A DNA stretch of 34,482 nucleotides, from positions 32,828,319-32,862,800 of the forward strand of contig NC_069004.1 in the NCBI RefSeq assembly GCF_001194135.2, read 5' to 3'. Numbering within the stretch: the stretch's first letter is position 1; the number at the start of each line of letters is the position of its first letter. The notes beneath the pieces were generated by a model that saw nothing but the letters and a program-made list of their open reading frames with translations, had not been told where the DNA came from and did not search any database. Origin of the DNA: Octopus bimaculoides. Its lineage: Eukaryota. Of the stretch, positions 1 through 34,482 are shown piece after piece. A program made the position numbers and the translations under genes.

Positions 1-221
1 GGCAAACAGGACACAGTCGTGTGTCGATAAGCCAGCTGGAGGAGATGTCCTCCTGGGGCTAAAAGCAACAGTAACATCCACCCCTAGGGGTCAGCCACAC
101 TTAAGTGGCAATATACTACACTTTATCGTGCAGTTACTGTTAATACTTCATTTAGAGAATTAACATTGCTTATATATATATATATATGTTTAAAACTTGT
201 TCATTTTCTGCATGTCTTTAA

Positions 222-345
222 CCCTTTCATTACTAGATTTCTGTTGAGATGCTCTGTGTTTCTTTCAATTAATTTTAAATATAACAAAGAATTAAGGAAA
301 ACAACTTAGTTATCATTAACCTTGTAAAGGTTCAGGCAGAAGATT
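222..345 (+). mobile_element. piggyBac-like MITE family D, truncated
   Basis: TTAA (218-221) then CCCTTT; internal sequence shared with 580-751 and 2060-2276. Confidence 0.7.
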
Positions 346-401
346 TTTTTTTTTTGTTTTTGCATTTCTTTATTGTTAATTTTTATTTCTTCTTCCACCA
401 G

Positions 402-509
402 GGTCTTCTCGACTATTTCGACAAACTCCATCTCTCTCAAATTCGGAAGTTGTATTCAATCATCAGCCAACTAGCTTTCCATAGTGACCACGATGGCGGA
501 CACACAAAA
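402..509 (+). CDS. FANCD2: FANCD2 exon E1 (108 nt, phase 0/0): GLLDYFDKLHLSQIRKLYSIISQLAFHSDHDGGHTK
   Basis: ccaccag acceptor, AAA|gtaagt donor; matches human [27 protein letters not shown]. Confidence 0.95.
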
Positions 510-579
510 GTAAGTTCCTATGTTCTGATAAATTCAAAATATGTCTAGTCTTGTTATAGAATGATCTGCAGGACGTTAA

Positions 580-751
580 CCCTTTTGTTACCATATTTAT
601 TTTGAGATGCTCTATGTTTCTTTCAGTTACTTTAGATATAACAAAGAATTTAGTAAAATAACTTAGTTATCATTAAGCTGGTGTTAGGAACATAAATTGT
701 GACTAAGGTTTGGTGGAAGATTTTAATTCAGAACTTATGAAAACAAGACAC
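580..751 (+). mobile_element. piggyBac-like MITE family D, 3' truncated
   Basis: TTAA (576-579) + CCCTTTTGTTACCA; near-identical to 2060-2276; ends at a TA/CA microsatellite. Confidence 0.8.
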
Positions 752-872
752 ATATATACACACACACTTATTCTTTATTAATACTGATGGTCCCATTCAC
801 ACATTTGTTTATACCTAAGGTATTACAAGTTAATGATAATCTATATTTATTCTTTCTCTCTTTCTCTTGTAG

Positions 873-922
873 ACAGACCTCCACATTGTGGTCAAGAAAC
901 AATTAATGAGTAACAAATTAAA
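873..922 (+). CDS. FANCD2: FANCD2 exon E2 (50 nt): TDLHIVVKKQLMSNKL(K); monoubiquitination lysine equivalent at 897-899
   Basis: Pyrimidine tract + tgtag acceptor, AA|gtaagt donor; aligns to human DDMHLVIRK561QLSS. Confidence 0.95.
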
Positions 923-1079
923 GTAAGTACAGATAATTAATTAGTCACTAATTCAATATCATTATTTTAACGTCCACTTTTTCATGTCAGCATAAGTCGG
1001 ATGACAACTGTACATTTTCACTCAGAAATTTGTTGCCTTGGAAATAATTACGTAAACCATTTTATTCTTTTTCTTGAAG

Positions 1080-1139
1080 GTATAAACAAAATGGAATCAT
1101 TGGTGGTGTTATGTTGGTAAAGAACCTTACACCTGTCAG
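1080..1139 (+). CDS. FANCD2: FANCD2 exon E3 (60 nt): (K)YKQNGIIGGVMLVKNLTPV(S)
   Basis: ttcttgaag acceptor, AG|gtaagt donor; matches human KYKLIGIIGAV; phase 2/2. Confidence 0.93.
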
Positions 1140-1450
1140 GTAAGTTATTTCATTTGGATCTAGAAACCTACCTTGCATCTCTCAGGTATGTTGTCTCCTT
1201 GGGTTTTGAACAACATGCCTGTTGTTGTTTCAATTTGATGAAGATTGCACACCTGTCAGGTATGTTGTATGTAGTTTTGAGTTGGTCAACATCTCACACC
1301 TGGCAGGTAAGTTGTGTAATGTTGATCAAGAACCACACATCTGTCTGTAAATTGTTTCGTGCTGGTGAAGACTTTTATATTTGTCAGGTATATTGTGTGG
1401 TGCTGATCAACCTCTCACACCTGTCAGGCATATTGTGTGATGTTGGTTAA
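1112..1450 (+). repeat. Degenerate ~40-47 bp tandem array derived from the E3 3' end plus 5' splice site
   Basis: Seven copies of gttggt..acacctgtcAG|GT.., with donor-like dinucleotides at 1140, 1186, 1260, 1307, 1347, 1388 and 1428 (GC). Confidence 0.85.
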
Positions 1451-1484
1451 AACCACCATTGTATTACTGGTACTAGTTTGTGCT

Positions 1485-1630
1485 TGAGAAGAGTCGTCAA
1501 ACCAAGTGAAATCATAATTGTGGCCAGTGCCAGTGATATGTAACAGCTCCTGTGCCAGTGGCACGTAAAAGGCACCTTTTCCACTGGCACATAAAAAGCA
1601 CTTTTACCAGTAACATGTGAAAGCACCAAT
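1485..1630 (+). mobile_element. Family C retro-element internal fragment with three GGCACRTAAAARGCAC-like motifs
   Basis: Similar to 3020-3120; motif repeated at ~25 bp spacing. Confidence 0.55.
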
Positions 1631-1829
1631 GTTTTCTTCAAAATATATGTCAGAAGTATAAAGATTTGAATAACTCCTGTGTTTAACTCCATTTCTTAAT
1701 TTATTTATGTTATATATATATATGTATATATACATATGTACACGTGTGTGTGTGTGTGTATGTGTCAGTTTTGTATGTCTCAACAATTTCCTGCAATTCT
1801 TACTGTTTTTGGTTTATTTGCTCCAACAG

Positions 1830-1989
1830 TGCTGATGATAATTTGGTGACACCTGAAAACGTTAAGGATGCCATTACCCTGTTGCAACTGATGAACACCA
1901 GCAGTCTGCAGATGCCCACTGCTCGTGCGCTGTTCATGGACGAGCTGTCCATGGTCATCACCCACACAAAATTACATCTGAAAGTAGAG
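1830..1989 (+). CDS. FANCD2: FANCD2 exon E4 (160 nt): ADDNLVTPENVKDAITLLQLMNTSSLQMPTARALFMDELSMVITHTKLHLKVE
   Basis: caacag acceptor, GAG|gtgagt donor; matches human SLLQLV..ASALYYDEFANLI. Confidence 0.93.
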
Positions 1990-2059
1990 GTGAGTTCTTT
2001 GAGTTCTGACTTCTTCAGTATTTTTGTGTCTTTTGCAGTTGTTAGTGGCAGTGTCTTAA

Positions 2060-2276
2060 CTCTTTTGTTACCATATTTCTGTTGAGATGTTCTGTGTTTC
2101 TTTCAATTAATTTTAAATATAACAAAGAATTTAGTAAAACAACTTCGTTATCATTCAGCTGGTGTTAGGAACATAAATTGTGACTAAGGTTTGGTGGAAG
2201 ATTTTAATTCAAAACTTTTGAAAACAAAGACATTTGTATCACAGAGGCAGTTTCAGCCAGGTTGGTATCAAAAGGG
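2060..2276 (+). mobile_element. piggyBac-like MITE family D, full length (217 bp)
   Basis: TTAA at 2056-2059 and 2277-2280; 14-bp TIRs with 12/14 match. Confidence 0.88.
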
Positions 2277-2503
2277 TTAAGCTGATCCTGATCAAGAAAA
2301 GACCTATGATCAAAGGTGCTCCATCCATGNNNNNNNNNNNNNNNNNNNNNNNNNNNNNNNNNNNNNNNNNNNNNNNNNNNNNNNNNNNNNNNNNNNNNNN
2401 NNNNNNNNNNNNNNNNNNNNNNNNNNNNNNNNNNNNNNNNNNNNNNNNNNNNNNNNNNNNNNNNNNNNNNNNNNNNNNNNNNNNNNNNNNNNNNNNNNNN
2501 NNN

Positions 2504-2538
<35 letters not shown>

Positions 2539-2622
2539 TCCCTCTCTACAATTCTGATCACAGTCAATTCTTATAGTGAAAAGAATTATTATTTATCGGT
2601 TTCTGTCGTCTTTATTCCTCAG

Positions 2623-2699
2623 GAATGGATAGAAGAGAACGTTATTGCAGACTTCCAGGACAGTTATGTGATCGATGTTCAGGATGACTACTTGACAAA
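2623..2699 (+). CDS. FANCD2: FANCD2 exon E5 (77 nt): EWIEENVIADFQDSYVIDVQDDYLT(K)
   Basis: cctcag acceptor, AA|gtaag donor; matches human EWVGHTICNDFQDAFVVD. Confidence 0.94.
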
Positions 2700-2705
2700 G
2701 TAAGA

Positions 2706-2806
2706 ACTACTAATACTACTACTATCACTACTACTACCACCACCACCACTATTACTGCCACCACCGCTATTACTGCCACCACCACTATTACTACTACCAC
2801 CACCAT
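2706..2806. repeat. (ACT/ACC)n trinucleotide tract with 18-bp higher-order unit
   Basis: actattactgccaccacc-like unit repeated about 3-4 times directly after the E5 donor. Confidence 0.8.
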
Positions 2807-2809
2807 CAA

Positions 2810-3275
2810 GCTTTGAGCCTCACAGAGGCAATAACTTGTGGCTGAGACCTTTGGTGATGTGCTGTGCTTCAGAGGACCCGTCAAGCCAAATGCACCCATT
2901 CTGGTGGCACATAACAAACACCTTTCGAGCGTTGGGACTCACAAAGACAAAGTGGCTGAGTTCCTTTCGAGCATTGGGCTTCATGGAAGCAATGACAGCC
3001 CTTTGACATTATGTCATACTTGAGAAGAAGACCCATCAAGCTGAGCAAAACTGCAGTCATGGCAGATACCAGTGTCACGCAAATGGCACCTCTGCTGGTG
3101 GCACATAAAAGCACCCATTACATTCTCCAAATGGTTGGCATTAGAAAGGGCATCCAGCTGTAGAAACATTGCCAAATCAGACTGGGGCCTGGTGCAGCCT
3201 TCCAGCATGTCAGCCCAGTTAAACCGTCCAACCCATGCCAGCATGGACAACAGCCGTTAAGTGATGATGATGATT
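2810..3275 (+). mobile_element. Family C retro-element, long form with internal ~41 bp units and (GAT)n tail
   Basis: Shared 3' block ggttggcattag..gggcatccagctgtagaa..cccatgccagcatgga..taa(gat)n seen more than 10 times in the window. Confidence 0.75.
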
Positions 3276-3360
3276 AAACAGAAAATAAAAGAAGTTCTGT
3301 TTTTTAACCTAAATTCTCTCTAAAATGATTTTTACTTTTTATTTCTTTCTCTTCTCTCAG

Positions 3361-3489
3361 ACAAACTCTGCTTCCTATGGATTTCCAATATTCCTTGGAC
3401 GATGATGTTGAAGACAACATTGCCGTGATCATCTTACCACTCTTACTCTATGGAACTGCTTCTACTTCTGTCTTTGACTATGCTGAAAG
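3361..3489 (+). CDS. FANCD2: FANCD2 exon E6 (129 nt): QTLLPMDFQYSLDDDVEDNIAVIILPLLLYGTASTSVFDYAE
   Basis: Long pyrimidine tract + ctctcag, AG|gtaaag donor; matches human YGLEE..GIAINLLPLL. Confidence 0.92.
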
Positions 3490-3552
3490 GTAAAGTTAAA
3501 TTGTGAATCTCTGCAATTTCTCATTGATTTTCGCCGCCTTTACATCATTGAA

Positions 3553-3749
3553 GATGGCAAGCTGCCAGAATCCTTAACATGTTGGACAAAATGCTGAGTG
3601 GTATTCCATCTGGTATTATGTTCTGAGTTCAAATTCTGCCCAAGTCAACTTTACAATGAAATAAATGCTAGTTGCACACTGGGATCAGTGTCCTTGACTT
3701 ACCCCTTCCCCCAAAAAAATCAGGCCTTGCGCCTATAATAGAAAGGGAT
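3553..3749 (+). mobile_element. tRNA-headed SINE family B
   Basis: gctgccagaatc head, GAGTTCAAATTC B-box-like motif, ggccttgcgcct..agaaaggat tail shared with 10499-10665 and 19270-19490. Confidence 0.7.
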
Positions 3750-3855
3750 CTTTATTGTCATCCCTGCTTCTTCCTTATTTTCATTGATGTTGTCATTGTT
3801 ATTAACTAAAGTCATCCCTCTTTCTTTCTTTCTTTTCTATATATATCCTTTGTAG

Positions 3856-3956
3856 TAGCCTGTCATCTCCTTTGTGTCTCGTGCCTACCCTTCGTCTCCT
3901 TGGAGTCCACCAGTTACAGAGAAACAATAACCTTGACAACATCATGGCCTTATTAG
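3856..3956 (+). CDS. FANCD2: FANCD2 exon E7 (101 nt; NAGNAG acceptor, alternative start 3859): SLSSPLCLVPTLRLLGVHQLQRNNNLDNIMALL(G)
   Basis: tgTAGTAG acceptor, G|gtgagg donor; matches human SPLCLAPYFRLLR..NGNLEEIDGLL. Confidence 0.93.
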
Positions 3957-4237
3957 GTGAGGGAGGAGGAGGATTTTGAAATTTCAACGTTTTTGAATTC
4001 CTATTTTTGTTGTTACCATTTTTTTAAAGCCTTTGTTAATTATAGATTGTCTTCTTAGAATCACTTTTTTTCATGGGAATTACTGTTTATAATGATGTTT
4101 AATGCTAATGAAACAGCTGTTGAGCACATGAATTACTTGTCACCTTAAGCGAGTGTCTTCTATTAAACCCCAGGTTGACTAATGCTTTGTAAGTGAATTA
4201 GATGGAAACTGTATAGAAGCCTGTCCCGTATATATAT

Positions 4238-4420
4238 ATCATCATCATCATTTAACGTCTGCTTTCCATGCTGGCATGGGTTAGATGATATGATTGGAAC
4301 TGTAAACCAGAGAGCTGCACCAGGTTCCAGTCTGATTTGGCATGGTTTCTATGGCTGGATGCCCTTCCTGACTCCAACCACTCTAAGAGTGTAATGGGTG
4401 TTTTTTACGTGCCACTGGCA
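4238..4420 (-). mobile_element. Family C element (reverse)
   Basis: (atc)n tttaacgtc..ccatgctggcatggg..gctggatgcccttcct = reverse complement of the family C tail. Confidence 0.8.
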
Positions 4421-4640
4421 CAGGTTCTTCTATGTGTGTATGTGTGAGAGAGAGAGAGAGTGTGTGTGTATATAGTTCAATACAGAGCAAGTAATTCACG
4501 AGAAAAATAATTTACGAAGAAATAACTTGTGACTCTGTTACTATCTAGTGTAACAATTTAAAAATGATAATATCAGAATTGATAATATAGGCGATTTTAG
4601 GACCCCCCCCCCCAAAAAAAAAGCATTAAATAGCTGAAGG

Positions 4641-4782
4641 ATTAAAATTAATCAAAGGACATACTAAGTATGTCTACCTGCTAGAAATAACAGTCACTCT
4701 TATTTTGGCAATTTAAATAAGAGTTTTGACTGTTACTTCTAGCAGGTAGAATTACTTAGTATGTCGTTTGATTAATTTTAAT
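4641..4782. repeat. Near-perfect ~65 bp fold-back palindrome (9-nt loop), probable hairpin MITE
   Basis: Left arm 4641-4705 is the reverse complement of 4715-4782 except for about 4 mismatches and a 3-nt indel. Confidence 0.9.
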
Positions 4783-4804
4783 TATATATATATATATATA
4801 GTCT

Positions 4805-4935
4805 CAGTCATTGCGTCTGTGAGACCCAACGCTCAAGAGGAACTCAGCCACTTTGTCTCCATGAGGCCCGACACATGAAAGGAACTCGGCCACTTTACCT
4901 CCGTGAGTCCCAACGCTTGAAAGGTGCTCTTTACG
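4805..4935 (-). repeat. Three ~41 bp tandem units belonging to family C (reverse)
   Basis: gtgagacccaacgct..aggaactcagccacttt units; reverse complement of 2915-2995. Confidence 0.7.
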
Positions 4936-5007
4936 GTGCCAGTTACATGACATCAGCACTGGCAAATACACAAAGCGTATACGTCAAGTATGTGTGTCTT
5001 TGTGCTT

Positions 5008-5170
5008 GTTTATGCCCCTGTAACTTAGCGGTTCATCAAGAAGATACCAATAGAATAAGTATCAGCCTGGAAAATAAATAAATAAATAAATACTGGGATT
5101 GATTTGTTTGACTATACCCTTCAAGGTAGTGCCCCAGCATGGCCGCAGTCCAGTGATTGAATCAAGTAAA
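5008..5170 (+). mobile_element. SINE family A 3' half
   Basis: cctgtaacttagcggttc..gatagaataagta..gccccagcatggccgcag..aagtaaaa tail. Confidence 0.8.
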
Positions 5171-5422
5171 AGGTTAACCTCTGCGAAATTTATGAATTTC
5201 CTCCTTTGCCATCTAAAGATTGAGAACGAAATGTAAGGGAGATAACTCTAATCCGATTTTTAATGTGATAGAACGAAGAAAGATAACTCTAGCCCTCATT
5301 ATCTCTCTCTCTCTCTTTTCCTTTTGTCTTATTGGGAGATAACTCTAATCTATTAAGTCTAAAACGAAATTGCTATTCTTCGTCTAAACGCAGAAATTAT
5401 AATAACAAGCATTTGTAATCCT

Positions 5423-5620
5423 TTAGCTTTTACTTGTTTCGGTCTTTGGAATGCGACGATGCTGGGGCACCGCCTTGAAGAGATTTTAGTCGGTCAGTTT
5501 TTTCTTTTTTAAAGCCTGGTGCTTATTCTATCGATGTCTTTTGCCGAACTGCTAAGTTATGGGGATGTAAACGAACTAACACCGATTAAGTGGTGATGAG
5601 GGAGAAACACATACACACAC
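5423..5620 (-). mobile_element. SINE family A 3' half (reverse)
   Basis: ttttacttgtttc..atgctggggcaccgccttgaag..cttattctatcg..gccgaactgctaagtta. Confidence 0.8.
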
Positions 5621-5676
5621 ATCGATATATATCGTCCAATCCATGCCAGCATGAAAAACAGACATTAAATGATGAT

Positions 5677-6000
5677 ACATGGTTCTGGGTTCAGTCCCAC
5701 TGAGTGACACCTTGGACAAATGTCTTCTGCTATAGTCTTGGGCGAACCAAAGCCTTGTGAGTGGATTTGGTTGACGGAAACTGGAAGAAGTGTGTGTGTG
5801 TGTCTGCGTTTGTCGCCTACCACTGCTTAACAACCAGTGTTGGTGTGTTTACATTCCTGTAACTTAGCAATTCAGCAAAACAGAATGATAGAATAAGGAA
5901 CAGGCTTAAAATGAATGAGTACAGGGGTTGATTTGTTCAACAAAAATCGTTCAAGGTGATGCTCCAGCAAGGCCACAGTCTAATGACAGCTACAAGTAAG
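5677..6000 (+). mobile_element. SINE family A, head partly truncated
   Basis: B-box-like gggttcagtccc, caccttggacaa, ccaaagccttgtgagtggatttgg, family tail. Confidence 0.82.
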
Positions 6001-6193
6001 TGATGAGAGATAAGAAAATCCTAGTTCAAGGGAGAAGTGGGTACTATTTCTAGCAATTCAAACTTCCACATGGAGGATCATTCCTGAGCCCACAGCACAT
6101 TTCAAAGTTTGACGAGCAAGAGGAGTGATTTTTTCTTTTTTCTCTTCTGTCCCCCCATGATGAAGGTCATCTGTGATTGTTTATCTATTCTAG

Positions 6194-6309
6194 GTTGTCC
6201 GTTGTGTGTGACGACATCCCAGGTCATTGAGAAAATCGAGACAGTGTCGACCGCCGAGAAAGAAATCATATGTTCCACTTTGTTCTACACCCTGAATTGG
6301 TTTCGTGAG
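6194..6309 (+). CDS. FANCD2: FANCD2 exon E8 (116 nt): CPLCVTTSQVIEKIETVSTAEKEIICSTLFYTLNWFRE
   Basis: ttctag acceptor, GAG|gtgagt donor; conserved LNWFRE motif. Confidence 0.97.
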
Positions 6310-6449
6310 GTGAGTGTTCATCCTTTTGTTTTAATCAACCCCTGTAAAGTGGTTGGCATTAGGAAAGGCATCCAACAGTAAAGACAGTGGAGCTCGATGC
6401 AATCTTCTGACTTACCAACTCCTGGTAAGTCAGAGAACGAGTCAATTAC

Positions 6450-6550
6450 ATCAAATGTTTCACTGGTACTTAATTTATCACCCCCCAAAAGGATGAAAGG
6501 CAAAGTTGACCTTGGTGGAATTTGAACTCAGAATGGGAAGATGGATGAAT

Positions 6551-6581
<31 letters not shown>

Positions 6582-6910
6582 TGGTTTCTGATTCGGACAC
6601 AAGACCAGCTGTTTTGCGGATCAGAGATTGGTCAATAACCATCGACTGCAGAATTGTAACTGGTGCTTCAAAAGGGGTGAGAGGCAAAGTTGACTTTAGT
6701 TGGATTTGAACTCGGGCCATAAAGAAATGGAATGAATACTGTAAGGCACTTCTACTGACACCCAAACCATTCTGATAATCCACCATCTTTATCTAAGAAC
6801 TAATAACAGTTTCTGATTTCAGCAGAAGGCCAGTTATTTTGAGGGGAGGGTGTTTGTCAAGATTATCAACCCCAGAGCTGAACTTGTCTGGGGCTTCCTT
6901 TTATCGACAG
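6450..6910 (-). mobile_element. Cluster of reverse SINE family B fragments separated by (AAT)n
   Basis: Repeated aaaggatgaaaggcaaagttgac..atttgaactc (reverse B-box and core). Confidence 0.65.
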
Positions 6911-7136
6911 TACCCCCCATCACTTGCTGGTTCAATGTGCAAAAACCAGTTGAATAGAGTACTGTACTTGAAAACAAGCGTTGGCATCAGAAACGATGTC
7001 TGGCAGAAGAGCAGTTCTTTTTGTAGCCTCAACGACAATCGTATATCACAGATTCTTTTCCCCCCCTCCCCTCTCTCTCTCTCTCTCAGCCTGTCTCCCA
7101 ATCTATCTCTTTGTCTCTCTCTCTCTCTCCTTACAG

Positions 7137-7245
7137 ATCATTAACCTATTCAGCACCCAGAATGATCCGGAAGTTTCAGGCAAAGTTATTTTAAGGTTGA
7201 AGAACATCACAGACACACAAGAACTTCTGGTGAAGTGTCTGGCCG
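7137..7245 (+). CDS. FANCD2: FANCD2 exon E9 (109 nt): IINLFSTQNDPEVSGKVILRLKNITDTQELLVKCLA
   Basis: (CT)n + ttacag acceptor, G|gtgagt donor; matches human IVNAF..GKVLTRLKHI. Confidence 0.96.
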
Positions 7246-7854
7246 GTGAGTAGACAGAACTGCTGAACAAAGGTAGCACATGTAGCTTATTGTCATGTAG
7301 CTTATTGTCATGGCAATTCCCAATAAGCTCCACTTGAGTTCATCAAATGATCAAAGGCAATCTAGCCATGACCACCCCATGTTATAATATATCTAGGACT
7401 TCATTTCAACTAATGTTATATTCTAGTGGTTTTGCTGTGAATGTATGCAGAATTGTGCATTATGTGTAAATTTTGCATTTCTTTACTAAGTTTGTGTGCA
7501 TCTATGCAAGTAATCATTTTTCAAATATTTTTAATTAAAAAAGATCTTGATTTCATCTTGAAAATGCTCTGCGTCTGCACATGTTTTTTCCTATTGTCAT
7601 AAAGCATCTGCCCTAGTGACGATGAAGGATGTGATGGGAGGGTAAANNNNNNNNNNNNNNNNNNNNNNNNNNNNNNNNNNNNNNNNNNNNNNNNNNNNNN
7701 NNNNNNNNNNNNNNNNNNNNNNNNNNNNNNNNNNNNNNNNNNNNNNNNNNNNNNNNNNNNNNNNNNNNNNNNNNNNNNNNNNNNNNNNNNNNNNNNNNNN
7801 NNNNNNNNNNNNNNNNNNNNNNNNNNNNNNNNNNNNNNNNNNNNNNNNNNNNNN

Positions 7855-7943
7855 CCTGCCGTGCTCCCTGCTTCCAAATCTGCATCATCAGCAGCAGCAT
7901 CATCAACATCAGTGGCTAATGGCGGCAAACGTGCTAAGAAAAG
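7855..7943 (+). CDS. FANCD2: FANCD2 exon E10, partial (5' end in N gap): PAVLPASKSASSAAASSTSVANGGKRAKK(R)
   Basis: Open frame ending AG|gtaaag, phase-compatible with E11; basic patch like human AKIRKK; low complexity. Confidence 0.75.
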
Positions 7944-8090
7944 GTAAAGGATTGGAGGTGATCCTTTCATTGATATATATTGCATGTGTGCGTGTGTGTG
8001 TATGTGTATACATGTGTGTATGTGGCTGCATTTATGCAGGGCTGGATTAAGACCCTTACGAGCCCAAAGAACTTAAAAGATTTTAATGCC

Positions 8091-8127
<37 letters not shown>

Positions 8128-8442
8128 CACACACATATATATATAAAGATAAATTAAATATAGAGATATACTATTGACAATCCAATAATTTATTTATATC
8201 ACAATATCACAATCCATCCTACCTATGCATACATTGAAGACAGGCGTTAAATGATGATGATGATGATATATATATATGTATATTTGTTGTTTTGCTTGTG
8301 TGTAGGGATATTAATAACCTGGGGTTAGAACTCAATATACTTAGGCTTCAGAACAAAGTGTCTGTCGAGTACAGAACAGTAATAAGCAATTAGAATGACA
8401 AAGGAATTGTTTATCCTTTGCCATTCTAATTTATCTCCCCAC

Positions 8443-8475
<33 letters not shown>

Positions 8476-8482
8476 TACACAA

Positions 8483-8639
8483 CAGGCTTCCACACAGTTT
8501 CCATCTATCAAATCCATTCATAAGGCCTTGATAAGCTCAAGGCTTTAGTAGAAGATGCTATCTCAAGGTGCAACACACTGGGATTGAACCTGAAACTACA
8601 CAGTTGCAAAGCAAGGTTCTTGACCACACAGCCATGCCT
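8483..8639 (-). mobile_element. SINE family A 5' half (reverse)
   Basis: cagtttccatctatcaaatcc..gggattgaacc..accacacagccatgcct. Confidence 0.75.
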
Positions 8640-8742
8640 TCTTCGTTTTTGTTTTTCTTATATTTTGTTTTTATTTTCCAAATATCTTATAACATGCTTC
8701 CTTTATTACTCTCCTCTCACCTCTCCCCTCTTGTATTTGTAG

Positions 8743-8788
8743 GAAGAAACCCAGCAAAACCAATGAAGATTCCTGTGATGCTACAACT
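8743..8788 (+). CDS. FANCD2: FANCD2 exon E11 (46 nt): (R)KKPSKTNEDSCDATT
   Basis: Pyrimidine tract + ttgtag, ACT|gtaagt; bridges phase 2 to phase 0. Confidence 0.8.
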
Positions 8789-8944
8789 GTAAGTTCTTGG
8801 TTTACCATTCCTTTAGAACATGTTCCTGTAATATTGTGTTTTGGGACAGTCATTATGCCAATAATAATAACACACACACACTGGTTCAATATCACTTTAT
8901 TATTAGCCAAATATGTATATGTATTAGCCACTAAAGCTTTTTTT

Positions 8945-9105
8945 TATTTTCTCTCCCTGTTTATTTCTGTGTTCCTTTCTGTCAAAGAGTATAGACTCGA
9001 AATGTAAAAGACTTTCTCACTTCCCGAGCGTTAAACTAATACATCTGTTTGTTGTTTACACACCCGTCTTCATCTTTTGTTTATTTTTTTGTAAATTTCA
9101 ACTAC
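8945..9105 (+). mobile_element. Probable Penelope-like terminal repeat fragment with degenerate minimal hammerhead layout
   Basis: cttt-CTGtcaaAGA-gtatagactc-GAAA-tGTA-aaag arrangement; the Penelope/hammerhead link is established knowledge; family assignment is inference. Confidence 0.4.
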
Positions 9106-9261
9106 ATATATATACATGGTATATTGTGGGTACATGTTATACATTCCAAGGCACCTTATGGTACACACAGTGCACCCTTGTACCTTATAATAATGGAAAA
9201 CTATTACAAACTGGTATAGTTTCATCTCCTGGATACAAAGTTTTTGTTTATTTTGCTGCAG

Positions 9262-9362
9262 GAAAATACTTCAGCGGTGAGTTCACAGGTGGACGCCAGC
9301 AAAGAAGGTAAAGAAGGTACCCCGAATACTGTTGATCTTCTTAACTATCACCAGTATTTCAG
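9262..9362 (+). CDS. FANCD2: FANCD2 exon E12 (101 nt): ENTSAVSSQVDASKEGKEGTPNTVDLLNYHQYF(R)
   Basis: gctgcag acceptor, AG|gtatgt donor; matches human SLLLHNSHAFFR. Confidence 0.9.
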
Positions 9363-9489
9363 GTATGTTTTGTTTCCTTTTCGCCTGGATTTTTTTTACC
9401 TTTGTTGTTCAAAGAGTTCATAATATATTTAGTCTGTTTGAAACTATGTGCCAAGTCAACCTTACTCTGTGAAGAACGTGGTCAATATA

Positions 9490-9872
9490 TAAACAGGGCA
9501 AGCACCATTCAAGCATGATCGTTTGCCAGTGCCACCTGACTGGCTCCCGTGCCATTGACACATAGAAAGCACCATTCAAGCGTGATCATTGCCAGTGCCA
9601 CCTGACTGGCTCCCGTGCCATTGACACATAAAAAGCACCATTCAAGCGTGATCATTGTCAATGCTGTCTGACTGGCCCCTGTGCCAGTGGAACATAAACA
9701 GCACCTGCTATACTCTCGGAGTGGTTGGCATTAGGAAGCGCATCCAGCTGTAGAAACTCTGCCAGATCAGATTGAGCCTGGTTCAGCCTCCTGGCTCGCC
9801 AGCCCTCAGTTAAACCATCCAACCCATGCCAGCATGGAAAGCGGACATTAAATAACGATGATGATGATAATG
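9490..9872 (+). mobile_element. Family C element with three internal 66-67 bp tandem units
   Basis: agcaccattcaag starts at 9501, 9568 and 9634; standard family C tail with (gat)n. Confidence 0.85.
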
Positions 9873-9981
9873 ATGAAAGAGAGAGAGCATAAAAATGAAG
9901 TAAAAAAAAACAATTAATGAGCCAAGGAAATTGATAAACGTTTATATTTATTTTGTTTTTGTTTTTTTATCTAATTACCAG

Positions 9982-10063
9982 AGAATTAACGCTTGATGTT
10001 TTAGACATTCTGTTGGTTGGCAAAATCATGAGTAAAGATCTCGATTCCCAAATGAACACCGAG
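9982..10063 (+). CDS. FANCD2: FANCD2 exon E13 (82 nt): ELTLDVLDILLVGKIMSKDLDSQMNTE
   Basis: taccag acceptor, GAG|gtttgt donor; matches human RELDIEVFSIL..LDTEMHTE. Confidence 0.94.
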
Positions 10064-10079
10064 GTTTGTCTTACTTTCA

Positions 10080-10265
10080 CATCTCTCTCTCTCTCTCTCT
10101 GTCTCTTCCTCCTCTCTCTCTCTTCCCTTTCTCTCTCTTTCTATCATTCTGCATTTCTCTTTCTCACCTGCACTCTCTTGCCTGTCTCTCTCTCTCTCTT
10201 TTCTTTTCTTCTCCCTCTCTCCCTCTCTCACTCTCTACTACTCTATCTCTTACTCTCCTTTCTCT
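10080..10265. repeat. Degenerate (CT)n polypyrimidine tract
   Basis: About 185 nt almost entirely C/T on the + strand. Confidence 0.9.
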
Positions 10266-10457
10266 TGCACTCAAGTCAAGAAACCACAGTAACTAATTAT
10301 GATTGAACTAATAAAGTCAGTTTTTTTCATTTTTTTTTTTTTTTTACAAGTTAGCCAATAAAATACCAGTCATATACTGGAGAAGAGAGGTCAGTATAAA
10401 TGATTATTCCTTCTCCCAAAATATGTCACTGCTTGAAATCATCTCATCATTCTCTAC

Positions 10458-10498
<41 letters not shown>

Positions 10499-10499
<1 letters not shown>

Positions 10500-10665
10500 G
10501 GCGGTGAGCTGGCAGAATCGTTAGCACACCAGGCAAAATGCTTAGCTTTGTCTTGCATCCTTTCAGGGTCAATAAATTAAGTACCAGTGATGCACTGGGG
10601 TTAATGTGATCAACTAGCCCCCTCCCACAAAATTTCAGGCTTTGTGCCTTTAGTAGAAAGGATCA
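10499..10665 (+). mobile_element. SINE family B with internal deletion, embedded in (ATT)n
   Basis: ggtgagctggcagaatcgttagc head, catcctttcagggtcaataaattaagtaccag core; (ATT)n on both flanks. Confidence 0.82.
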
Positions 10666-10713
10666 TCATTATTATTATTATTATTATGTTTGTTTTTTCT
10701 CCTTTTCCTGAAG

Positions 10714-10830
10714 ACCCAGAAAGAAGTGAAGATTGAACCCCCACAGGTGAAATTCTTGCTGAAGGACCTCACTCATAAACTCCAACATGTGTTCCAAGCC
10801 TCACAGTCAAAGAAAATATTTTTCAATAAG
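10714..10830 (+). CDS. FANCD2: FANCD2 exon E14 (117 nt): TQKEVKIEPPQVKFLLKDLTHKLQHVFQASQSKKIFFNK
   Basis: cctgaag acceptor, AAG|gtaaat donor; matches human GPPELLFLLEDLSQKLE. Confidence 0.94.
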
Positions 10831-11319
10831 GTAAATAACAAAAATAAATAAATAAAATATATAAAATACAAATATAAGACCAAAGAAAATTAAATTTCAT
10901 TCAATTTGTGTAAATATTTTTTTGCTTAATTTAAAAAAAAATTTTTAATTGTGATTTCTGTAAATATTTTTTCATTGTTATGTTTAATTTTTTTTTATTG
11001 CTATGTGTTGNNNNNNNNNNNNNNNNNNNNNNNNNNNNNNNNNNNNNNNNNNNNNNNNNNNNNNNNNNNNNNNNNNNNNNNNNNNNNNNNNNNNNNNNNN
11101 NNNNNNNNNNNNNNNNNNNNNNNNNNNNNNNNNNNNNNNNNNNNNNNNNNNNNNNNNNNNNNNNNNNNNNNNNNNNNNNNNNNNNNNNNNNNNNNNNNNN
11201 NNNNNNNNNNNNNNNNNNNNNNNNNNNNNNNNNNNNNNNNNNNNNNNNNNNNNNNNNNNNNNNNNNNNNNNNNNNNNNNNNNNNNNNNNNNNNNNNNNNN
11301 NNNNNNNNNNNNNNNNNNN

Positions 11320-11361
<42 letters not shown>

Positions 11362-11429
11362 TCTTTTCAAAGTTTCAGCTCAGAGCTGCGGCCATGCTGA
11401 TGCACCAATATGTGCACACACATACACAC

Positions 11430-11770
11430 TTTGTGTATTAAGGCTACCACTGGTTTCATTTTAAGGAATACCTCAACATTCATTGAGTTTATCACATGGA
11501 ATTTTGTTCGTCTTCATTTTGGAGACAAACACCAAAATTTCACATGATCATCAGCATTTGATGTCTGCCTTCCATACTGGTATGTGTTGGCTGGTTTGAT
11601 AGGAGCTGGCGAGGTACAAGATTCACCAGACTATGTCTATGCCTATTTTGGCAAGGTTTTTTATGGCTGGATGTCCTTCCTAACATCAACCACACAGCAG
11701 AGTGGACTACTGAGTGCTTTTTGCATGGCAAGGTATTAACATGAAACCACTGGTAGCCTTAATACACAAA
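11430..11770. mobile_element. Fold-back/MITE remnant with 30-bp inverted arms, containing a family C insertion (11543-11730, reverse)
   Basis: 11430-11459 and 11741-11770 are reverse complements at 29/30 positions. Confidence 0.7.
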
Positions 11771-11906
11771 TATAATATTCTTTATCCACCAATGCAGTGT
11801 TGAGCACTCATTCTCATTGTTCAACATTTACATGTTTGCATATATATGTATATATAAATGCACATATATACACATATATAGACTTATATGTTGTTATTCT
11901 TTGTAG

Positions 11907-12035
11907 GACACTGGAAATAAAAATATTGGCTTCACTTTACTCAACCAGAAAAGTCCAGAAGATGTTGCCAAGAAAACCATCCATTTGCTGCCAGCGCTTT
12001 GCCAACAGCTGGAAGGGGCAAGCGCTTTTTTCCAG
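11907..12035 (+). CDS. FANCD2: FANCD2 exon E15 (129 nt): DTGNKNIGFTLLNQKSPEDVAKKTIHLLPALCQQLEGASAFFQ
   Basis: ttgtag acceptor, CAG|gtaagt donor; matches human RNIGFSHL..HLENIHNYFQ. Confidence 0.95.
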
Positions 12036-12197
12036 GTAAGTCGGAATTAAAGATGTCCTGAGATGATACGACAGGTGAGAGGTTGTTGGTGTTGAACTCC
12101 TGGTTAGCTTTAATCAACCTCACTGATCTGTAGATAGGAAGGTTGGATAAAAGTATATCAAGTACCGTACAAGATAAATTATCTGTTTGTTGTTTGT

Positions 12198-12600
12198 TAG
12201 TTTCAGTCATTGGATAGCAGCCATGCTGGGGCACTTCCTTGAAGGGTCAAACAAGTTGGCCCCATTACTCATTTTTGGATCTGCTACTTACCCTATCAGT
12301 CTGTTTTGCCAAATCGCTAAATTGAGGGGACATAAACAAATCTACACCAATTGTCAAGTAGTGGTAAGGAAAAAACACACACACACACATATAGATACAT
12401 ACATGTGTATGTATGTATATATATGTGTGTATGTATATATATCATCATCATCGTTTAACGTCCGTTTTCCATGCTTGCATGGGTTGGACGTTCTACTGGG
12501 GTCTGGGAAGCCAGGAGGCTGCACCAGGCTCCAGTCTGATTTGGCAGTGTTTCTTCAGCTGGATGCCCTTCCTAACGCCAACCACTCTAAGAGTGTAGTG
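12198..12600 (-). mobile_element. Reverse SINE family A 3' part (12198-12375) followed by reverse family C (12441-12600)
   Basis: Same diagnostic blocks as the other copies. Confidence 0.75.
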
Positions 12601-13247
12601 TGTGCTACTCAAACAGGTGCCAGAGGGGGCTGTCATCAACTACGATCGGATATATATATATATATATATGTATGTATGTGTGTATGTCTATATATATATA
12701 TGTGTGTGTGAATATATATATGTATATATANNNNNNNNNNNNNNNNNNNNNNNNNNNNNNNNNNNNNNNNNNNNNNNNNNNNNNNNNNNNNNNNNNNNNN
12801 NNNNNNNNNNNNNNNNNNNNNNNNNNNNNNNNNNNNNNNNNNNNNNNNNNNNNNNNNNNNNNNNNNNNNNNNNNNNNNNNNNNNNNNNNNNNNNNNNNNN
12901 NNNNNNNNNNNNNNNNNNNNNNNNNNNNNNNNNNNNNNNNNNNNNNNNNNNNNNNNNNNNNNNNNTATATATGGGCATGGTGAGAGCCGCTGCTGAGCAT
13001 TAAGATGCATTAAGCATCAGAACATGAAATCAACGATGATCTGGCTGTCTCTGCAACCATAGGGAGCTTGTCTCTCTTGTCACCTCATTAACATAATGAT
13101 TTTGTTCACTTATGAGTTGTTTTGGCTCTTATTTCTAGCAATACTGGTGCTAATTACTGCCCTTGTTCTCTTTAGTAACACATATATTTTTGCCTTTAGG
13201 TTGTAAAATTACAAATTAGCCACTCATATTATTTATTTATATATATC

Positions 13248-13297
<50 letters not shown>

Positions 13298-13298
<1 letters not shown>

Positions 13299-13455
13299 CA
13301 AGACTCCACACTGTTTCCATATACCAAGTTCATTAAGAAGGCCTTAGTCAGCCCAAGGCTGTAGTAAAAGTCACTTGCACAAAGTACCATACAGTGGGAC
13401 TGAACCCAGAACCACTTGCCTCCAAAGCAAGCTCCTTAACTACACAGCTATGACT
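13298..13455 (-). mobile_element. SINE family A 5' half (reverse)
   Basis: agtgggactgaacccagaacc (reverse B-box), tacacagctatg head. Confidence 0.75.
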
Positions 13456-13755
13456 GGGGATGGAGACTAAAGGGTGTTCGCTCAAGAAACTGATAAAGGG
13501 CCATTGCTTATTACAACCGTAGCAGTAGATTTCATTGACCAGATAAATCAGTGATGGGCCCCTTTTTTTTGTTTAGAAAAAGGAGCTAGTGATGAAAAAA
13601 ATGAATGAGGAAACTAGAATTTTTAGCACGGCAACCTGTCACAGGTCACTCTGATCTCTTCCCCCCCCCCATGCCCCTACCACTCCTCCTCCTCCTCTCT
13701 ACCATTATCTCCTTCCCCCATTCTAACACCACCTTCTCCTCTCCTACTGTTTCAG

Positions 13756-13874
13756 GCCCTAATTGCCAGTAACGATGGGATCATCGACAGCCTCTGTCAG
13801 CAAACCGACGAAGTCTCCTGCGTTGCGGCTTGTTTCCAGCTCCTCCTTGAGGTCCTTCACAGCTTGTTCTCTTG
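13756..13874 (+). CDS. FANCD2: FANCD2 exon E16 (119 nt): ALIASNDGIIDSLCQQTDEVSCVAACFQLLLEVLHSLFS(W)
   Basis: tttcag acceptor, TG|gtaaat donor; matches human ENHGVVD..CYQRLLQIFHGLFAW. Confidence 0.94.
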
Positions 13875-13974
13875 GTAAATAAATGGGCCCACTTTGAGAC
13901 CCCGTGTTGTTGATGGTTGTGGAATAAATGATAGTAAAGGTTAATTGTATTTATTTGATGAGGGTGACAGTGTT

Positions 13975-14075
13975 GTGATGAGGAGGATGATGATGATGAT
14001 GATGAGGATGATGATGAGGATGATGATGATGAGGATGAGGATGATGATGATGATGATGATGATGAGGATGATGAT
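13975..14075. repeat. (GAT/GAG)n trinucleotide tract upstream of E17
   Basis: About 100 nt of gatgatgag repeats; gives the spurious poly-His ORF on the minus strand. Confidence 0.9.
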
Positions 14076-14100
14076 TATTCGTTAATCTCAACTTTTCCAG

Positions 14101-14214
14101 GAAAGACATTGACAGTCCAAAGAACACAAACCTATTCAACTCTGCTCTCTCCATTCTTGCCACCAGAATCAACCCCTCGGATTCCACCTGTCTCCCACAG
14201 CAACAGAGCATCAA
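14101..14214 (+). CDS. FANCD2: FANCD2 exon E17 (114 nt): KDIDSPKNTNLFNSALSILATRINPSDSTCLPQQQSI(K)
   Basis: ttttccag acceptor, AA|gtgagt donor; matches human NQNLLYSALHVLSSRL. Confidence 0.93.
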
Positions 14215-14360
14215 GTGAGTAATAAAGACTATTGTTGTTGTTGTTGTTTGAAAATAGAGGAATACATAACCAAACACACACACACACATATATATATACA
14301 TACACACACACACTCATGCATATCTTTGTATATGTATGCCTGAATATATATATATATATA

Positions 14361-14743
14361 TTCTTTTATTTATTTCAGTCATTGTTTCAGACAAATCGAC
14401 CCCAGAACTTATTCTTTTGTAAGCCTAGTACTTATTCTATTGATCTCTTTTGCCGAACTGCTAAGTTACGGGGACGTAAACACACCAGCATTGGTTATCA
14501 AGTGATGGTGACAGGACAGACACACAAACACACACATCTGTATACGTATGTATATATATATATATATATATGTGTATATATATATATATATATGATGAGC
14601 TTCTTTCAGTTTCCATCTATCAAATCCACTCACTTTGGTCAGCCCGAGGCTACAGTAGAAGACACTTGCTCAAGGTGCCATGCAGTGGGACTGAACCCAG
14701 AACCATGTGGTTAATAAACAAGCTACTTACCACACAGCCACAT
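14361..14743 (-). mobile_element. SINE family A, near full length (reverse), with internal TA/CA microsatellite
   Basis: Head cacacagccaca, reverse B-box gggactgaaccc, tail tttcagtcatt. Confidence 0.87.
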
Positions 14744-14990
14744 CATCATCGTTTAACGTCCACCTTTGATGCTGGCATGGGTTGGACAGTTAGACAGGAG
14801 CCTGCACCAGACTTCCGTGTCTGTTTTGGCAGGGTTTTTACAGCTGGATGCCCTTCCTAACACCAACTACCCATCGTCTATATATAGATTCATACAGGCA
14901 TGGCTCTGGGATAAGAATCTTACTTCCCAACCTCATAGTTCCAAGTTCAGTCCCCCTTTGTGGCATTTTGGGCAAGTGTGTTCTACTACT
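14744..14990. mobile_element. Reverse family C (14744-14868) and forward family A head (14893-14990)
   Basis: Diagnostic blocks of both families. Confidence 0.65.
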
Positions 14991-15096
14991 TATTTGAGAA
15001 CTCTAGTATTTTTTTATTGTTGTTTCGTTTTGTTTTGTTTATTTTGTTTATATTTCATTTGTTCCACTTCACTGAACCTGGATGCGCTTCATTTAG

Positions 15097-15221
15097 GCTG
15101 GCTATTGAATACCTCCAGAACTTCTCTGATACAAGTCCTAATGTGCAGACTGCTGTGAAGTTGGTTGAAATTCTGATTACCCTGGTTGAGAAAGGGGCCC
15201 CTGACTACTGCCATAAACCTG
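15097..15221 (+). CDS. FANCD2: FANCD2 exon E18 (125 nt): LAIEYLQNFSDTSPNVQTAVKLVEILITLVEKGAPDYCHKP
   Basis: atttag acceptor, G|gtaagc donor; matches human HYLQNFHQSIPSFQCAL. Confidence 0.93.
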
Positions 15222-15590
15222 GTAAGCCAAGCACTTCCTCCTCCTCTTCCTCTTTTCCTCTTTCCCTCTTTTTCGTCTTCTTCCTCTTCTGCCTTCTCTT
15301 CCTCCTTTTTATTCTTCCTCTTCCTCCCCTTCTACTTTTTCTGTCTCCTCTTCCTCCCTACACTTTTTCACAGTAAACAGTGTGTCTTAAAGTAGACTTA
15401 GCCATAAATCAGAGTTTGTAACAGTTTTGGGTTCAAGACCCGTTGGATGGTAAGAATGGCCAAAGATGATGCCAGCATGGAAAACAGACATTTCAGGAGG
15501 AGGATGATGATGATCCTGGTAGGTATTGAACCTCTGACTGTATCCACTTTGAGAGACACTGTTCAAATTATTTATTTACATATTTATTAT

Positions 15591-15970
15591 AGGTGTGGCT
15601 GTGTGGTAAGAAGCTTGCTTCCCAACCACGTACTTCAAGGTTCAGTCCCACTGAATGGTACCTTGGACAAGTGTCTTTCTTCCACAGCCTCAGGCCAACC
15701 AAAGCCTTTGTGAATTGATTCGGTAGATAGAAACTGAAAGAAGCCCACTGTACGTGTGTGTTTGTTTGTCTGTGTTATTTTCCTCACCCACCGCTTGACA
15801 ACCGGTGTTGGGTTTACATCCCCATAACTGAGCGGTTCAGCAAAAGTGACTGGTAAAATAAGTACCAGGTTCAAAAAAAAGTATTGGGGTCACTTCTTTC
15901 AACTAGAAATAATTCTTCAAGGCGGTGCCCCAGCATGGCCGCAGTTCAATGACTGAGACAAGTAAAAGAT
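15591..15970 (+). mobile_element. SINE family A, full length
   Basis: A-box-like tggctgtgtgg, B-box-like ggttcagtccc, complete tail ..cagcatggccgcagttcaatgactgagacaagtaaaaga. Confidence 0.9.
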
Positions 15971-16011
15971 GGAACGATATTTCATGAAGGTTCTTAATTT
16001 TTTTTTTAATA

Positions 16012-16110
16012 CAGGCATGGCTGTGTGGTTAAGAAGCTTGCTTCCCAACCATGTGGTTTGGGGTTCAATCCCATTACGTGGCAAATATCTTCTATAACCC
16101 CCAGACCAAC
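16012..16110 (+). mobile_element. SINE family A head
   Basis: ggcatggctgtgtggttaagaagcttgcttcccaacc..gggttcaatccc. Confidence 0.75.
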
Positions 16111-16199
16111 CATTTTGCTCTCTCATCAACATTTCCTTCCACTATTCTTCTCTCTTTTTCTTTTCCTTTATGTTCACCTCCTGAATAATCTTCGTCCAG

Positions 16200-16299
16200 C
16201 GGAACTGGCTGAATCCTTCCTCCACAGAGCCTGGCTCACTCCCACTGGTGCACGAGAAAAAGGAGCTACATTTAACAAACACATTCAGAAGATACTAAA
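16200..16299 (+). CDS. FANCD2: FANCD2 exon E19 (100 nt): (A)ELAESFLHRAWLTPTGAREKGATFNKHIQKIL(K)
   Basis: gtccag acceptor, AA|gtaagt donor; matches human LARQFLCRVWP..EK. Confidence 0.94.
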
Positions 16300-16367
16300 G
16301 TAAGTCAGTAGCCAGCTTTTGTATTAAACCACCACCACCACCACCAATGGAGAGCCCATTGTATATA

Positions 16368-17367
16368 CAAGGGTTGGACAAAATAATGGAAACAGCTTAA
16401 AATTTCAAACAAATTTATTTTAACATGGGGTAGGACCACCTTTTTCAGTAATTACAGCTTGAAATCTATGAGGTATGGACTCGTACAAAGTTTGAATTGT
16501 TTCCAAAGGAATTTTTGTCCATTCTTCACCTAAAACAGTCCCCAGTTCTTGTAGTGATGATGGTGGAGGATATCAACTCCTTGTTTTTCTAAAATGCACC
16601 ATAAATGTTCCATAATATTGAGATCTGGGGACTGTGGTGGTCAGATAAGATGTTCAACTTCACNNNNNNNNNNNNNNNNNNNNNNNNNNNNNNNNNNNNN
16701 NNNNNNNNNNNNNNNNNNNNNNNNNNNNNNNNNNNNNNNNNNNNNNNNNNNNNNNNNNNNNNNNNNNNNNNNNNNNNNNNNNNNNNNNNNNNNNNNNNNN
16801 NNNNNNNNNNNNNNNNNNNNNNNNNNNNNNNNNNNNNNNNNNNNNNNNNNNNNNNNNNNNNNNNNNNNNNNNNNNNNNNNNNNNNNNNNNNNNNNNNNNN
16901 NNNNNNNNNNNNNNNNNNNNNNNNNNNNNNNNNNNNNNNNNNNNNNNNNNNNNNNNNNNNNNNNNNNNNNNNNNNNNNNNNNNNNNNNNNNNNNNNNNNC
17001 ATAAAAGTCCGACACTCCCAATCTGAAAGTTTTGGTTTTCTTCCAGAATTTTGTTTAGACGAGGAGGTTTTTCCCACTGTCTCAAAGGCTGTCATTACTT
17101 TTGAGACAGTACTTCAAACATTTCGGCTGTTTTCATTATGCTAGCGCCAACAATTTGACCTCTTTGAAAGTCCGATAGATCTGTCATTTTAATGAATTTT
17201 AATTACCTTTTTTCTGATGATATCTGAAAAGAAACAGCAATTTTAGCAAAACATATTAAGCAACACTAATAATAAATCAAAAAACAAAAATAAACAAGCT
17301 TTTGACGGTTTTATAGATATTTCAAAATTATGATGCTAGATGTTTCCATTATTTTGTCCAACACCTG
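16368..17367 (-). mobile_element. Decayed Tc1/mariner DNA transposon, antisense to FANCD2
   Basis: 27-bp TIRs (25/27) with TA on both sides; minus-strand remnants GRKPKLS (HTH) and EVEHLI*PPQSPDLNIMEHLW (Tc1 WPPQSPDLN motif, W mutated to stop); middle lies in an N gap. Confidence 0.9.
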
Positions 17368-17491
17368 TATATATATCTATATATGTATATGAGTGCGTGT
17401 ACGTGTATGCATCTACACTGAAACAAGTAAAAGATATATTACATTCTCTCTCCCTCTCTCTCACTGCAACCTTCTCATTCCCCTATTACAG

Positions 17492-17611
17492 ATGCTACCT
17501 CTCCTACTCTCCAAGTCCCTTGGATGCCATTGAGAAACTGTGTAGCGATGCCATTCCTCAACTGCTCAACGCTGATAACAGCACATCAGAAATGTACCCC
17601 TCCCTCACAAC
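17492..17611 (+). CDS. FANCD2: FANCD2 exon E20 (120 nt): CYLSYSPSPLDAIEKLCSDAIPQLLNADNSTSEMYPSLT(T)
   Basis: ttacag acceptor, AC|gtaagt donor; matches human IYLEH..AIEEI..VPELIN..FPTLT. Confidence 0.94.
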
Positions 17612-17750
17612 GTAAGTACTATGTTTTGTTTTTTGTTTTTCTAGTCATAATTGTATTCCCAGACATATAAGATGCACTGTTTTGTTTTCAGAAATCAAGT
17701 CTCAAAAATCCAACCCGGGCCCACAACGTTGGCCCTCCACTAAGCTTTAA

Positions 17751-18085
17751 CCCTTTAGCATTCAAGTTATTCTGTCAAATGTAATCTTTAGTTATTCACA
17801 TTGTTTTGAATTAATCATCTCGTGGCTTCAAGATTTTGATGATGTGAGTCCACTCTGCTGAGTGGTTGGCGTTTAGGAAGGGGGCATCCAACTGTAAAAA
17901 TCCTGCCAAAACAGTCACAGAAGTCTGGTTCAGGATTCTACCTGGCTGGCTCTCGTGGCACCGTCCCACCCGTGCCAGCATGGAAGGTGGACATTAAATG
18001 ATGATGGTGATTAATTTATTTTTAGAATGACATTGTAGGGTATGTGTGAGGGGTCAGATCTGGCCAATTTGAATATCAAGCTGGT
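17751..18085 (-). mobile_element. piggyBac-like MITE family E interrupted by a family C insertion (17847-18010)
   Basis: TTAA+CCCTTTAGCATT; the sequence after the insert is the reverse complement of 20060-20130. Confidence 0.72.
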
Positions 18086-18104
18086 TTCCATTGCATATAA
18101 ATTC

Positions 18105-18275
18105 TCCACCTGGATAGGACGCCAGTCCTTCACAGGGTCACTCACTTTTGCCAGCTGAGTGAACTGGATCAATGTGAGATGAAGTGTTTTGCTCAAGAAC
18201 ACAATGCGTTGCCCCGTCCAGAAATTGAAACCACAATCTTACGATTGTAAGTCCAACACCCCTAACCATTAAACC
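18105..18275 (-). mobile_element. tRNA-headed SINE family F (reverse)
   Basis: Reverse complement of 23388-23530 (tgtggtttc.att, gtgttcttgagcaaaacacttc). Confidence 0.75.
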
Positions 18276-18510
18276 TCACAAACATGACCGGCATTATCTC
18301 CTGTAATTTCATTTGTTTTACATCTGTCTTTCCATGCCAGCATGGGTTAGACAAATACTTATTCTTCAGGCATAAATATGCTTCCTGTCGTTAACCCATA
18401 TTTTATCTCATTTTTCTCCAAAAACTACAAAATTAATTTGTTTGTAAGGAATGTCATCAGAGCATCCCTGTTTTGCTCAAAATGCAGAATGTAAAAAATT
18501 CCTTCTCTCT

Positions 18511-18557
<47 letters not shown>

Positions 18558-18697
18558 CCCATCCCCACACATTTTATTGCTCAAATAAATTTATTATTAG
18601 TCATTGGACCATGTGGATTTTCCACTCTGCATAATTGTCTTGTTATTGCTTTTCTTCAATGTTTCCTGCATCAAATAAACAAAAACTTAATTACTGC

Positions 18698-18728
<31 letters not shown>

Positions 18729-18819
18729 TTTACATCCTCTTTCTACGTTGTGGTATGGGTTGGTCGAACAGGGGGCTAATGCAGTTTTTTGAAAAAAGAT
18801 TTGTTATTTCCCATTGCAG

Positions 18820-18905
18820 CTCTTCTTTCTCCATGTTTTACCGTGTGCTTTTCAACCAGTTGGTAATTACTGTTAAGAAGATATTGCCAGGAAAGAAAAC
18901 TGAAT
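18820..18905 (+). CDS. FANCD2: FANCD2 exon E21, partial (3' end in N gap): SSFSMFYRVLFNQLVITVKKILPGKKTE
   Basis: ttgcag acceptor; matches human [23 protein letters not shown]; donor hidden in the gap starting at 18906. Confidence 0.9.
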
Positions 18906-19099
18906 NNNNNNNNNNNNNNNNNNNNNNNNNNNNNNNNNNNNNNNNNNNNNNNNNNNNNNNNNNNNNNNNNNNNNNNNNNNNNNNNNNNNNNNNNNNNNNN
19001 NNNNNNNNNNNNNNNNNNNNNNNNNNNNNNNNNNNNNNNNNNNNNNNNNNNNNNNNNNNNNNNNNNNNNNNNNNNNNNNNNNNNNNNNNNNNNNNNNNG

Positions 19100-19605
19100 T
19101 CAGGGTTAACAAAAAACAGTACCAGTTGGACACTGGGGTTGATGTAATCAACTTAGACCCTCCCCCAAACCTGCTGGCTATGTGGCCAAAATTTTAAACC
19201 AGTATTTCTCTTCCTCCTCTCTTGAAATGGGTTTGAGGAAGAACACAAAAATTTGGAGTTAATATTTTGCTAAGCAAAAGGCAGAACCATTACCATGCCA
19301 GGCAAAATGCTTAGCAGCATCTTGTTTGTCTTTAGATGTTCTGAGTTCAAATTCTGCCAAGGGTGGCTTTGCCTTTCATCCTTTCGGGGGTCAATAAAAT
19401 AAGTACCAGTTGAATGCTAGGGGTCGATGTAATTGACTTACCCCCTCCTCTAAAATTGCTGGCCTTGTGCCAAAATTTGAAACCAATATTCACCAACTTG
19501 ATGGTGGTGAGCTGGCAGAATCATTAGAATGCCAGGCGAAATGCTAAGCAACATTTTGTCTGTCTTTACATTCTGGGTTCAAATTCTGCTGAGGTCAGCT
19601 CAACT
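19100..19605 (+). mobile_element. Three tandem SINE family B copies or fragments
   Basis: Repeated gagttcaaattctgc / gcctttcatcctttcgggg / aagtaccagttg blocks. Confidence 0.78.
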
Positions 19606-19631
19606 CCTCTCTCTCTTTTGTTCTATTTTAA

Positions 19632-19853
19632 CCCTTTTGATACCAACCCGGCTGAAACCAGTTCTGGCTCTGTAGAACAAATGTCTTGTTTTCAAAAGTT
19701 TTGAATTAAAATCTTCCACCAAACCTTAGTCACAATTTATGTTCCTAACACCAGCTTAATTATAACTAAGTTATTTTACTAAATTCTTTGTTATATTTAA
19801 AATTAATTGAAAGAAACACAGAATATCTCAAAATAAATACAGTAATGAAAAGG
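19632..19853 (-). mobile_element. piggyBac-like MITE family D, full length (reverse)
   Basis: TTAA at 19628-19631 and 19854-19857; reverse complement of 2060-2276. Confidence 0.88.
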
Positions 19854-19927
19854 TTAAAGGTATGTTGTTTGTTTTATATTTATTTTGCTTTTGTACATTT
19901 ATTTTTGTTTTGTGGTTGTTTTTTTAG

Positions 19928-19999
19928 GTAAAAAATGACAAAATTCTTCAATGGAATTTGGCAGTCCGGATATTTCAGATTTTAACGACACTCATTAAG
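19928..19999 (+). CDS. FANCD2: FANCD2 exon E22 (72 nt): VKNDKILQWNLAVRIFQILTTLIK
   Basis: T-tract + tag acceptor, AAG|gtaatt donor; matches human [21 protein letters not shown]. Confidence 0.96.
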
Positions 20000-20007
20000 G
20001 TAATTAA

Positions 20008-20135
20008 CCCTTTAGCATTTAAACTGGCCATATCTGGACCCAAATATTCTTCCCATTTTATGTTCAAACTGACCAGATCCAGCCTCTCACACCTACCCTA
20101 CAATGTCATTCTAAAAATAAACAATCACATCATCT
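20008..20135 (+). mobile_element. piggyBac-like MITE family E inserted at intron position +9 after E22
   Basis: TTAA 20004-20007 overlaps the donor GTAATT; ccctttagcatt terminus. Confidence 0.78.
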
Positions 20136-21012
20136 ATTGTTATATTTCAAGATGGTGGTTGTTTTTTTGTGGGGAGGGGGATTTTTTCCTTGCCAAATAT
20201 TTTTTTAATTTTTCACTCATTTATTATTGCATCCATTGTTTGGGAATCTTTAGTCACACACCTGTGACCTCTTCAGCGACTCTTCCATCCCACATGTCTC
20301 CTGTTCTCGAGAATGAACTAAAACAGAACAGGAAGTTNNNNNNNNNNNNNNNNNNNNNNNNNNNNNNNNNNNNNNNNNNNNNNNNNNNNNNNNNNNNNNN
20401 NNNNNNNNNNNNNNNNNNNNNNNNNNNNNNNNNNNNNNNNNNNNNNNNNNNNNNNNNNNNNNNNNNNNNNNNNNNNNNNNNNNNNNNNNNNNNNNNNNNN
20501 NNNNNNNNNNNNNNNNNNNNNNNNNNNNNNNNNNNNNNNNNNNNNNNNNNNNNNNNNNNNNNNNNNNNNNNNNNNNNNNNNNNNNNNNNNNNNNNNNNNN
20601 NNNNNNNNNNNNNNNNNNNNNNNNNNNNNNNNNNNNNNNNNNNNNNNNNNNNNNNNNNNNNNNNNNNNNNNNNNNNNNNNNNNNNNNNNNNNNNNNNNNN
20701 NNNNNNNNNNNNNNNNNNNNNNNNNNNNNNNNNNNNNNNNNNNNNNNNNNNNNNNNNNNNNNNNNNNNNNNNNNNNNNNNNNNNNNNNNNNNNNNNNNNN
20801 NNNNNNNNNNNNNNNNNNNNNNNNNNNNNNNNNNNNNNNNNNNNNNNNNNNNNNNNNNNNNNNNNNNNNNNNNNNNNNNNNNNNNNNNNNNNNNNNNNNN
20901 NNNNNNNNNNNNNNNNNNNNNNNNNNNNNNNNNNNNNNNNNNNNNNNNNNNNNNNNNNNNNNNNNNNNNNNNNNNNNNNNNNNNNNNNNNNNNNNNNNNN
21001 TTTCTGTTTCAG

Positions 21013-21051
21013 AAATTTGATGGCCTTCCAAATCTAGGGACTGCATTAAAG
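21013..21051 (+). CDS. FANCD2: FANCD2 exon E23 copy a (39 nt): KFDGLPNLGTALK
   Basis: tttctgtttcag acceptor, AAG|gtaggg donor; same length and pattern as human VFDSHPVLHVCLK; phase 0/0 fits E22 and E24. Confidence 0.88.
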
Positions 21052-21120
21052 GTAGGGACCAAATTATACAAATTTTCTAGACTTCAGTCGAGAGGTCCTT
21101 ATTTTTATTTTCTGTTTCAG

Positions 21121-21159
21121 AAATTTGATGGTTTTTCAAATCTAGGGACTGCATTAAAA
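21121..21159 (+). other. FANCD2: Tandem duplicate of E23 (copy b, 39 nt): KFDGFSNLGTALK; alternative or pseudo-exon
   Basis: Same tctgtttcag acceptor; 35/39 nt identical to copy a; donor degraded to AAA|gcagag. Confidence 0.75.
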
Positions 21160-21208
21160 GCAGAGGCCAAATTATACAGACCTCAGTTGAGAAGTCCTTA
21201 TTTTGCAG

Positions 21209-21450
21209 GCTCACAGGTGCTGGTGCCAAGTAAAAAAAAAAAAAAAAAAAAAAACCCTGCGCTGGCACCATGTATAATGCACTGGTGCTACGTAAAAAGC
21301 ACCCAATGCAATCTATGAAGTGGTTGGTGTTGGGAAGGGCATCCAGCTGTAAGAACCCTGCCAAAACAGTTGCAGCAGTCTGATGCAGGTTCCGGTCAAA
21401 CTGTCCCACCCATGCCAGCATGGAAGGCAGACATTAAACAATGATGATGG
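21209..21450 (+). mobile_element. Family C element with internal poly(A)
   Basis: tacgtaaaaagcaccc..ggttggtgttgggaagggcatccagctg..catgccagcatgga..(gat)n. Confidence 0.78.
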
Positions 21451-21712
21451 TTATTATGGTGGCAAGCTGGCTAAATCATAAGCATGCCTGGCATTCTGAG
21501 TTCAAATTCTGCTGGGGGTTGACTGCTTTTCATCCTTTCAGGGTCGATGGTGGTGGTGGTGATAGTGACAATATTTTTTTGACAGTTCCAGTTACTCAAA
21601 CAACTGGAATGGCCATTATTGAAATCAAAGAAACTTTCTGCTGCTTATTTTTACTGTCTTTACGTATGCTTTATATTCATTTGTTTTAGATATATATTTC
21701 TCTCTTTTCTAG

Positions 21713-21862
21713 AGTGGTCGTTTGTTTGTGGATGCCTTCACCCTGCAAGCGATGCCCCTCCTTGACATTATGTATCGCAGCCAGCATGAAAACATCCATG
21801 GATTACTGAAGAGCATGCAATTAAGTACACGCTCGTTACATCACATCTGTAATCACTCCAAG
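21713..21862 (+). CDS. FANCD2: FANCD2 exon E24 (150 nt): SGRLFVDAFTLQAMPLLDIMYRSQHENIHGLLKSMQLSTRSLHHICNHSK
   Basis: ttctag acceptor, AAG|gtaact donor; matches human YGRLFVEAF..MPLLD..HHLCGHSK. Confidence 0.97.
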
Positions 21863-22127
21863 GTAACTATAACTTTCTCAATTTTATTTCTATCAAATAA
21901 CTTTTTTACCTTCATTGTTTTTCTTTCATTGTTTTTTCCTTCATTTTCATTAGTTTTTTTTATTTTTCCTTCTTTTTCTTCATTTTTTTTTTTATTTTTC
22001 CTTCATTTTTCCCTTCATTGTTTTTCCTTCATTTTCTCCTTCATTTTTTCTTTTATTTCTCCTTCAGTTTTTCTTTTTCCTTCATTGTTTTTGCTTCATT
22101 TTCTCCTTCAGTTTTTCCCTTTAACTT

Positions 22128-22410
22128 GTTTTAGTCATTTGACTGTGGCCATGCTGGGGCACCGTCTAGAAGAATTTTTACGTGCCACCGGCATAGGTGC
22201 CTGTTATGTGTCAGTCAGTGTGTGTCTATGTCTGTGTTTGTCACTGTTTGACAACCGGTGCTGGTGTGTTTACATCCCTGTAATGTAGATAGAATAAGTA
22301 CCAGGTTTAAAAAAACAAATGTGTTCTACTGTCAATTCATTTGACTAAAAAATCCTTCAAGGCCATGCCCCAGCATGGCCACTATCTAATGACTGAAATA
22401 AGTAAAAGAT
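22128..22410. mobile_element. Reverse family A tail (22128-22180) and forward family A 3' half (22225-22410)
   Basis: gccatgctggggcacc and its reverse complement gccccagcatggcc. Confidence 0.7.
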
Positions 22411-22676
22411 AAGACATATACATACGCAAAGAGCTTCCTGCACATTTCATCTTCCGAATTCCCTCGTTTGTTGTTGGTTTGCCCAAGGTACTCCACAACA
22501 CCTGCACTGTGTGTGTCTGTCTGTTTCTGTGGTGTGCCAATGCTTGACGTCCAGTGCGAGGAAAGAAGTAAAGGCATCCAACTGTCAAAAAATAGGAAAA
22601 AAATACACCAAAACTACTGTGTAACCCATGCCAGCATGGAAAAATGGACATAAAGAGGCGAAAATGAACATATGCA

Positions 22677-22920
22677 CAGGTGTGGCTGTGTGGTAAGAAG
22701 TTTGCTTCCCAACCACATAGCTCTGGGTTCAGTCCCACTGTGTGGAACCTTAGGCAAGTGTCTTTTACTATAGCCGCAGGTCAACCAAAGCCTTGTAAAT
22801 GGATTTGGTTGGCAGAAACTGAAAGAAGCCTATTTTATATATATAAACATGTATATATGTGTGTTTGTCTCCCACCACTACTTGGAAACTGGTATTTGTT
22901 TGTTTACATCCCCCATAACT
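22677..22920 (+). mobile_element. SINE family A, 3' truncated
   Basis: Intact head tgtggctgtgtggtaagaag..gggttcagtcccactg. Confidence 0.85.
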
Positions 22921-22941
22921 ACTACTACTATTATTTTACAG

Positions 22942-23088
22942 ATTGTGAAGAGTGTGTTCCTAACAAACCAAATTCCATGCGTTAAGAGAAGTCTTGAACA
23001 GTTGATGTGCCGTGTGAAGGTGATGTTGTCCATGAACAAATGTGAAGAAGGTTATATGATTGGAGTCCTCAAAAACAGAAATTTAATG
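22942..23088 (+). CDS. FANCD2: FANCD2 exon E25 (147 nt): IVKSVFLTNQIPCVKRSLEQLMCRVKVMLSMNKCEEGYMIGVLKNRNLM
   Basis: ttttacag acceptor, ATG|gtttgt donor; matches human KKTLELLVCRVKAML..LKNRDLQ. Confidence 0.96.
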
Positions 23089-23106
23089 GTTTGTTCATAA
23101 TATTTA

Positions 23107-23265
23107 CCACATTTTAACCTGCATAAGGAACCCCCTAATTTTGTGAACTTAAAATTTGGAAAAAAGGTTTAAGGGATTATAATACTATCCACATATAAGA
23201 AACTCCCATATATTTTTAACCTAATTTTTGACAAATATGGGTTCCTTGTACATGTTAAAATACAA
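23107..23265. mobile_element. Small TA-flanked MITE (Tc1/pogo-like), 19 nt after the E25 donor
   Basis: ttttaacctgcataaggaaccc (23112-23133) vs gggttccttgtacatgttaaaa (23239-23260) match at 19/22; TA at 23105 and 23266. Confidence 0.5.
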
Positions 23266-23387
23266 TATCTCTCTCTGTCAGTCTCCATTCTTCTCTGTCA
23301 CTCACGATCTCTTTCTCTATCTTCTCTTTGTCTACCGCCATCATTCTCCCTCCCTCTGTTTTATTTTTCTTTCTCTGTGTATCTACT

Positions 23388-23530
23388 ATGGAGGCACATA
23401 GCTTTGTGGTTAAGGTGTTGGACTCCTGATTGTGAGATTGTGGTTTCGATTCCTGCACCAGGTAACTTGTTGTGTTCTTAAGCAAAACACTTCATTTCAC
23501 GTTGCTCCAGTCCAGTCACCTGGAAAAATG
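23388..23530 (+). mobile_element. tRNA-headed SINE family F
   Basis: gtggttaaggtgttggact A-box region, ggtttcgattcc B-box, gtgttcttaagcaaaacacttc core. Confidence 0.78.
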
Positions 23531-23793
23531 AAGCAATCCTGAGACAGACCAACATTGGATTCCCATCCAGATGGGGAAAACATGCACCACAGAAGCCACA
23601 AAACCAGCCCCCTAATTCTACATGACTGGGGAAGTAACTTTTTATGAATCTACCTCTTCTGTCCCCATTCCAATTTATACCTGTCTCTCTTTTGTTCTCT
23701 CTTAAGTCCCACCTGTCTTTTGATTTTCTCCTCATCCTTCTCCTTTCCCTTTCTTTCTCTTGTCATCACATTTTTAGTCTTAGATCACTTTAA

Positions 23794-24016
23794 CCCTTCT
23801 GTTACCATATTCTCATTGAAATGCAGTACCCTTTGTTTGAATTAATTAAAAAAATAATGAACAATTTAGCAACATAGTTACACCGTTAAGCTGGTCTTTA
23901 CAACAAAAATCAAAACGAAATTTTGATAGCAGAAGGTTTCAATTTAGATCATCTTAAAAGAGTATCTACCTTAGAACCAGAAACAGTCTCAGGTGAGACT
24001 ATATTAATAGAAAAGG
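23794..24016 (+). mobile_element. piggyBac-like MITE related to family D (diverged)
   Basis: TTAA+cccttctgttacca start; aaaagg+TTAA end; 223 bp like the family D copies. Confidence 0.55.
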
Positions 24017-24345
24017 TTAATAGCCATCATTTATCCTCCTTGCCATTACCTGTTCTTAGCATTACAATCAATCTCTCTTATATACATCAGCTGATACCTT
24101 TTAATATATAACTTCCCTTAAATCACACACAATATCATTTTAGCCACTTGTCATTCGTAGCAATCCCCTAGTCACATGACAGCAATGTCTAATAGAGTAA
24201 GAGGTGGAACTATTAGGAAGAAACCTACTGTTCTAGTTTCAATTCTCGACAATGGTAGCCTATATGAAGTACCTTTCAGGAAAGGTTCCATTCTTGGTTT
24301 CTTATTTATCAACAAAGACTTCTGTTCCTTTTTGGCTTTCCTCAG

Positions 24346-24447
24346 GGTGATGAGATTCCCTCACAGGCAGTTGACGAGTCTAAGGAAGCTGAAGAAGTTA
24401 CAAAGGAAGATTCTCCAGAAGAGGAAGAGGAATCAGATGAAGACAAA
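24346..24447 (+). CDS. FANCD2: FANCD2 exon E26 (102 nt; may end at 24459): GDEIPSQAVDESKEAEEVTKEDSPEEEEESDEDK
   Basis: cctcag acceptor; matches human GEEIKSQ; two in-frame donors, AAA|gtcagt (24448) and GTG|gttagt (24460). Confidence 0.88.
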
Positions 24448-24623
24448 GTCAGTGATGTGGTTAGTGGACCTTTTTTTTTCTTTCTTTTCCTTCATATTCA
24501 GGTACAACACCAACTTTCTGGACACTGTTGGGCCCCAAAACCTCTCATGAGCCACACTTATTTACTCCAATGTACAGGTACCTGTATTTCATTTGATTAT
24601 TTTAGTAAATTTGTTTGATTCAA

Positions 24624-24920
24624 CCCTTTAGCATTTAATCCAACCATATCTGGAACTGACCAGATACAGCCTCTCACACCTACCCTTCAATGTCATTGAA
24701 ATCTTAAAGCTACAAAATAATGCATGATTAACTGGTGGCATGTAAAAAGCACCCACTACATTCTCAAAGTGGTTGGTGTTAGGAAGTGTATCCAGCTGTA
24801 GAAAAACTTCACCAGGTCAGATTGGAGCATGGTGCAGCCTTCTGGCTCGCCAGTCCTCAGTCAAACCGTCCAACCCTCGCCAGCATGGAAAGCGGACATT
24901 AAACGACGACAAGGACGATG
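24624..24920 (+). mobile_element. Family E MITE fragment (24624-24730) followed by a family C element (24731-24920)
   Basis: ccctttagcattt..cagcctctcacacctacc; family C tail. Confidence 0.72.
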
Positions 24921-25117
24921 ATATATATGTTGTATGGGGAACCTGTACACCCCCGTGACTGGCTAGGTGCAGTCGTAGAGTACAGGTCATAGGAATTATT
25001 GAATAGAGATATCGTGGAGTGTCTGTTGAAGATTCCAGTTCAGAGAGTAATAAGAGAACATCAGGAATGTTTGATATTATAACAGTGATGACAAGTCGTC
25101 GTATGACATTCATATAT

Positions 25118-25165
25118 ATAGCCTTGTGAGTGGATTTGGTAGGCGGAAACTGGAAGAAGCCCATC

Positions 25166-25199
<34 letters not shown>

Positions 25200-25404
25200 G
25201 ATGGGCTGTGTGTGTATGTTTGTCCCCCAACTATCGCTTGACAACTGATGCTGGTGTGTTTATATCCCAGTAACTTAGTGTTTCGGTGAAAGGGACCGAT
25301 AGAATAAGTACTAGGCTTACAAAGAATAAGTCCTAGAGTCGAATGCCTCAACTAAAAGGCGGTGCTCCAGCATGGCCGCAGTCAAATGACTGAAGCAAGT
25401 AAAA

Positions 25405-25408
<4 letters not shown>
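25118..25408 (+). mobile_element. SINE family A, 5' truncated, little diverged
   Basis: gccttgtgagtggatttggtaggcggaaactggaagaagccc..ggccgcagtcaaatgactgaagcaagtaaaaga; retains many CpGs. Confidence 0.87.
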
Positions 25409-25454
<46 letters not shown>

Positions 25455-25618
25455 TGGTATGTTAAGAAGTAGTGCATATAGTACCAGTCATATATACCAA
25501 ACTACTCCAAATTGTTGTTAGAGAATCTACTCAAGTGGAGTGTGGAGTGGCACTGAGTCATATCTGAGTTGTAATAATGAAGTCAAGTCAAAAAAAGTGA
25601 TTGATATTTAGTCCGAAG

Positions 25619-25674
25619 CACTTAGACACCACATCTTCATAGATATGTGGCTGTGAAGGTGTGGTGTCAAAGTG
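25619..25674 (+). other. 56-nt hairpin (~24 bp stem, 8-nt loop) in the last FANCD2 intron; pre-miRNA-like
   Basis: cactt-a-gacaccacatcttcatag / ctgtgaaggtgtggtgtc-a-aagtg pair with one mismatch and two G:U. Confidence 0.55.
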
Positions 25675-25950
25675 GTTATTAGAGCTATATGCGTATAGAC
25701 ATATACACTTAAGTTTATATATATATATATATGATGATGATATATATATATATATATACACACACATACCCACATATAGATACACACACATATATATACA
25801 TTTATCTATATATATATGTATATATACATATATACACACACACACTTAAATTTATATGTATATAGATGTGTGTAAACAGATATCTTTTCCTGTCCTGGTT
25901 TTGAATTAAAAAATACTGTTGCACCTAATTCTGATTCAATATGTTACATG

Positions 25951-25990
<40 letters not shown>

Positions 25991-26839
25991 NNNNNNNNNN
26001 NNNNNNNNNNNNNNNNNNNNNNNNNNNNNNNNNNNNNNNNNNNNNNNNNNNNNNNNNNNNNNNNNNNNNNNNNNNNNNNNNNNNNNNNNNNNNNNNNNNN
26101 NNNNNNNNNNNNNNNNNNNNNNNNNNNNNNNNNNNNNNNNNNNNNNNNNNNNNNNNNNNNNNNNNNNNNNNNNNNNNNNNNNNNNNNNNNNNNNNNNNNN
26201 NNNNNNNNNNNNNNNNNNNNNNNNNNNNNNNNNNNNNNNNNNNNNNNNNNNNNNNNNNNNNNNNNNNNNNNNNNNNNNNNNNNNNNNNNNNNNNNNNNNN
26301 NNNNNNNNNNNNNNNNNNNNNNNNNNNNNNNNNNNNNNNNNNNNNNNNNNNNNNNNNNNNNNNNNNNNNNNNNNNNNNNNTGTGTGTGGTTCCTTTATTT
26401 ATTGTAACGTTTTTTTGAGGTGAGAGAGACAGATAGCCCACAAAATAACACAGACAGCCCCTCATTGCATGTGATATTTAAACCTCGTCCTGACATAAAG
26501 CATCATTTCAGGTTTAGATCAGGGTTTCTCAGAAGCCCATCATGTGTGAGTGTAGATATCATGTGATAGTTTATAAACAAGCATCATTATCATTTAAGCA
26601 GTGTCGTTTAGTTCCTGTCTTCTATAAAAAAAACATGTCTGATCTTGGGCAAAAACAACCTTGATTGGAAATCTGTGAGGGTTAGCAACAGGAAGGGCAT
26701 CCAATCAGAAAATTTGTCTCATCAAATGCTGTCTGACGCATGGAAAAGTGTACATTAAATGTTGATGATGATGATGTAGCTGTGTCGTAACTTTTAACTA
26801 GTGTTTTATTTTCATTGTTTTTCTTTTTTTCTCCATTAG

Positions 26840-26953
26840 GAAATTGAAGAAGAGGAAGAAGTAAAAGAAGATGATGACAAGGACAGTGATAACAACAAGG
26901 AAAATGATGGCGATGACAATGAAGGGGAACAAATGTACAGTGAGATCTATTAG
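26840..26953 (+). CDS. FANCD2: FANCD2 last coding exon E27: EIEEEEEVKEDDDKDSDNNKENDGDDNEGEQMYSEIY*
   Basis: Strong pyrimidine tract + cattag acceptor; acidic tail as in vertebrate FANCD2; TAG 26951-26953. Confidence 0.88.
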   Translation, partial: EIEEEEEVKEDDDKDSDNNKENDGDDNEGEQMYSEIY

Positions 26954-27004
26954 AACTTCCAGTAAGATGTGATGTCTCGTCACCAGAGGGAACAGTGATA
27001 AATA

Positions 27005-27235
27005 CAGGGTGTTCAAAAAGTTTCTCCGCAGTATTTTATTGCAAAATAAATATTTATAAGATGGTATAAGGCTACAAAACAATATATTAGACTTTACAAG
27101 ACTTTAAAAAACTTTATAAGAGGTGCTGAAAGTGTTGTCCTTCATTTTCAATACATAAAATTTATTTTCTTTTTTACTGAAGTGTGAACACTTTTTAGGC
27201 CGAATTCACTGCGGAGAGATTTTTTGAACACTCTG
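27005..27235. mobile_element. Tc1/mariner-type MITE (231 bp) in the FANCD2 3' UTR
   Basis: 28-bp TIRs 27005-27032 and 27208-27235 (25/28) starting CAGGGTG; TA duplication at 27003-27004 and 27236-27237. Confidence 0.9.
27045..27050 (+). terminator. Candidate proximal polyadenylation signal AATAAA (inside a MITE)
   Basis: First AATAAA after the stop codon, 92 nt downstream; usage untested. Confidence 0.45.
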
Positions 27236-27689
27236 TATATTGTTGTGGAGTCAAGGTCCTCAAATAGACATCGGGAGGGATTACATCAGATTGAGGGATC
27301 TCAATCTGAATGCCAGGGCATGTAAGTTACACTCCACTGGGAGAGGGCACATTTCTTAAAAGTGGACTTCACCTCCTTTGTTATCCTTGTGGGAAGAGTA
27401 TTACTTCAAGTGATTATATATATAAGGGTGTGTGTATGTGTGGGAGCAAGGGAATATATGTCTGTTTGTGAGTGTATATACATACATGTGTATATGTGTC
27501 TATGCATGTGTGTATGTATGTATATATATATATNNNNNNNNNNNNNNNNNNNNNNNNNNNNNNNNNNNNNNNNNNNNNNNNNNNNNNNNNNNNNNNNNNN
27601 NNNNNNNNNNNNNNNNNNNNNNNNNNNNNNNNNTGATGCACCACCGTGTTGCTACACTGTTATTACAGGGAGCCTCTTACAAACCCATA

Positions 27690-30600
27690 AATAAACATAA
27701 ATAAATAAATAAACATATAAATAAATAAATATATATGAATAAATATAATGAACGAATGAACAAACGAAAGAACGATCAAACGCACGTACGTACGTAAGCA
27801 CATATGTACGTAGGTACGTACGTACGTACGAATGAATTAATGTACGTACGTACGTACCTACGGACAAAAGAGCGAACGAATGAACAAACTAACGACCGAA
27901 CGCACGTACGTACGAACGGACAGATGTGAGTACGTACGTACGTACGAAAAACGAACGAACGAAAGAACGTACGTACGTTCATAAGTAAGTACGTACGAAC
28001 GATCCAAAGAACGAACGTACGTACATTACTAAATACGAACGAACGAACGAACGTACGTGCGTTAGAATGACCGAACGTACGTAGGCGCGTACATTCGTTA
28101 CTTTGTTCGTTTGTTCGTTCGTTCGTACGTACATATGTACCTACGTTCGTTCATTCGATTGTTCTTTCGTTCGTTTGTTCGTACGTACATACGTACGTTC
28201 GTTCTTTCAATCTTTCGCTCGCTCGTTCGTTCGTACGTACGTACTTTCGTTCGTTCTTTCGTTTGTTCGTTCGTTCTTTCGTTTGTTCGTTCGTTCGTTC
28301 AATCGTTCGTTCGTTCGTTTGTTCCGTCGTACGTACGCTTGTTCGTTCGTTCGTACGTATGTACCTATATTTGTTCGTTAATTCGTTTGTTCGATCGTTC
28401 GTTCCTTCTTTCGTTCATTCGTTCGTTCGTTAATTCTTTCCTTCGTTAGTTCTTACGTACGTACTTAGGTTCTTTCATTCGTTTCTTTCATGTTTCGTAC
28501 GTACGTACATACGTGCGTTCGTTCGTTCGTTCGTTCCTACGTACGTACGTGCGTACATTCGTTCGTTCATTTGTTTGTTCGTTCCTTCGTTGTTACGTAC
28601 GTACGGATGGATTTACATTCGTTCGTACGTACGTAATTACGTTCGTTCGTTCTTACGTACTTTCTTTCGTTCGTTCGATCGTTCGTTCGTACTTACGTAC
28701 GTACGTACCTTCGTTCGTTCGTACTTACGTACATACGTACGTTCGTTCGTTCTTTCGTTCGTTCGTTCGTTCTTTCGTTCGTTCGTTCGTTCGTTCTTAC
28801 GTTCATTCGTTACTTCGTTCTTTCCTTCGTTTGCTCGTTCGATCGTTCGTATGTACGTACGTTCATTCATTCGTACGTACGTACGCTCATTCGTACGTAC
28901 GTACGCTCGTTCGTACGTTCATTCATGCGTATGTACGTACATACGTTCAATCGTTCTTTCGTTCGTTCGTACGTACGGACGTACGTTAGTTCTTTCGTTC
29001 GTAGGTACGTACGTTCGTTCGCTCGTTCCTACGTACGGATGTATGTACGTAACGTCGTTTGTTTTTTTGTTCGGTCTTTCTTTCGTTCGCACATGCGTTC
29101 GTTCCTACGTACGTACGTTTGTTCATTCGTTCCTTCGTTTGTTCGTACATACGTACGTATGTACGTTCTTTCGTTTGCTCGATCGTTCGTTCGTTCGTCC
29201 ATTCTTTCGTTACTTTGTTCGTTCTTTCGATCGTTTGTTCATTCGTTTATTTCTTTCGATCGTTCGTTCGTTTGTTTCGTTCGTTCGTTCCTTCGCACGT
29301 ACGTACGTACGTTTCTTCGTTCGTTCGTTCTTTCGTACGTACGTACATTCTTTCGCTCAATCGTTCGTTCATTCTTTCCTACGTTCGTTCGTTCGTACGT
29401 GCGTACGTTCGTTAGTTTGTTCGTTCGTTCGCTCGTTCGTTCGTGCATTCTTTCGTACGTACGTTCGTTCTTTCGTTCGTACGTTCTTTAGTTTGTTCGT
29501 TCGTTCATACGTACGTACATATGTACCTACTTGTGTACATTCGTTTGTTCGTTAGTTCGTTCGTTCGTTTGTTCGTTCGTACATACGTAAGTTCAATTCT
29601 TTATTCGTTCGTTTTTTATTCGTACCTACGTACGTTCATTCGTTCAATCGTTCGTTAGTTCTTTTGTTCTTTCGTACGTACGTAAATCCGTACATACGTG
29701 CGGACGTTCGTTCGTTGCCTCGTTCGTTAGTTCTTTCGTTCTTTCGTACGTACGTACGTACGATCGTTCGTTCATTCGTTCGTTTCATTCGTTCCTTCGT
29801 CCGTCCGTACGTTCGTTCGTTCTGACATACGTTCGTTCGTACGTACGTACGTTCGTTCGTTCTTTCGTTCGTTCGTAATTACGTTCCTTCTTTCATTTAT
29901 TCGTTCGTAGTACGAACTTACGTACGCACGTTCTTTCCTTCCTTCGATTTGTTCATACGTACGTTCGTTCGTACGTACGTACCTTCGTTCGTTCGTACAT
30001 TCGTACGTACGTGCGTTCGTTCATTCGTTCGTTCATTCGTTCGTTCATTCATACAGATGTACGTACGAATATACGCACGCTCGTTCGTTCATTCATACAT
30101 ATGAAACTTCGAATATACGTACGTTCGTTCGTTCGTTCTTTCGTTAGTTCGTTCGCTCATTCGTACGTATGTACGATCATTCGTTCGTTCGTTCGTTCGT
30201 TCCTTCGCACGTACGTACGTACATTTGTTCGTTCGTTCGTTCTTTCGTACATACGTACACTCTTTCGTTCAATCGTTCGTTCATTCTTTCGTACGTTCGT
30301 TCGTTCGGACGTACGTGCGTACGTTCGTTAGCTTGTTCGTTCGTTCGCTCGTTCGTTCGTACGTTCTTTCGCACGTACGTACGTACGTACGAACGAATGA
30401 ACGAAAGAACGTTCGTCCGTTAATTCGTACGTACGTGCGTACGTTCGTTAGTTTGTTCGTTCGTTCATACGTACGTACGTGCATATGTACCTACTTATGT
30501 ACGTTCATTTGTTCGTTCGTTCGTTCGTACATACGTACGATCAATATTTTGTTCGTTCGTTTGTTCGATCGTTCGTTCGATCTTACATACGTACTTACGT

Positions 30601-33600
30601 ACGTAAATCCGTACATACGTGCGGACGTTCGTTCGATCGTTGCCTCGTTCGTTAGTTCTTTCATTCTTTAGTACGGACGTACATACGTTCGTTCATTAGG
30701 TCGTTCGTTCGTTCGTTCGTTTCATTCGTTCGTTTGTCCGTCCGTACGTTCGTTCGTTCTGACATACGTTCGTTCGTACGTACTTACGTTCGTTCGTTCT
30801 TTTGTTCGTTCGTTCTTTCGTTCGTTCGTAATAACGTTCCTTCTTTCGTTTATTCGTTCGTAAGTACCAGCTTACTTACGTACGCACGTTCTTTCCTTCC
30901 TTCCATCATTTGTTCATACGTACGATCGTTCGTACGTACGTACGTTCGTTCGTACGTACGTTCGTTCGTACGTACGTTCGTTCGTTCGTACGTACGTGCG
31001 TTCGTTCGTAAGTACCAGCTTACTTACGTATGCACGTTCTTTCCTTCCTTCCATCATTTGTTCATACGTACGATCGTTCGTACGTACGTACGTTCGTTCG
31101 TACGTACGTTCGTTCGTACGTACGTTCGTTCGTTCGTACGTACGTNNNNNNNNNNGTTCGTACGTACGTTCGTTCGTACGTACGTTCGTTCGTTCGTACG
31201 TACGTGCGTTCGTTCGCACATTCATACGTACGGACGTACCGTCGTTTGTTTGTTCATATCGTCCATTCGCTCACTCGTACGTACGTACGTACGATCATTC
31301 GTTCGTTCGTTCGTTCGTTCGTTTGTTCGTTCGTTCATTCGTTCGCTCGTTCGTTCGTACGTTCTTTCATACATACGTGCGTTCTTTCGTTCATTCGTTC
31401 GTACGTACGTACGTTCGTTCGTTCGTTCATACGTACGTGCGTACGTTCGTTAGTTTGTTCGTTCGTTTTTTTCGTACCTACGTACGTTCGTTCGTTCAAT
31501 CGTTCATTCGTTCGTTCTTACGTTCGTACGTACGTTCGTCCGTTTCGTTGTTCGTTCGTTTGTTCCATCGTTCGTTCGTTCTTGCATACGTACTTACGTA
31601 CGTAAATCCGTACAAACGTGCGGACGTTCGTTCGTTAGTTCTTTCGTTCTTTCGTACGTACGTACGTTCGTTCATTAGGTCGTTCGTTCGTTCGTCCGTT
31701 TCATTCGTTCGTTCGTCCGTCCGTACGTTCGTTCGTTCTGACATACGTTCGTTCGTACGTACGTACGTTCGTTCGTACGTACGTACGTTCGTTCGTTCGA
31801 TCTTACATACGTACTTACGTACGTACGTGCGGACGTTCGTTCGTTAGTTCTTTTGTTCTTTCGTACGGACGTACGTTCGTTCATTAGGTCGTTCGTTCGT
31901 TCGTTCGTNNNNNNNNNNNNNNNNNNNNNNNNNNNNNNNNNNNNNNNNNNNNNNNNNNNNNNNNNNNNNNNNNNNNNNNNNNNNNNNNNNNNNNNNNNNN
32001 NNNNNNNNNNNNNNNNNNNNNNNNNNNNNNNNNNNNNNNNNNNNNNNNNNNNNNNNNNNNNNNNNNNNNNNNNNNNNNNNNNNNNNNNNNNNNNNNNNNN
32101 NNNNNNNNNNNNNNNNNNNNNNNNNNNNNNNNNNNNNNNNNNNNNNNNNNNNNNNNNNNNNNNNNNNNNNNNNNNNNNNNNNNNNNNNNNNNNNNNNNNN
32201 NNNNNNNNNNNNNNNNNNNNNNNNNNNNNNNNNNNNNNNNNNNNNNNNNNNNNNNNNNNNNNNNNNNNNNNNNNNNNNNNNNNNNNNNNNNNNNNNNNNN
32301 NNNNNNNNNNNNNNNNNNNNNNNNNNNNNNNNNNNNNNNNNNNNNNNNNNNNNNNNNNNNNNNNNNNNNNNNNNNNNNNNNNNNNNNNNNNNNGAACATA
32401 CGCACGCTCGTTCGTTCCTTCATACATATGTGAGTTCGAATATACGTACGTTCGTTCGTTCGTTCTTTCTTTTCTTCATTCGTTAGTTCGTTCATATCGT
32501 TCGTTCGCTCATTCGTACTTACGTACATAAGTACGTACGATCATTCGTTTGTTCGTTCGTTCCTTCGCACGTACGTACGTACTTTGTTCGTTCGTTCGTT
32601 CGTTCGTACATACGTACATTTTTTCATTCAATCGTTCGTTCATTCTTTCGTACCGTCATTCGTTCCTACGTACGTGCGTACGTTCATTAGTTTGTTTGTT
32701 CGTTCGTTCGCTCGTTCGTTCGTACGTTCTTTCGTTCATTCGTTCGTACGTACGTACGTACGTACGTACGTACGTTCGTTCGTACGTACGTACGTTCGTT
32801 CGTTCGTTCATACGTACGTGCGTACGTTCGTTAGTTTGTTCGTTCGTTCATACGTACGGACGTACATATGTACCTACTTATGTACGTTCGTTTGTTCGTT
32901 CGTTCGTTCGTTTGTTCGTTCGTTCGTACATACGTGCGTTCAATTCTTTGTTCGTTCGTTTTTTTTTCGTACCTACGTACGTTCGGTCGTTCAATCGTTC
33001 GTTAGTTCGTTCTTTCGTTCGTACGTACGTTCGTCCGTTTCGTTGTTCGTTCGTTTGTTCGATCGTTCGTTCGATCTTACATACGTACTTACGTACGTAA
33101 ATCCGTACAAACGTGCGGACGTTCGTTCGTTGCCACGTTCGTTAGTTCTTTCGTTTTATCGTACGTACGTTNNNNNNNNNNTCGTTCGTTGCCACGTTCG
33201 TTAGTTCTTTCGTTTTATCGTACGTACGTTCGTTCATTAGGTCGTTCGTCCGTCCGTCCGTTCGTTCGTTCTGGCATACGTTCGTTCGTACGTACGTACA
33301 TTCGTTCGTTCGTTCGTTCATTCATATATATGTACGTAGGAACACACGTTCGTTCTTTCGTTCGTTCGTAATTACGTTCCTTCTTTCGTTTATTCGTTCG
33401 TACGTACGTGCGTACGTTCGTTAGTTTGTTCGTTTGCTCGCTCGTTCCTTCATACGTTCTTTCGCACGTTCGTTAGTTTGTGCGTTCGTTCATACGTACG
33501 TACGTACATTTGTACCTACTTATGTACGTTCGTTTGTTCGTTCGTTTGTTCGTTTGTTCGTTCGTACATACGTACGTTCAATTCTTTGTTCGTTCGTTTT

Positions 33601-34482
33601 TTTTGTACCTACGTACGTTCGTTCGTTCAATCGTTCGTTCGTTCGTTCTTTCGTTCGTACGTACGTTCGTCCGTTTCTTTGTTCGTTCGTTTGTTCGATC
33701 GTTCGTTCGATCTTACATACGTACTTAAGTACGTAAATCCGTACATACGTGCGGACGTTCGTTCGTTAGTTAGTTCTTTCGTTCTTTCGTTAGTTCTTTC
33801 GTTCTTTCGTACGGACGTACGTACGTTCGTTCATTAGGTCGTTCGTTTGTCCGTCCGTACGTTCTGACATACGTTCGTTCGTTCTGACATACGCTCGTTC
33901 GTTCGTTCATTTATATATATGTACGTAGGAACATACGTACGTTGCTTCGTTCGTGCGTTCGTTCGTTCGTTCATTTATATATATGTACGTAGGAACATAC
34001 GTACGTTCGTTCGTTCGTTCGTTCGTTCGATTTTTCAATCGTTCGTTAGTTCGTTCTTTCGTTCGTACGTACGTTCGTCAGTTTCTTTGAACGTTCGTTT
34101 GTTCGATCGTTCGTTCGTTCTTACATACGTACTTACGTACGTAAATCCGTACATACGTGCAGACGTTCGTTCGTTGCCTCATTCGTTCGATTTTTCGGAA
34201 TTACGTTCCTTCTATCGTTTATTCTTTCGTAAGTACGAGCTTACTTACGTACGCACGTTCTTTCCTTCCTTCGATCATTTGGTCATACGTACGATCGTTC
34301 GTTCGTACGTACGTACGTTCATTCATACGTATGTACTTACGAACATACGTACGCTCGTTCGTTCATATATACATATGTAAGTTCGAATATACGTACGTTC
34401 GTTCGTACGTACGTACGTTCGTTCGTTCGATCTTACATACGTACTTACGTACGTACGTGCGGACGTTCGTTCGTTAGTTCTT
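27690..34482. repeat. Large CpG-rich tetranucleotide-periodic satellite, (TTCG/TACG)n plus variants, running off the window end
   Basis: Nearly all sequence parses into 4-mers (TTCG, TACG, TTTG, TTCA, TTCT, TTAG, TACA); the proximal ~400 bp is in the opposite (GAAC) orientation; longer landmark motifs recur. Confidence 0.97.

What the first reader, a model, noticed from the sequence alone, without database searches (positions are those of the whole stretch)
1112..1450. Array of seven duplicated 5' splice donors copied from the end of exon E3 (possible poison-donor or recursive-splice array)
The E3 end plus donor (gttggtaaagaaccttacacctgtcAG|GTAAGT) is repeated as decayed 40-74 nt units, with CAG|GTATGT at 1186 and 1260, CAG|GTAAGT at 1307, CAG|GTATAT at 1388, and decayed copies at 1347 and 1428. 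Extending E3 to any downstream donor hits an in-frame TAA (1141-1143), truncating FANCD2 about 30 residues after the ubiquitinated lysine. The AG|GT core is better preserved than the spacers, and 1171-1191 looks like a ratchet point (pyrimidines-CAG|GTATGT). This could be an NMD-coupled rheostat or splice-site decoys.
Basis: partly seen in the sequence, partly recalled or inferred. Interest (0 to 1): 0.7.

Follow-up and report, generated by a model that had tools for sequence, protein, structure and literature searches.

The report
Old minisatellite repeating a splice donor
In the octopus FANCD2 gene, a decayed 40-base tandem repeat starts inside an exon and runs into the next intron, so it copies the exon's splice donor several times; repeats like this are already known in human genes such as F7, and nothing here shows the copies are used or have a function.

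Summary
The window is Octopus bimaculoides FANCD2. Exon E3 is 1080-1139, and the RefSeq protein uses the 1139|1830 junction.

From about 1106 to 1478 lies a degenerate tandem array of about 40-nt units (37-47 nt):
- Eight units are recognisable, plus one unit-length stretch (U3) with no significant similarity.
- There is a weak 121-nt (three-unit) periodicity.
- The first unit is the last 34 nt of E3 plus the donor.

Of the copied donors, four still look functional:
- 1307: CAG|GTAAGT, identical to the real donor.
- 1186 and 1260: CAG|GTATGT.
- 1388: CAG|GTATAT.

The copies at 1347 and 1428 are dead.

No shuffle reproduces the periodicity. The unit occurs nowhere else in the 34 kb. None of the gene's other 17 donors has such copies.

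The functional reading is not supported:
- The donor core is not significantly better kept than the rest of the unit (0.81 vs 0.71, p=0.30).
- The in-frame TAA follows automatically from a phase-2 GTAAGT donor.
- Recursive splicing is implausible in a 690-nt intron, because the first step would remove only 46 nt.

The closest known kind is a minisatellite whose first monomer spans an exon-intron boundary (human F7 IVS7, IFI6, CBS, LMNB2, PDGFA). In F7, LMNB2 and PDGFA only the most upstream site is used; in IFI6 and CBS the two nearest copies are also used. Verdict: a new member of a known kind, probably a neutral relic. No RNA data or orthologous introns were available here.

The parts
873..922 (+). 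FANCD2 exon E2. It holds the lysine (codon 897-899, octopus K514) that aligns with human K561, the monoubiquitinated residue.
   Evidence: tblastn of XP_014781670.1, exact junction search, alignment to human FANCD2 chains.
1080..1139 (+). FANCD2 exon E3 (60 nt; ...YKQNGIIGGVMLVKNLTPV + AG of Ser). Its last 34 nt are the exonic part of repeat unit 1.
   Evidence: The peptide is contained exactly in XP_014781670.1. The only junctions that reproduce the protein are 922|1080 and 1139|1830. Pfam FancD2 E=7.8e-8.
1137..1145 (+). Authentic 5' splice site cag|GTAAGT, a 9/9 match to the consensus.
   Evidence: PWM 12.4; U1 duplex -12.1 kcal/mol.
1141..1143 (+). In-frame TAA met by any transcript that reads past 1139 (AGG TAA). 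It is part of the donor consensus itself.
   Evidence: Sequence; reading frame.
1106..1146 (+). Unit U1: exon end plus donor plus 7 nt of intron. It is the source copy.
   Evidence: Best nhmmer score to the unit profile (31 bits, E 7e-9). Highest summed similarity to the other units (118).
1147..1192 (+). Unit U2 (46 nt) with pseudo-donor cag|GTATGT at 1186. The 12-mer 1183-1194 can pair with 1210-1221.
   Evidence: E 2.8e-5; PWM 8.5; inverted repeat I9; hairpin in the MFE; lowest accessibility at short range.
1193..1229 (+). U3: a unit-length stretch with no donor and no significant similarity to the units in either orientation. Its 1210-1221 (ACAACATGCCTG) is complementary to the donor 12-mers of U2, U4 and U8.
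   Evidence: E 0.15; forward 8.5 and reverse 11.0, against shuffle mean 9.2; I9-I11.
1230..1266 (+). Unit U4 with pseudo-donor cag|GTATGT at 1260.
   Evidence: E 3.5e-6; PWM 8.5.
1267..1313 (+). Unit U5 with pseudo-donor cag|GTAAGT at 1307. Its 9-mer is identical to the authentic donor.
   Evidence: E 1.1e-7; PWM 12.4, 99.9th percentile of all GT.
1314..1353 (+). Unit U6. Its donor has decayed to tct|GTAAAT at 1347.
   Evidence: E 5.4e-6; PWM -1.2.
1354..1394 (+). Unit U7 with the weak pseudo-donor cag|GTATAT at 1388.
   Evidence: E 5.4e-6; PWM 6.0.
1395..1434 (+). Unit U8. Its donor has decayed to cag|GCATAT at 1428.
   Evidence: E 2.2e-7; PWM 1.7.
1435..1478 (+). Unit U9, the last and partly decayed unit (ctg|GTACTA at 1470). 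This is the end of the array.
   Evidence: (E 0.012).
1830..1989 (+). FANCD2 exon E4. Its acceptor (…ctccaacag|) is the partner of the 1140 donor. The intron is 690 nt.

Best explanation
This is an old, degenerate minisatellite whose first monomer spans the E3 exon-intron boundary of octopus FANCD2.

**Origin (inferred).** A segment of about 40 nt (the last 34 nt of the exon, the donor and 7 nt of intron) was duplicated head to tail. The likely cause is replication slippage or unequal exchange, perhaps first as single units and then as a three-unit block of about 121 nt. This pushed eight further copies into the intron.

**Decay (partly shown).** Unit 1 stayed under selection because it codes for protein and is spliced. 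The intronic copies have drifted to about 68-83% identity with it. Four still carry a donor-like sequence, and one of those is perfect.

**Splicing (inferred).** The most upstream donor (1140), which closes the 60-nt exon, is the one used. The downstream copies are silent pseudo-sites, or are used at most at noise level. Any product of such use would carry the TAA at 1141-1143 and be unproductive.

The array most likely has no function of its own.
For: **Shown.**
- A tandem periodicity of 40/81/121 nt that no shuffle reaches.
- The units align, and the unit profile finds them and nothing else in the 34 kb.
- Only this one of the gene's 18 donors has such copies.
- U1 is the unit closest to the profile and to all the others, as expected if it alone is constrained.
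- The exon end aligns with human FANCD2 residues without an insertion, so it is ancestral coding sequence and not an exonised repeat.
- The RefSeq protein XP_014781670.1 uses 1139|1830, the only junction that keeps the frame.
- Donor positions are kept no better and no worse than the rest of the unit (0.78 vs 0.71, p=0.30). Four of 8 cores are intact against about 2 expected (P=0.12). Both fit neutral decay.

**From the literature.** The same arrangement is described for human F7 IVS7 (37-bp units), IFI6, CBS, LMNB2 and PDGFA.
- In F7, LMNB2 and PDGFA only the authentic site is used.
- In IFI6 and CBS two pseudo-sites are also used.
- In F7 the pseudo-sites are functional but silent because the most upstream site wins (PMC1557585).
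Against: - No RNA data were available, so silence of the pseudo-donors is inferred. The only direct evidence is one predicted RefSeq model.
- In the F7 minigenes, perfect-consensus pseudo-sites placed downstream of a weak authentic site were used in about 70-90% of the products. The 1307 copy is perfect. Here the authentic site is perfect too, so some use of 1307 cannot be excluded.
- No orthologous intron could be fetched, so the age and neutrality of the array rest on within-array statistics with few cells and low power.
- Copy-number polymorphism, typical of the human examples, could not be examined.
Confidence: 0.75

Rival explanations
1. Regulated poison donors. The pseudo-donors are used in a controlled fraction of transcripts, which then carry the TAA at 1141-1143. 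Those transcripts are degraded by NMD or encode a truncated FANCD2, and this tunes FANCD2 output.
For: Four donor-like copies remain, one identical to the real donor. All extensions keep the stop in frame. In IFI6 and CBS the two nearest pseudo-sites are used, and perfect pseudo-sites were used in F7 minigenes.
Against: There is no excess conservation of the donor core within the array. The stop follows automatically from the phase and the consensus. The authentic donor is already perfect and the most upstream, which is the winning position in F7. The pseudo-donor nearest to it (1186) sits in a 12-bp stem. Nothing shows usage.
Confidence: 0.08
2. Intronic U1-binding array. The pseudo-donors bind U1 snRNP without being spliced. 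This helps define the short 60-nt exon, or suppresses premature cleavage, in the way engineered U1s targeted to the intron downstream of an exon can do.
For: Several sites with strong predicted U1 pairing lie within 250 nt downstream of a short exon. That U1 bound downstream of an exon can promote its inclusion is established knowledge, not tested here.
Against: E3 already has a perfect donor and a good acceptor (PWM 13 range), so no help seems needed. The sites decay like the rest of the unit. All of them have low predicted accessibility.
Confidence: 0.07
3. Structured RNA. The partly palindromic units pair with each other and with the exon end to form double-stranded RNA. This could serve, for example, as a substrate for the extensive ADAR editing of cephalopods, or to mask splice sites.
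For: Many inverted repeats lie within the array. The 401-nt fold has z = -2.3. Local hairpins occur at 1183-1221 and 1388-1468 (the latter z = -3.1).
Against: The z-scores are modest. The structures follow from the repeat's own partial palindrome. The region of the authentic donor is not unusually structured (z = +0.4). No Rfam family matches. No editing data are available.
Confidence: 0.04
4. Recursive splicing. The intron is removed stepwise at AG|GT ratchet points such as 1186.
For: 1186 has a pyrimidine-rich tract and scores like a weak acceptor (PWM 7.7, 97.5th percentile), directly followed by a donor.
Against: The first step would excise 46 nt, against a minimum of 157 nt for the introns of this gene seen here. 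The intron is only 690 nt, whereas recursive sites are known from very long introns (established knowledge). The other AG|GT copies have poor acceptor scores of 2.4-5.7.
Confidence: 0.01
5. Dispersed repeat or assembly artefact. The units belong to a transposon or satellite family that only by chance resembles the exon end, or the array is a mis-assembly.
For: The window is rich in dispersed and tandem repeats and has 12 N gaps. A dispersed-repeat fragment lies directly downstream at 1521-1623.
Against: No copy of the unit occurs elsewhere in the 34 kb on either strand. Similarity runs through 34 nt of coding exon. The units differ by 20-30%, so short reads would place them uniquely. There is no N before 2330.
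Confidence: 0.03

Closest known systems
Human F7 intron 7 minisatellite (37-bp VNTR, 5-9 monomers, first monomer spanning the exon 7-IVS7 boundary); Borensztajn et al. 2006, PMC1557585
   Same: It is a tandem array in an intron with a unit of about 40 nt. The first monomer contains the exon end and the donor, so the donor is reiterated downstream. The productive mRNA uses the most upstream copy.
   Different: - The F7 monomers are near-identical and vary in copy number; the octopus units are 68-83% identical and two or three donors are dead.
- The F7 monomer takes 4 nt of exon; here it takes 34 nt.
- The F7 donor is weak (TGG|gtgggt, CV 74); here it is a perfect CAG|GTAAGT.
- Silence of the pseudo-sites was shown by experiment in F7; here it is inferred.
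Human IFI6 (6-16) intron 2 and CBS intron 13 minisatellites (as cited in PMC1557585: Turri et al. 1995; Yang et al. 2000; Lievers et al. 2001)
   Same: They are boundary-spanning minisatellites that provide multiple splice donors.
   Different: In those genes the two pseudo-sites nearest the authentic donor are used constitutively. Here any such use would hit a stop codon at once, and no use is documented.
Human LMNB2 (100-bp monomer) and PDGFA intron 4 (81-bp monomer) repeats that reiterate the exon/intron junction (cited in PMC1557585)
   Same: [quoted passage not shown]
   Different: The monomers are longer and there are more copies (10-18). They are in vertebrates.
Recursive splice sites (ratchet points) of long Drosophila and vertebrate introns
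   Same: A juxtaposed AG|GTAAGT-type sequence lies inside an intron.
   Different: Those sites sit in introns of tens of kilobases, are single and conserved, and follow strong pyrimidine tracts. Here the intron is 690 nt and the sites are by-products of a repeat.
Poison exons and NMD-coupled unproductive splicing (for example in SR protein genes)
   Same: Alternative splice-site use would bring in a premature stop.
   Different: Those elements are highly conserved and their use is documented and regulated. Here there is neither conservation evidence nor usage evidence.

Membership tests
Boundary-spanning minisatellite that reiterates the 5' splice site (F7 / IFI6 / CBS / LMNB2 / PDGFA type) | Head-to-tail tandem array of a 10-100-nt unit inside an intron | tested here: met
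   Periodicity at 40/81/121 nt exceeds all 500 shuffles. Eight units are recognised by the unit profile at E <= 0.012. Alignment A1.
Boundary-spanning minisatellite that reiterates the 5' splice site (F7 / IFI6 / CBS / LMNB2 / PDGFA type) | The first monomer contains the exon-intron junction | tested here: met
   U1 = 1106-1146 = 34 nt of E3 + cag|GTAAGTT. It is 80% identical to U5 and U6 across both the exonic and the intronic part. The exon boundary is fixed by the protein.
Boundary-spanning minisatellite that reiterates the 5' splice site (F7 / IFI6 / CBS / LMNB2 / PDGFA type) | The donor sequence is reiterated in the intron as potentially functional pseudo-sites | tested here: met
   1307 is identical to the donor. 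1186 and 1260 match 8/9 and 1388 matches 7/9, with PWM scores inside the range of the gene's real donors. 1347 and 1428 are dead.
Boundary-spanning minisatellite that reiterates the 5' splice site (F7 / IFI6 / CBS / LMNB2 / PDGFA type) | The authentic (most upstream) site is the one used, alone or with the nearest pseudo-sites | not testable with these tools
   Only a predicted RefSeq protein that uses 1139|1830 is available. There are no RNA-seq junction data.
Boundary-spanning minisatellite that reiterates the 5' splice site (F7 / IFI6 / CBS / LMNB2 / PDGFA type) | Copy number varies between alleles (VNTR) | not testable with these tools
   Only a single assembly is available. The high divergence of the units suggests that the array is no longer being homogenised (inference).
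Recursive splice site | Lies in a very long intron that is removed in steps | tested here: not met
   The intron is 690 nt (1140-1829).
Recursive splice site | Strong 3' splice site (pyrimidine tract + AG) fused to a 5' splice site | tested here: inconclusive
   1186 has an acceptor PWM of 7.7 (real acceptors span 6.1-14.8). 1260, 1307 and 1388 score 2.4-5.7.
Recursive splice site | The first-step intron is long enough to be spliced | tested here: not met
   1140-1185 is 46 nt. The shortest intron of this gene in the window is 157 nt.
Regulated unproductive splicing (poison exon or donor coupled to NMD) | The alternative site introduces a premature stop | tested here: met
   AGG TAA at 1138-1143 is in frame for every downstream donor. 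However, this follows automatically from a phase-2 GTAAGT donor.
Regulated unproductive splicing (poison exon or donor coupled to NMD) | The alternative sites are conserved above their surroundings | tested here: not met
   Within the array, the donor at -3..+6 is 0.78 identical against 0.71 for the rest (p=0.30), and the core 0.81 against 0.71 (p=0.30). Conservation across species could not be tested.
Regulated unproductive splicing (poison exon or donor coupled to NMD) | Documented, NMD-sensitive use of the site | not testable with these tools
   No transcript data. The protein collections hold no product that reads into the array.

The most novel reading that the evidence does not exclude
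The array is kept because several U1-binding or splice-competent donor copies downstream of the exon next to the ubiquitination site let the cell divert a tunable share of FANCD2 pre-mRNA into stop-containing, NMD-targeted transcripts. It would then be a repeat-born dosage control of a DNA-repair gene in a cephalopod.
Probability: 0.07. Interest if true: 0.55.

Novelty: new member of a known kind. Interest (0 to 1): 0.25.

Why it matters
The array adds an invertebrate, and apparently old, example to a small class of natural 'experiments' in 5' splice-site choice. These are minisatellites that place identical or near-identical donors in a row behind the authentic one.

This case has a feature that the F7 case lacks naturally: a perfect-consensus authentic site competes with a perfect-consensus copy 167 nt downstream. 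Junction counts from existing octopus RNA-seq would show whether the 'most upstream site wins' rule, worked out in mammalian cells, also holds in a cephalopod.

For genome annotation it is a warning. Splice-site predictors will see four good donors here, and only one of them gives a protein. For FANCD2 biology nothing special is shown.

Tried and rejected
- **Orthologous introns through proteins.** The first search, with the 73-aa E3+E4 peptide, found nothing although XP_014781670.1 contains it exactly, so the word index is patchy. A 515-aa composite of the window's exons found only the two O. bimaculoides models and a scorpion protein. XP_014781670.1 is not on record in the contig collection.
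- **Array reading frame as a query.** The frame 1121-1447, searched against 1.84 billion representatives, gave only a bacterial repeat protein by chance. No related loci could therefore be fetched.
- **Exact-match metagenome scan** for the E3 end: no hits.
- **Scorpion FANCD2 for intron position.** Its model starts downstream of this region.
- **Tandem Repeats Finder** at minimum score 30 misses the array.
- **Rfam and tRNA scans.** Nothing at the gathering thresholds. The weak matches are microsatellite noise.
- **Does structure hide the pseudo-donors but not the real one?** Inconclusive. All sites have low predicted accessibility, and 1140 is only 2-9 times more open than 1307, depending on the span allowed.
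- **Is U3 an inverted unit?** Rejected. Neither orientation beats shuffles.
- **A strict three-unit higher-order repeat.** Only weak support: mean unit-pair score 12.5 at distance 3 against about 9 at distances 1-2.
- **Turri et al. 1995 (PMC306954)** is not held in the library.

Full report
**Locus**

The window is part of the Octopus bimaculoides FANCD2 gene, on the + strand.
- A composite of its exons retrieves XP_014781670.1 and XP_014781671.1, both annotated 'Fanconi anemia group D2 protein-like'.
- tblastn places their residues on the window. Most exons match at 96-100% identity, and lower values come from alignments that run past exon ends.
- The E3+E4 peptide matches Pfam FancD2 (E 7.8e-8) and human FANCD2 structures.
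- An exact search for junctions that reproduce the protein gives one solution per intron. E2 is 873-922, E3 is 1080-1139 and E4 is 1830-1989.
- The intron that holds the finding is 1140-1829, 690 nt.
- The lysine that aligns with human K561 is in E2 (codon 897-899), in VVKKQL against human VIRKQL.

**The observation**

| Position | Sequence | State |
|---|---|---|
| 1140 | cag\|GTAAGT | authentic donor |
| 1186 | cag\|GTATGT | pseudo-donor |
| 1260 | cag\|GTATGT | pseudo-donor |
| 1307 | cag\|GTAAGT | pseudo-donor |
| 1388 | cag\|GTATAT | pseudo-donor |
| 1347 | tct\|GTAAAT | decayed |
| 1428 | cag\|GCATAT | decayed |

Reading through 1139 gives AGG TAA (1138-1143). The truncated product would end 28 residues after the K561-equivalent lysine.

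The clustering is far beyond chance:
- Five of the 11 plus-strand CAGGTA of the 34-kb window lie in 250 nt, where about 0.07 are expected. Poisson P is about 2e-8, or about 1e-6 if the real donor is left out.
- The base-match autocorrelation of 1100-1480 peaks at lags 121, 81 and 40. Its maximum (0.454) is reached by none of 500 dinucleotide-preserving shuffles (mean 0.349, sd 0.013, maximum 0.404).
- As a control I took the 41-nt boundary segment of each of the gene's 18 donors in the window and looked for copies in the next 400 nt. E3's boundary has seven (scores 14-22). The others have none, or a single low-complexity hit.

**Anatomy**

The array runs from about 1106 to 1478 and consists of units of about 40 nt (37-47 nt):
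- U1 1106-1146
- U2 1147-1192
- U3 1193-1229
- U4 1230-1266
- U5 1267-1313
- U6 1314-1353
- U7 1354-1394
- U8 1395-1434
- U9 1435-1478

The consensus is GTnTnGTGTTGGTnAAnAnnCTCACAnCTGTCAGGTAnGTT.

A profile of the unit recovers U1, U2 and U4-U8 at E from 7e-9 to 3e-5, U9 at 0.012 and U3 at 0.15. It finds nothing else in the window on either strand (the next hits have E >= 1).

U3 has the length and position of a unit but no significant similarity in either orientation.

Pairwise identity among the good units is about 63-83%.

Lag 121 is the strongest, and units three apart are on average more alike than neighbours (12.5 against about 9). This gives weak support for a late duplication of a three-unit block.

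Tandem Repeats Finder does not report the array, since its units are too diverged.

**Direction of copying**

U1 is the last 34 nt of E3 plus the donor and 7 nt of intron.
- It is the best match to the profile and has the highest summed similarity to the other units (118, against 29-101 for the others). That is what is expected if U1 alone has been held in place by selection while the copies drifted.
- The residues encoded by the exonic part (GVMLVKNLTPVS) align with human AVTMAGIMAADRS with no insertion in octopus. The exon end is therefore ancestral coding sequence, not a repeat unit that became exonic.

I conclude that the boundary segment was duplicated into the intron. The mechanism (slippage or unequal exchange) is inferred.

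**State of the copied donors**

I scored the sites against the gene's own donors (a PWM built on 17 donor positions, one of them, 7249, entered 3 nt off; the true site is 7246) and against the 5' end of U1 snRNA.
- 1307 equals the authentic site (9/9, PWM 12.4, -12.1 kcal/mol), which is better than most real donors of the gene.
- 1186 and 1260 score 8.5, at the 98.7th percentile of all GT.
- 1388 scores 6.0.
- 1347, 1428 and 1470 are dead.

So four live pseudo-donors remain, not seven.

**Signs of selection on the copies**

There are none.
- Identity to U1 at donor positions -3..+6 is 0.78 against 0.71 for the rest of the unit (Fisher p=0.30).
- For AG|GT alone it is 0.81 against 0.71 (p=0.30).
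- Leaving out U3 and U9 changes nothing (p=0.14-0.17).
- Four of eight intact cores compares with about two expected at the overall decay rate (P=0.12).

The donors are neither preferentially kept nor preferentially destroyed. The test has little power, since it rests on eight copies.

The 'poison' stop is not a designed feature either. With a phase-2 intron, AG|GTAAGT reads AGG TAA in any gene.

**Recursive splicing**

The AG at 1185 has an acceptor-like tract (PWM 7.7; the real acceptors span 6.1-14.8). The other copies score 2.4-5.7. However, the first step would remove 46 nt, while the shortest intron of the gene in this window is 157 nt, and the whole intron is only 690 nt. Recursive sites are known from very long introns (established knowledge). 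I consider this reading excluded for practical purposes.

**RNA structure**

The units are partly palindromic, so many inverted repeats exist.
- The 401-nt region folds at -116.5 kcal/mol, z = -2.3.
- The pseudo-donor nearest the real one (1183-1194) pairs over 12 bp with 1210-1221 in U3. This appears in both the local and the long fold, and this site has the lowest short-range accessibility.
- The real donor's surroundings are not unusually structured (z = +0.4).
- Overall, accessibility does not separate the real donor cleanly from the copies.

This is a possible contribution to silencing and nothing more.

**What is known**

The arrangement is a described kind. Borensztajn et al. [quoted passage not shown] Their examples are:
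- Human F7 IVS7: 37-bp monomer, 5-9 copies, only the most upstream site used.
- IFI6 (6-16): 25 pseudo-sites, the two nearest ones used.
- CBS IVS13: 15-20 repeats, two pseudo-sites used.
- PDGFA: 81-bp monomer, only the authentic site used.

Their 50 minigenes showed three things:
- The F7 pseudo-sites are functional.
- They are not used as long as a functional site lies upstream of them, even when improved to a consensus value of 91.
- Only perfect-consensus copies were used (about 70-90%), and that was against a weak authentic site (CV 74).

In the octopus the authentic site is itself perfect and the most upstream. The expectation is therefore that it dominates, although some use of 1307 cannot be excluded.

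The octopus array differs from the human cases in three ways:
- It is old and degenerate.
- It takes 34 nt rather than 4 nt of exon.
- It lies in an invertebrate.

**Verdict**

The structural half of the interpretation (copies of the E3 end) is right. The functional half is unsupported for the poison-donor rheostat and contradicted for recursive splicing. The most likely reading (0.75) is a neutral, decaying boundary-spanning minisatellite whose pseudo-donors are silent or used at noise level.

What could not be done here is decisive: junction counts from octopus RNA-seq and comparison with the orthologous intron of other octopods. All routes to related sequence failed.

Novelty: a new member of a known kind. 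Interest is low to moderate.

Noticed in passing
window 27780-34482: More than 6.5 kb of 4-nt satellite lies downstream of the gene. The + strand reads (GAAC/ACGA mixed with ACGT)n up to about 28085. It then switches to the reverse complement, (TTCG/CGTT mixed with ACGT)n, which runs to the end of the window. There is therefore an inverted junction near 28085-28095. The satellite has higher-order periods of 28-59 nt and several N gaps.
   Followed up: partly
window 7246-7251 and about 10000-10060; N gap 7647-7854: RefSeq splits this single FANCD2 gene into two 'FANCD2-like' proteins. XP_014781670.1 ends ...CLAGE by reading into the intron at 7246 (GGT GAG TAG). XP_014781671.1 starts at an internal Met (MSKDLDSQMNTE) of the exon that aligns with human FRELDIEVF...DTEMHTE. 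Exons between them are probably lost in the assembly gap.
   Followed up: partly
window 1521-1623; also 9500-9705, 3069-3114, 4388-4424, 22175-22213: Directly downstream of the array lie four 26-nt units (GTGCCAGTGGCACGTAAAAGGCACC-like). They are related to a 66-nt x 3.1 tandem repeat at 9500-9705 (89% matches) and to fragments elsewhere in the window. This is a dispersed repeat family unrelated to the 40-nt unit.
   Followed up: partly
window 4197-4391, 11548-11736, 12395-12595, 14757-14994, and minus-strand copies such as 21080-21433: A dispersed element recurs that translates to ...GSSLIWHGFYGWMPFLTPTTLRV-like open frames. It is probably a SINE or transposon family that fills the introns of this gene.
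   Followed up: no
window 1129, 1249, 1296, 1417 (ACACCTG); unit core ACCTGTCAGGT: The best-conserved part of the unit is a 5+5 palindrome (ACCTG-T-CAGGT). It contains CACCTG, an E2-box-type motif, in four units. This is probably just inherited from the codons ACA CCT GTC AG.
   Followed up: no
window 1154-1450: A 98-codon open frame runs through the whole array because the unit lacks stops in that frame. It has no relatives among 1.84 billion representative proteins apart from a chance match to a bacterial repeat protein, so it is not a gene.
   Followed up: yes
window 1700-1765: (TA)n and (GT)n microsatellites lie 65-130 nt upstream of the E4 acceptor. They give weak, sub-threshold Rfam miRNA matches that are noise.
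   Followed up: yes

What the first reader, a model, noticed from the sequence alone, without database searches (positions are those of the whole stretch)
21001..21208. Tandemly duplicated 39-nt coding exon: candidate mutually exclusive exon pair in FANCD2
A ~108 bp duplication copies E23 with its acceptor. Copy a: KFDGLPNLGTALK, AAG|GTAGGG. Copy b: KFDGFSNLGTALK, AAA|GCAGAG. Four exonic transitions change L to F and the human-conserved P to S. The spacer intron is only 69 nt, which could sterically favour either/or use, and both copies are phase 0/0. Copy b could also read on to an in-frame CAG|GT at 21217 (32 aa). A third unit start at ~21194 and the adjoining 663-N gap may hide more copies. 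The ORF track misses this entirely.
Basis: partly seen in the sequence, partly recalled or inferred. Interest (0 to 1): 0.8.

Follow-up and report, generated by a model that had tools for sequence, protein, structure and literature searches.

The report
Duplicated FANCD2 micro-exon: decayed pseudo-exon copy
A 39-base coding exon of the octopus DNA-repair gene FANCD2 really is duplicated in tandem, but the second copy has lost its splice donor and evolves like intron, so it is most likely a dead pseudo-exon and not an alternative exon.

Summary
The window is Octopus bimaculoides FANCD2. Unit a (21001-21108) and unit b (21109-21204) match at 86 of 96 aligned bases, with one 9-nt indel. Each carries the same acceptor and a 39-nt, phase 0/0 exon.

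The duplication is not an assembly artefact. Gap-free assemblies of O. vulgaris and O. sinensis hold orthologues of both a and b, with 4 or 3 extra truncated units between them. The outgroup Argonauta hians has one copy.

The mutually-exclusive-exon reading is not supported in this species.
- Exon a is 39/39 identical between O. bimaculoides and O. vulgaris. It is the exon used in all four annotated Octopus proteins I read.
- Exon b differs at 7/39 positions, against about 7% for nearby intron.
- The b donor AAA|GCAGAG scores -4.8 bits. Sixty true FANCD2 donors score 4.2 or more, and all are GT.
- The in-frame donor at 21216/21217 scores 2.9 bits and lies at the edge of a SINE-like element.
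- In O. vulgaris, copy b replaces a near-invariant Asp with Tyr.

Best reading: a lineage-specific tandem exon duplication whose downstream copy is decaying. I had no RNA-seq, so rare use of b is not excluded. Interest is low.

The parts
19928..19999 (+). FANCD2 coding exon 37 (..VKNDKILQWNLAVRIFQILTTLIK), donor AAG|GTAATT
   Evidence: tblastn with Argonauta FANCD2; RefSeq protein P0144; orthologous exon 37 in O. vulgaris
20338..21000 (.). 663-N assembly gap inside intron 37; unit a begins at its 3' edge
   Evidence: The matching O. vulgaris stretch (L003 ~64637-65223, 587 nt) holds a tRNA-type SINE-like sequence, a (CT)n run and no copy of the unit
21001..21108 (+). Duplication unit a: pyrimidine tract and acceptor (21001-21012), exon, then 57 nt of downstream intron
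21013..21051 (+). Exon a, the constitutive FANCD2 coding exon 38 (39 nt, phase 0/0, KFDGLPNLGTALK); donor AAG|GTAGGG scores 7.85 bits
   Evidence: Gap-free fit to human FANCD2 1284-1296. Used in XP_014781671.1, XP_014781670.2, O. vulgaris CAI9740292.1 and O. sinensis XP_029650518.2. 39/39 identical to O. vulgaris. Donor score
21109..21204 (+). Duplication unit b, 96 nt, lacking the 9 nt AAATTTTCT of unit a
   Evidence: Orthologous to the last unit of the O. vulgaris and O. sinensis arrays: same 9-nt deletion and same downstream junction
21121..21159 (+). Pseudo-exon b (KFDGFSNLGTALK): the acceptor TTTCTGTTTCAG is intact and the frame is open, but the donor is lost
   Evidence: 7/39 differences from its O. 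vulgaris orthologue, against 0/39 for exon a
21157..21165 (+). Degenerate donor of b, AAA|GCAGAG. It is changed at -1 (G>A), +2 (T>C) and +5 (G>A) relative to a and to the b orthologues
   Evidence: PWM score -4.84 bits, flank-only -2.42, below all 60 true donors. Changes polarised
21205..21216 (+). Sequence after the last unit (GCAGGCTCACAG), conserved in three Octopus species. The cryptic in-frame donor CAG|GTGCTG lies at 21216/21217
   Evidence: Donor score 2.86 bits, below all true donors; 14% of GT sites in the window score as high or higher
21217..21446 (+). SINE-like interspersed repeat with an A(23) run at 21232-21254, sitting in intron 38 right after unit b
   Evidence: At least 9 related copies in the window, in both orientations. 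Shared with O. vulgaris. The 5' boundary is approximate
21713..21862 (+). FANCD2 coding exon 39 (SGRLFVDAFTLQAMPLLD...), acceptor tctcttttctag|

Best explanation
The window is part of Octopus bimaculoides FANCD2. About 100 nt was duplicated in tandem in an ancestor of O. bimaculoides, O. vulgaris and O. sinensis, after the split from Argonauta. The duplicated piece held the probable branch site, pyrimidine tract and acceptor, the 39-nt coding exon 38, and 57 nt of downstream intron.

The upstream copy (a, 21013-21051) stayed the constitutive exon. It encodes the loop and helix start that every FANCD2 has exactly once.

The downstream copy (b, 21121-21159) is redundant and drifts as intron. In O. 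bimaculoides its 5' splice site has been destroyed (AAG|GTAGGG became AAA|GCAGAG). It can therefore no longer be defined as an exon, and it is removed with intron 38 (21052-21712).

Shown here: the duplication, its age, the asymmetry in conservation, the loss of the donor consensus, and the use of a in the annotated models. Inferred: that b is skipped in vivo, and that any use of its intact acceptor would give aberrant products. Those products would be a 32-aa exon through the weak donor at 21216, or a frameshift through the stronger donor at 21229.
For: Identity and collinearity:
- The window is identical to GCA_001194135.2 CM046624.1.
- One copy of the exon fits human and chicken FANCD2 1284-1296 with no gap.
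- All 205 homologues that could be scored have exactly 13 residues here.

The duplication is real and old:
- O. vulgaris, gap-free, has 6 units at L003 65224-65785.
- O. sinensis, gap-free, has 5 units at L004 64111-64582.
- In both, the first unit is a. The last unit is b, sharing the 9-nt deletion and the junction GCAGGCTCACAG.
- Argonauta hians has a single copy, with no second copy in either flanking intron.

Selection is asymmetric between O. bimaculoides and O. vulgaris:
- Exon a 0/39, exon b 7/39 (Fisher p = 0.012).
- Intron stretches 4/57, 4/57 and 23/331, about 7%.
- Neighbouring exons about 3%.
- Copy b of O. vulgaris has Tyr in place of an Asp conserved in at least 90% of 40 aligned FANCD2s.

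Splice sites:
- A PWM from 60 true FANCD2 donors, all GT, gives a = 7.85 bits, b = -4.84 and 21216 = 2.86. True donors range from 4.2 to 14.1 bits.
- The three donor changes are specific to the O. bimaculoides b lineage.

Annotation:
- XP_014781671.1 and XP_014781670.2 (O. bimaculoides), CAI9740292.1 (O. vulgaris) and XP_029650518.2 (O. sinensis) all read ...TTLIKKFDGLPNLGTALK(S/A)GR..., which is exon a alone.
Against: - No RNA-seq or cDNA could be examined, so skipping of b is inferred and not observed.
- The acceptor of b is intact and identical to that of a.
- The b frame is open in all three species. This is expected by chance for 13 codons.
- In O. vulgaris and O. sinensis, b keeps a consensus-compatible donor (AAG|GTAGGG). 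It could still be spliced there.
- The P>S change is tolerated elsewhere: Ser occurs at that position in 20 of 129 distinct homologue sequences.
- Annotated models are predictions. FANCD2 is expected to be a low-abundance transcript (general knowledge, not tested here), so a minor isoform could be missed.
Confidence: 0.85

Rival explanations
1. Mutually exclusive exon pair. Exon 37 splices to either a or b. The 69-nt spacer sterically prevents joint inclusion. The result is two FANCD2 isoforms that differ at L/F and P/S.
For: The two copies have the same length, phase and acceptor, and b has an open frame. The spacer of 69 nt is shorter than all 82 introns of the Argonauta and O. vulgaris orthologues, whose minima are 220 and 157 nt. 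The best branch-site candidate (CCTTAT, A at 21101) lies 49 nt from the donor of a. That is under the 50-bp steric criterion used by Hatje et al. 2017 (PMC5740500). The b copy has persisted since before the O. bimaculoides / O. vulgaris split.
Against: The b donor is GC with A at -1 and A at +5, scores -4.84 bits, and has flanks worse than any of 60 true donors. Exon b has 18% interspecies divergence against 0% for a. No annotated isoform holds b in three species. In O. vulgaris, b has lost the conserved Asp. Because 39 nt is a multiple of 3, nonsense-mediated decay could not police joint inclusion.
Confidence: 0.05
2. Copy b is used through its intact acceptor as a longer alternative, 'poison' or decoy exon. 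It would end at the weak in-frame donor at 21216 (96 nt, 32 aa) or at the stronger out-of-frame donor CAA|GTAAAA at 21229 (109 nt). This would give a minor variant or a transcript degraded by nonsense-mediated decay.
For: The acceptor and pyrimidine tract of b are identical to those of a, and 12/12 conserved with O. vulgaris. The frame stays open to 21216 and beyond. Position 21229 scores 5.71 bits, within the range of true donors.
Against: 21216 scores below every true donor, and 14% of all GT sites in the window do as well or better. Nineteen extra stop-free codons are expected by chance about 40% of the time (my calculation, (61/64)^19). The extension would insert 19 unrelated residues at the start of a helix predicted with high confidence. 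No model supports it.
Confidence: 0.07
3. Assembly artefact. Two haplotypes, or a gap-closing error, were laid in tandem at a contig edge, and the genome really has one copy.
For: Unit a starts exactly at the end of a 663-N gap. The assembly is short-read based, with 12 gaps in the window.
Against: Units a and b are joined in uninterrupted sequence. They differ by 10% plus an indel, far above what allelic difference in a coding exon would give. Independent gap-free assemblies of O. vulgaris and O. sinensis carry orthologues of both a and b with the same diagnostic indel and junction.
Confidence: 0.02

Closest known systems
Tandem exon duplication leaving a non-functional duplicate (pseudo-exon); see Kondrashov & Koonin 2001 and Letunic, Copley & Bork 2002, both cited in PMC5224494
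   Same: An exon is duplicated in tandem with its flanking intron and its acceptor. One copy is conserved and used. The other drifts and loses a splice site.
   Different: The exon is very small (39 nt). The locus is dynamic within one genus, with 2, 5 and 6 units in three Octopus species.
Mutually exclusive exon clusters enforced by steric hindrance, with donor to branch point under 50 nt, such as the cases counted by Hatje et al. 2017 (PMC5740500)
   Same: Homologous neighbouring exons have equal length and phase. The intervening intron is very short (69 nt), with a candidate branch point 49 nt from the donor.
   Different: The second exon lacks a functional donor in this species, is not conserved, and has no transcript or annotation support. 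Joint inclusion would stay in frame.
FANCD2 C-terminal helical region of vertebrates (human residues 1284-1296, VFDSHPVLHVCLK; PDB 6VAA, 7KZQ, 6TNF)
   Same: Exon a encodes the collinear segment. In an AlphaFold model of the O. bimaculoides C-terminal 526 aa, this is the loop K-F-D-G plus the first nine residues of a long helix (P0143 residues 340-352; helices 314-337 and 344-372; pLDDT 92-97).
   Different: Octopods have Leu where at least 90% of 40 aligned FANCD2s have Arg (position 5). Copy b has Phe at that position.

Membership tests
Mutually exclusive exon (MXE) pair | Neighbouring exons that are homologous, of the same or similar length, and in the same reading frame | tested here: met
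   Both are 39 nt and phase 0/0, with 35/39 nt and 11/13 aa identical. Criteria as in PMC5740500.
Mutually exclusive exon (MXE) pair | Both exons have functional acceptor and donor splice sites | tested here: not met
   The acceptors are identical. Donor a scores 7.85 bits and donor b (AAA|GCAGAG) -4.84 bits. All 60 true donors score at least 4.2 bits and all are GT. The feature is met in O. vulgaris and O. sinensis, where b keeps AAG|GTAGGG.
Mutually exclusive exon (MXE) pair | Both copies are maintained by purifying selection across species | tested here: not met
   Exon a 0/39 and exon b 7/39 differences between O. bimaculoides and O. vulgaris, with intron at about 7%. Copy b of O. vulgaris has lost the conserved Asp.
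Mutually exclusive exon (MXE) pair | Transcripts contain one or the other exon, never both or neither | not testable with these tools
   No RNA-seq access. The four annotated proteins from three species that I read contain only a.
Mutually exclusive exon (MXE) pair | A mechanism enforces exclusivity: steric hindrance, U2/U12 incompatibility, competing RNA structures, or frame-dependent decay | tested here: inconclusive
   The spacer is 69 nt and the candidate branch A at 21101 is 49 nt from the donor of a, which is borderline by the under-50-bp rule. The branch point is only inferred from the sequence. Decay cannot act because 39 nt is a multiple of 3.
Tandem exon duplication with a decaying duplicate (pseudo-exon) | Head-to-tail duplication of an exon plus flanking intron, present in the genome and not only in one assembly | tested here: met
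   for the window. Orthologous arrays in O. vulgaris and O. sinensis. Single copy in Argonauta.
Tandem exon duplication with a decaying duplicate (pseudo-exon) | The duplicate shows relaxed constraint and loss of an essential splice signal | tested here: met
Tandem exon duplication with a decaying duplicate (pseudo-exon) | The duplicate is absent from mature mRNA | not testable with these tools
   Only indirect evidence: it is absent from the annotated models.
FANCD2 (Pfam PF14631) | Sequence homology along the protein, with a collinear exon | tested here: met
   PDB FANCD2 chains at E = 1e-24 for three joined exons. The window is 100% identical to XP_014781671.1 and XP_014781670.2, which carry PF14631.

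The most novel reading that the evidence does not exclude
The Octopus FANCD2 micro-exon array (2 units in O. bimaculoides, 5 in O. sinensis, 6 in O. vulgaris) is a mutually exclusive exon cluster caught between birth and death. In O. vulgaris and O. sinensis the extra units keep AG acceptors and AAG|GTAGGG donors, spaced 69 nt apart. Some of them may be chosen in place of exon a, giving species-specific FANCD2 variants. In O. bimaculoides the donor of b was actively silenced: 3 of the 5 changes specific to that lineage hit the 9-nt donor (post hoc p about 0.007).
Probability: 0.1. Interest if true: 0.45.

Novelty: new member of a known kind. Interest (0 to 1): 0.2.

Why it matters
The main value is for annotation and quality control.
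- It shows that a duplication touching an assembly gap is genuine.
- It identifies which copy is the real exon 38 of FANCD2.
- It warns that homology-based exon finders will flag b as a candidate alternative exon although it lacks a donor.

As biology, it is a small and clean example of how tandem exon duplicates arise, expand by unequal exchange and decay. The three congeners show three different states. It does not point to a new FANCD2 function.

Tried and rejected
- The search for homologous proteins with the 87-aa three-exon query found nothing, although XP_014781671.1 contains that stretch exactly. The word index is evidently sparse. Longer queries worked.
- I looked up the minus-strand ORF 21077-21421, which spans the a/b junction, hoping to find independent contigs of the same species. 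Nothing is on record.
- The look-up of P0143 gave no contig. P0144 led only to the same assembly as the window. So I had no independent O. bimaculoides assembly.
- A search for papers on FANCD2 in octopus gave nothing relevant.
- Haplotype or gap-closing artefact: rejected on the orthologous arrays.
- 'Third unit at ~21194': rejected. The sequence is the conserved post-array junction.
- More units hidden in the gap: unlikely, since the 587-nt O. vulgaris counterpart has none. It cannot be excluded for O. bimaculoides itself.
- The open frame of b as evidence of function: rejected as uninformative for 13 codons.
- A rough count of substitutions in b gives about 4 non-synonymous and 4 synonymous. 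That is too few to tell neutrality from weak constraint.

Full report
**What is in the sequence**

Positions 21001-21204 hold two head-to-tail units with a start-to-start spacing of 108 nt. A global alignment gives 86 matches and 10 mismatches. All ten mismatches are transitions. There is one 9-nt indel, AAATTTTCT, present in a and absent in b. BLAST within the window gives E = 2e-19, and there is no further copy anywhere in the 34.5 kb.

Each unit begins with TTTCTGTTTCAG followed by a 39-nt open stretch.
- Copy a: 21013-21051, KFDGLPNLGTALK, then AAG|GTAGGG.
- Copy b: 21121-21159, KFDGFSNLGTALK, then AAA|GCAGAG.

The spacer between them is 69 nt. Unit a starts at the first base after the 663-N gap 20338-21000.

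**Which gene and which genome**

The downstream exon (21713-21862) and the three joined exons hit FANCD2 chains in the PDB, with E = 1e-12 and 1e-24. One copy of the 13-residue exon aligns without a gap to human and chicken residues 1284-1296, VFDSHPVLHVCLK and VFDSRPVLSICLK.

A long query built from window exons found XP_014781671.1 of Octopus bimaculoides at 100% identity. Its cluster mate XP_014781670.2 maps to GCA_001194135.2 CM046624.1, and the window is an exact substring of that record, gaps included. By exact spliced mapping of the Argonauta hians and O. vulgaris proteins onto their genomes, the exon is coding exon 38 of 42.

**Is the duplication real?**

Yes. I recovered orthologous loci through the protein look-ups.

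- Argonauta hians (GCA_054771915.1, no Ns) has a single exon: tttttttttcag|AAATTTGATGGTCTTCCTAACTTAGGGACTGTACTGAAG|gtgagt. Neither flanking intron holds a second copy.
- O. vulgaris (GCA_951406725.2, no Ns in the locus) has six units at L003 65224-65785.
- O. sinensis (GCA_006345805.1, no Ns) has five units at L004 64111-64582.

In both Octopus arrays the first unit is the orthologue of a. The last unit is the orthologue of b. It shares the 9-nt deletion and is followed by the same GCAGGCTCACAGGTG..GGTGCCAAGTAAAAA junction into a SINE-like element.

The units in between are 88-90 nt long and about 95% alike. They have a b-like 5' part (TTTTATGGTTTTCC) and an a-like 3' part that keeps the 9 nt. 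Their exon carries an 18-nt deletion, which leaves 21 nt, or 19 nt in one unit. That pattern is what unequal exchange between misaligned a and b units would produce, followed by amplification. This last step is inference.

So the a/b duplication predates the split of O. bimaculoides from the O. vulgaris / O. sinensis lineage and postdates the split from Argonauta. A haplotype or gap-closing artefact is excluded.

**The gap**

Window 20003-20337 aligns to L003 64305-64636, and unit a to L003 65224 onward. The 663-N gap therefore corresponds to about 587 nt in O. vulgaris. That stretch holds a tRNA-type SINE-like sequence, other repeats and a (CT)n run, but no unit. Extra copies upstream of a are therefore unlikely, although the O. 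bimaculoides sequence itself is unknown.

**Which copy is the exon?**

All four annotated Octopus proteins I could read contain ...TTLIKKFDGLPNLGTALK(S/A)GR..., which is a alone. They are two from O. bimaculoides, one from O. vulgaris and one from O. sinensis.

Differences between O. bimaculoides and O. vulgaris:

| Segment | Differences |
|---|---|
| Exon a | 0/39 |
| Exon b | 7/39 (18%) |
| Intron part of unit a | 4/57 |
| Intron part of unit b plus junction | 4/57 |
| 5' part of intron 37 | 23/331 |
| Exons 37 and 39 | about 3% |

The three intron figures all come to about 7%. The difference between a and b is significant (Fisher p = 0.012). Copy b evolves no more slowly than intron.

I polarised the changes with the other units and Argonauta.
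- L>F arose before the species split.
- In O. bimaculoides, b then acquired P>S, the last-base G>A, the two intronic donor changes (+2 T>C and +5 G>A) and one further intronic change.
- In the O. vulgaris / O. sinensis lineage, b acquired D>Y, A>S and a silent change.

That Asp is conserved in at least 90% of 40 aligned FANCD2s, and it is the commonest residue among 129 distinct homologue segments. The Pro>Ser position is variable: Pro in 45 and Ser in 20 of the 129.

**Splice signals**

I built a 9-position weight matrix from 41 Argonauta donors, mapped exactly, and 19 window donors. All 60 are GT.

| Site | Sequence | Score (bits) |
|---|---|---|
| True donors (n = 60) | all GT | 4.2 to 14.1, median 10.2 |
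| Donor a | AAG\|GTAGGG | 7.85 |
| 'Donor' b | AAA\|GCAGAG | -4.84 |
| 21216/21217, in frame | CAG\|GTGCTG | 2.86 |
| 21229, 109-nt exon, out of frame | CAA\|GTAAAA | 5.71 |

Even ignoring the GC at +1/+2, the flanks of b score -2.42. That is below every true donor, and 18% of random 9-mers in the window do as well or better. The site at 21216 scores below every true donor, 14% of the window's GT sites equal or exceed it, and it lies at the 5' edge of the SINE-like repeat. Copy b therefore has an intact acceptor but no credible in-frame donor.

In O. vulgaris and O. sinensis, all extra units keep AAG|GTAGGG.

**Spacing**

The 69-nt spacer is far below the shortest of 82 mapped FANCD2 introns, which are 157 nt in O. 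vulgaris and 220 nt in Argonauta. The best branch-site-like motif (CCTTAT, A at 21101) lies 49 nt from the donor of a. That is just under the 50-bp threshold used for steric interference in the human survey of mutually exclusive exons (PMC5740500).

It matters only if b could be spliced at its 3' end.

**Protein context**

An AlphaFold2 model of the C-terminal 526 residues was built with 40 aligned homologues (mean pLDDT 77.9, and 92-97 around the exon). It places exon a (residues 340-352) as the loop K-F-D-G after helix 314-337, plus the first nine residues of helix 344-372. The two substitutions in b fall on the first turn of that helix. A 32-aa version of b would insert 19 unrelated residues there.

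**Conclusion**

The finding is a genuine, lineage-specific tandem duplication of a FANCD2 micro-exon. In O. bimaculoides the downstream copy is best read as a decaying pseudo-exon that is spliced out with intron 38 (confidence about 0.85).

Other readings:
- True mutually exclusive pair in this species: about 0.05.
- Occasional aberrant use of the acceptor of b: about 0.07.
- Assembly artefact: about 0.02.

What is missing is transcript evidence, which these tools cannot supply.

The kind of event is well known (Kondrashov & Koonin 2001 and Letunic et al. 2002, cited in PMC5224494). This instance appears to be undescribed. The mildly interesting aspects are the different unit numbers in three congeners, and the clustering of three O. 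bimaculoides-specific substitutions on the b donor (post hoc binomial p about 0.007). That clustering could reflect selection to silence the duplicate, or it could be chance.

Noticed in passing
L003 65332-65689 (O. vulgaris); L004 64219-64486 (O. sinensis): Between the a and b orthologues lie 4 (O. vulgaris) or 3 (O. sinensis) near-identical units of 88-90 nt. Each has an 18-nt-deleted mini-exon (AAATTTTATGGTTTTCCAAAG), an AG acceptor and an AAG|GTAGGG donor. Copy number differs between these sister species. The units look like b-5'/a-3' hybrids from unequal exchange.
   Followed up: partly
window 21024-21094 versus 21132-21193: All 10 a/b differences are transitions (p about 0.017 if two thirds of changes are transitions). 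Three of the five changes specific to the O. bimaculoides b lineage fall on the 9-nt donor (post hoc p about 0.007).
   Followed up: partly
window 18818-18905 and gap 18906-19098: FANCD2 exon 36 is cut by the gap. The window ends ...ACTGAAT|NNN, whereas O. vulgaris reads ...ATGGAATCTCTTGAA|gtaagt. RefSeq XP_014781670.2 reads ...KKTEVKNDK against O. vulgaris ...KKMESLEAKNDK, so the model probably lacks about three residues (SLE) because of the gap.
   Followed up: partly
window 28094-34480: About 6 kb of degenerate (TTCG)n-type satellite (TRF period 4, 70-72% matches, plus a 28-nt higher-order period). It is interrupted by several N gaps and produces spurious FVRS-type translated matches.
   Followed up: no
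window ~21217-21446, and e.g. 14741-14870, 17861-18013, 9692-9875, 24720-24904, 3095-3276, 4240-4410, 12443-12606, 11547-11693: A SINE-like interspersed repeat family (core ...GAGTGGTTGGCGTTAGGAAGGGCATCCAGCTGTAGAAAC...CCATGCCAGCATGGAAAGCGGACGTTAAACGATGATGATGA) with at least 9 copies in both orientations within FANCD2 introns. The copy after unit b is shared with O. vulgaris and O. sinensis.
   Followed up: partly
window 21904-22118: A T/C-rich minisatellite (unit about TTTTTCCTTCAT, period 12-14, about 16 copies) starts 40 nt after the donor of exon 39.
   Followed up: no
L003 63890-64305: Just after exon 37, O. vulgaris has about 415 nt that are absent from O. bimaculoides intron 37. This is probably a lineage-specific repeat insertion.
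   Followed up: no
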